A DNA stretch of 63,168 bases, counting the filler, from Craspedostauros australis (lineage: Eukaryota), in NCBI GenBank assembly GCA_030167865.1. It is 10 parts of 10 records of this genome, joined end to end, with 100 filler letters (N's around TTAATTAATTAA, not from the genome) between each part and the next. Parts side by side here need not be neighbours in the genome. Positions count along the whole stretch, not along the records: positions 43,277 to 56,651 come from JALAGF010003810.1; 9 more parts are not named here. One strand, written 5' to 3'. The notes under the pieces were generated by a model. It saw only the letters and a list, made by a program, of their open reading frames with translations. It was not told the origin of the DNA and searched no databases. The translations under genes and the position numbers were made by a program. Numbering within the stretch: position 1 is the first letter of the stretch; every line of letters begins with the position of its first letter. Below are positions 1 to 63,168 of this stretch, piece after piece.

Positions 1-151
1 TCAGAAGTTCCCGATCATTCATAAAAATCAACCCCTTCCACTCAATCAACTCTGACCAACTCCGCCCAAAAAGCCTCAACGCAAGCGCATCGCAAACCTC
101 AACACAAACAGCTCTTGCACACAACAGCAAGCCCCCCGACAGCACTTCACC

Positions 152-1036
152 ATGGTCGACACAGACTTCATGAAGGACAGGATCCCGCCGGCGTCAAAAT
201 GGCGCAACGAGACAGTCTGCATGATGGCCGACATCGACAGGGGATTCAGCGTCACTGACGAGAATTTCCGCACGGATGAGCCAGCGCCGATCGGAACACC
301 CATCGCCATCGAAAGTGACGTCTTCGTCGGCAAGGTCCTGATCCGCATCCGCGACGCCAAGTCCGACAACCAGGAACAATGCAGCAAGTACTTCGACGGC
401 AAGAAGCGGATAGCGCAGACCGTGCTGCAGGGAAAATTCAAGCGGGCAGACATCAAGTTCAACGACGTCTTCATCGGGGACGAGTACAGCAAGCGATTCA
501 AGAACCTCCCACCTGACTGGATGCTGCGACCCGTCATTGCATTCTTCGGAAGGCTCGTGCCTGGCATCGAAATGGACCTCGCGTCGGACACTCCCAGTGT
601 CTTCACAAACTTTTGCGGCGGCGCGCAGACCATGCGGGTGGACGAGGACGGCGAGGAACCGCCGATCGACGCCTTGGAACTCGACGAGGATGTCAAGCTC
701 GCCATCACCAAATCCAAGCACCACACAATTGCCAACCGGCGGAAATACCTCAGCGTGCCAAGGCACGGAGCCAAGTACACCTTCGACCCGAACCTCGTAT
801 ACACCTTTAACGCATACGACAACATCATGGATTACGGCGCGTACAAAATGAAGATGGGAATGCTGGGAGACACCGCCATGACCATTGCGTACGACGGTCA
901 GCCAGCCGCCATCGGCGTCCGCCTCAAGACCAACAAGCAATGGATCTTCCGCTTCCAGATCTTTCACGAAAGCCTCCTCAAGCATTGGGAGGAGGAAAAG
1001 AAGAAGGAGAAGGAAGCCGCGTTGAATTCCAAATAG
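152..1036 (+). CDS. DUF1769 (Duc1-like) domain protein
   Basis: Intact 294-aa ORF with coding-like codon usage. Motifs IESDVFVGKVLIRIR, YFDGKKR..Q..LQGKFK, R.RRKY and YTFDPNLVYTF..YD match the DUF1769 pattern from memory. Confidence 0.75.
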   Translation: MVDTDFMKDRIPPASKWRNETVCMMADIDRGFSVTDENFRTDEPAPIGTPIAIESDVFVGKVLIRIRDAKSDNQEQCSKYFDGKKRIAQTVLQGKFKRADIKFNDVFIGDEYSKRFKNLPPDWMLRPVIAFFGRLVPGIEMDLASDTPSVFTNFCGGAQTMRVDEDGEEPPIDALELDEDVKLAITKSKHHTIANRRKYLSVPRHGAKYTFDPNLVYTFNAYDNIMDYGAYKMKMGMLGDTAMTIAYDGQPAAIGVRLKTNKQWIFRFQIFHESLLKHWEEEKKKEKEAALNSK

Positions 1037-1633
1037 AGTACGTCGACGACTCCGCTGCAAACTGAACGACCGCAGCACGATGAGAAAACATAAAACACAC
1101 AATAATTCAATGTAAATAGTCCTCTACATGTCAGTCCTCTCGCGCTTCACAAGCCCCAATGCTCAATTGTTGATGATGGGCTTGATTCTGGCGGTCGGCG
1201 CACGCGCAAATTGAACTACTCCGCTCTGTGCGCTTCAATGTGCACGGCATTTGCATGACGATCGAATGCCAAACGCAACCAACTACCTATTGCGATAGCG
1301 CAACACCAACAGCAGCGTCGCCGCCCGGTCCTCTCAATGCTCTCAATCAATGTCGTTCCTCGAGTAGAGCTATGCAATCGGTCTATTTCATGTATCAATC
1401 TACCAGTCGAACCCCTGATGATTAAACGGCAGCAGCAGCAACCGCGAACGCAGAGAGACGAACCGTACATGATAGCATATGGGTGTAATCGTTCTCTATT
1501 CGTATTGTCTAACTTTTAGTGGTCTACATGTGGTGAAGATCGAGGAATGCTCAAGGTATTCGGATAGCCGGATCCCGTCTGCTCTATACTCGTGCACGGT
1601 CACGATCGGGAGGCCAGAAATCGGGGGAAAGTG

Positions 1634-2545
1634 TTAGACTGCAAGGACGCCGGGGCCGCTCTCGAATGCGGCGACGTGTCGCTGCCACTTGTCCTGGAAC
1701 TGATCGAAGCCCTTGCGGAAGTAGACGGACCAAAGGAAGGAAGGCAGTTTGCAGAAGGACATCCATTCCTGGCGAAAGGTCTCGACTCCCATGTGGTGGA
1801 TGAAGCTTCCCATTTCCACTCCTCCCTTCTCCATGAACTTTTGCAATGTGCGTCCCCACTGGGATGCCGTCATGGCCTGCTTGGATTGGCACAGGATGGA
1901 TTGCTTTTGGAAGGCGAAGTGATCACGCAGATCGTTGCTGTACGAGTTGTACGTCGCGAAGAGAGCGGCCTCCTTCTTGCCGATTGCGCCTGGTCGCAGC
2001 GTGGAGACCGTGGAATCGATGGTGGAGATGTGGGACATGAGGTTGCGATGCGACTTGATGACGCTGTCGGATGGGATGTCCGCATGCTCTTGCAGCTTTG
2101 GCAGCAGGAAGGTTTCGCTGCTGTCCAGGTGCTTGCGCATGTTGGTAGCGTGCACCGCCCACAGAGACTTGATCGCGTCCACCTGGACATCCGGCAGAGC
2201 GGATCGCGCGTCGACGCCGTCGAGGATCCTGTTGATGGTTGCGCACTCACCATGGAGGGAGTCGTAGATCAGCGCAAGGGTATCTCTGCCGCCTTCCCCC
2301 GCCTTGGCGTTTTCTATTGATGGTGTTGTAGCTGCTGACAGTGATGATGGCGCTGATGGTGATGATGGTGCTGATGACATCAAGACTCCCAGCTGTGGGG
2401 ATGCGAGCGCGGCGCTGGCTTTCGCCTTGGACCGTCCGATCCGTCCAAAGGACCATGCGCTGGCGCTGACTGAGAGCAAGACCATGAGCAAGGGGAGGCA
2501 AGAGAGCCACATCTTCTTGGTGTAGGTCATGGCGGAAGGATTCAT
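1634..2545 (-). CDS. Hemerythrin/HHE-fold-like protein with bipartite signal+transit peptide; metal ligands partly lost
   Basis: Hydrophobic signal peptide ending SASA|WSF, then an S/A/R/K-rich linker. Helical body with HLDSSE, HRNL, HFAFQK and a C-terminal GSFIHHMGVETFRQEWM..P.FLW motif resembling diatom hemerythrin-domain proteins. Start Met uncertain. Confidence 0.6.
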   Translation of the reverse strand: MNPSAMTYTKKMWLSCLPLLMVLLSVSASAWSFGRIGRSKAKASAALASPQLGVLMSSAPSSPSAPSSLSAATTPSIENAKAGEGGRDTLALIYDSLHGECATINRILDGVDARSALPDVQVDAIKSLWAVHATNMRKHLDSSETFLLPKLQEHADIPSDSVIKSHRNLMSHISTIDSTVSTLRPGAIGKKEAALFATYNSYSNDLRDHFAFQKQSILCQSKQAMTASQWGRTLQKFMEKGGVEMGSFIHHMGVETFRQEWMSFCKLPSFLWSVYFRKGFDQFQDKWQRHVAAFESGPGVLAV

Positions 2546-4930
2546 GTTGGTGCTTGAAAGTTGAGTTTGAGGTTCGTGCGTGAGTGAGTGTTTGTGTGTG
2601 CGTGTTTTGAGAGTAGTGTGCGTTTGTTGTGAGATTGTTGTGCTTTGTTGCGGTTTAGGTTATGTTTGTGCTTTGTGCGATTGTTGATTTTATGAGATGA
2701 TTGTTGTGGCACATCCTCATGCAGTAGTTCAGATGCATGTGATCGTGGTTGCTATCGAACATCACGTTCACCAGCCCTCAGCAAAGCGTTCAATCTTCTG
2801 TGGTTTCCGTCATCGTTCCGCCTTTCCTCCCGTCCAAATCCGAGCAGTTTTCCATTTCGCAAACGTGTACCCGTGTTTTATTGTATTCCTTGTTCCGTTT
2901 TTTCGTGTCCGTGCGCTGGAAAAGTGGCGGTTGTCATCGCCAGGGCTGGTTTATTTCGCGAAGTTTGTCGAGGAACCCAACCGCTCTTGTGACAGTTCCA
3001 ATTTATCATTCTCCCGGAAGAGGACATTCGGTGGGACCACGATGCCAAATTGCCACTCACGCCCGTCTGAAACGCTTTTGGTACCACACGCAAGACCTTT
3101 GCGCGCAGGGATCGCGCCCATAATTGTATTCGTGTTGGGTGATTGAAACCGGGGGGATCTGCATCACGAATGAGCAGGTGATATCTTCAGGAGGACTGCC
3201 GCCTGTGCAGTAATGTTGATCCTTGGCTTTTCTTCATTCATCCTCCACACGACTTCCCACTCCCGTGATGTGGGCTCTCCGCTGTCCGCGACCATTTCCG
3301 GCAGAGAGACGGGTGCTCTTCCGTTTTCGCACAAACAAGATAGCCAGCCCGCGAAGACATCGTGTAATCGTTGGCGGGTGAGAAGAATAGGGTTGCGCAA
3401 TGGGGGATTGATACTCCTCCGCGCTCTCACACCGGTCGCTGTACATGTACGCAGTCGCTTGATTCCTCGTTCCATATCTCCATCATGCCTTCAGTCCATA
3501 TGAAGTACTAGAGAGAACACTGGAACTGGAACATTGGACCAATGCGAAGCATCCAGGCAAACAACCATCGACCAAGAGCATAGAACATTTCATGGGTCAA
3601 CTTGTACTCCCATGTGCAAGTCGAAGCACAGAATGATCTACATCCTCTGTCGCTACTGCCCCATTGTGCTTCGACGCTCCCATTCACGAGGCAGATTCCC
3701 TCGTCCTCCTTCCCACCATGACAAACGTCTTGCCTGCTTCGATCGTTTTTGCTCTCTCTGCTCTCGCTTGAGAGCGCAGGGTCTGCAATGTACACCCGAG
3801 ACATGGTGCAATGAGGAGCTTCGCAAAGCGCAGAGAGCGCGTTTGCTCATAATACACAAGAGGAGGTGGCGGTTTGAAGGTCGGAGCGGCAGGGCTTTGA
3901 CGCTGTTCGCGGACATGGATGTGTGGCTGTGGGATCCTATGGTATCTGAGGCTCAGAAAGTTCTGTAGTCTAGAACTATCGCCCCGGACAGCGTCCTACT
4001 CCGAGCCAGATCCCGGAGGAAAGGCATGATTGGCCCAAAGCCATCGCGCTAACCAATGCTGGATTACACTCGAATCAACAGAGGAGGAACTTGTCACCAT
4101 GCTACTATGTGTACACATAGCAGAACAGCAAATAGTTGCGGTTATCTTTGCACATTGACAAAACTTCGGGCAGGAAAGCGAACACCAAGCAAGTCAACGA
4201 AGCAAGATCCATGTATACGACTAGTCATACTCACAATTCAGTTTCTCATTCGCAACGCATTCCTGAGTTACCAGTTGTCACCAGGCAGCCAGGCAGCATC
4301 CTCGTCCAAGACAGGCGGGTCCACTACGGGGAAATATCAGTGACTTTCTGCACCTGCTCTGTCCCATCATCTCAACCGTTGGTGAACGCTGAAGCGATTG
4401 TCCATGCCAAGTTGCATCCTGGCGACCCAGCCGGGGAAGAGGCTCCTGCCCCTTGCACAACTGCCAACGGGGCATCTCTCAGGAACCGGCTTCTGAGCCA
4501 TGACAACAATAGATCGTGCTCCCAGTCTTGGGCAGGTGTGGCTGTGTGCAGGCTCTGCCCAGAGATGTCTTTATGTGCGCATGTGGCCTCCCCGGTGGTG
4601 ACCCTCCGATATCCAAATCCCGAACTCCGAATCGAGCAACAGTAGGCCATTTGAGGCGTTGTTTGCCCGACATAACTCGTATCACTCTCCGTCAGTACAC
4701 GACATCCGACTGTCCATCTCGTACAGTGGGCAGCGCATCCACTTGCGCAGACAAAGGCAGGAAGAAAGATCACCATCATTCATCTTCAAAACATCACTGT
4801 CATCACGAAAGCAAATGAACACAGTCATCAACCGGCTCGGCTTAGATTGGACGAACTCTCGTCGGCATCAAGTCGTATCGCGTCAAGCCGTACCATATCT
4901 GCTCCAATAAAGAACACCAAAGCTCTCACG

Positions 4931-5281
4931 ATGGCGCCAACGCACGATGGCACGAACGTCCGGCAGCAGCAGGCCCTGCAGCTGGCCCGCGAGCGCCAGT
5001 GGCAGTATCTAGGTCCGATCATGGCCGCGCCCTTCGCGCACATCTGCGTGACGCTGTACCGATCCGCAAAGACTCCGCAGCAGAAGCAGCTGCTCATTGG
5101 TGGCATCGTGGGGTCCTCGGTGTTGGCCGTGGGCATGCGACTTGCGCTGATGGTGCACGCCGGATATCCCGGAGGACAGGTGACAGGCAGGGAAGTCTTG
5201 GTCACGGCTCAACAGAAAAGACAGCTGGAGAATCCGAGCACATTCGAGATCATCAAGGGAGCATTCAAGGGCTTTGGTTGA
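4931..5281 (+). CDS. Small hypothetical membrane protein (two hydrophobic segments)
   Basis: ATG at 4931 gives 116 aa with strong C/G third-position bias. Two hydrophobic segments: YLGPIMAAPFAHICVTLY and LLIGGIVGSSVLAVGMRLALMV. Confidence 0.65.
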   Translation: MAPTHDGTNVRQQQALQLARERQWQYLGPIMAAPFAHICVTLYRSAKTPQQKQLLIGGIVGSSVLAVGMRLALMVHAGYPGGQVTGREVLVTAQQKRQLENPSTFEIIKGAFKGFG

Positions 5282-5918
5282 CCGTCATTCAGGCTTCGTC
5301 ATGTTCCAACATTGCAACACCACGGTCCTAGGTGTCTCCCTCCAAAACGGCAATCTTGGGACTTCACTTGTTGTTTTGAGGAAGGTGGCAATGGGAGTAC
5401 TCTGCGCTCGTTTACAGTAAATTAGATCTTATGTCCATTTCATTGCATAGAGTAGATACACACAAACGCACTATGAATTGGGAATTGGGAATAGCCGGTG
5501 CCCACTACATTGCTATCAACTGGATGTTTCTTGACTCATGATGAGAGCCTACGTATCTCATCGTGTCGCATCAGCATGTGGGCCTACGGCGGCCAGACAC
5601 GTTGGATCCGAAGTCAACCACCCACCAAAGATTCTCGCGGCTGCAAAAGATGCACGCAACCTCACATCAACCCACCCATGCATCAACATGTTCGTGCCTT
5701 CCATTTCGCATCAGGCAGCCGCTCGGCCAACCAGGTCGAACTCTGTTCTACAACACATCACGCACTCCGGCGCTATTCGATTCTTGTTGGCCATCCAAAT
5801 CCGGAGGTCAAACGAGCGCATCCGCTTCCTCTACTCGACTATTCTACCATACTATTCTATTCTATTATATTCTATTATACGACCGAGTGAACTATACTCG
5901 ACATCGAACGAGGTCACG

Positions 5919-7433
5919 ATGGGGAAGCAGAACCGCGTGAAACGCAAGCCGCCGCAGCCGGGCACCCCTGGCTTCATGTCGCCGACGCAGCTGCGCAATG
6001 CCAGGAAACGTCGCAAGGTGAAGGAAGACAGAGCGAAGAAGGTGACGGCCGTCAAGACCATCACATCGGACGGCAAGACGAAGAAGGCGATCATTCAGAT
6101 CCAGGACCCGTCGCTGCGGTACTTGGGCCAGCCCAAGTCGGCGCCGATCATCAAGAAGGCGGAGGCGTTCTTCGCAGAGAAGAAGATGGACTTTCCCATC
6201 ACGGTGGGACCCACGCGCGCGTGGCGCACGGTGGCCAAGCTGGCGGTGCGCAAGATCCAGGGATGCCTGCGCATCGGATTGTTCGTTTCCGGATCGCACG
6301 AGCTGCTCGAAGTGCCGCAGTGCGTCGCGCATCATGACAAGATCAACGCGGCCATCGAAGTGCTGCAGAAGAAATGCCGGCATCACAAGATCGAATCGTT
6401 CGATGACAAAGCGGGCACGGGCAATTTGCGGCACGTCGCGATCAACGTCGAGCGCAGCACGGGGCGGCAACAGCTGACGTTGGTGTGGAACGAAGACGAA
6501 TCCGGTTCAGACGCCGACAAGAACGCGAGGCGGGACAGACTGGACCAGCTGTGCCAAAGCCTGATTGCGACTTCGGAGATATCCAAACAGAATCCGCATG
6601 ACAGCAACAAGCTGGAGATGCACTCGTTGTGGATCCATCACAACACGCTTTGGAAGCACGCCAATTCCATCTTCGATCGCGATGGCACGTGGGAAAAGAA
6701 GTACGGCGACGATGCTGTGGTGGAGCGTCTGACGCTGGATGATTTCGAAAGGCAAGATCCAAAACCAACCGTCCCGTTGGAGTTTCCGCCGCAGGTGTTT
6801 CGGCAGGCCAATTTGGATGCCTTTACGAAGATTGTTGCCAACATCCGCACGTGGTTGCAGCGAAGGCCGCAACGATCATCCGATGCAGACAGAGGTGACA
6901 CTAGCAGTGGCAGTGGCAGTAGCAAAAAGGGGAAGCACAAGCCAAGCAAACGCGAAAGCAAGGGCAAGGGCAAAAAACGGCGCTGCCTCGAGCTGTACGG
7001 TGGAGTTGGGACGATTGGTCTGCATGTTGCGGATCTGTTCGATTCGTTGGTATCATCTGACGAGAATCCATTCAATAAGAAATGCTTCGACAGCACCGTA
7101 TCCAACATGAAAAACGGTGCAAAGCCGCTGAAGACGAAGATCGAATACAAGTCCATGAATGCGAGCGAGATGGTGCACGCTGCGGCACTGGATGCCGCGG
7201 ACGTCGTCATCGTCGACCCGCCACGGAAGGGTCTGGACGAGGACGTCGTTTCGAGGCTGTGCAGTACGGACATCCCAAATACCTTGATCTACGTGAGCTG
7301 CGGATTCGACGCATTCCGACGGGATTTTGACAAGCTGACAAACGAAGGCGGGTGGAAGCTGGATCGCGTGGAAGGTCACGTCCTCTTCCCAGGAAGCGAC
7401 GCCATCGAGACTCTGGCCTTCTTCACTGGTTGA
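5919..7433 (+). CDS. TrmA/RlmD-family SAM-dependent RNA (uracil-5-)methyltransferase
   Basis: Motifs FPPQVFRQAN, LELYGGVGTIGL, VVIVDPPRKGL, LIYVSCG and LFPGSDAIET. Likely start is MGKQNR at 5919; the upstream in-frame region is a TATTC microsatellite. Confidence 0.9.
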   Translation: MGKQNRVKRKPPQPGTPGFMSPTQLRNARKRRKVKEDRAKKVTAVKTITSDGKTKKAIIQIQDPSLRYLGQPKSAPIIKKAEAFFAEKKMDFPITVGPTRAWRTVAKLAVRKIQGCLRIGLFVSGSHELLEVPQCVAHHDKINAAIEVLQKKCRHHKIESFDDKAGTGNLRHVAINVERSTGRQQLTLVWNEDESGSDADKNARRDRLDQLCQSLIATSEISKQNPHDSNKLEMHSLWIHHNTLWKHANSIFDRDGTWEKKYGDDAVVERLTLDDFERQDPKPTVPLEFPPQVFRQANLDAFTKIVANIRTWLQRRPQRSSDADRGDTSSGSGSSKKGKHKPSKRESKGKGKKRRCLELYGGVGTIGLHVADLFDSLVSSDENPFNKKCFDSTVSNMKNGAKPLKTKIEYKSMNASEMVHAAALDAADVVIVDPPRKGLDEDVVSRLCSTDIPNTLIYVSCGFDAFRRDFDKLTNEGGWKLDRVEGHVLFPGSDAIETLAFFTG

Positions 7434-9244
7434 AGCATGCTACTGTACATGTATTATACTATACGGGTATGGTACCATGGATCGTAGCTAACAGGGCACT
7501 CGTCCGCATTGGCGTGCGCTGTGAGAACGTGCGATACTTCCGAGCTTGCGCGCAGCTGTTCTACCTGTCATTCATGCGAGCAGAGATACCCCGCTTGGCA
7601 GCCGGCACCCGGCATTCGACAGCCGACAGCAGGCGGGTCCAGAAGAGGAAAGAGGAACGTGGGGAGGGAGGGGAGGGGGGATGTTGTTGGCGCAAAGCAG
7701 GCCACATCTTTGATGGCGCAGACATCACACGACATGAGAATTTCGGCAGAATTTCGACGATTGTCGCCATATTTTCAAACGTGAATATTTAACTACCAAG
7801 TAACGGCATTGCGTCATTCCATCCACACGGTTGTGTCATCTGCGCCTCTCGTGCTATTTGTCCGTCCATGATTCTCGCTGACGCCACATACTGGAGGTGG
7901 TTGTAAGGGTCATAATTTCATAACTGGTCAGCCTCGTTCACCCCGATTTCAAGTCACGACCATCAGTCCCGTAGACAAATCTGCCCCAAAAGACTAAATC
8001 AGTGTCCGCCAATCCATCGAGTCCTTCCCCGCACCACCATTTCTCTGCATGGCCACTTTCCTTGTATGACCCCGTTCGGGGTTGTCATGTTGTCATTTGC
8101 GGATTGTTGAGATACGCACTTAGTTCATCCTCTTATGTTGTGGAGAGTATAGTTTATTTTTCATACCATAGGATGAGTCACTGTGCTCCATTGTATTATA
8201 TAATATTATGCTGCATAGTTAGTATTCGCAAGTGTTGCTGTTGCCGTGAACGTAGGCGTGGACGTGCAGGGATGCCACAAACAACACTGTGCTACTTGAC
8301 ACAACGCACACAAGGGAGGAAGCACACAACAGAGCCCAATCGTCCACAATGTGAGGAATCAATGCAACACCAAAGCTCTCACAACATCACGACCCACACT
8401 GTTGGATACCATCGCAGTCTGATATCGACCAACAGCGACGGCATCATTTCTGTCCACAGTGAGCACAAGCCATGCACTTGTGTTGTAAGAGCTATCTACA
8501 TATATCTAACCCTAATGGACAACATGCCACATAGATTGCTAAAAATGTCATGTTGTCCGATTCAATATTGGCAGGATGATACTCAACCTCGCTGAATGGG
8601 GCTGTATGCTGACACATCCACAGCTCCAGTTTTGCACATCTCTTGCTGCTTCACACATTCACAAATATATGTGTCTTGCCCAAGTGCAGTGTTCAACTTC
8701 CGTATACCAGATGGATGCGTATGTTTGTACATATGTGTTGCTCCTCGCCATCCGCAGTTCATCTCCATACTACTCACTTTGAGTTGCCACTTTCCTGCTT
8801 CCCCCGTCTTCCTTTCTCCATTGACTGTGCTGCTGGTGTTCACTCCTTCATTCATTGAATGCTCAACGTACCTATCCCAACTATCGCAGCATTCAGTGCA
8901 ATCGTCGGCTCAGCAATCGTCTCATTGTCAATGCTTTGATGATACAAATGGCCATTGTAGCTTCCCACTCGCACCTTCTTTGCTTCTGGGCATCATTGAT
9001 GCATTCCACATCTTCCTTTGCTTTCTTCTCAAGAGCCATCACTTTGTACGTCAGGTTACAATTGTCATCCATAGTCCCTGTTTGACGAGAGTGCTCTTCC
9101 ATTGCCTCGACTTCAGCCTCTGCCATGTCCATTGCTCTCCACATCCTCCAAGATCTCTTCCGACCTTCCAACGAAGGCAGATCCTACCAGAAATGGTTCT
9201 TCAATTCTGACTTGGAAGTCAGATACTTCATTGCAATGGCAGTG

Positions 9245-9344
9245 NNNNNNNNNNNNNNNNNNNNNNNNNNNNNNNNNNNNNNNNNNNNTTAATTAATTAA
9301 NNNNNNNNNNNNNNNNNNNNNNNNNNNNNNNNNNNNNNNNNNNN
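9245..9344. other. Artificial contig spacer (N44-TTAATTAATTAA-N44); repeated at 14236, 19276, 27960, 36266, 40813, 43177, 56652 and 61436
   Basis: Identical 100-bp spacers with a six-frame stop linker in the middle. Confidence 0.97.
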
Positions 9345-10137
9345 GTTTCGATCCAACCTCGATACTCCCTGTTCCCGCAATACCTTGGCGCGGAGTTCCC
9401 ACGTTCTTCCGTTGTTGTTTGGTTGATGTGATCCCACGAGACATCTGGAATCCAAAGGCGTGACCGTTGCGTCTGATACGATTCACCCTCGCGCAGATCC
9501 ATTGAATAGGCCAACGGCTCTATCTTGGCAGCCTCGTAGTGTTCTATGAAGTATACTTACACATGTATCAAAGAAGAGCAAGTGTCATCATTGTTGGCGA
9601 AACTGCTGCATGATCAAGAGAGTAATTCGTCCCCTCTCATGGTACAGTTGGTGTTCGCTCATTTGCTGACGCGTCTCATCCCCGTCGCTCTCCCTCTCCC
9701 TCTGCTATTGGATTCATTCATTCATTCATCCACTCGTATTCATCGCAACAGGAGATGGACGTGAACGCAGTTGGTATCATTCGCCCTCTCTTCGATCTCC
9801 ATCTTTGATAGCGCTCTTGCATGCGTCTTCGTCTTCACGCTCTTCCGAGAGGTTCGTCGAGGCTGCGAGTTTGCTTTTGTTCCAACGGTTGTGATCCCAA
9901 GAGGCACAGCGTGGATTTGGAAACAATCAACGTCGACGGAGGTCAAGGAGTAACAGAATGCTCGTAGTGGTACACTACCTAGTGTACTCTGCGATGACAC
10001 GCATCGCCAGAAGAAACTCTTTCCAATGTGTAGTCTTGGGGGAGGATTGTTTGGTTTATGAATATGAATATGAAGATGGATGTGCATGTTTGCATGGTAT
10101 GGCATGTCTGCTCAGAGTGTATGTCGTTCTTTGGCGA

Positions 10138-13100
10138 TCATTCCATCGGACTCGTATGGTTCGGAGATGGACTGGACGGGGTGATGGAAGCAGTTTGGAT
10201 TGGCGAGAAGCACATATCCAGCAAAGGGTTCCGCACTGTCATCTTCAGTGGATCTGAGTTATGCTCATCGGACTGCCTGTGACGAGAATGTGGGGACGGT
10301 AATCGGAGTGGTGGACCGACGGATGCTGCAATCTCATCTTTTTCATCGGTCAGAGCAGCTGCGGCGCGGCTATCAAGGCGATGGCTGCGCCGAGAGGGAA
10401 GTTCTTGATTGCCCCAACGTGGTGATAGAGGCGTGTTGTGATGTGGCGTCGTCCATCCGACAGCGTTATTGTGGGGAGGCTCCCACGGAACACAAGACGG
10501 GCGCCCCGGTGACGTCTGCTGCGGCTCATCGTACCACTTGGATACACCCGTTGCAATAGACTTAAAGTCCAAGTGCCGCGCCAAAGCAAGCGATCCCAAC
10601 GGCTCCCGCAGCATCTCTGTGGCAGGAGGCTGATCCTGGTTACTGAGAAAACTGCGACACGCCCAGGCAGCAGTTTCATTGGGGATGGCGCTTATCCCAG
10701 ACCCATCTGGCGCAGATCGTGGATTGATCATTTGCATACGGCTGCCGCCCGCGACGGTAGACGAGTGGCTGAGTGTGAGAGATTCGGCGTGTGGGCCGTC
10801 TTGTGAGATGGTGGTGGCCCCATTGCGGCGGATGTTTTGAGATGGATGCGCTCTCATCAGCATGACGTGAGGCCGGCGGACAAGTTGGATCGCCACTGCT
10901 TGGCCATACTGTCGGGGCGCAAAGTCTATGCGATGGATGTTTGCTGTCTTGTTGTTTGATGCTGCGTCTGCAGTTGTTGTTGTCGTCTTTGTCTCCGTCT
11001 CCGTCGCTGTGCTTGTCTTTGCATTTTTCGAGTCTGATATCTCTCCTCCATGTTGGACTGGCGACTGTTGATCTCCTTGGGTCTGCGCATGCTTTGCGCT
11101 TGCCGGTTCGATATTCGGCAGCGGTATGTATCTGTACTTCGATCGTGTCTTGCGTGTGATAGCCTCCAAGGTGCACTTGTCGAGATCCCGATGGAAGAGT
11201 GGATGGTAGACGCATGTTCGGAGTCTTGATGGCCGAATGGGAGTATGGCGAAGATGTAGGGAGGATCAATAGAAGTGATTGTATTAGGAAATAGAAGGAC
11301 AGTGGGCCAAATCATAGCAGAGCGGATCAGAGTAGGATGCATAGTGTGCGGGGATGTTGAGGGGCTCTTTGAGAGCATCGACTGAGCAGATATGAAGATA
11401 CGGACGGGCACTGAAACAAGATGACTGTCGAAGCCGCGTCATGCGAGACATGCAGTGGTGTACATGTGAATGTCACACTCTGTTTCTCTACTTACTTGTT
11501 GGACCTTGTGCGCCAGCCATGTGCATTCAAGAGCCTACGAAACGATGATATCTTGTCGTCTACCATTACAAGTACACCAGTGCGTAGGTAAGTAGACGAA
11601 ACATCCAAGGTTGCAAGGGTAAGAATAGATCCGGACAATCGAAAGACGATTCGGTGAGAGCGCGCGTGATGGCGTGCAACGAAGGACACCTCCGCCACAA
11701 CAGAACGCCGGGACAAGTCGGGAACGAATGATGGCATGACACACATTGGGAGACGGACACTTTGGGTTGGGCCCGTAGCGACTACTCACGTGCAAAGTAT
11801 CGGGACAGGGTCGTCGGCATATCCGGGTGGTTCTGATCATATGTAAAGGCAATGCCATCGGGTGTCCATTCGAAGGGACCGTCGTCTTGCGATGATGAAT
11901 CAAGGTCACATAGCATGCGGTGCACACGTTGCGGAAAGGGAATGAGACGTCGAGATCGCCCTGCTGTGCGAGAGAGTAATGGTGTACGGCGATTCTTGTT
12001 CTCCGACTTGAACGTGGATCGTGCCTTGGTCTTTGCTGTTGACTTTGCTTTTGAGGCTGACAATAATTCAAGAGCACTCTGAGGTTGGTCGTTGGTTGAG
12101 TCGATGTTGCTACGAGTAGTAGCTACGCTGCTTTTGGAGTGGCCATGGGAGATGGGAGCAATTTCAGGGGCCTCTGTGACGACCAGCGGATGCTGATCAT
12201 CTTGCATGAGAACAGAGGAAAGATATTGCTTCCGAGGAAGGAGCTCCAACGCGCGCCTTCGCTGCCGTTCCATGGACCTGCTCACCCGCCGTGAAATCCG
12301 GTGGTTTGTTCCACGGTTGTTGTTGCTTCGGGCAGGCGCCGGCGATGGCTGTGAGAGATGTGGTGGCGGTGGGCATTTGAGTTGCGATCGGGCTGGATGG
12401 TGCGAGGAAGTCGGTTCGATGACCTTTCGTCCACGTCTCGAAGACGACGCTCGCAAGAATCGCAACAGTTGAGAAGGGGTCTTTTGCTCGGTTTCTTCCT
12501 GTTTGATTGCAGCGGCGACGTTGGCTTCGTCAGGAATACGAGTAGGACCGGCGTTGCCATTGCTCCTCTTGATATTGTTGGTGCGTTTGGCTTGTTCCCC
12601 ACCGGCGATTGCTCCTGCGGTTGTGTGTGTGGCCAGAGCAGTCCATGGAGTAAGGCGGAGACCAATTCCGTCTTGGTTCGATGGTTGTCGCTTTGCGATC
12701 AACGCCATGTTGCGGATGTTGCTTGCATGTATGCTTTTGCCAACAGGACGCTGTGTATTCGCGCGGCGAGATGAAGGCGTTAGCGCCGATTGCGCCGAGT
12801 TGAGAAATGAACAAATGAACGAACAAACAAAGTGCGTGGGGTAAGTTGGTGCTGGTCTGATGGAATCTACGTCGAGGAAGTAGACACAGGTTCCTTGAAA
12901 CGTGCACAGAGGAGTGCGACCTCCAACAAGGATCAGGCTGCGCTCTCCATTGTGGACGCCCCGCTTGTTGCTGACTTGTGTCCTTACCTCCATTTGGTTT
13001 GCGACGCTCGACAAGTTCTCTTCGTTCTCACAACCAATGTCATCATGACTATCATCATCACTATTGCTATCTTGTGGTTCTTGCTTGATCCCGTGCAGAG

Positions 13101-13384
13101 CAATGATGTCAACAATGTTGGTGTTGGCATTCGGGATGGCGCTGTCGCTGTCGCTTGTGAGGGATTGTTGGATGCATCCACTGTCGTCTACCTTGATACC
13201 TGCATTTTGCGACAGAGATGAAGTCTTGCGATGAGACTGACATCTAGCATGGGTGTAGCGACGAGGCTGCGCATCGCTTGTGCCACAAGGATGCAGCGGC
13301 TCCATCTTGTGTCTTGCGTTACCTGCGCGTACTCTAATGCGATCTGAATGGTATTGGATGAAGCGTGAGTCTTCCTGATTGATG
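10138..13384 (-). CDS. HSF-type DNA-binding transcription factor, copy A (multi-exon, 5' end unresolved)
   Basis: Reverse complement of the spliced HSF gene reconstructed at 19376-22621. Confidence 0.7.
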
Positions 13385-15128
13385 GCAGATGGTGATCCAC
13401 ACGACAGAGGCACAAGAAGCAATGTCAGCAAGTGCAAGAGAGTGAGATGTGAGATGATGCGTGCTTACCGTTGGCGCAAACAATAGTGTGGGCGAATCGT
13501 GTTGCGAACCAGATGCGGTGTGGATGCGCTGGCCATCGAGAGCAGCAGCAAGATGTCTCATGCATGGCAGGTTGGATTGGGCAGCACTCACCGTTCTGGA
13601 TCTTGTAGCAGAGCAATGGACAATGGGTAGTGTGCGATGGACAATGAGCGATGACTTTGGTCTGCTTCTTCTGTACTACTTCGTGCTCATCGCATGGGTT
13701 GGCGCCTATGCCCTCGTTTCTCCTCTGCTTTTGATGGGCGAAGGGATCGCAGATCTCTGCTCTGATGGCAGAAACCCGTAGCGATATTGATCGGGAGCAC
13801 ACAGCAGAGTCGGAGGGATGTTGGAGAACAGTCCGTACTGGTGTGCGTGTGTGTATGTACGGCGCATGCGAAGAACAGCAGATGCGCTTGGAGCTGGATG
13901 GGCTGTCCATGTCTTGCCTCGGCTGCCGATGCCCGTCCAGCCAACCCCCTGTCATTGCCATCGGCTCAGGAATGTCATCATGCTTCCTTTTCGCGCCAAT
14001 GTGGGAGATATCCAAAACTGATGTGCGGGGACACCATTGAAGGGCCACATGTATTACAACAAAGATGCTTCTCCATTCACACCTTCTGGCTCTTGCTTTG
14101 CCACCTGTTCGCCCAGTCGGCATCGAGGCGGCATCTTGGTTGTGACGGCGCCTGCATCATCATCTTGGTATGGTTGGTATTGCACTTCGCGCGGGGAGCC
14201 AAAGTTGGAGGTTGATGATGAATGATGGATTCGTTNNNNNNNNNNNNNNNNNNNNNNNNNNNNNNNNNNNNNNNNNNNNTTAATTAATTAANNNNNNNNN
14301 NNNNNNNNNNNNNNNNNNNNNNNNNNNNNNNNNNNGTTTCGATCCAACCTCGATACTCCCTGTTCCCGCAATACCTTGGCGCGGAGTTCCCACGTTCTTC
14401 CGTTGTTGTTTGGTTGATGTGATCCCACGAGACATCTGGAATCCAAAGGCGTGACCGTTGCGTCTGATACGATTCACCCTCGCGCAGATCCATTGAATAG
14501 GCCAACGGCTCTATCTTGGCAGCCTCGTAGTGTTCTATGAAGTATACTTACACATGTATCAAAGAAGAGCAAGTGTCATCATTGTTGGCGAAACTGCTGC
14601 ATGATCAAGAGAGTAATTCGTCCCCTCTCATGGTACAGTTGGTGTTCGCTCATTTGCTGACGCGTCTCATCCCCGTCGCTCTCCCTCTCCCTCTGCTATT
14701 GGATTCATTCATTCATTCATCCACTCGTATTCATCGCAACAGGAGATGGACGTGAACGCAGTTGGTATCATTCGCCCTCTCTTCGATCTCCATCTTTGAT
14801 AGCGCTCTTGCATGCGTCTTCGTCTTCACGCTCTTCCGAGAGGTTCGTCGAGGCTGCGAGTTTGCTTTTGTTCCAACGGTTGTGATCCCAAGAGGCACAG
14901 CGTGGATTTGGAAACAATCAACGTCGACGGAGGTCAAGGAGTAACAGAATGCTCGTAGTGGTACACTACCTAGTGTACTCTGCGATGACACGCATCGCCA
15001 GAAGAAACTCTTTCCAATGTGTAGTCTTGGGGGAGGATTGTTTGGTTTATGAATATGAATATGAAGATGGATGTGCATGTTTGCATGGTATGGCATGTCT
15101 GCTCAGAGTGTATGTCGTTCTTTGGCGA

Positions 15129-18100
15129 TCATTCCATCGGACTCGTATGGTTCGGAGATGGACTGGACGGGGTGATGGAAGCAGTTTGGATTGGCGAGAA
15201 GCACATATCCAGCAAAGGGTTCCGCACTGTCATCTTCAGTGGATCTGAGTTATGCTCATCGGACTGCCTGTGACGAGAATGTGGGGACGGTAATCGGAGT
15301 GGTGGACCGACGGATGCTGCAATCTCATCTTTTTCATCGGTCAGAGCAGCTGCGGCGCGGCTATCAAGGCGATGGCTGCGCCGAGAGGGAAGTTCTTGAT
15401 TGCCCCAACGTGGTGATAGAGGCGTGTTGTGATGTGGCGTCGTCCATCCGACAGCGTTATTGTGGGGAGGCTCCCACGGAACACAAGACGGGCGCCCCGG
15501 TGACGTCTGCTGCGGCTCATCGTACCACTTGGATACACCCGTTGCAATAGACTTAAAGTCCAAGTGCCGCGCCAAAGCAAGCGATCCCAACGGCTCCCGC
15601 AGCATCTCTGTGGCAGGAGGCTGATCCTGGTTACTGAGAAAACTGCGACACGCCCAGGCAGCAGTTTCATTGGGGATGGCGCTTATCCCAGACCCATCTG
15701 GCGCAGATCGTGGATTGATCATTTGCATACGGCTGCCGCCCGCGACGGTAGACGAGTGGCTGAGTGTGAGAGATTCGGCGTGTGGGCCGTCTTGTGAGAT
15801 GGTGGTGGCCCCATTGCGGCGGATGTTTTGAGATGGATGCGCTCTCATCAGCATGACGTGAGGCCGGCGGACAAGTTGGATCGCCACTGCTTGGCCATAC
15901 TGTCGGGGCGCAAAGTCTATGCGATGGATGTTTGCTGTCTTGTTGTTTGATGCTGCGTCTGCAGTTGTTGTTGTCGTCTTTGTCTCCGTCTCCGTCGCTG
16001 TGCTTGTCTTTGCATTTTTCGAGTCTGATATCTCTCCTCCATGTTGGACTGGCGACTGTTGATCTCCTTGGGTCTGCGCATGCTTTGCGCTTGCCGGTTC
16101 GATATTCGGCAGCGGTATGTATCTGTACTTCGATCGTGTCTTGCGTGTGATAGCCTCCAAGGTGCACTTGTCGAGATCCCGATGGAAGAGTGGATGGTAG
16201 ACGCATGTTCGGAGTCTTGATGGCCGAATGGGAGTATGGCGAAGATGTAGGGAGGATCAATAGAAGTGATTGTATTAGGAAATAGAAGGACAGTGGGCCA
16301 AATCATAGCAGAGCGGATCAGAGTAGGATGCATAGTGTGCGGGGATGTTGAGGGGCTCTTTGAGAGCATCGACTGAGCAGATATGAAGATACGGACGGGC
16401 ACTGAAACAAGATGACTGTCGAAGCCGCGTCATGCGAGACATGCAGTGGTGTACATGTGAATGTCACACTCTGTTTCTCTACTTACTTGTTGGACCTTGT
16501 GCGCCAGCCATGTGCATTCAAGAGCCTACGAAACGATGATATCTTGTCGTCTACCATTACAAGTACACCAGTGCGTAGGTAAGTAGACGAAACATCCAAG
16601 GTTGCAAGGGTAAGAATAGATCCGGACAATCGAAAGACGATTCGGTGAGAGCGCGCGTGATGGCGTGCAACGAAGGACACCTCCGCCACAACAGAACGCC
16701 GGGACAAGTCGGGAACGAATGATGGCATGACACACATTGGGAGACGGACACTTTGGGTTGGGCCCGTAGCGACTACTCACGTGCAAAGTATCGGGACAGG
16801 GTCGTCGGCATATCCGGGTGGTTCTGATCATATGTAAAGGCAATGCCATCGGGTGTCCATTCGAAGGGACCGTCGTCTTGCGATGATGAATCAAGGTCAC
16901 ATAGCATGCGGTGCACACGTTGCGGAAAGGGAATGAGACGTCGAGATCGCCCTGCTGTGCGAGAGAGTAATGGTGTACGGCGATTCTTGTTCTCCGACTT
17001 GAACGTGGATCGTGCCTTGGTCTTTGCTGTTGACTTTGCTTTTGAGGCTGACAATAATTCAAGAGCACTCTGAGGTTGGTCGTTGGTTGAGTCGATGTTG
17101 CTACGAGTAGTAGCTACGCTGCTTTTGGAGTGGCCATGGGAGATGGGAGCAATTTCAGGGGCCTCTGTGACGACCAGCGGATGCTGATCATCTTGCATGA
17201 GAACAGAGGAAAGATATTGCTTCCGAGGAAGGAGCTCCAACGCGCGCCTTCGCTGCCGTTCCATGGACCTGCTCACCCGCCGTGAAATCCGGTGGTTTGT
17301 TCCACGGTTGTTGTTGCTTCGGGCAGGCGCCGGCGATGGCTGTGAGAGATGTGGTGGCGGTGGGCATTTGAGTTGCGATCGGGCTGGATGGTGCGAGGAA
17401 GTCGGTTCGATGACCTTTCGTCCACGTCTCGAAGACGACGCTCGCAAGAATCGCAACAGTTGAGAAGGGGTCTTTTGCTCGGTTTCTTCCTGTTTGATTG
17501 CAGCGGCGACGTTGGCTTCGTCAGGAATACGAGTAGGACCGGCGTTGCCATTGCTCCTCTTGATATTGTTGGTGCGTTTGGCTTGTTCCCCACCGGCGAT
17601 TGCTCCTGCGGTTGTGTGTGTGGCCAGAGCAGTCCATGGAGTAAGGCGGAGACCAATTCCGTCTTGGTTCGATGGTTGTCGCTTTGCGATCAACGCCATG
17701 TTGCGGATGTTGCTTGCATGTATGCTTTTGCCAACAGGACGCTGTGTATTCGCGCGGCGAGATGAAGGCGTTAGCGCCGATTGCGCCGAGTTGAGAAATG
17801 AACAAATGAACGAACAAACAAAGTGCGTGGGGTAAGTTGGTGCTGGTCTGATGGAATCTACGTCGAGGAAGTAGACACAGGTTCCTTGAAACGTGCACAG
17901 AGGAGTGCGACCTCCAACAAGGATCAGGCTGCGCTCTCCATTGTGGACGCCCCGCTTGTTGCTGACTTGTGTCCTTACCTCCATTTGGTTTGCGACGCTC
18001 GACAAGTTCTCTTCGTTCTCACAACCAATGTCATCATGACTATCATCATCACTATTGCTATCTTGTGGTTCTTGCTTGATCCCGTGCAGAGCAATGATGT

Positions 18101-18461
18101 CAACAATGTTGGTGTTGGCATTCGGGATGGCGCTGTCGCTGTCGCTTGTGAGGGATTGTTGGATGCATCCACTGTCGTCTACCTTGATACCTGCATTTTG
18201 CGACAGAGATGAAGTCTTGCGATGAGACTGACATCTAGCATGGGTGTAGCGACGAGGCTGCGCATCGCTTGTGCCACAAGGATGCAGCGGCTCCATCTTG
18301 TGTCTTGCGTTACCTGCGCGTACTCTAATGCGATCTGAATGGTATTGGATGAAGCGTGAGTCTTCCTGATTGATCTTTGTTTCGTGCAGAACTATTATGT
18401 CGATTGTTGATTGTTGACTGCTGATTGATGGTAGATGATGATCCACACGACAGAGACACAA
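15129..18461 (-). CDS. HSF-type transcription factor, copy A' (multi-exon, 5' end unresolved)
   Basis: Same as copy A, plus a 55-nt segment encoding QSTIDIIVLHETKI. Confidence 0.7.
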
Positions 18462-19375
18462 GAAGCAATGTCAGCGAGTGCAAGAGAGTGAGATGATGCG
18501 TGCTTACCGTTGGCGCAAACTATAGTGTGGGTGGATCATGTTGCGAACCAGATGCGGTATGGATGCACTGGCCATCGAGAGCAGCAGCAAGATGTCTCAT
18601 GAATGGCAGGTTGGATTGGGCAGCACTCACCGTTTCTGGATCTTGCAACAGAGCAATGGACAATGGGTAGTGTGCGATGGACAATGAGCGATGACTTTGG
18701 TCTGCTTCTTCTGTACTACTTCGTGCTCATCGCATGGGTTGGCGCCTATGCCCTCGTTTCTCCTCTGCTTTTGATGGGCGAAGGGATCGCAGATCTCTGC
18801 TCTGATGGCAGAAACCCGTAGCGATATTGATCGGGAGCACACAGCAGAGTCGGAGGGATGTTGGAGAACAGTCCGTACTGGTGTGCGTGTGTGTATGTAC
18901 GGCGCATGCGAAGAACAGCAGATGCGCTTGGAGCTGGATGGGCTGTCCATGTCTTGCCTCGGCTGCCGATGCCCGTCCAGCCAACCCCCTGTCATTGCCA
19001 TCGGCTCAGGAATGTCATCATGCTTCCTTTTCGCGCCAATGTGGGAGATATCCAAAACTGATGTGCGGGGACACCATTGAAGGGCCACATGTATTACAAC
19101 AAAGATGCTTCTCCATTCACACCTTCTGGCTCTTGCTTTGCCACCTGTTCGCCCAGTCGGCATCGAGGCGGCATCTTGGTTGTGACGGCGCCTGCATCAT
19201 CATCTTGGTATGGTTGGTATTGCACTTCGCGCGGGGAGCCAAAGTTGGAGGTTGATGATGAATGATGGATTCGTTNNNNNNNNNNNNNNNNNNNNNNNNN
19301 NNNNNNNNNNNNNNNNNNNTTAATTAATTAANNNNNNNNNNNNNNNNNNNNNNNNNNNNNNNNNNNNNNNNNNNN

Positions 19376-22300
19376 ATCAATCAGGAAGACTCACGCTTCA
19401 TCCAATACCATTCAGATCGCATTAGAGTACGCGCAGGTAACGCAAGACACAAGATGGAGCCGCTGCATCCTTGTGGCACAAGCGATGCGCAGCCTCGTCG
19501 CTACACCCATGCTAGATGTCAGTCTCATCGCAAGACTTCATCTCTGTCGCAAAATGCAGGTATCAAGGTAGACGACAGTGGATGCATCCAACAATCCCTC
19601 ACAAGCGACAGCGACAGCGCCATCCCGAATGCCAACACCAACATTGTTGACATCATTGCTCTGCACGGGATCAAGCAAGAACCACAAGATAGCAATAGTG
19701 ATGATGATAGTCATGATGACATTGGTTGTGAGAACGAAGAGAACTTGTCGAGCGTCGCAAACCAAATGGAGGTAAGGACACAAGTCAGCAACAAGCGGGG
19801 CGTCCACAATGGAGAGCGCAGCCTGATCCTTGTTGGAGGTCGCACTCCTCTGTGCACGTTTCAAGGAACCTGTGTCTACTTCCTCGACGTAGATTCCATC
19901 AGACCAGCACCAACTTACCCCACGCACTTTGTTTGTTCGTTCATTTGTTCATTTCTCAACTCGGCGCAATCGGCGCTAACGCCTTCATCTCGCCGCGCGA
20001 ATACACAGCGTCCTGTTGGCAAAAGCATACATGCAAGCAACATCCGCAACATGGCGTTGATCGCAAAGCGACAACCATCGAACCAAGACGGAATTGGTCT
20101 CCGCCTTACTCCATGGACTGCTCTGGCCACACACACAACCGCAGGAGCAATCGCCGGTGGGGAACAAGCCAAACGCACCAACAATATCAAGAGGAGCAAT
20201 GGCAACGCCGGTCCTACTCGTATTCCTGACGAAGCCAACGTCGCCGCTGCAATCAAACAGGAAGAAACCGAGCAAAAGACCCCTTCTCAACTGTTGCGAT
20301 TCTTGCGAGCGTCGTCTTCGAGACGTGGACGAAAGGTCATCGAACCGACTTCCTCGCACCATCCAGCCCGATCGCAACTCAAATGCCCACCGCCACCACA
20401 TCTCTCACAGCCATCGCCGGCGCCTGCCCGAAGCAACAACAACCGTGGAACAAACCACCGGATTTCACGGCGGGTGAGCAGGTCCATGGAACGGCAGCGA
20501 AGGCGCGCGTTGGAGCTCCTTCCTCGGAAGCAATATCTTTCCTCTGTTCTCATGCAAGATGATCAGCATCCGCTGGTCGTCACAGAGGCCCCTGAAATTG
20601 CTCCCATCTCCCATGGCCACTCCAAAAGCAGCGTAGCTACTACTCGTAGCAACATCGACTCAACCAACGACCAACCTCAGAGTGCTCTTGAATTATTGTC
20701 AGCCTCAAAAGCAAAGTCAACAGCAAAGACCAAGGCACGATCCACGTTCAAGTCGGAGAACAAGAATCGCCGTACACCATTACTCTCTCGCACAGCAGGG
20801 CGATCTCGACGTCTCATTCCCTTTCCGCAACGTGTGCACCGCATGCTATGTGACCTTGATTCATCATCGCAAGACGACGGTCCCTTCGAATGGACACCCG
20901 ATGGCATTGCCTTTACATATGATCAGAACCACCCGGATATGCCGACGACCCTGTCCCGATACTTTGCACGTGAGTAGTCGCTACGGGCCCAACCCAAAGT
21001 GTCCGTCTCCCAATGTGTGTCATGCCATCATTCGTTCCCGACTTGTCCCGGCGTTCTGTTGTGGCGGAGGTGTCCTTCGTTGCACGCCATCACGCGCGCT
21101 CTCACCGAATCGTCTTTCGATTGTCCGGATCTATTCTTACCCTTGCAACCTTGGATGTTTCGTCTACTTACCTACGCACTGGTGTACTTGTAATGGTAGA
21201 CGACAAGATATCATCGTTTCGTAGGCTCTTGAATGCACATGGCTGGCGCACAAGGTCCAACAAGTAAGTAGAGAAACAGAGTGTGACATTCACATGTACA
21301 CCACTGCATGTCTCGCATGACGCGGCTTCGACAGTCATCTTGTTTCAGTGCCCGTCCGTATCTTCATATCTGCTCAGTCGATGCTCTCAAAGAGCCCCTC
21401 AACATCCCCGCACACTATGCATCCTACTCTGATCCGCTCTGCTATGATTTGGCCCACTGTCCTTCTATTTCCTAATACAATCACTTCTATTGATCCTCCC
21501 TACATCTTCGCCATACTCCCATTCGGCCATCAAGACTCCGAACATGCGTCTACCATCCACTCTTCCATCGGGATCTCGACAAGTGCACCTTGGAGGCTAT
21601 CACACGCAAGACACGATCGAAGTACAGATACATACCGCTGCCGAATATCGAACCGGCAAGCGCAAAGCATGCGCAGACCCAAGGAGATCAACAGTCGCCA
21701 GTCCAACATGGAGGAGAGATATCAGACTCGAAAAATGCAAAGACAAGCACAGCGACGGAGACGGAGACAAAGACGACAACAACAACTGCAGACGCAGCAT
21801 CAAACAACAAGACAGCAAACATCCATCGCATAGACTTTGCGCCCCGACAGTATGGCCAAGCAGTGGCGATCCAACTTGTCCGCCGGCCTCACGTCATGCT
21901 GATGAGAGCGCATCCATCTCAAAACATCCGCCGCAATGGGGCCACCACCATCTCACAAGACGGCCCACACGCCGAATCTCTCACACTCAGCCACTCGTCT
22001 ACCGTCGCGGGCGGCAGCCGTATGCAAATGATCAATCCACGATCTGCGCCAGATGGGTCTGGGATAAGCGCCATCCCCAATGAAACTGCTGCCTGGGCGT
22101 GTCGCAGTTTTCTCAGTAACCAGGATCAGCCTCCTGCCACAGAGATGCTGCGGGAGCCGTTGGGATCGCTTGCTTTGGCGCGGCACTTGGACTTTAAGTC
22201 TATTGCAACGGGTGTATCCAAGTGGTACGATGAGCCGCAGCAGACGTCACCGGGGCGCCCGTCTTGTGTTCCGTGGGAGCCTCCCCACAATAACGCTGTC

Positions 22301-22621
22301 GGATGGACGACGCCACATCACAACACGCCTCTATCACCACGTTGGGGCAATCAAGAACTTCCCTCTCGGCGCAGCCATCGCCTTGATAGCCGCGCCGCAG
22401 CTGCTCTGACCGATGAAAAAGATGAGATTGCAGCATCCGTCGGTCCACCACTCCGATTACCGTCCCCACATTCTCGTCACAGGCAGTCCGATGAGCATAA
22501 CTCAGATCCACTGAAGATGACAGTGCGGAACCCTTTGCTGGATATGTGCTTCTCGCCAATCCAAACTGCTTCCATCACCCCGTCCAGTCCATCTCCGAAC
22601 CATACGAGTCCGATGGAATGA
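19376..22621 (+). CDS. HSF-type transcription factor, copy B (5' partial; exons ..20969, 21200-21263, 21535-22621)
   Basis: Removing GT-AG introns 20970-21199 and 21264-21534 gives FPQRVHRML..FEWTPDGIAF..LSRYFAHDKISSFRRLLNAHGW..VYHPLFHRD..LEAITRK, the HSF DNA-binding signature. A further intron is probable near 19772-20008. Confidence 0.8.
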
Positions 22622-24027
22622 TCGCCAAAGAACGACATACACTCTGAGCAGACATGCCATACCATGCAAACATGCACATCCATCTTCATATTCATATTCA
22701 TAAACCAAACAATCCTCCCCCAAGACTACACATTGGAAAGAGTTTCTTCTGGCGATGCGTGTCATCGCAGAGTACACTAGGTAGTGTACCACTACGAGCA
22801 TTCTGTTACTCCTTGACCTCCGTCGACGTTGATTGTTTCCAAATCCACGCTGTGCCTCTTGGGATCACAACCGTTGGAACAAAAGCAAACTCGCAGCCTC
22901 GACGAACCTCTCGGAAGAGCGTGAAGACGAAGACGCATGCAAGAGCGCTATCAAAGATGGAGATCGAAGAGAGGGCGAATGATACCAACTGCGTTCACGT
23001 CCATCTCCTGTTGCGATGAATACGAGTGGATGAATGAATGAATGAATCCAATAGCAGAGGGAGAGGGAGAGCGACGGGGATGAGACGCGTCAGCAAATGA
23101 GCGAACACCAACTGTACCATGAGAGGGGACGAATTACTCTCTTGATCATGCAGCAGTTTCGCCAACAATGATGACACTTGCTCTTCTTTGATACATGTGT
23201 AAGTATACTTCATAGAACACTACGAGGCTGCCAAGATAGAGCCGTTGGCCTATTCAATGGATCTGCGCGAGGGTGAATCGTATCAGACGCAACGGTCACG
23301 CCTTTGGATTCCAGATGTCTCGTGGGATCACATCAACCAAACAACAACGGAAGAACGTGGGAACTCCGCGCCAAGGTATTGCGGGAACAGGGAGTATCGA
23401 GGTTGGATCGAAACGGACTGATCGTGGAAACTCTCCATCACGAAAACCATAGTCCCGTGGAACCTAAAGCATGGCAAGTCAGAGCATGCAGTATCAAGCG
23501 CTATGGGCAGGGAAGGAGTGGCTTCGCAATCAGCTTACATAATTTGATCTCACACTTCAGAATCACTTCCAACCGACGCATACGTACGCCAGGACGCACA
23601 CAAGCACAACTGGGGCAATCCATCCATCCATCCAGTGAGTGGTGACAGAGATAGCCGCAGAGCAACTTCCGCACATGAACTTATTTGCGTCTATGCTTGT
23701 AATCAGCCTTTCGCTTGCGTCGCACTTGCGATTGAACATGCGATTGCATCTGCCGTGTGTCGATACCGTGGAATTCGAATTCTTCCAACAACTCCAACTC
23801 GCTCATCATTGGCATCATTTTTGTGATTGGTTCATTTTCCGCTTTCATGCTCGTTCGCCTGCATTCCCTGCTGCATATTTCTGCCGCTTCCCTATGATTG
23901 AAGACACACGCCGAAAGCACAATTGACATACAAGTACAAACTTGCCAGCACATCCAATCCTGAGCAATCAGCACCCAAAACTCAACAGAGAACTGCCAAC
24001 AATCTTCCGAGAGCCGGCGATTTGATC

Positions 24028-25095
24028 ATGGCGAAGATCACAAACCTTCAATGTTGTGCAGCTGCAAGGCTCGGCAATTTGAATGTGTTGAAAGAGTGGA
24101 AGGCGCAACATCCATGGCTTGGCATTTTCTACGACCCTGTCAGAGCTAAATGTGTCACGGATTCATTAATGGGGGCCTGTCTCTACGGCCATCTGGATTG
24201 CATCAAGTACTTGGTGGAATCGTGCAACGCTTCCTTGACGATTCAACCAAGTTATGGCATCGCCGCACTTCATTCCACATGCTTTCGCGGCAATCTGGAT
24301 TGCATAAAATACTTGGTGGAATCGTGCAGTGCTGACGTCAATATTCAAACTACTCATGGTCACACTCCACTTCATCTGGCATGCAGCAAAGGCCACCTGG
24401 ACTGCGCCAAGTACTTGATGGAGTCGTGCAAGGCTCACTTGAACATTCAAACTGCTCAGGGCGAAACTCCACTTCATCTGGCGTGTTTCGGAGGGCATCT
24501 GGATTGCGTGAAGCACTTGCTGAAATCGGACAACGTCGAAGTTGACATTCAAAGTACCCACGGCCACACTCCAATTCATCTGGCGTGCAACAATGGCCAT
24601 CTAGCTTGTGCGAAGTACTTGGTGGAATCATGTGGCGCCTACTTGAATCTTCCAACTCCCAATGGCATGACTCCACTTCATCTCGTGTGCGCCAAAGGCC
24701 AAACGGGTTGCGCGAAGTATTTGCTCAAATCGTGCAACACTAACGTCAATATTCGAACTATTCATGGTCACACTCCACTTCATCTGGCATGCAAATACGG
24801 CTGTGGGTCTTGCGTGAAGTATCTCGTGGAAGAATGCGGTGCCGACATCACCATTCGAAACAACAGCAACCAAACACCCCTCGATGTAGCGAAGGCTGCG
24901 ATGTCATACCGAACGGAAATCATCAAAGTGCTCACAAGTCGTTGCACTCATCTTCACTCCCAACTACCTGCACCACGACGCAGCAGAGAACACCGTTCCG
25001 TCGCAACAACGTCGACTGCGGCGGTTTCATCAGCATTGCTCAAATCCGAATCAAACCTTTCCAAACCGGCGCCGTCACAGAACTCGCCTCCTTAG
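24028..25095 (+). CDS. Ankyrin-repeat protein, long version (355 aa, 7 internal 34-aa repeats plus caps)
   Basis: Repeated G.TPLHLAC..GHLDC.KYL.ESC.A..NIQ units. The ATG at 24028 corresponds to the start of the second copy. Confidence 0.92.
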   Translation: MAKITNLQCCAAARLGNLNVLKEWKAQHPWLGIFYDPVRAKCVTDSLMGACLYGHLDCIKYLVESCNASLTIQPSYGIAALHSTCFRGNLDCIKYLVESCSADVNIQTTHGHTPLHLACSKGHLDCAKYLMESCKAHLNIQTAQGETPLHLACFGGHLDCVKHLLKSDNVEVDIQSTHGHTPIHLACNNGHLACAKYLVESCGAYLNLPTPNGMTPLHLVCAKGQTGCAKYLLKSCNTNVNIRTIHGHTPLHLACKYGCGSCVKYLVEECGADITIRNNSNQTPLDVAKAAMSYRTEIIKVLTSRCTHLHSQLPAPRRSREHRSVATTSTAAVSSALLKSESNLSKPAPSQNSPP

Positions 25096-26094
25096 TTCGT
25101 ACCAATATGCGGACAACGCAATGGGCAGCAATACACCAAAGCGCACTCGCGTAGCACGGAGACGTCCCCTCGGCGACTGCGGTATCGACCTGATAACTGG
25201 TCGAGTCCGGGACCCAATGCAACTCCCCGGCTTTCATCCAAGATGTATCCCACAAGTTCTCAGATGTAACCATGCGTCATTGTTGTACCTGCGTAGTTCG
25301 CGAAAGCTGCGAAATCATCGGGAGCGGACGAGTGAGAAGAAACGATGGATGAGTAGTTGAAAGGTGGCCAGAGCACGAGTACCCAGAAACATGTACTCGC
25401 ACAACCAGAGTAGAACAGTCACCGTGCGTCCAATAGCAACGCAAGGTCTTTGTGCTATAGTATGCCTGGCCTAGCTACTTGCCCCCACTGATAGGATCCA
25501 GAAGCGGATAAACGGGATGGCTTCTTCGCAATGCACTCATCCCGAACGTGGCCCGTTGTGGGTGAAGTAGATTCTTGCTTCGTTGATGAGGTCTGATTGA
25601 TACCGTACGCCGTATAGACGCATTTGACGACTCAAAATCGTGTTTGCGGGACTGTCTTGTTTGGTCTCTTCATGTTCGTTCACGATGTCGTTGGTCACGT
25701 TTGGCACAGAAGGTATCTTTGGTTCCTCTTGGTTTGGTTTGTTGTTGCGTTGGTCGAGAGCCACTGGTTGATGATGTCGCATGGAGCACATGGAGACGAA
25801 GGCAAGGGTGGACCATCGCAGGGTGTGCGATCCCTCGCATGGAGAGGAGAGGAGTGAAGCGGGATGAGTGCAACACAGTACAGCACAACGCAAAGTGTAG
25901 CACATGTCGATGGAGAGGTGCTTGGCTTGGCCCAGCCATCCAATCGTCACTTGCAGCGGCGAATCGTTGGATCCATTATACGAGCTACTTTCCATCGTTT
26001 GGTTCGTAGAACGAACACGATCATACGTACCGACCAATCCTGTCACGTGTACAGGTGTACATACAGGGGGCAGCATCAGTAACAGCAACGAGAG

Positions 26095-27959
26095 ATGATG
26101 GCGCAGCCTCCGTCATCGAATGGACTCCAACCCGTGTGTCGCCGAACGCCGGATCAGGAGCAGACACAGCAAAATCGACAATTTGATTCAGATCGAGAAT
26201 GTGATCTACGGCAACGTACGAGGACAAGTAGCGAGTCAGAGATGGTGGATTGTGTGATTGTTGGGGCAGGTGCGGCGGGTTTGTCCTGCGCAGTCGAGTT
26301 GTTGAAGCACAGCCCAAGCCTGAAAGTGCTCATCTGGGAGGCACGGGACAGGGTGGGCGGCCGTATTCGCACGACGATCGAAACGAAGTCTCGCTGCGGG
26401 AATGGCACCGATGGTGAGGGCTGCGGTGGTTGCGACGAGGTGGATATTACCATCGACCACGGGGCAGCATGGGTCCATGGCATCGACGATAACGAAGAGG
26501 GCGAAGCCAATCCCATGCTGGAACATCTGGCGTGCGGTCTGCGCACATGTCGCGTAGCACGTCTGCGATTGATGAGGCCAAAGGGGGCGGCGAGAACCAA
26601 CCTTCATGTGGTCGCCATGTCCTGAACGAGCTGCTGAAGTGCAACCCATGGACACGACCACACACCGCGCTGATAGCAGAAGATCAACTCGCTGTGTTTC
26701 AGAACGGGATTCGGTTGGACAATGACACCACCGCCGCCACCGCCGCTGGCAGCACCGTCAGAGGCAGCAAAAGCATTGAGAAAAGTATCCAGCTGCATCA
26801 TTCGATATTGAATGACCTATCCAAGCACGTGCAACGGCAGTACGAAAAGGGAAAGGGCCAAGAACTGGTGCACCAAAGCTTTGAAGATGCTGTCCAGCAA
26901 ATGCGTCATCACGGCTCCACCTCAACTGGCACTGGCGTTGATGACGGCGATGGTGACGATGGTAGTGACGATGGTAGCGACGATGGTAGCGACGGTGAGG
27001 GCCGAGTAGATGGGAGAGCATCTGCTGAATTGGCTGCATTCTACAGGTACTTGATTGGATGTTGGAATGGAATGAGCCCGGCGTCGTTGCAACTTCTTGA
27101 TGGTTGTGTCATCCCTGGGGATCCAGAACACGCAGGAAATGTAAGTGACCGCAGCATGACGAATGAGATTCCTGGTGTTGATCAATCAGCTTCATCCTTG
27201 CCATCATCATCGTCATCATCAGCAGCAGCAGCAGTAGCATCATCCAAGTCCTCGTATCCGTCCACCGTTGACGGCATCTACACGCCGCAAGGTGACTTTC
27301 CTGGACCACATTGCTCCGTCCAGGGTGGGATGATAACCATCATCAAAGGTCTGCTGAGTCAGCTTCCTTCGCGCGGACTGGTCAAGACGAAGCATTCCGT
27401 CACCAGCATCCAGGATCGCTTCTCCCATCTTCGCTTGACGACGAGCGAAGGAGTGACAGTCCGCGCCAAATACTGCGTTTCGACGATGCCGTTGGGTTGC
27501 ATGCAGAGGATATGCTCGGATGCTTCTCGTGCGTTCTTCGATCCACCGCTGCCTGTAGAGAAACAACACGCAATGCTCTCGCTGTGTTCTGGAGCATACA
27601 AAAAGGTGCTACTGACATTCAAGACCATTTGGTGGCCGAGGCATCAGCTCTTTGTTGGTTTGATCAACAGCAAAGGCTGCAAGAGAAAGATGGTTGGAAA
27701 GGTGGGCGTAACGGCAGCACCAACTACAGACAACGCAAAGCCAGCATCCGCAACATCAACGTCATGGCAGCCTGATGGAAATCCGATCGGCGAACATTTG
27801 CTCTTGTACAATCTTTGGGCCCGCCATGGTGTGCCGTGCATCGAAGCAGTGTTATTCGGCGATGCGGGCGAATGGGCAACGCACAAACCAGATGATATGA
27901 TCTGCGACGCGGTGATGTCCTTCCTGCAGAATACGATGGAAGTGGACGGCGTCAGTGTT
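26095..27959 (+). CDS. FAD-dependent amine oxidase (polyamine oxidase/LSD1-like), 3' truncated by contig end, with a frame break near 26532-26557
   Basis: ORF1 has VIVGAGAAGL, EARDRVGGRIRT and DHGAAWVHG. The shifted ORF2 has GDFPGPHCSVQGG, VSTMPLG, FDPPLP and GAYKKVLLTF. Confidence 0.82.
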
Positions 27960-28059
27960 NNNNNNNNNNNNNNNNNNNNNNNNNNNNNNNNNNNNNNNNN
28001 NNNTTAATTAATTAANNNNNNNNNNNNNNNNNNNNNNNNNNNNNNNNNNNNNNNNNNNN

Positions 28060-31000
28060 ATCAATCAGGAAGACTCACGCTTCATCCAATACCATTCAGA
28101 TCGCATTAGAGTACGCGCAGGTAACGCAAGACACAAGATGGAGCCGCTGCATCCTTGTGGCACAAGCGATGCGCAGCCTCGTCGCTACACCCATGCTAGA
28201 TGTCAGTCTCATCGCAAGACTTCATCTCTGTCGCAAAATGCAGGTATCAAGGTAGACGACAGTGGATGCATCCAACAATCCCTCACAAGCGACAGCGACA
28301 GCGCCATCCCGAATGCCAACACCAACATTGTTGACATCATTGCTCTGCACGGGATCAAGCAAGAACCACAAGATAGCAATAGTGATGATGATAGTCATGA
28401 TGACATTGGTTGTGAGAACGAAGAGAACTTGTCGAGCGTCGCAAACCAAATGGAGGTAAGGACACAAGTCAGCAACAAGCGGGGCGTCCACAATGGAGAG
28501 CGCAGCCTGATCCTTGTTGGAGGTCGCACTCCTCTGTGCACGTTTCAAGGAACCTGTGTCTACTTCCTCGACGTAGATTCCATCAGACCAGCACCAACTT
28601 ACCCCACGCACTTTGTTTGTTCGTTCATTTGTTCATTTCTCAACTCGGCGCAATCGGCGCTAACGCCTTCATCTCGCCGCGCGAATACACAGCGTCCTGT
28701 TGGCAAAAGCATACATGCAAGCAACATCCGCAACATGGCGTTGATCGCAAAGCGACAACCATCGAACCAAGACGGAATTGGTCTCCGCCTTACTCCATGG
28801 ACTGCTCTGGCCACACACACAACCGCAGGAGCAATCGCCGGTGGGGAACAAGCCAAACGCACCAACAATATCAAGAGGAGCAATGGCAACGCCGGTCCTA
28901 CTCGTATTCCTGACGAAGCCAACGTCGCCGCTGCAATCAAACAGGAAGAAACCGAGCAAAAGACCCCTTCTCAACTGTTGCGATTCTTGCGAGCGTCGTC
29001 TTCGAGACGTGGACGAAAGGTCATCGAACCGACTTCCTCGCACCATCCAGCCCGATCGCAACTCAAATGCCCACCGCCACCACATCTCTCACAGCCATCG
29101 CCGGCGCCTGCCCGAAGCAACAACAACCGTGGAACAAACCACCGGATTTCACGGCGGGTGAGCAGGTCCATGGAACGGCAGCGAAGGCGCGCGTTGGAGC
29201 TCCTTCCTCGGAAGCAATATCTTTCCTCTGTTCTCATGCAAGATGATCAGCATCCGCTGGTCGTCACAGAGGCCCCTGAAATTGCTCCCATCTCCCATGG
29301 CCACTCCAAAAGCAGCGTAGCTACTACTCGTAGCAACATCGACTCAACCAACGACCAACCTCAGAGTGCTCTTGAATTATTGTCAGCCTCAAAAGCAAAG
29401 TCAACAGCAAAGACCAAGGCACGATCCACGTTCAAGTCGGAGAACAAGAATCGCCGTACACCATTACTCTCTCGCACAGCAGGGCGATCTCGACGTCTCA
29501 TTCCCTTTCCGCAACGTGTGCACCGCATGCTATGTGACCTTGATTCATCATCGCAAGACGACGGTCCCTTCGAATGGACACCCGATGGCATTGCCTTTAC
29601 ATATGATCAGAACCACCCGGATATGCCGACGACCCTGTCCCGATACTTTGCACGTGAGTAGTCGCTACGGGCCCAACCCAAAGTGTCCGTCTCCCAATGT
29701 GTGTCATGCCATCATTCGTTCCCGACTTGTCCCGGCGTTCTGTTGTGGCGGAGGTGTCCTTCGTTGCACGCCATCACGCGCGCTCTCACCGAATCGTCTT
29801 TCGATTGTCCGGATCTATTCTTACCCTTGCAACCTTGGATGTTTCGTCTACTTACCTACGCACTGGTGTACTTGTAATGGTAGACGACAAGATATCATCG
29901 TTTCGTAGGCTCTTGAATGCACATGGCTGGCGCACAAGGTCCAACAAGTAAGTAGAGAAACAGAGTGTGACATTCACATGTACACCACTGCATGTCTCGC
30001 ATGACGCGGCTTCGACAGTCATCTTGTTTCAGTGCCCGTCCGTATCTTCATATCTGCTCAGTCGATGCTCTCAAAGAGCCCCTCAACATCCCCGCACACT
30101 ATGCATCCTACTCTGATCCGCTCTGCTATGATTTGGCCCACTGTCCTTCTATTTCCTAATACAATCACTTCTATTGATCCTCCCTACATCTTCGCCATAC
30201 TCCCATTCGGCCATCAAGACTCCGAACATGCGTCTACCATCCACTCTTCCATCGGGATCTCGACAAGTGCACCTTGGAGGCTATCACACGCAAGACACGA
30301 TCGAAGTACAGATACATACCGCTGCCGAATATCGAACCGGCAAGCGCAAAGCATGCGCAGACCCAAGGAGATCAACAGTCGCCAGTCCAACATGGAGGAG
30401 AGATATCAGACTCGAAAAATGCAAAGACAAGCACAGCGACGGAGACGGAGACAAAGACGACAACAACAACTGCAGACGCAGCATCAAACAACAAGACAGC
30501 AAACATCCATCGCATAGACTTTGCGCCCCGACAGTATGGCCAAGCAGTGGCGATCCAACTTGTCCGCCGGCCTCACGTCATGCTGATGAGAGCGCATCCA
30601 TCTCAAAACATCCGCCGCAATGGGGCCACCACCATCTCACAAGACGGCCCACACGCCGAATCTCTCACACTCAGCCACTCGTCTACCGTCGCGGGCGGCA
30701 GCCGTATGCAAATGATCAATCCACGATCTGCGCCAGATGGGTCTGGGATAAGCGCCATCCCCAATGAAACTGCTGCCTGGGCGTGTCGCAGTTTTCTCAG
30801 TAACCAGGATCAGCCTCCTGCCACAGAGATGCTGCGGGAGCCGTTGGGATCGCTTGCTTTGGCGCGGCACTTGGACTTTAAGTCTATTGCAACGGGTGTA
30901 TCCAAGTGGTACGATGAGCCGCAGCAGACGTCACCGGGGCGCCCGTCTTGTGTTCCGTGGGAGCCTCCCCACAATAACGCTGTCGGATGGACGACGCCAC

Positions 31001-31305
31001 ATCACAACACGCCTCTATCACCACGTTGGGGCAATCAAGAACTTCCCTCTCGGCGCAGCCATCGCCTTGATAGCCGCGCCGCAGCTGCTCTGACCGATGA
31101 AAAAGATGAGATTGCAGCATCCGTCGGTCCACCACTCCGATTACCGTCCCCACATTCTCGTCACAGGCAGTCCGATGAGCATAACTCAGATCCACTGAAG
31201 ATGACAGTGCGGAACCCTTTGCTGGATATGTGCTTCTCGCCAATCCAAACTGCTTCCATCACCCCGTCCAGTCCATCTCCGAACCATACGAGTCCGATGG
31301 AATGA
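28060..31305 (+). CDS. HSF-type transcription factor, copy B' (5' partial)
   Basis: Identical ORF translations to copy B at offset 8684. Confidence 0.8.
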
Positions 31306-32741
31306 TCGCCAAAGAACGACATACACTCTGAGCAGACATGCCATACCATGCAAACATGCACATCCATCTTCATATTCATATTCATAAACCAAACAATCCT
31401 CCCCCAAGACTACACATTGGAAAGAGTTTCTTCTGGCGATGCGTGTCATCGCAGAGTACACTAGGTAGTGTACCACTACGAGCATTCTGTTACTCCTTGA
31501 CCTCCGTCGACGTTGATTGTTTCCAAATCCACGCTGTGCCTCTTGGGATCACAACCGTTGGAACAAAAGCAAACTCGCAGCCTCGACGAACCTCTCGGAA
31601 GAGCGTGAAGACGAAGACGCATGCAAGAGCGCTATCAAAGATGGAGATCGAAGAGAGGGCGAATGATACCAACTGCGTTCACGTCCATCTCCTGTTGCGA
31701 TGAATACGAGTGGATGAATGAATGAATGAATCCAATAGCAGAGGGAGAGGGAGAGCGACGGGGATGAGACGCGTCAGCAAATGAGCGAACACCAACTGTA
31801 CCATGAGAGGGGACGAATTACTCTCTTGATCATGCAGCAGTTTCGCCAACAATGATGACACTTGCTCTTCTTTGATACATGTGTAAGTATACTTCATAGA
31901 ACACTACGAGGCTGCCAAGATAGAGCCGTTGGCCTATTCAATGGATCTGCGCGAGGGTGAATCGTATCAGACGCAACGGTCACGCCTTTGGATTCCAGAT
32001 GTCTCGTGGGATCACATCAACCAAACAACAACGGAAGAACGTGGGAACTCCGCGCCAAGGTATTGCGGGAACAGGGAGTATCGAGGTTGGATCGAAACCG
32101 ACTGATCGTGGAAACTCTCCATCACGAAAACCAAAGTGCCGTGGAACCTAAAGCATGGCAAGTCAGAGCATGCAGTATCAAGCGTTCTGGGCAGGGGAGG
32201 AGTAGATTCGCAATCAGCTCACATAAATTCGATCTCACACTTCAGAATCATTTCCACCTGACGCGTACGTACGCCAGGACACACATAAGCACAACTGGGC
32301 AATCCATCCATCCATCCATCCAGTGAGTGGTGACAGAGATAGCCGCGGAGCAACTTGTGCACATGAACTTCTTTGCGTCTATGCTTGTAATCAGGCTTTC
32401 GCTTGCGTCGCACTTGCGATTGAACATGCGATTGAACATACGATTGCATCTGCCGTGTGTCGATACCATGCAATTCGAATTCTTCCAACAACTCCAACTC
32501 GCTCATCATTGCATCATTTTTGTGAATGGTTCATTTTCCGCTTTCATGCTCGTTTGCCTGCATTCCCTGCTGTTTATTTCTGCCGCTTCCCTATGATTGA
32601 ACGGCATTGGCCGGCATATACACGTGAAATGCAATTGGCATACATACGTATAGAGCTGCGAGCACACCCAATCCTGAGCAATCAGCACCCAAAACTCAAC
32701 AGGGAACTGCCAACAATCTTCCGAGAGCCGGTGATTTCATT

Positions 32742-33401
32742 ATGGCGAAGATCAAAGACGTTCAACTTTGTGGAGCTGCAAAGGACGGTAATCTGAGTAT
32801 GCTGAAGAAATGGAAGGAGCAAAATCCAGGACTTGAAAATAACGGCAACACTCTCCCAGACACTCGTGTGAATGGTGCATTTGTCTGGGCATGCATCAGT
32901 GGCCATCTGGATTGCATCAAGTACTTGGTGGAATCATGCCAGGCTCCCTTGAACGTTCAAACAACACATGGCCACACTCCACTTCATCTCGTGTGCGCCA
33001 AAGGCCAAATGGATTGTGTGAAATACTTGGTTGAATCACACAACGCCGAAGTCAATATTCGAACTATTCATGGTCACACTCCACTTCATCTGGCATGCAA
33101 ATACAACCATGGGTTTTGCGTGAAGTATCTCGTGGAAGAATGCGATGCCGATATCACCATTCGAAACAACAGCAACCAAACACCCCTCGATGTGGCGGAA
33201 GCTGCGATGACATACCGAACGGAAATCATCGAAGTGCTCACAAGTCGTTGCACTCATCTTCACTCCCAACTACCTGCACCACGACGCAGCAAAAAACACC
33301 ATTCCGTCGCAACAACGTCGACTGCGGCGGTTTCATCAGCATTGCTCAAATCCGAATCAAACCTTTCCAAACCGGCGCCGTCACAGAACTCGCCTCCTTA
33401 G
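32742..33401 (+). CDS. Ankyrin-repeat protein, short version (219 aa, 3 internal repeats plus caps)
   Basis: GHTPLHL repeats. Same C-terminal tail and same position as 24028-25095. Confidence 0.92.
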   Translation: MAKIKDVQLCGAAKDGNLSMLKKWKEQNPGLENNGNTLPDTRVNGAFVWACISGHLDCIKYLVESCQAPLNVQTTHGHTPLHLVCAKGQMDCVKYLVESHNAEVNIRTIHGHTPLHLACKYNHGFCVKYLVEECDADITIRNNSNQTPLDVAEAAMTYRTEIIEVLTSRCTHLHSQLPAPRRSKKHHSVATTSTAAVSSALLKSESNLSKPAPSQNSPP

Positions 33402-34400
33402 TTCGTACCAATATGCGGACAACGCAATGGGCAGCAATACACCAAAGCGCACTCGCGTAGCACGGAGACGTCCCCTCGGCGACTGCGGTATCGACCTGAT
33501 AACTGGTCGAGTCCGGGACCCAATGCAACTCCCCGGCTTTCATCCAAGATGTATCCCACAAGTTCTCAGATGTAACCATGCGTCATTGTTGTACCTGCGT
33601 AGTTCGCGAAAGCTGCGAAATCATCGGGAGCGGACGAGTGAGAAGAAACGATGGATGAGTAGTTGAAAGGTGGCCAGAGCACGAGTACCCAGAAACATGT
33701 ACTCGCACAACCAGAGTAGAACAGTCACCGTGCGTCCAATAGCAACGCAAGGTCTTTGTGCTATAGTATGCCTGGCCTAGCTACTTGCCCCCACTGATAG
33801 GATCCAGAAGCGGATAAACGGGATGGCTTCTTCGCAATGCACTCATCCCGAACGTGGCCCGTTGTGGGTGAAGTAGATTCTTGCTTCGTTGATGAGGTCT
33901 GATTGATACCGTACGCCGTATAGACGCATTTGACGACTCAAAATCGTGTTTGCGGGACTGTCTTGTTTGGTCTCTTCATGTTCGTTCACGATGTCGTTGG
34001 TCACGTTTGGCACAGAAGGTATCTTTGGTTCCTCTTGGTTTGGTTTGTTGTTGCGTTGGTCGAGAGCCACTGGTTGATGATGTCGCATGGAGCACATGGA
34101 GACGAAGGCAAGGGTGGACCATCGCAGGGTGTGCGATCCCTCGCATGGAGAGGAGAGGAGTGAAGCGGGATGAGTGCAACACAGTACAGCACAACGCAAA
34201 GTGTAGCACATGTCGATGGAGAGGTGCTTGGCTTGGCCCAGCCATCCAATCGTCACTTGCAGCGGCGAATCGTTGGATCCATTATACGAGCTACTTTCCA
34301 TCGTTTGGTTCGTAGAACGAACACGATCATACGTACCGACCAATCCTGTCACGTGTACAGGTGTACATACAGGGGGCAGCATCAGTAACAGCAACGAGAG

Positions 34401-36265
34401 ATGATGGCGCAGCCTCCGTCATCGAATGGACTCCAACCCGTGTGTCGCCGAACGCCGGATCAGGAGCAGACACAGCAAAATCGACAATTTGATTCAGATC
34501 GAGAATGTGATCTACGGCAACGTACGAGGACAAGTAGCGAGTCAGAGATGGTGGATTGTGTGATTGTTGGGGCAGGTGCGGCGGGTTTGTCCTGCGCAGT
34601 CGAGTTGTTGAAGCACAGCCCAAGCCTGAAAGTGCTCATCTGGGAGGCACGGGACAGGGTGGGCGGCCGTATTCGCACGACGATCGAAACGAAGTCTCGC
34701 TGCGGGAATGGCACCGATGGTGAGGGCTGCGGTGGTTGCGACGAGGTGGATATTACCATCGACCACGGGGCAGCATGGGTCCATGGCATCGACGATAACG
34801 AAGAGGGCGAAGCCAATCCCATGCTGGAACATCTGGCGTGCGGTCTGCGCACATGTCGCGTAGCACGTCTGCGATTGATGAGGCCAAAGGGGGCGGCGAG
34901 AACCAACCTTCATGTGGTCGCCATGTCCTGAACGAGCTGCTGAAGTGCAACCCATGGACACGACCACACACCGCGCTGATAGCAGAAGATCAACTCGCTG
35001 TGTTTCAGAACGGGATTCGGTTGGACAATGACACCACCGCCGCCACCGCCGCTGGCAGCACCGTCAGAGGCAGCAAAAGCATTGAGAAAAGTATCCAGCT
35101 GCATCATTCGATATTGAATGACCTATCCAAGCACGTGCAACGGCAGTACGAAAAGGGAAAGGGCCAAGAACTGGTGCACCAAAGCTTTGAAGATGCTGTC
35201 CAGCAAATGCGTCATCACGGCTCCACCTCAACTGGCACTGGCGTTGATGACGGCGATGGTGACGATGGTAGTGACGATGGTAGCGACGATGGTAGCGACG
35301 GTGAGGGCCGAGTAGATGGGAGAGCATCTGCTGAATTGGCTGCATTCTACAGGTACTTGATTGGATGTTGGAATGGAATGAGCCCGGCGTCGTTGCAACT
35401 TCTTGATGGTTGTGTCATCCCTGGGGATCCAGAACACGCAGGAAATGTAAGTGACCGCAGCATGACGAATGAGATTCCTGGTGTTGATCAATCAGCTTCA
35501 TCCTTGCCATCATCATCGTCATCATCAGCAGCAGCAGCAGTAGCATCATCCAAGTCCTCGTATCCGTCCACCGTTGACGGCATCTACACGCCGCAAGGTG
35601 ACTTTCCTGGACCACATTGCTCCGTCCAGGGTGGGATGATAACCATCATCAAAGGTCTGCTGAGTCAGCTTCCTTCGCGCGGACTGGTCAAGACGAAGCA
35701 TTCCGTCACCAGCATCCAGGATCGCTTCTCCCATCTTCGCTTGACGACGAGCGAAGGAGTGACAGTCCGCGCCAAATACTGCGTTTCGACGATGCCGTTG
35801 GGTTGCATGCAGAGGATATGCTCGGATGCTTCTCGTGCGTTCTTCGATCCACCGCTGCCTGTAGAGAAACAACACGCAATGCTCTCGCTGTGTTCTGGAG
35901 CATACAAAAAGGTGCTACTGACATTCAAGACCATTTGGTGGCCGAGGCATCAGCTCTTTGTTGGTTTGATCAACAGCAAAGGCTGCAAGAGAAAGATGGT
36001 TGGAAAGGTGGGCGTAACGGCAGCACCAACTACAGACAACGCAAAGCCAGCATCCGCAACATCAACGTCATGGCAGCCTGATGGAAATCCGATCGGCGAA
36101 CATTTGCTCTTGTACAATCTTTGGGCCCGCCATGGTGTGCCGTGCATCGAAGCAGTGTTATTCGGCGATGCGGGCGAATGGGCAACGCACAAACCAGATG
36201 ATATGATCTGCGACGCGGTGATGTCCTTCCTGCAGAATACGATGGAAGTGGACGGCGTCAGTGTT
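34401..36265 (+). CDS. FAD-dependent amine oxidase, second copy, 3' truncated
   Basis: Identical translations to 26095-27959, including the frame break. Confidence 0.82.
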
Positions 36266-36365
36266 NNNNNNNNNNNNNNNNNNNNNNNNNNNNNNNNNNN
36301 NNNNNNNNNTTAATTAATTAANNNNNNNNNNNNNNNNNNNNNNNNNNNNNNNNNNNNNNNNNNNN

Positions 36366-37045
36366 CTCATCGCAAACGACGAGCCGATGTCCATGCCCAT
36401 CAACGAAAATGTGGTCGGCATCAAAATTGTGACCAACACGAAATTCGTGGCCATCACCGAAATCGCGAACAACAACAAAATGTGACCATCGGAAACTACG
36501 CGATGATGCGCGACGGCAAAGCAATCAAACAGGATGTCAGCGTCAACGAAATGACAATGACCGGAGTGGACGCCGACGAGGAGATTGACAGCACTATCCA
36601 TGAGCTGGTACAATATCTCACCCTAATTTGGAGCTACTTCGACAGAAAGACTGAAGAGGCGTCACGTCAGGGCATGAACAACGCATGGTATCCGTTGCGC
36701 TCGAAGCGCGGCCCATTGAATGCATGGTGCATGGACTGCCAAGAAACTGCAGTCCTCACCCAGATTCCGGACGGCCCAAGAGGAGCAATCCCACGGACCA
36801 AAGCGGAAAGGGAGGAGCGCAGAGGACTGCTCATGAACGCAGGTCCGATCTGCCTCTTATGTCGATACTCGTTGAGCAACATGATGTCTGCCAACGATGT
36901 GCGCTTCGAGGTCTCGAGGATCTGCTACGATGCGATCGACGACTTCGAAAGTCGACTATGCAGATGCGCATACCCACACGCGTTGCACTACAGAATGCAT
37001 GAGATTGGCGTGCGGAGTGCACTCGACGTGGCTCGCAACGTGCAC
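36366..37045. repeat. 680-bp segment present in inverted orientation at 40913-41592 (contig overlap)
   Basis: The same ORFs (MTIGNYAMM..) appear on opposite strands, and the segment ends coincide with gaps. Confidence 0.9.
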
Positions 37046-37084
37046 NNNNNNNNNNNNNNNNNNNNNNNNNNNNNNNNNNNNNNN

Positions 37085-40000
37085 ATCCAACAGATGCTGA
37101 TTGGACACAGGAGTTGCATGCAAGCGGTATGGACCGCACAGTGAACCTGGCGGTGACCAGGATCCTAATCACGAGAAACGTGACATGGATGGATCAGTCG
37201 TATAGGCAATTCGAGAGTATTGAGAATGCCAACAGGTCAGTACTGATAGACCTGGGAGATGACGACTCTACTTCAGGGATGACTTCCCCAGATAGAAGAG
37301 TGACTTGGGAGCGACGTGCGGATACCATCCGAAGCATGGAGACCGACGACGCTGATCAGAGCAGAAGAGCCGGAGANNNNNNNNNNNNNNNNNNNNNNNN
37401 NNNNNNNNNNNNNNNNNNNNNNNNNNNNNNNNNNNNNNNNNNNNNNNNNNNNNNNNNNNNNNNNNNNNNNNNNNNNNNNNATGAGACGGGACGAGACGAT
37501 TTGGTCGAGAACGCACCAAACACAGTCCCAATCGCAGAACCTGTCGTGCACATGCCGAGGATGCTGAGTGCTCTCGAGGGATACTATGATATGCCCATTC
37601 CGAAGGAGGAGCGAGAACTTGGATCAAGTGGAGAATCAGAATCAGAGAATGATGAGGGGTATGAAACCACTCAAGAGATGACCACCACACTACCGGCGAC
37701 AGGAGGACCCAACCATCATATAGATGGGTCAACATTCAACAGAGATATCGCAGGCATGATGATTGGCACCACTCATGAGAGGATGAGCCTGGGTGACTTC
37801 ATCACTGTGAACCAAGCATTGAACTACATACAAGACGAAGAGGGATCCGAGCAAGCAAATGTCGCAATGATGCCGGATCCGACCACAATTGACGAATGAC
37901 GGGGTCATGTGGATCCCAAGAAGAGCAATGAATGGCGGGAGGCCATGACGGAACGGTTCAGCGATATGGCCACAGCATGAGCATGGCAGATGATCAAGAG
38001 GAACCGAACGCCAAAATGATCGACGAGATACGTCAAGCGGAGAGATGAGATCGGTGCGCAACGAGCATGAAGTCTACGAGAGAGACTAGAATATGGAAAG
38101 GACACAGCTATGATAGCGAGAGCCATGAAGGGCGGACTCCAGATACAGTGAGCCAAGACGCATCGATATACGATCAATGAGAGACGCGGGCATGTCGGAT
38201 GAAGAATCCAATGACAGATCCGGAAGGGAGAAACCCCAAATGAATGGAGAAGGATTGGCAGGAGGCCACCAACAACTCCCATGACAGAGAAGCTGCAGCA
38301 TGATGAATCGATGCTATCCACCATGAAGGATGGAGGCGATCGATGACACGGTTGTAAGAAACTCGACGGCAGAGCTGGCAGCTGACCGCAATATGCGAAC
38401 GCCCAACGAGGGTGGCGAACAAAGCATCAGAATCAGGAGATAACGATGGCTACACAACTGAACGGGAGACAATGAACGCTCCAGTGGCAACAGACAGGCC
38501 CAACTTTGAAACGGACGGGTCAATCATCAACAACAACGTCGCAGGCATGAGGATCGGTACTTCCCAATGAAGGATGAGAGCGATCGACTTCATTGCTGCG
38601 AGTCAGGATAATGATGATGATGAGAGAGAGAGAGAGAGAGAGAGCGCGCGACGGCGAGAGATTCGAGCACATCAACACCGAAATGATGCTGAGTCTACGT
38701 ACGCCTGAGGAGTGCTAGGATCATGTGGATCCTGACGAGCGGAAGCAACAAAACGACGCTATCAACAAAGAGTCCAATGACATGGCCAGAAAAGGAGTGT
38801 ATGGCAGGAGATCAAGAAGGATCAGATGCCGAGAGACCGGCAGTGCGTGAAGATCAAATGGGTATTCAAGGAGAAGAGGAACGGCGTATTCCGCGCCAGA
38901 CTCGTTGCATGCGGATACTCGCAGATATTAGGAGTCGACCTCTCAATGCAACGCGCACCGTGATACACGACGCAACCTTCCGCGCAATGCTCACAATGAG
39001 GATGCTACTGAACATTGGGCAGCATCACTATCGACCTTGAGACAGCATTCCTACATGGAGACCTCGAAGAGGAGACCTACATGCTTTGCCAGAAGGGCAT
39101 GGAGCATGGTGATAACGAATGCCTGATGCTCAAGAAGGTGATCTACGGACTCGCAGAGCGCGCAAGACAATGGAACAAGAAGCTGGTCGACATCCTAATC
39201 AAATTGGGATTCAGACAAAGCAGAACGGATTAATGCCTCCTGATTCGGGATCAGGAAGGGAGACTACTGCTGATCGGAACCTACGTTGACGACTGCCTAT
39301 GCATCGGAGATGAACAGGAGTTGAAGAGACTCGTAGGGGATATCAAGGCAGAGAAGTTTTGGAATCAAGGTGGAAGAGGATCTCGAAGACTACCTCAGTT
39401 GCAAGATCATATTGAACCACGACTACGCGAACTGCTGGGTGGACCAACCGCACATCACCAACAATATCGTCAGCACTTTCAAGGACGATGTGATGAAGCT
39501 GCAACAATACGGAACACCAGGGACGCCAGGACAAGGCATCCAGAGAGAGAGAGAGTGATTCACCAAAGGTCGACAAGCAGCGACACAGCAGCTACCGAAG
39601 TGGAGTAGGCATGCTGCTGTACCTGGTGAAGCACTCACGACCCGACATCGCAAACGCAGTGCGAGAACTGACCAAGGTGTTGGATGGACCAACAGCCGCA
39701 GCATACAAGGAGGTGCCGAGGGTCATGGAGTTCGTGTCGGATACGAGAGAGTATGAACTGAAGATGAGACCGAGTCCATTGGAGAACGATGCATGGAAGA
39801 TTGTGGTGTACACCGACAGCGAGTTCGCTGGTGACAAGGACAATCGCATCAGCGTGGGAGGGCATGTCGTCCTGCTACAAGGAGTGCCAATCATCTGGAG
39901 ATCGAAGGCACAACGCAGCGTGACACTCAGCTCAACAAAGACAGAGTACATGGCACTATTGGAGGCCGGAAACAAGATCCGCTTCCTGACTCAACTGATG

Positions 40001-40360
40001 AGAGACATCGGGTTGGAGACGCACGGACCAGCAGATGTGATGGTTGATAATGTGGGAGCAATCTACATCGCTACCAATCCATCGACATCAACGAAAACGA
40101 GACACATCGACACACGACATCAATTCATTCGAGAACTGATTGCGAACAGAGAGGCTAGAGCCCGGTTCGTACGTTCAGGAGACAACATCACAGACAGAGT
40201 TCACAAAGAACACCAAGAAGGAGGTATGTGACAGACACAAGAGCGATTCATCCAGCCGCAGTCGGCAATGGACTGATGGGATGGCGAGAAGGATGGTGGT
40301 GATGGGAGACAAGGGAGTGTGGAGTCAGAATGATATATTGTCGATGCGACAATGGAAGGG
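37085..40360 (+). mobile_element. Degenerate Ty1/copia (CoDi-like) pol: post-integrase region, reverse transcriptase, RNase H
   Basis: VKIKWVFK..NGVFRARLVACGYSQILGVD, IDLETAFLHGDLEEETYM, KKVIYGL, YVDDCL, LLYLVKHSRPDIANAVREL, YTDSEFAGD and TRHIDTRHQFIRE, with multiple stops and frameshifts. Confidence 0.93.
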
Positions 40361-40812
40361 TGTCAGGAATCGGGGGTACGACTTTGTCAAGATACCCATG
40401 ATTGCCGCACCTCCCAATAATATCTTCACGACTCAATGGATTCAACATTGTTGATCACACTCGGACAACCTTGTAAGCCTGTCCCACCTCACGCAACCAA
40501 TCGTGTCTTGCATCACAGGGTCTGTCCANGGTCCGTCATGGAAGTGAGGGCGAACCTATGATTTTACCACTAGGGATGCATCCGCGCATGGGCCAACAAC
40601 TATGGACAACGCGAACAATAAATCCCAACCAAGTCGACGCGCCTCTACGGACAGAGACACACCGGAGTCACCTGAAAGGGAGAAACGGTGAGAAGGAGAA
40701 ACAGAGGCGATCCCCCAGTCACCCAAGAGCACGAAAGAGAAACGACAGGTGACATGATGGTCGTGTGAGAGGAATTCTGAGGAATCGAGGACGATGTGGG
40801 ATCGATCGATAC
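40361..40812 (+). repeat. Probable 3' LTR start (TGTCAGG..) after a polypurine tract
   Basis: AATGGAAGGG is immediately followed by TGTCA just downstream of RNase H. TGACA at 40750-40754 is a possible right end, but the LTR may run off the contig. Confidence 0.55.
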
Positions 40813-40912
40813 NNNNNNNNNNNNNNNNNNNNNNNNNNNNNNNNNNNNNNNNNNNNTTAATTAATTAANNNNNNNNNNNNNNNNNNNNNNNNNNNNNNNN
40901 NNNNNNNNNNNN

Positions 40913-42800
40913 GTGCACGTTGCGAGCCACGTCGAGTGCACTCCGCACGCCAATCTCATGCATTCTGTAGTGCAACGCGTGTGGGTATGCGCATCTGCAT
41001 AGTCGACTTTCGAAGTCGTCGATCGCATCGTAGCAGATCCTCGAGACCTCGAAGCGCACATCGTTGGCAGACATCATGTTGCTCAACGAGTATCGACATA
41101 AGAGGCAGATCGGACCTGCGTTCATGAGCAGTCCTCTGCGCTCCTCCCTTTCCGCTTTGGTCCGTGGGATTGCTCCTCTTGGGCCGTCCGGAATCTGGGT
41201 GAGGACTGCAGTTTCTTGGCAGTCCATGCACCATGCATTCAATGGGCCGCGCTTCGAGCGCAACGGATACCATGCGTTGTTCATGCCCTGACGTGACGCC
41301 TCTTCAGTCTTTCTGTCGAAGTAGCTCCAAATTAGGGTGAGATATTGTACCAGCTCATGGATAGTGCTGTCAATCTCCTCGTCGGCGTCCACTCCGGTCA
41401 TTGTCATTTCGTTGACGCTGACATCCTGTTTGATTGCTTTGCCGTCGCGCATCATCGCGTAGTTTCCGATGGTCACATTTTGTTGTTGTTCGCGATTTCG
41501 GTGATGGCCACGAATTTCGTGTTGGTCACAATTTTGATGCCGACCACATTTTCGTTGATGGGCATGGACATCGGCTCGTCGTTTGCGATGAGAGCGATGT
41601 CATCCATCCCGTCCATCCCGTCTGTCGCGACCTTGGCCAACCCGGCTTCCTTCATCTCATTATCGTGGGCATCGTGGTTAGGACAGTTGATCTTGAACCG
41701 ATCGATCCGTAGTCAACGCAATCTCGCTCTCACTGCTGTTGCCTCGTGCGCACTTATAACCGTTTTTGATACGGTGGCGGTCGTAGATGAGGCTCACAGC
41801 TCCGCGGATGTCTTGAGTCATCATCTTCATTGATGGCAAGGATACCTCCTGTTCCTCGTCTTCCGTCTTGAGTCTGGGATCGAAGCGCGGTGGGACCTCC
41901 CGTCCAGATTTGTTACAGCGCTTTCCCTTCTCACGACAGCATACACTTTCTGTGTTGCTATTTTCGTTGTTGTCGCCAATTCATGGCTGGTAGATTGCAT
42001 TCTTACCTCCTCGATCATATCGCAGTAGGAATCGCAGCCAACACTCGAGCTCCGTATCACACAATGGCAATCGGCGCCATGTGATCGTCTTGATGCTTCC
42101 ATTGCTGCTCCTCACATCACTCTTGATATGATGACGACTATGGGCCACGCCCATCTCTGCGTATATCTTGATCATTCTTGGATCGCGCCGCGTATGCTTT
42201 GCGCGCAGATGTTCAGCATCGGCGATCTGTGTTGCTCCTTATCCATCTTGGCTTTCATATCGACCGAGTGGATCTGAGCTCGCTCCGTGCCTTGCACGGG
42301 TAGGTTGGAAGCTCTCATTGCTTCCTCGATTGCATCTCGTTGAGCTCCTTCAGCTATCTCGCCTTCATAGCGCAGTCTGCTGAATACGATGCATCCGAGA
42401 GCGTGGTCTGCTGCGTCTGAATCTCTTCTTGCGTGCAGCTTGCTCTCGTACTCCAACACAGCCTCGAAGGTCTCCGTGTGCCTTCCTCGACTTCATGGTC
42501 CCATGACCATGGACAGTTCTTCCAATGCGCGTGTTCCGAGCGCCTCCTTGCTTCCAGCAATACTTGTTGTGCTTGTAGTTGCTTCAGCTGCGGTCTCCAC
42601 TCTGCTGGTGGACTCGCGGTGGTGCTCGATTCGATCATCATCGTCTCGACATCGTCGTTCGTGTGGGGGTTGCCATGCCGTTCTTGGCGTCCATTGACAA
42701 GGAGCGTCATGCTCCAGAACCTCTTGTTCTCCTTTCTCTTAACACAGGGGACCATTACTCGCGATGGTCCTGGGTGTGGTTGATAGTCATGTCAATGATG
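40913..42800 (-). pseudogene. Degenerate coding-like region of unknown family, apparently upstream of the copia pol
   Basis: Chain of interrupted minus-strand ORFs (42354-42755, 42172-42459, 41473-41655, 40913-41476) with charged helical and Cys-containing segments. Confidence 0.4.
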
Positions 42801-43423
42801 ATGATGTGGGCTAGTGTTGGTGGTGGTGGAAACGTTGGATTTCAATCATAACGTTTCGAAACGTGTTGGAAATCCGGGGTAACCCAGTCTCTAGTAGTAG
42901 TATCTGATTACCTATTCCTGTTGTTGCATTGTTGGAACTGTGAGTACAACATCTCCATCTCTTTCAATTTCATTTGCCACAACATACATAATCCACAGTA
43001 GCACACAGTCTTGCCCTTGCTCATGTAGTGCTGTCTCCTGCTTCATCATGTCATGCATCATGCACTTCATGTACATCTCATCTTGCAGTATTGGTGCATC
43101 TTATCATTCATCTCAGATATTCCATCTCCTGCTCTCTGCATGCATCTCATCATGCATTTCAGTAGTTTCATTTCGCNNNNNNNNNNNNNNNNNNNNNNNN
43201 NNNNNNNNNNNNNNNNNNNNTTAATTAATTAANNNNNNNNNNNNNNNNNNNNNNNNNNNNNNNNNNNNNNNNNNNNTCCACCAATATCCAGGGATGTGAT
43301 TCTACCATACTGAATTTGTTTGTGTTGGATTTTATTCTAGAGAGTGGAGTGTTTGTATTTGTCGTATCGTTTGCTCTTTCTTTGTGCGTCTCTCTGTCTC
43401 TCTCTCTCTGCCTAACGCAGGAC

Positions 43424-45652
43424 TTAGTCGACCTTGAGGGCGTTGTAGATGGCCTTTGTGAACCACAAGCTGGACAGGAATCCCACGGCTCCGCAGAAGA
43501 GACCGAAGAAGATGGAGATCATTCCCATGTACGTGAGGTAGATGACGACTGGAAGCGTGCCGACCAAGTCCAGACGGCTGGACAGGAACCAGAGGCTGTA
43601 GACGTACAGGTAGAAACCGGCGGATGCGCAGTTCCAGAATGAACGCCACCACCAGCGGTGGTCCTCGGCGCAGAGCTGAAGGTAGCACAGCACGATGCTG
43701 ACCTGGGCACAGGTGGCTGCGAGGATGGCGATGACGGCAAGGAGGAATCCCATGACGTAGTAGATCTGGTGCAACCAAAGGGCGCTCATGATGAAGGCCA
43801 GCTCGATGCACACGCTGCCGAATGGAAGGATGCCTCCCATCAGGGCAGTGAGAGCTGGGTTCATGTGCCATGGAGCCTCCGGGACGATGCGAGCGATCTG
43901 GGTGGTCTTGGTTGGGACCTCGATGGTCTTGGCCTTGAGGCCGATGTACGATCCCAGGAAGACGAGCGGCGACGACACGCACACCCAGAGCAAGAAAAGC
44001 ACGATGATGGTGAGGAAGGAGACCGCGGTGGCGGCACCGGCGACGCTGAGGAACATGTTGAGGACGGTGAAGATGGCCACGATGGCTCCCGGCAGCGCAG
44101 TGGCTGTCAGGATGGCATTCGTCTTCCACGCGGTGGCCTCGGTGAACTTGTAGATTCTGGCAGACACGTATCCTGCAACAGATCCACAGAGCACGTAGAG
44201 GAGGATCATGGATGTCAGCACCTGTCCCTTCTTGAGGGAGTTGGTGAGCTTGAAGATGGCACAGAGCATGGCAAGGATGAAGGCTGCGCCGATCTGGGCA
44301 CCGGTTCCGACCGCGATGGAGAGGATCATAGGAGATGTCTCTGGCTTGCGGAACACGTCGCCGTGCACCAGCTTCCAGCCGGTCTCCTCCTGCGCATCCT
44401 CGATGGACTGGATCTCGTTGTATCCGGCGATATCCTTGCGCAGGGTGCGGACCATGATGGTGGAGATGGCACCGGTCATGAAGAGGATGATCATGAGGGA
44501 GTTGACGATGGAGTAGTAGTGGATGCCGTCATCGGGAGAGCCGACGAGGTAGACATCCCAACGGTCTGACCAGGTGAGCTTGTCGTTCCTGACCCATGTG
44601 ATGTCGTACGAGTACACGATTGGCACAGGGCTGCCGTTGTCCTCGAGGGCGAGGTACTTGGAGGAGTCGTTCTCCACAGACATGCCGCTGCAGCTGGTGA
44701 TCTTGTCGCGCTTGTCAACCTGCGTCTTTCCCGCCGGCATGTCGTGCTTGATGCTGACGGGGTGGACGTCGAATCCTGTGATGTGGTACCCGCCGCCCTC
44801 GACGTCGTCATTGTAGGTGACGGAGAACTTCAAGTGGTTGTACAGGTAGATATCCTTGGACGGGCCTCCTCCCACGGGCGGAGACTTGAAACCCAGGGGG
44901 TAACCGCGGATGGCGTAGTTGTAGTTCTTGCTGCGCATGAGCACCGGGAGGGTGTCGAGCTGCAGCTGAACGCGGTACTTGCGCTCGATGAGCTTGCGCA
45001 TGAACTTGAGCTGCTTTCCCTGCACGTTGACAGTGCACATGACGGAGCACTCGGTGTTGACGGCCACCTTGACGTCGAAGGGGGCTGGCTTGAGGTCGTA
45101 TCCCTGCAGGCGGCTTCCGAGGTTTCTGCGTTGACGCTGCTTCTTCCTGATGGTGCCCTCCTCTGGTTGGGAGCAGTGAGGAAGGTGGTAGTACTCGTAC
45201 GGGACTTGAGTGTTGCGGGACTCAACTAGACCCGCATTGATCCAAACGAGCTCTCCGAAGTTGTAGATCTCCGGAGAGACGCCGGGGAAGAGGACGTTGG
45301 CCAGCGACACCTCGCGCTTGCGGATGAGGCCGCGCTTCTTCTTGTTGCGGAGGCGGTACTCGCGCAGCATCATGGCGCTCTCGGTGTTGGAGATCTCGTC
45401 GGCTCCCTTCATGCGCATCTGCTTGTACTGCTCGAGCTCGGCCTTCGACACCTCCTTGCGTTCCTTGCGGTTGAGGCGCTTTCCGTCGTCCAGCTTCTGG
45501 GCCGTCGTCTCCATCAGCTTGTTGGAGTTCACGGCCAGCGGGCGCTTGTCCACCTTCTGCGTTGCTGCGGCCTTGGTGGCGGCGGCGGCGGTGCCTGCCG
45601 GTGATGACAATGCCAGCACCGCGGCGAGAAACAGCGATGAGAATCCACGCAT
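43424..45652 (-). CDS. TM9SF: Transmembrane 9 superfamily (EMP70/nonaspanin) protein
   Basis: 742 aa with signal peptide. Motifs PYEYYHLPHC, IHYYSIVNS, EETGWKLVHGDVFR, GGILPFG, YLQLCAEDHRWWWRSF and C-terminal IYNALKVD. Confidence 0.96.
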   Translation of the reverse strand: MRGFSSLFLAAVLALSSPAGTAAAATKAAATQKVDKRPLAVNSNKLMETTAQKLDDGKRLNRKERKEVSKAELEQYKQMRMKGADEISNTESAMMLREYRLRNKKKRGLIRKREVSLANVLFPGVSPEIYNFGELVWINAGLVESRNTQVPYEYYHLPHCSQPEEGTIRKKQRQRRNLGSRLQGYDLKPAPFDVKVAVNTECSVMCTVNVQGKQLKFMRKLIERKYRVQLQLDTLPVLMRSKNYNYAIRGYPLGFKSPPVGGGPSKDIYLYNHLKFSVTYNDDVEGGGYHITGFDVHPVSIKHDMPAGKTQVDKRDKITSCSGMSVENDSSKYLALEDNGSPVPIVYSYDITWVRNDKLTWSDRWDVYLVGSPDDGIHYYSIVNSLMIILFMTGAISTIMVRTLRKDIAGYNEIQSIEDAQEETGWKLVHGDVFRKPETSPMILSIAVGTGAQIGAAFILAMLCAIFKLTNSLKKGQVLTSMILLYVLCGSVAGYVSARIYKFTEATAWKTNAILTATALPGAIVAIFTVLNMFLSVAGAATAVSFLTIIVLFLLWVCVSSPLVFLGSYIGLKAKTIEVPTKTTQIARIVPEAPWHMNPALTALMGGILPFGSVCIELAFIMSALWLHQIYYVMGFLLAVIAILAATCAQVSIVLCYLQLCAEDHRWWWRSFWNCASAGFYLYVYSLWFLSSRLDLVGTLPVVIYLTYMGMISIFFGLFCGAVGFLSSLWFTKAIYNALKVD

Positions 45653-46514
45653 CTTCTTGCTTGACTGTTCGTTTGGCTGCTCTTGCCTTGCTCTTTGCCT
45701 TCTTCTGAACTATTACAATACTATATGCTGCGATCAGACAATGCACTCTGCGGTGTACGTTGCTGTGATCAATGACCGGTTCAATCGATCGATGGGCTGC
45801 GTTGGTGCTTTCACTCCAGAGAGAGATCCTTCAATCTCGATCTGCGCTTGGGTGGATGTGGCTTCGATCGATCTTTCGCGGTCTTCGCTGTTGTTGTTGC
45901 CGTTGCCGTTGCTGTTGCTGGTCTTTTTCTTGCCTTGTTCGTGGGAATTTCGGTCACAACGCAACGCGGTGCAGCCGAACACGACACGGCAAAGTGCCGT
46001 GTCTCGCAACCTCCTCCGCGAAGCCACAGGGTCACCCCTCACCAATGCTGTTCGCGCACAGAACGATGCACATCATAAATACGATGTATCGCAGACATGT
46101 CTCCATTAACCGGGTGTTAACGTCCATGATGTTGAAACCGCTTCTTATTGGATCAATTAAATCTCACGACTCACTCATGATTCGAACAAAACGGTCGCAA
46201 GAACGTCACACGCGAAGACAAAACTGCCAACAAATCGCGTGTCGTGTCAGTAGATCAGGCTACGGTTCCAAATCTCTCTACTCTAGATAAAATGCAGATT
46301 AGTCGTTCTGCGACAACTTCTGGCGTCACGCAACCCCCGAGATCGTTGCAGAGTCCCAAACGGGCACGACCTACTCTATCCGAGCATCATGACAGGGAAA
46401 GGCAACGAGGATACTCCACTCCGGAGTGTCCTCTAGAGTGTGTACGACTACGTGCACAACAACATACTATACGCCACTTTCGTAAAGTACTACATAGAGT
46501 ATTCCTATTCTCGT

Positions 46515-49295
46515 TTATGATCCCATCACATCTTCGATGGCGGCGGCGATAGCATCCATCTCACCCTCCGGCATGGTGGCTGGCGGCTCGGTCTTCTCCT
46601 CGGCCTTCGGGGTGATCTTGCGACCTTCCATCACGGCCTTGCGACTCAACGAAATCTTGCCCTTGTTGTTCAGACCGATGTACATCACATCCAGCTCTTC
46701 GACGCCCAGGCTCTTCACGAAGCCGCCGCAGTTGCGAATGCGTTGCTTGTCCAGCTCGGAGATGTGGCACAGTCCCTCGAGTCCTGGCGTGGAGCCGTCC
46801 TCGGCACCGGGCAGGATCTCCAGGAAGACGCCAAAATCGTGGATGCCCGTGATCTTGCCCTTGTAGATCTTGCCTTCCTCGGCCGGTGGACCGACGTACT
46901 TGGGGCGTTCCTCTCTTCGTCCGCCACGCCCTCCACCGCCGCCACCACCACCGCTGGTGAGGGCCTTGACGAAGTCCTTGGCCTCGTTGGCCCTGGTGGT
47001 GTTGAAGGAGCAGATCTGGACCATTCCGTCATCCGTCACGTCGCATGCCTCGAGTTCGAAGTCCTCAATGATCTGACGGATTTGCTTGCCGCCAGGTCCA
47101 ATGATCTTACCGATTGTTTCGAATGGCACATTGAACGAGACCATCTTGGGGACGGTGTCGGGCAGCTCGTCGCGCGCAGATGGGAGGACCTTCTCCATGG
47201 CATCCAGGATGTGGATGCGTCCAACGCGGGCCTGCTCCAAGGCACGTTCCATGGTGGCCAACGTCAGACCTTCGCACTTGATGTCGAGCTGGAAGGTGGT
47301 GATACCCTCGCGGTCACCGGCAACCTTGAAGTCCATGGTTCCGAGAGCGTCTTCGGTTCCCAGAATGTCGGAAAGGATGATGGCATCATCATCGGACACG
47401 CCACTCTTGTCATCCAGGAGCATACCCATGGCGATGCCGGCGATTGGACTCTTGATGGGCACGCCGGCATCCATGAGGGCGAGGCAGCCGCCACAGACGC
47501 TCGCCATGGAGCTGGAGCCGTGAGATTCGGTGACCAGCGATTCCACACGAATTGAGTATGGGAAGTCTTTTTCGCTTGGGAGTCCCGGGATGAGCGCGCT
47601 GTGTTTCAAGCCGTGAGAGAGTTGTACAGTGCAGAATAGAGTAAAGTAGAGCCATGAGGATCACCATCGTGGTTAGTTCCGGGAATGCGAACAAGCAACT
47701 GACTGTGCGCACCTGCAAGGCATATAACTCAGGGCATGGCTCGCGAAAGGGCGTACTGTTGAAACACGCCAAGTGAACTCAACGTCCACATCGTCTCTAA
47801 CTTACCGTTCCGCCAAGTTGCCGTGGCCAACCTCACGACGTCCCGGCATTCCCACGCGGCCCGTTTCTCCGACACAACTGGGCGGGAAGGTGTACTGCAA
47901 GTAAAATCGCTTCTGCTCCATTCCATCCAGCTTGTCAATCTTCTGCTTCATGCTGGAACCACCCAAGGTCGCGGTGGCCAAGGCCTGAGTTTCACCGCGC
48001 GTGAACAAGGCAGAACCATGCACTCGCGGCAACATGCCGGCCTCCATGTCGAGATGTCGAATCTCGTCGAACTTGCGCCCGTCGCATCGCACGCCCACCG
48101 TTTTGGCACGCACGAACATGCGGCGGCACAGCAGATCCTTGAAGGCGCCCATGAGGGCTTTCTCTTGATCGGGGAATTCCTCCTCGAGCTCTTCGACCAT
48201 GGCCCTTTGCAGCTTCCTCATGATGGGACCCTGGGTCGTTTTGGTGCCGCCACCGGCGTACATTTCATCGATGTGGTCTGTCATGATCTCATTGACGCGT
48301 TCCTGAAGTCCCTCGATGGGTGCTTCGATCGTGTCCATCTTCTTTTTGATGCCGACCGTGTTGCCGAATTCCTGGACGGCTTCGCAGATGGCCTGGATGG
48401 CGTTGTGGCCGAAGGTGACGGCCTTGATCATGGTGTCCTCGGGCAGGAAGTTGGAGGCACCCTCGATCATCAGCACGGCGTCCTTCGTTCCGGCGACGAC
48501 GAGCTGCAGGTCGCTGGTCTCCATCTGCTGGTTGGTGGGATTGAGAACGTATTCGTCGGTGGCCTTGTAGTATCCCACCATGACGGCGCCCACGGGCTTC
48601 GTGAGCGGCACGTCGGAGAGGTAGAGCGCGGTGGCGCTGGCCGTGATGGCCAACGGATCGCACGATCGGATTCCGTCGTACGACAGCACCCAGCTCAGTA
48701 ACTGCGTCTCATGCCTCCACCCTCCCGCGATCAAGGGTCGCAGCGGGCGATCGATCAGTCGGCACGTGAGGATTTCGTGTTCGGCGGGGCGTCCGTCGCG
48801 TTTGTTGTAGGATCCGGACGTCGTTCCGGCCGACGAGAAGCGTTCCTGATGCTCGACGCTAAGGGGTAGGAAGTCGATGCCCTCCTTGGGTTCGGAATCG
48901 CGGGCGGCCGTGGCGTACAGGACGGTCTCGCCGCGCGTCAAGGTGATGGCGCCGGCCGCCTGTCGTCCGAGCTTTCCCGTTTCAATGACGATGGTCTCTT
49001 CTGGCACGAATTCAGATGGTTTGGCATCTTCGGCAGTCGCGGCTGGCGAATCGTCGGTCTGCTTCTGTCCTGGCAGACTGCGAATGGTGAGGGTGTGGAC
49101 AGCACCGCCGGATGGGCCAGTGTTCGTGGTCTCGATGGAGAAGAAGTCAGTCTCTGCCGCAAGCACGGTTGGTGGCGTGGTCTGTGCCGATCTGCCGACC
49201 ACCAGCGCTGGCTTTCGTAATCTGCGGAAGGAGTTGCCGTTCGGAGAGAATGCCGCTGTCAAGACGACCGTCGTTGTGAGCACCAGCAGTCTCAT
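46515..49295 (-). CDS. PNP: Polyribonucleotide nucleotidyltransferase (PNPase), probably plastid-targeted; exons 49295-47806 and 47598-46515
   Basis: RLIDRPLRPL, HGSALFTRGETQ and GRREVGHGNLAER|ALIP joined across GT-AG intron 47805-47599, then ESHGSSSMAS, DALGTMDFKVAG, KH (IIGPGG) and S1 domains. Signal peptide ends TAA|FSP. Confidence 0.96.
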
Positions 49296-50189
49296 GGTGC
49301 CAGAGGAATATGAGTATGATCCCTTGTGGTTGCTCGTGGTTGCTCGTGGCTGCTTCAGGGTTGGGCGCTCTCTGTATTCTGTGTATTCCAATGTTCTTTG
49401 AATACGTACGAGTGAGTATGGACGAGTGAGTATGGACGAGAGAAGAATGGAGTACACTACTCTAGTCTACGTTACTATTTGTTGGATTGCAATAGCAGTA
49501 GCAGTAGCAGTAGCAGTAGCAATAGAAGAACGAGCCGTTGCAAGCACAAATGAGATGGGCTGATGTGAATCTTCCCACAGGAGGGATGGTGGTGGGTCAC
49601 GCAACTGATGACGCAGAACGGATCTGCTTGGGGTTGGATCTCTGTTGGTGGCGTTGCAGCATTGTCCACAAGAGAGGAGATGGATGGGTGGCCCCACGTT
49701 GCCTGCCGACTTGGCTGATGGCTACCTTCCGTTCTTGATGTGTTGGTTTTGATGGCTTCACGTCATTCCTTGTTGCCGCGGTTTTGAACTCTGCGGTCAT
49801 CCGTCCCACATGACAAAGCTCGTGCGTTGGTGGGCAGACCGCAATCACATGCACGACTGCGATGGTCTGGTACAGATATTGATTCATCCGAATGAGACTG
49901 AAGGTGGATCCAAGACTCGTGTTCGTGTTTCAAACGCGCACCATTTTGCGCACGCGGCGGCGCGAAAAGAACGGTGATGGGCGCAGGCACAAGCGGAGAC
50001 GCCCGCGGTGATGTGCTCTTTCCTCTGTAGACTCCGTACCTGTCCAGTTACAGTAGATGGAAGAAACCTCCACTCATGCAATACCTCGCACCACACATCA
50101 AACCATCCATAGTGGCAAAGAGGAAGTAGAATAGAACAGAAGAACAGAGGTGGTCGTACTTGTAGAATTACAAAAACGTACAGCCCAAA

Positions 50190-51467
50190 ATGAGCGTGAT
50201 CCTGGCAACGGGCGGCTACGACCACAAGATCCGATTCTGGGATGCCCCTTCCGGTGCCTGCGTCCGCGTCATCCCCTTCCCCGATTCTCCCATCAACAAG
50301 TTGGAGATCACGTCGGGCAAGCAGTGCATCGCCGCTGCGGGCAATCCCAACATCGAGATCTTCGACGTCGACAGCCAGAACCCGCAGCCCGTTCTGACAT
50401 TGAAGGGGCACAAGGACGCCGTCACGTCGATCGGGTTTCAGATGGATGCGCGTTACCTGTACAGCGGATCGGAGGACGGCACGATCAAGCTGTGGGATCT
50501 GCGCGGATCCTCCTACTCGCGCAGCATGGATTGCAAGGGACCCGTGCGGTCCGTCACGTTGCGCGAAGATCGCGATGAGATCATCTCGGGCGATTCCAAC
50601 GGGATGGTCAAGATTTGGGATTTGGGGCGAGATGCGGCCGAGAATGGCAGCATCGTCGCTATGCAGCCCGGCGATTCGGGGACCTTGACGTCCGCGATTC
50701 AGGCCGTGGATATATCGGCGGATTCCAAGACGTTGGTGGCAGCCAACAATCATGGCATGGTCTTTGCTTGGGATCCCAACACGCCGGTGACGGTGATGGA
50801 CGAGTCTCCGATTGTGTCTCCAGATGCGCCTGTCGACGGCGATGCCTCCAAAAGAAGGCAGGATCAGTTGGATGTGGATCTAGACAACAAGAGTGCTGCT
50901 GCCAATGTTGACGGCAATGATGATAATGGCTATGGTGATGATGGTGATGTTGGCGACAACAACACTGGCAACCGCAGCACAAAGGATGTTAATGATGACG
51001 CTGACGACGAAGGAGAGAGTGACGACGTCCACCACGACAGCGCTGACCACGAACAGGAAGATCGAGATCAAAAACTGCCACAGCACGATGCAGCTACACC
51101 ATCATCAACAGCGACTTCCAATTCACCCCAACTCAAGCTGCTCACCCAATTCCGCGCTCACCCCATCGGCACTTACTGCCTGCACGCTCGCCTTGCACCA
51201 AGCCGCGACATCCTCTGCACCACCAGCAGCGATGGCTCCGCCAAGCTATGGAACACGTCCACGTGGATGCTGGAGCACGATCTCAAGCGGCATTCCAAAT
51301 GGGTCTGGGATGCCGCATTCTGTGAGGACTCCAGCTACCTCGTCACCGCCAGCAGCGACAAGACTGCCAAGCTGTGGAATCTTGGCACCGCCGGCGACGT
51401 CGTCCGACAATACCATGGGCACGAATCCACGGTTACGTGCGTGGCATTGAACGATAACAGTAATTAG
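50190..51467 (+). CDS. LST8: TOR complex subunit LST8 (WD40) with an acidic insertion
   Basis: MSVILATGGYDHKIRFW, YSGSEDGTIKLWDLR, KWVWDAAF..DSSYLVTASSD and C-terminal CVALND. Confidence 0.93.
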   Translation: MSVILATGGYDHKIRFWDAPSGACVRVIPFPDSPINKLEITSGKQCIAAAGNPNIEIFDVDSQNPQPVLTLKGHKDAVTSIGFQMDARYLYSGSEDGTIKLWDLRGSSYSRSMDCKGPVRSVTLREDRDEIISGDSNGMVKIWDLGRDAAENGSIVAMQPGDSGTLTSAIQAVDISADSKTLVAANNHGMVFAWDPNTPVTVMDESPIVSPDAPVDGDASKRRQDQLDVDLDNKSAAANVDGNDDNGYGDDGDVGDNNTGNRSTKDVNDDADDEGESDDVHHDSADHEQEDRDQKLPQHDAATPSSTATSNSPQLKLLTQFRAHPIGTYCLHARLAPSRDILCTTSSDGSAKLWNTSTWMLEHDLKRHSKWVWDAAFCEDSSYLVTASSDKTAKLWNLGTAGDVVRQYHGHESTVTCVALNDNSN

Positions 51468-51570
51468 CATGGAATAGATTGTAGTGCTCTCTAGAGCGTG
51501 CTCTGGAACACTTCAATACCATGCGCGCGCTACATGCGGTTGAAGTAGAGATACCGTACCAAAACACTTT

Positions 51571-52113
51571 CTATTTGTAGGACGAGTTCATGAATTCCAG
51601 CAACTCTTGCCTCGCCTTTTCATGCGCCAGATCTTCCGCCGTCTTGTTGATCTTCAATTTGAGCTTCTTGCCTGTGATCACGCTGCGGCGAACATCGTCG
51701 TCGCCGTCGCTCTTTCGTTTCTTGGTCTTTTTGCTGCTCTTCTTTTTCGGTTTCTTTGACTTCTTCTTCTTCTTGCGACGTTTCTTGCGTGCTTCCTCTT
51801 CGCTGCTGTCGCTGTCGCTATCGCTGTCGCTATCATCGCGCGATGGCCGTCGTCGCTTGGAAGATGATCGTTTTCGTCGTTTCGATTTGCGGCTTGACTT
51901 CTTTTTGGCGACCTCATCGTCGTCGCTGTCATCGCTATCGCTGTCGTCATTGTCCCGCCTTCGTTTCTTGTGCGATGGCTTTTTCTTTTTGCGCGATTTC
52001 TTCTCGCGGCTTTCCTCTTCGGACGAGGAGGAGCTGCTGTCGCTGCTGTCATCGTCATCTGACGAGGAAGAAGAGGAACTCTCTTCTTCCTCTTTTCGTT
52101 TGGATCGTCCCAT
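51571..52113 (-). CDS. Low-complexity Ser/Asp/Lys/Arg-rich, probably nuclear protein
   Basis: ATG at 52113. Alternating acidic and basic tracts end in an ordered-looking RRSVITGKKLKLK..RQELLEFMN motif. Confidence 0.75.
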   Translation of the reverse strand: MGRSKRKEEEESSSSSSSDDDDSSDSSSSSSEEESREKKSRKKKKPSHKKRRRDNDDSDSDDSDDDEVAKKKSSRKSKRRKRSSSKRRRPSRDDSDSDSDSDSSEEEARKKRRKKKKKSKKPKKKSSKKTKKRKSDGDDDVRRSVITGKKLKLKINKTAEDLAHEKARQELLEFMNSSYK

Positions 52114-52688
52114 GGTGAAGTGTTGCGGTAATCTGTCCAATTATATTAAAGTGGTGGACTGGGAGCGAATCTCAATGCTGTATAATATTATATCTGCGTT
52201 CGAAATTGTTCACGAAAGGCAAAGAAAACGATGATGAAGTTGATGATGAAGTTGATGATGTGATGGCGATGGCTGACGATGGGATCATGTGATGTTCCAG
52301 CACTTGCGGTGTGCCAAGGAAGACAAAAGCAAACACCATTCGAAAACACGCGCACTTGCCGACTGCGAGGCACCCATGATGAGTTTGGTTGGTGGGAGAT
52401 GGCGGGAAAACACTGACGACGGACGCACAAGAATGAACGTAACCACGACTGACTGATTCCAAAGTGATTCTGTGTTGGTGGTCGCTGCCGACCCATCACC
52501 AACAGTTTGCGACAAACAAAGTGCACTTCCGTGGGTTCATCCACTCACCCACTCATCCATCGCGTCCATCGCGTCCATTGCATCTAGCAATCCAACATCC
52601 TCGAAGTCTCTATCGACCACTCTGACACGCTGTCAGAAGGAAACTCGAAGGACGGAAACGCGAGGGAAGGAAGGAAGAATGACAAGAG

Positions 52689-54068
52689 ATGAGAGCGTTT
52701 TACTTTCGAAGAAAGATGAAACGACCTTCTATGCCAACTCTGTCGGCATTGGTGCTCCTGTCGTCGACATTGCATCTACTGTCGCTATTAACACTGCCAT
52801 CATTTCGTGATGGAAGCACCGCACTCTTTTGTGAGGCACTCAGCACCACAGGAGCAGTGACACCAACGCCGTCCATCATTGAACAGCAGCGGCAAAACCA
52901 AATGCATCATCAGCACCAGCGTGACTACCCAGACTCATCTGCGGACACCAGCGCTGAATGCGATCTGCGTGCTCCCACCTCGTCTCGCATTGACGACAAA
53001 CACGAAATTCTCGCGAGCAAATGCCAGGACTACACCATTCCGAATCGACGCATCCAATACAAGCACGTTGAATGGAGCGGTTCTGCTCTGCCGATGCAAA
53101 TCTTCTCTGCTCCGAACAGCGAGAAGCAGGCGCCGAACTACAAAACCAACCTTCCTGCGGGTCGCAAACCCACCTCCCCAAACGACAATGATGTCGACCT
53201 CAGTTCCATCAGCATAGAAGAGCTCCAATCCATGAATCTCTCCAAATCGTCGCATGAACTCCTCAAACGATATTCCGAACTCTCCGAACGACAGCAGAGG
53301 CAGCTCATCCAGAAGATACGTGCCGAGCATCGCGCGAGCCAACCACTGGATCCAAATCTGATGGAGATTCTGTACTGCGACGAGCACATCTGCGTCGCCA
53401 ACAAACCTAGCGGCATCCTCAGCGTCCCTGGCCCACGGCGCAATCCTTCCTTGGCGAACCTGCTGTACGACGCTCTGCAACCCACCGATCTGGATTCCGT
53501 TGATCAGATGATCGTGCATCGGTTGGATATGGCGACGAGCGGCATCATCGTCTACGCGCTGACACGCCAGGCCTTGTGCCAACTGCACTTGGATTTCAAA
53601 CAGCGGAACGTCATTAAGATCTATCACGCGCTCCTTCCAGGACACTTGGACGATCGATACGCGGAAGGCGAGATCGATGTCACGATGGAACGAGATCCCA
53701 ACAATCCACCCTACATGCGCGTCTACAACGTCGCGACGGCCGACTTGGACAAGGAAACGCCAGCATTCTCGCCGGATCACAAGTTCTTTCGAGAATCCAA
53801 AAAGACCAGCCAGACCACGTACCGCGTATTGCGACGGCACACCAGCGGCAACGATCCCATGACGCGCATCGAACTGAAACCATGGACGGGACGGACGCAC
53901 CAACTGCGAGTGCATTGCGCGCAAGTGTTGGGATATCCAATCTTGGGTGATGAGATCTACAGGTCGGAGGATTTGGACATTCCCTTGTGTTTGCATGCGC
54001 ACAGGCTGTGCATCAATCATCCCATCTCAGGCGCACCCATGATCTTTCAAGTCGATCCACCTTTTTGA
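52689..54068 (+). CDS. RluA-family pseudouridine synthase with N-terminal targeting-like extension
   Basis: NKPSGILSVPG, catalytic VHRLDMATSG, TGRTHQLRVH, PILGDEIY and LHAHRL. Start could be 52689, 52716 or 52731. Confidence 0.93.
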   Translation: MRAFYFRRKMKRPSMPTLSALVLLSSTLHLLSLLTLPSFRDGSTALFCEALSTTGAVTPTPSIIEQQRQNQMHHQHQRDYPDSSADTSAECDLRAPTSSRIDDKHEILASKCQDYTIPNRRIQYKHVEWSGSALPMQIFSAPNSEKQAPNYKTNLPAGRKPTSPNDNDVDLSSISIEELQSMNLSKSSHELLKRYSELSERQQRQLIQKIRAEHRASQPLDPNLMEILYCDEHICVANKPSGILSVPGPRRNPSLANLLYDALQPTDLDSVDQMIVHRLDMATSGIIVYALTRQALCQLHLDFKQRNVIKIYHALLPGHLDDRYAEGEIDVTMERDPNNPPYMRVYNVATADLDKETPAFSPDHKFFRESKKTSQTTYRVLRRHTSGNDPMTRIELKPWTGRTHQLRVHCAQVLGYPILGDEIYRSEDLDIPLCLHAHRLCINHPISGAPMIFQVDPPF

Positions 54069-54187
54069 AACTACACCGTTCTTTTCGGTTGGAAATAGGA
54101 CGCAATGGAGTGCTTGTATTAACATGCTCTTGAATCATAATACATTAAGGTATAGTAGTAACGACAGCACTCTAACGAGAGATGTGA

Positions 54188-54273
54188 CGAAACCGCATGG
54201 CGTAATTGATTCTTTCGTGAATCTGACATCCTCGATTCAGTCATTCCATCAGTTCATACCATTGCGTTTTCTG
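54188..54273 (-). promoter_or_regulatory. Candidate atypical SECIS-like hairpin in the 3' UTR of the SelU gene
   Basis: Minus strand reads GAAAACGCAATGGTATGAACTGAT-gga-ATGAC-TGAATC-gaggatgtca-GATTCA-CGAA-aga-ATCAATTACGCCATGCGGTTTC: a long lower helix and an AUGA/GA core, but a short upper helix and no apical AA. Confidence 0.35.
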
Positions 54274-54469
54274 CATTTCTTTGTCTTGCTGCGTTCTTTG
54301 GGATTGCTTGTGATGTTCTGTGCCTCGCTACAACTGCGGCATCAGACAGATAATCGTTCCGTGGAGGCGTCGCTTGAGAGGAGTTCACTTGGTTGCTCGT
54401 CTTGACAATCGCTCTGCAATATCATACGCAGTCGTGCGAATGCTCAGCCTTTCTCTTTCCCTCTTCTTT

Positions 54470-55492
54470 CTATTTATCAGCGTCCACCCCAATTTTCAGC
54501 ACTTCCAATGCAGCCACGATATCTGCCACCGGCAAGTCTTCACCAGTCTCTTCTTGGTAGGAGTACCTGGGCTTGCCTTTCGTATCGAACAGTATCAAAC
54601 CGCCTTTCAGTAGACCTTCTCCTTTCGTATTCCCGCTGATATTCTTCTCCTGAATCCGACTTATCCAACTGAAGACGCCCATCATCATGCTCCACAGTGC
54701 CGGCAAGTCTGTGGCACGTCGATCACCCAGCGCCTGATAGAATGCGAACGATTTATCGCAAAAGAGCGGCGCGTCAAGAAAATACTTCTGGGAGAACTCC
54801 ATGAGACCTTCATCGTCGATGCCCGTCTCCTTGACAACACCGAACAGTCCGAAACCCTCCAATGAATTTGTGTCGGCAGCAAGCGCGCTCAAGGTAAGTG
54901 CGTGCTCCCGACACAAGAATCATCCTGGTCGGCGAACGACGAAGCAAATGCCTAGAGAGAGAGATTGTGCGTTGCGCAGCGCAGCGCAGAAAATGCAGAG
55001 CCGAGTTACGCAGCGTTAGTTGTGCTTTCGTTGAGACGCAACACAGCGCAGCATAACGCAACACAGCATACTGTGGCAAACTGCGGGTCGACGTCCACTT
55101 ACTCCCGTATTTCCCAGTCTGTTCTCGGATCATCTCGCGACTTCGCAACACATCAATTTCAGAAACGGAGTCCTTCGTGATTCTCAATTGGACCATCTGT
55201 TTGGTACCGGAATGAATAGAAGGATGCAATGCAACGCAATGGAACGGAGAATTGTGAGGGTGCAGGACGACAATGACAGTCCATGCAATGCAAACCAATG
55301 AGTGCGCACTTGCGCTATCCATATGTACTCGTACATACGTACCGCCGCATCATTCAAGGCAGTTGGGTTGACGGTGGGGGCCAGCAGCATACGTGAAGAT
55401 GGAGCCGCAGCGGTTGCTCGCTGTTCCAACTGCCTTTGCACCGATTCTACGACCGCCTCGGGAAAGACCCGTCGGGAACACGAGCTGGCCAT
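54470..55492 (-). CDS. SELENOU: Selenoprotein U / PRXL2A-like (AhpC-TSA_2) protein with in-frame UGA; exons 55492-55343, 55196-55103, 54951-54470
   Basis: Canonical GT-AG introns give a continuous 241-aa frame containing ICFVVRRPG-TGA-FLCREHA (UxxC; TGA at 54922-54920), followed by GVVKET, FYQALG, GNTKGEGLLKGG and YQEETG. Confidence 0.85.
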
Positions 55493-56177
55493 GGTGGATG
55501 CAATACACTGTCCTGAAATTGACGTGTATTTGGGCGTGAACGTAGTATTGTGATTGGAGTGATAATTGTGAGTATCACCAGCTGATGGTCTCTGCTTCCA
55601 TGATGATGACGATGAATGTTCCTTGGTGATGTGCAGATTAGAGAGGTTTCGCATTCCACTCAGCCATTCCCGCGAGGGAGTCATAACCTGATAGAGACAT
55701 TTATCCGGGGGTGGCAAGAAATCACCCCCTCGCTCAGTGGAATTGATTTCCATTTCTGGCGCAGAAATGGAAATCATTTCCACTCAGAGAGTCCCGGCAA
55801 AAGTGTCACTTCCACATGGATAATAGACTTTGGCCAATCATGTTGTGTTATTTCGTTCTAGTTTAGTCCTTCTTGTCCTCCACATCCGTCTACGTTGGCC
55901 GCCATCGTAGACTTTTGCGTTCGTTTTGGAACAACAAAGAGAAAAACATCATCCATCACATCGCCATCACATCACTGTCACATCACTGTCACATCACCAT
56001 CGCTCGATTCTCTCATCTCGATTCTCTCATTCCAAGACAATCATCCGTCACAACCCACCTCATGACTACACCTCGATGCTCCACATCGACCAACACCTTG
56101 CACGAGACATCAACATTCCCACCACATACCACCACCTGTGTCGTTTCTGACGCATATTCTGCTTCCCTCTATTCGTC

Positions 56178-56651
56178 ATGGACGGCTCCCCTCCTCCCGC
56201 GGCTCCATCTATCGCCCCGTCGGAGACCAGCAGCGACAGCAAGGTCACGCCAAGTGGAACGACCGGCGCACCCGCAACCTTCGCCTTTCCACCACCTGTG
56301 TTAGCCAAGGACGAGAAGCTCCCACCTGGCTTTGAACACTGCACTTTCAGGTTCACGCTGGCGCAGCCTCAAGCCAACGTTGGTGCTGTCTTCGACGCGA
56401 GCAACGGCAACGACGTCGACGCGATGGCCAACTCTGGCAAGCCTCGCGCTTCGCCATCTGTCACCCATCAGCCTCCGGCAGAACCATCACCACCAAGCAA
56501 CAGCAGCAGCAGCAGCAGCAGCAACAACAACAAGAAGCGGGCGTACCGTCGCAAGAAGGCACCTGCGCCTTCCATATCGTCTGCGGTGGCGACAGCCAGT
56601 GATGGCAACACGCCAACCTCTCCCATCGTCCGCAAATCCAGACGAAAATTC
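56178..56651 (+). CDS. 5' part of a Pro/Ser-rich protein with basic NLS-like motifs, truncated by contig end
   Basis: Open from ATG 56178 to the gap; contains KKRAYRRKK and RKSRRKF. Confidence 0.5.
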
Positions 56652-57514
56652 NNNNNNNNNNNNNNNNNNNNNNNNNNNNNNNNNNNNNNNNNNNNTTAAT
56701 TAATTAANNNNNNNNNNNNNNNNNNNNNNNNNNNNNNNNNNNNNNNNNNNNCGCTCCGCCCCTCCCCTCTGTTCGTGGATGTCTTCCCACAGTCATTCTT
56801 TGTTTTGTTTCGTGTTCGCCTGTTTCCTTGTGCTTTATCCACTCCGGAGTTGGGCTTGTCAAGTGCCTGGGCGGTCACGTCGAAGACCCTCTTTTCTGTT
56901 GTTTCCGTCACACCAGAGTTGCATTCGTGTGGTTTTCTGTTTGCGTCTGCTCATTGTCGCCAACTCGCCTTCAACACCCATGCGCATGCTACGGCCTTTT
57001 TCAGTCTCGTCCGATGCCACATATCCGTGCGGGTGCGACACAGTGGCTACAGTCAACATCCTGCAGCCTGTGCGCACCTTCCTCGTATCGGATCTCTGCA
57101 GTACCCTGTGACTCTGCCTGTGCTTTCTCCCATGCAAATATTCCTTCCTGCTTCTATGCATGCCCAACCCCTGGCTCCGACGCCAGCAGCTATCCCATTT
57201 TTGTAGCCATTGCCTGCCTCTTTACTTTCTTGAATCTACAACAACACATGCGATTCATATAATAACTTCTAGATAACTGCTTCTCCATGGGACAAGTTCG
57301 GGTGCAGGCTGCTTTTGCTGCGTTCGACACCTCTCCAGGTTATTCTAATGTACTTGTAATTCGTGCTGCCTCACCGTTCTGTTTGCGATGTGAGGAATCT
57401 CTGATGTTGGACGGACCATTCACGTGTCATACAAGCTGTGACATGTCCCATTCGGTGTGGTGTTACACCAGAGTAGTCGCAGTAATACCAAGAATAGCGC
57501 TCAGCAATACCATC

Positions 57515-59070
57515 GACGTCTGCGATGAGGATGCGGATGATGCTTGTCGCTGTCGTGAAGGTTGTGGTGTCTGTGAATGATGAGGATGCGGGTGAGGATG
57601 ATGCATGTCGATGTCGTGAAGGTTGTGGCGTTGGCGGATGATGAGGATGTGGGTGATGCTTGTTGCTGTCGTCAAGGTTGTGGTGTCTGTGAATGATGCG
57701 GGTGAGGATGATGCTTGTCGCTGTTGTGAAGGTTGTGGTGTCGGCAGACGATGAGGATGCGGGTGAGGATGATGCTTGTTGCTGTTGTCGACAAGGCTGT
57801 GGCATCAGCAAATGATGAGGATGCGAGTGAGGATGATGCTCGTCGCTGTCGTCAAGGCTGTGGTGTCTGCGGATGATGAGCATGTTGATGAGGATGATGA
57901 TCGTCGCTGTCGTCAAGGTTGTGGCGTCTGCGAATGATGAGGATGCGGGTGAGGATGATGATCGTCGCTGTCGTCAAGGTTGTGGCGTCTGCGAATGATG
58001 AGCATGCGGGTGAGGATGATGCTTGTCGCTGTTGCCAAGGTTGTGGCGTCTGCGGATGATGAGCATGTTGATGAGGATGATGCTCGTCGCTGTCGTCAAG
58101 GTTGTGGCGTCTGCGGATGATGAGGATGCGGGTGAGGATGATGCTCGTCGCTGTTGGCAAGGTTGTGGCGTCTGTGGATGATGAGGATGCGGGTGAGGAT
58201 GATGCTTGTCGCTGTCGTCGTCAAGGCTGTGGCGTCTGTGGATGATGAGCATGTTGATGAGGATGATGCTTGTCGCTGTCGTCGACAAGGCTGTGGTGTC
58301 TGCAGATGATGAGGATGCGGGTGAAGATGATGCTCGTCGCTGTTGCCAAGGTTGTGGCGTCTGCGGATGATGAGGATGCGGGTGAGGATGATGCTTGTCG
58401 CTGTCGTCGTCAAGGCTGTGGCGTCTGCGAATGATGAGCATGCGGGTGAGGATGATGGTCGTCGCTGTCGCCAAGGCTGTGGCGTCTGCGAATGATGAGC
58501 ATGTTGATGAGGATGATGCTCATTGCTGTTGTCAAGGTTGTGGTCTGCGGATGATGCGGATGAGGGTGAGGATGATGCTCGTCGCTGTCGTTGTCAAGGT
58601 TGTGGTCTGCGGATGATGAGGATGCGGGTGAGGATGATGCTTGTCACTGTTGTCAAGGTTGTGGTCTGCGGATGATGAGGGTGAGGGTGAGGATGAGGAT
58701 GATGAGGGTGAGAATGATGCTCGTCGCTGTCGTCGTCAAGGCTGTGGCGTCTGCGTCTGCGGATGATGCGGGTGAGGATGATGCTCATCACTGTCGTCAA
58801 GGCTGTGGCGTCTGCGGATGATGCGGATGAGGGTGAGGATGATGCTCGTCGCTGTTGTTGTCAAGGTTGTGGTCTGCGGATGATGAGGATGCGGGTGAGG
58901 ATGATGCTCGTCGCTGTCGTCAAGGTTGTGGTCTGCGGATGATGAGGGTGAGGGTGAGGATGATGAGGATGATGAGGATGATGAGGGTGAGAATGATGCT
59001 TGTCGCTGTCGTCGTCAAGGCTGTGGTGTCGGCGGATGATGAGGATGAGGATGATTCTCGTCGCTGTCGT
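57515..59070. repeat. 61-bp (58-64 bp variants) tandem satellite, roughly two dozen units
   Basis: Consensus approximately CGTCGCTGTCGTCAAGGTTGTGGCGTCTGCGGATGATGAGGATGCGGGTGAGGATGATGCT. Confidence 0.93.
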
Positions 59071-59549
59071 TGTGATTGTTTGGTTGTTGGCGTCCTTTTC
59101 AGCATGCCGTCTTGCTGCTTGGATTTTGTGCTCTTGAGTTACTGTGTGGTTTTGTTGGGGCAGTTTCGATTCGCGTTGTCGTCCTGATTAGTATATCCGG
59201 TACAAGTCTGTCTTCCCTTCCATTTGCCGGTTTTGGCTGTCATCGATCGAAGGAAATTCTATCGCTGCCAATTTCTCCTAGTAGTTGTCTGCGTAGCCTA
59301 GACAACTAGGCGTACCGAAGGACGAAAAACTGCAGCTGATCACCGGAAAAGAACGATAAGTGCATTCATCCTGTGTCCCCAGGTGGATAGTTATGCAATA
59401 ATCTTGATGACCTTATTCCAGTGTGCAGCTTGTGGTGTTGTGATACAAGGTTGCATCACATGCAAGAGGTGAAAATGTGGCACATTGACCACAAGCCCAC
59501 ATGATAGGGCTGACCTCACAATATCGTGGCTGTTGTGGCATCATCCACC

Positions 59550-60973
59550 ATGGCATCACCCACCAAAGCACGAAAAAAACATGTGCATCTCAATGATGAG
59601 ATGCGCAACAACATTATGTTTGAGCTTCACCTTCATCAAACTGCTGGTGCTCCTCGTCTGCCAAGAGGCAAGGGGATTGTGCAACAAATTGCAACAAAGT
59701 TCAAAGTTGACAAGTCCACTGTGTACAACATCAAAAGAGCATCGCAGAAGATTGTCCCAGGCTCTGCTATTCCTGTTGTGGACACCACACAGAACAAGAG
59801 AAGCAACTGTGGTCGCAAGCGTAAGCACACTGTGGAAGAAATTCAGCAAAAAGTGCGTGCATTGCCAGTTGAAGATGCCCAAACTATTTGCTCTGTGGCA
59901 ACAGCAATTGGAATCGACCCATCGGTACTCTTGCGATCCGGAGCTTTGGAATGCAAGAATGTGCGAAACTCGATGCAGATGACCGAGGTACAAGAACAGA
60001 ATCGCCTTGACTTCTGCTTGGACCACCTTTGTGATGATGAGAAATACTCAGGCATGGATACCGTGGTCCATGTGGACGAGAAATGGTTCATGACTAACAA
60101 AATTGTCAGGACATTGTGGCAAGCAAAAGGTGACAAACCTCGAAAAGTGTTTGGCGCAACCTCTCCAAACGCATCTCTAAAACTCATGTACCTTGTGGCG
60201 GTTGCCAAACCACAGTACGACGATGAAGGCAACATGGTGTTTGATGGCAAGCTGGGTTGTTGGCCAATTGGGGACGTTGTGCTCGCGAAACGCAATTCCT
60301 GCAACAGGGACAAAGGCACTCCTGAATGGAAAAAGAAGAACATCACCCGCGAGGTGTACACAGACATGATGTTCACTGAGGTCATTCCTGTCATTCTCCA
60401 AAAGTTCCCCAACGGAAACTCTCCTGTACGCATTCAACAAGATGGAGCAAAACCGCACCTTTTAGTACCTGACTTCGAAAAAAATGGAACAACGAGAAGC
60501 GCGAATTGATCGCCAAACACGTCAGTGGCGGTCATTGGGACCACCGTGAAATTGAGCTGTACACGCAACCAGCCAAAAGCCCTGATCTGAACGTGCTTGA
60601 TCTTGGCCTGTTCAACTCGATGCAGAGCAGGCAACTGAAGACGAACGCATCTGGCCTCACCGACCTCAACAATCGGATGATGCAAATGTTCGCCGAGTAT
60701 CCACCTGAAAATCTCTGCAAAGTGTTCCTCACGTTGCAAAAAGTGATGGACGAGATCATCGTGCACAAAGGGAGCAATGACTACAACCTGCCTCACCTGC
60801 GAAAAAACAAGCTCATGAATGATGGACCACTGCCACACCGTGTGGAGGCGTCACCACAAGCAAAGAGAGCGAAAAAGGAAAGGGACGAAAAACGAGCACA
60901 AGCAGCAGCAGTGGAGGCAGCACAAGCAGCAGCAGAAGTAGCATCACAAGCATCACAAATTGCAGAGGTGTAA
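59550..60973 (+). mobile_element. Tc1/mariner (plant-mariner DD39D-like) transposase split by a -1 frameshift at 60478-60484
   Basis: NCGRKRK, VHVDEKWF, YLVAVAKP..FDGKLGCWP, KRNSCNRDKGT and IQQDGAKPH, then QPAKSPDLNVLDLGLFNSMQS and GSNDYNLPH in the -1 frame. TIRs not identified. Confidence 0.92.
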
Positions 60974-61535
60974 AAGAAAGAAATAGTGACACAGTAAAAG
61001 CAAACACTGTAGGGATGCTTGTTGTTGTTGTTGTTGCTGTTGTTGAAGCTGCTGTGTTCACAAGTACTGTTGTGTGGAATGAAGAGTGATGTGCAAAGCA
61101 TCTGACCTGCACAGAATGCAAAACAGTGTCACGATAGCACTAGTTGTGGAGTTTTGTGGGTGGTGAGTCGTGATAAATAGACTAATCTAGAGCACAACCA
61201 AAACCATCCAGACGACTGCTCATCATGCTATATCTCATCAACACGTGGTTTAATATTAAAAAAAATAGTGAATTCGGACGCCTGTCTATCGGTTATTCTG
61301 AATATCGAAGTTGCATTTCTATGAACTTTATTTTTAGCATCGCTTTGGCTTGCTGACTGTCATGTGGTGGATGCCAAAAATTCTTGATTGTGCCCTGCTG
61401 CCGTTCGTTCAGCACCCACTATCATCATCATCATCNNNNNNNNNNNNNNNNNNNNNNNNNNNNNNNNNNNNNNNNNNNNTTAATTAATTAANNNNNNNNN
61501 NNNNNNNNNNNNNNNNNNNNNNNNNNNNNNNNNNN

Positions 61536-62062
61536 AAAGACATGAAGCAGTTCATCGAGAATGAGATGACGAACTACAGCCAGCGCATCACATTTGGTCA
61601 GTCCGACCTGGACAAGGCCATTGCCAAGGCGAAGAAGTTCGGTTTGCCACTGGCCATCCTGTTCACCCACGGACGGCGCCCATGACGAAGTTTCTTTCAA
61701 CCGAGTTCCGTCGTCGCATCCTAATTGCGGAAGTGCCACCAACGAAGAACAACCAAGAGATCATGAAACAGTTCGGCATCTCACAATCGTCCAAAGATGG
61801 GCTGCCGCTGTTGATTGTGATCCCACCGGGCGAACTTGTGGATCTTGTCAACAACAACGATGCTTTTGTCCGCTACGACGGCGCAGAATTCACAAAGCGG
61901 AAGCTCCACAGCTTCTTGTCCCAACACGCGCTGTCGTCTCCAGTTTACAACGCCAAGGAGGTTCCAATGGCAAGTGAGAGCGGCAGCGAAGATCAAGCTA
62001 CAACTTCCACCGAAACTTCAACACAGCAATCTCAAGCCTCCCCCAAGCATGTCGAATTGTAG
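61536..62062 (+). CDS. C-terminal part of a PDI/thioredoxin-like ER protein, 5' truncated, with an apparent frameshift near 61667
   Basis: MKQFIENEMTNYSQRI..LPLAILFT, then in a shifted frame PRTAPMTKFLSTEFRRR..FGI..LPLLIVI..YDG, ending in HVEL (KDEL-like). Confidence 0.55.
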
Positions 62063-62896
62063 CCTTGAGAACATGGGATGTGGACTGTGGAGTGGAATAT
62101 TCTATTTTATTATACATTCACCGGACACATTGCCAGACCTGACTCTCCTCCACTCCACTGTATTCAACTCTACATTTGGTACACTACTCGAAGTACACTC
62201 CTGTCGCAACACCGCGCCTTTGCTTGCTTGGCTAAGGCATGTACACATCGCCATCTGCAACTGCGGCATGGCAAACGTGACGTTTCAATGACGGATCGGA
62301 CGAAGTCTCGACTCACTTCGACCCTGATGGAAATGGAACCTGCAAAGTTAACACAGTTGCGAGTCCAGAGGCGAGGGGAATAGGTAGAGGTATCTAGAGA
62401 GTAGAGCACGAGCAGAGCGGTTTGCTGACGATGACATACAATGAGTGAGAGTACATGATGACCTATTCCGCAAGCGGAGGAGAGACTGCCGTCAACAAGG
62501 AAACACCTCCGACCTTTGAGATTGTTCTGTCGACTTGCTGCCGCACCAGGAGAGTATGGTGGAGCACTTTCATCGAAAGCGCTCGACGTACCCAAATGTA
62601 TGTATTACACGTTGTGCGCGTATGGTACGTACTCGTACGAGGTAGTTGGTGAATGTTCTTGGCTCGGTTGGATGTGCGCGCCACCAACTTGAATCAAATC
62701 TGTTCTCGGAACGAAAGGTGGGCCCTGGAACACCCAACATTTTGTCCGATTTTCACTTTTCTAGCTCGTGACTTACCTTAACGGGACTTCATACACGGCG
62801 TTGAGACAGAAAAGTGAATCAGCCGAAATCCCAAAAAGCATACTTAGGGTTACGCTATTTTACTTCGATTGTGGTTCGTTCACGCGCATCAAGAGA

Positions 62897-63113
62897 GACC
62901 GGACAAAACCGGAGAAACTAGGTCAGACCGGACAGACCGGACAAAATGACCGGACAAAACGGACAGACCGGACAAAACGACCGGACAGACCGGACAGACC
63001 GGACAAAACGGCCGGACAAACCGGACAGACCGGACAAAACGACCGGACAAACCGGACAAAATGACCGGACAGACCGGACAAAACGACCGGACAGAATGGA
63101 TAGACCGGACAAA
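62897..63113 (+). repeat. Irregular tandem array of ACCGGACA with G / AA / AAA(C/T)G spacers
   Basis: More than 15 copies of the CCGGACA/CGGACA core are directly visible. Confidence 0.9.
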
Positions 63114-63168
63114 ATTAACGAACTTAGCGGACACTGTCCGTTAACAGTGTACCCAAACCAGCACTGAA

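Follow-up and report, generated by a model that had tools for sequence, protein, structure and literature searches.

A spliced selenoprotein U gene of Craspedostauros australis with a putative recoding hairpin after its UGA codon and a candidate minimal SECIS element

A locus in the genome of the diatom Craspedostauros australis raises the question of whether a reading frame broken by a single TGA encodes a selenoprotein and, if so, which RNA signals might direct the decoding of that codon. The window analysed here is a stretch of 63,168 nucleotides that joins ten parts of this genome. All coordinates refer to this window, and the gene lies on its minus strand. Coding exon 1 (55343..55492, 150 nt, codons 1–50) begins with the ATG at 55492 and is followed by intron 1 (55197..55342, 146 nt, phase 0), exon 2 (55103..55196, 94 nt), intron 2 (54952..55102, 151 nt, phase 1) and exon 3 (54470..54951, 482 nt), which holds an AhpC-TSA_2 (Prx-like) domain and ends in a TAG stop. 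Both introns run from GT to AG, and the second has a branch-point-like CTAAC motif near 55019. The spliced frame of 726 nt comprises 241 codons plus TAG, and its sole internal stop is the TGA at codon 92 (54920..54922) in VRRPG*FLCRE, where the frame, the transcript and conservation point to selenocysteine (Sec) at the first position of a (U/C)xxC motif. Exon 1 matches the N terminus of the full-length Cys homologue P0021 (E 9e-7) and exon 2 is 71% identical to the homologue P0004, so that the ATG at 55492 is supported.

The three exons, two GT-AG introns and 241 codons of the initial annotation proved exact both on re-splicing and by comparison with a transcript contig. This 1115-nt contig of run X1, which we presume to be RNA, spans 55551 to 54153 and omits exactly the 146 and 151 nt of the two introns; it covers at least 59 nt of 5′ UTR (55493..55551) and 317 nt of 3′ UTR (54153..54469). 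It differs from the genome only at 54613, a silent change, and at 54681, where Met becomes Thr, leaving the TGA unaffected. Thus, both junctions are present and the UGA is retained in the mature transcript, as represented by this one contig, which comes from a single study and from one of the three runs compared. Runs X2 and X3 yielded no SelU transcript contig. Use of an alternative splice site (CAG at 54927-54925) that would remove the TGA was not seen in the X1 contig, a form of evidence in which rare forms stay hidden. As had been foreseen for standard ORF callers, the protein collection holds a downstream fragment of 148 amino acids (P0002), which begins two codons after the TGA. It shares the Thr at 54681 with the X1 contig and is therefore not independent of it.

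Several features surround the gene. A gene for an RNA pseudouridine synthase (PF00849; 52683-54068, plus strand) converges on SelU, with 85 nt between its end and that of the transcript contig, and low-complexity ORFs arise on both strands from degenerate tandem repeats (about 60 nt each) at 57370-58650 and beyond. The linker at 56652-56751, like seven similar sites, consists of paired runs of 44 N around the 12-base sequence TTAATTAATTAA (56696-56707); because these linkers are artificial, sequences across them need not adjoin in the genome. Two further contigs of the assembly (G000), L059 (C1201:8000-12094) and L060 (C3411:37000-41272), are 100% identical to window positions 51110-55204 and 50932-55204, respectively, and both stop at 55204, within intron 1. 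These probably represent assembly redundancy rather than three gene copies; other genes of this genome likewise recur as repeats of identical score.

Exon 3 matches the Prx-like domain PF13911 (E 5e-14, 53 bits against a cut-off of 27), and a profile built from 35 homologues finds human prostamide/PGF synthase (PRXL2B; 9us9, E 2e-17) as the nearest solved structure. This structure reads RRFG where SelU has RRPG, the motif that marks PRXL2A. The gene shares with SelU (SELENOU1/PRXL2A and the paralogues PRXL2B and PRXL2C) the PF13911 domain and a (U/C)xxC motif after RRPG with the UGA first. It is an intact and expressed SelU (SELENOU/PRXL2-family) gene with nothing distinctive at the protein level. 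The predicted product is a 241-residue thioredoxin-fold UxxC oxidoreductase, for which thiol-peroxide or disulfide reduction would be expected by family membership (PMC3473315; bioRxiv 10.1101/2025.05.29.656587). The gene is ordinary because Sec-containing SelU proteins have already been published for diatoms: two are listed for Thalassiosira pseudonana (Lobanov 2007, PMC2375036), and 20–44 selenoprotein genes are reported for each diatom (Jiang 2020, PMC7539508). As in T. pseudonana, the present genome has two UGA paralogues, the window gene and L004, together with the Cys paralogues L005 and L006. L004 (1240-2004; G000:C5611) is intron-free, has a 10-bp hairpin in the register common to the family and a SECIS-like element (60 nt inner length) 194 nt past its stop, and bears an N-terminal extension that resembles a targeting peptide. 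The available sections of those accounts of SelU describe neither a hairpin in the coding region nor a minimal SECIS such as the one considered below.

The RNA has two features that are less ordinary. The initial annotation was right about the UGA site itself, and it had included neither a conserved hairpin on the 3′ side nor a short SECIS-like core. The hairpin (54868..54916) begins at the fourth base after the UGA. Its outer stem of 9 bp joins 54916-54908 to 54876-54868, and the whole structure has 20 pairs and a predicted free energy of -28.5 kcal/mol. Folding of the 60 bases that follow the UGA gives a z score of -6.25 relative to dinucleotide shuffles, and the hairpin retains z scores of -3.65 and -3.24 (p 0.01) relative to synonymous shuffles; taken simply as the longest helix, the stem reaches only p 0.03. 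Among 74 windows along the spliced frame, the five with the lowest z all begin at codons 79–94. The 5′ arm can alternatively pair with an upstream CCGAC in the R-R-P codons (54945-54905, minus strand), an arrangement that would place the UGA in a loop and that coincides with low z in windows starting at codons 79–85.

To compare this region among relatives, metagenome contigs were scanned with two peptide patterns located downstream of the motif and the hairpin, which yielded 35 loci. One of these, L043, forms a long branch and may lie outside the diatoms. Pattern scans also gave 123 matches in prokaryotic genomes and 22 in viral contigs, among which there were no relatives (by tblastn for the viral contigs). 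In the family stem, the codons for C-R-E (+3 to +5 relative to the UGA) pair with those for L-A-A (+13 to +15). Codon usage was examined in 21 UGA genes that are less than 80% identical and whose four-fold sites agree at 31% on average. Cys+3 is TGC in 20 of the 21, Arg+4 is CGC in 16 (background 0.15) and codon +5 is GAG in 17 (background 0.43), and on the opposite arm Leu+13 is CTC in 13 of 17 (background 0.17) and Ala+14 is GCG in 18 of 20 (background 0.16). The 30 comparable columns further on in the gene have a mean of 0.42 and a maximum of 0.61. Of the 21 genes, 17 have a helix of 8 bp or longer that begins 4–10 bases past the UGA, where shuffles that preserve the protein sequence predict 1.49; across the full set of 35 UGA genes the count is 30, against 2.21 expected. 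The other four of the 21 representatives have no 8-bp helix. The helix has a common register in 18 of the 21, with an onset of +5 to +10 in the relatives, and 89.9% of cells are paired in this family stem, compared with 28–52% when the stem is slid. In six loci the loop is split by an intron of 85–119 nt, so the stem in its compact form is a feature of the mRNA after splicing.

The window gene is an exception to the family sequence that retains the structure. It deviates from the family codons at +3, +4 and +14 and is left with six of the nine family pairs, and a perfect 9-bp stem is re-formed 4 nt further along. In the tree the gene falls within a group whose members carry the family stem (support 99/99 and 100/100), so this register shift is derived; in this lineage, the codons of the C-R-E/L-A-A stem changed and an equivalent stem was rebuilt. 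In L038 the stem is shifted by 3 nt, and in L051–L053 a double change from C-G to U-A preserves it at the cost of an Ala-to-Met substitution. The re-formation of a stem after codon change suggests that selection acts on structure and position and not on sequence. Formal covariation gives a weak signal: the 22-row intron-free alignment contains one double change, its score is reached by 33 of 500 shuffles, and the covariation term of RNAalifold is unfavourable. An 8-bp helix in a different register is also present in the Cys paralogue L006. Among four further UGA genes in the genome, one has a strong fold after the UGA, the glutathione peroxidase (GPx) gene L015 (z -2.7, p 0.016; G000:C1455). 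The 5′ arm of that fold holds the 8-base word GCCGCGAG of the SelU family stem, three bases farther from the UGA, which may be common to the two by chance.

On these patterns, we consider it highly likely that the hairpin is a selected mRNA structure, and it is likely, with somewhat less assurance, that it stimulates recoding of the UGA. Features of this kind have been described as Sec redefinition elements (SREs) in SELENON, SELENOT and SPS genes (PMC8704476; PMC6844570; PMC4561486; PMC3541580). The SREs of SELENON, SELENOT and SPS2 and the HRE of SPS1-UGA have in common a coding-region stem-loop a few bases 3′ of the Sec UGA, conservation at synonymous sites and an accompanying SECIS in the 3′ UTR, and the SelU hairpin looks like such an element. 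In SELENON the spacer measures about 6 nt. The SelU hairpin differs in belonging to another gene family and lineage, in its 9–10-bp stem with a 21-nt loop that is often further paired, and in its rebuilt registers, and its assignment to an SRE role comes from sequence comparison. As far as the literature was searched, it is new for SelU: among papers that were mostly openly accessible, neither an SRE in SelU nor a diatom SECIS without an apical motif was found described, so that an earlier mention is possible, and the available sections of PMC3316567, PMC4989117, PMC3753652 and PMC8659212 hold nothing on either topic. Bacterial SECIS elements likewise form a stem-loop right after the UGA within the coding sequence, whereas here the genome encodes a eukaryotic eEFSec (PF21208, PF21131) and SBP2, the 3′ UTR has a kink-turn element, and no prokaryotic relative was found in the contigs searched.

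The best-surviving alternative, which we regard as unlikely though it keeps some weight, is that a SECIS alone inserts Sec and that the stem arises incidentally from the conserved C-R-E and L-A-A peptides and from GC-rich codons, or serves mRNA stability. Few changes are truly compensatory, the two peptides themselves determine codon positions one and two in each arm, and L-A-A is also present in seven of 66 Cys homologues. However, the shuffles that yield so few helices by chance keep these very amino acids, rare codons are fixed in the two arms only, and the stem outlasts the register shifts of the window gene and L038 as well as the Ala-to-Met substitution of L051–L053. Moreover, the stem has decayed in two Cys loci. 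In L044 and L045, the Cys loci closest to a UGA gene, only 4 bp persist, and the stem of their UGA sister L040 is already weakened. Both loci retain a relic AUGAA core that matches that of L040, which points to a recent Sec-to-Cys change.

A scan for SECIS cores gave a single match in the 3′ UTR of the window gene, a candidate minimal SECIS at 54214..54244 on the minus strand, with a GA|AUGAC core at 54244, an upper helix of 6–8 bp, 22 nt inside (-4.8 kcal/mol) and a closing CGAA. It lies 225 nt past the stop and 678 nt past the UGA on the mRNA, within the X1 contig. The chance of such a match is 0.06 for the core alone; requiring the GA upstream of it, a condition picked after seeing the data, lowers this to 0.004. 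The element has no AA or CC at the canonical distance (10–13 nt after the core) and fails the published SECISearch pattern (PMC2375036). An AUGAU at 54425 with a strong lower helix and 78 nt inside was considered and rejected, as it has a z score of -0.43 and no helix directly above the core, and it was also missed by the scans that recover the elements of relatives. An Rfam scan of 53900-55800 returned four chance matches and no SECIS, and RF00031 had no match among 121 scored candidates genome-wide. This null result is uninformative here; SECIS elements that lack a fixed helix and apical AA would account for it in a genome with several UGA selenoprotein genes.

The 3′ regions of relatives indicate that the short core is not an isolated case. 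A core with a closing helix is found in 15 of 20 representative UTRs, compared with 1.24 expected and none on the reverse strand, and in 22 of 33 UGA loci, compared with 1.64 expected, contrasts that are somewhat inflated by a core pattern tuned on these same data. L021, whose UTR is 3 nt long, and L047, which has no stop within the locus, were left out of the UTR count, in which 20 of the 21 representatives remained. The 15 matching cores read GA|AUGAC in 12 cases, have inner lengths of 22–83 nt and possess very variable stems; in one, an AA lies unpaired at the canonical distance, and at most six satisfy the published AA/CC spacing at the sequence level, so the apical motif may persist in some relatives. 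Eukaryotic SECIS elements of types I and II (RF00031; PMC2761289; PMC2375036) share with these the AUGA…GA kink-turn core in the 3′ UTR and a helix above it, although human SECIS elements need a 14–15-bp helix 2 and AAA/G or CC (PMC2761289), and the SelU-family cores have no fixed inner length. Among five other UGA genes of the C. australis genome, clear AUGAC…YGA hairpins with 51–77 nt inside are present in the 3′ regions of four (L004, L015, L016 and L018), and in L014 the hairpin is not clear. We judge it reasonably likely that the element at 54244, marginal on its own and classed as SECIS-like and not canonical, is the SECIS of this gene.

The machinery that such a signal would serve is encoded in this genome, in agreement with what had been stated for diatoms in general. 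A tRNA-Sec (76.6 bits, anticodon TCA) resembles by eye that of T. pseudonana (supplement of PMC2375036), and there are genes for SepSecS, SelD/SPS2 (itself with an in-frame TGA) and eEFSec (locus L058, domains PF21208 and PF21131). The best match to selB, L054, was rejected as eEFSec because it is EF-Tu-like, and the sole candidate for PSTK is weak (E 2e-4). In-frame TGA codons are also found in two of three GPx matches and one of two Rdx matches. An SBP2-like protein (E 7e-17 to human SBP2, 7zjw_B) is encoded by L091:1-1803 (G000:C4597, about 16511-18313, plus strand). Between a lysine-rich motif, which we take to be that of SBP2, and the L7Ae domain of this protein, an acidic RRM-like unit (Pfam RRM_1, E 4.5e-5) is repeated several times, a feature that may be related to the atypical SECIS.

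A second alternative, which we consider improbable, is that readthrough of the UGA inserts a standard amino acid (Cys, Trp or Arg), driven by a strengthened hairpin because the SECIS has decayed, comparable to the HRE of hymenopteran SPS1-UGA. The window element is indeed the shortest of the 15 representative matches, the window hairpin is among the strongest of the related loci, and the SRE of SELENON gives Sec-independent readthrough without a SECIS (PMC4561486; PMC6844570). Nevertheless, the full Sec machinery is in place, the core keeps the family GA|AUGAC…GA consensus, and cores just as short (20–21 nt inside) occur in L051–L053.

The codon itself has been maintained. Its site is TGA in 33 of the 35 related loci, TGC in two and TGG in none (29 TGA and the two TGC in the main reading, with four more TGA read separately). 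The motif is covered by 79 of 182 homologous proteins, with Cys opposite the UGA in 66 and Trp in 13, and 21 more start just after the site; the expectation of Sec or Cys at RRPG(U/C)xxCRE agrees with most of these proteins and with the loci. Between the window gene and its five nearest loci, pS is 0.73–0.86, near saturation, and pN is 0.25–0.38. The dN/dS near 1 that had been named as the sign of a pseudogene is contradicted by these values. A transcribed pseudogene, or termination at the UGA with a separate downstream fragment, is accordingly very improbable: gene callers did deposit P0002, but that fragment is missing the first redox residue and would give only 110 amino acids from its first ATG, and one frame is conserved on both sides of a TGA shared by divergent loci. 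A variant code in which UGA means Trp or Cys throughout can be set aside almost entirely, as the Trp at the site in the 13 homologues is, for P0004, a translation-table artefact (the matching locus L021 carries TGA), TGG is absent from the loci, TGA serves as the stop of the neighbouring pseudouridine synthase frame (54066-54068), and the tRNA with a TCA anticodon is tRNA-Sec.

The mRNA is spliced, UGA stands at codon 92, 149 conserved codons follow it, and the Sec machinery is present. The gene is almost certainly real and recoded, and the residue at codon 92, which the earlier proposal of recoding also held to be Sec, is very probably so given its Cys/Sec position, the conserved TGA, purifying selection and the machinery. 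It is probable, taking the reading as a whole, that a spliced SelU mRNA has its UGA decoded as Sec under the direction of a 3′ UTR SECIS and a coding-region hairpin. In such a mechanism, the spliced mRNA would be translated from 55492, the kink-turn core (54244-54214) would bind SBP2 and thereby recruit eEFSec and Sec-tRNA, and the hairpin 3′ of the UGA would disfavour or delay termination while Sec-tRNA is delivered, leaving the UGA to be read as selenocysteine.

A broader reading can be offered only tentatively. Diatoms may use a variant of the Sec-insertion code in which all that is left of the SECIS is a kink-turn, its helix of no set length and its apical AA gone, and in which, for SelU, an obligatory hairpin after the UGA supplies the lost information. 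Under this reading, the hairpin would fix synonymous codons, bend the protein sequence and be rebuilt in new registers, and an SBP2 with RRM-like units might recognise either signal or both.

Taken alone, the gene amounts to a correction of annotation, and the RNA signals matter more. SREs are known mostly from animal genes, and the SelU hairpin would be a second deeply conserved example, from another eukaryotic supergroup. Its natural register shifts, compensations and Cys revertants offer variants for testing the roles of spacer, stem and loop in UGA recoding. SECIS elements without a fixed helix and apical AA would call into question the universality of those features and, if the variant Sec-insertion code is real, standard SECIS finders would undercount the selenoproteomes of diatoms.
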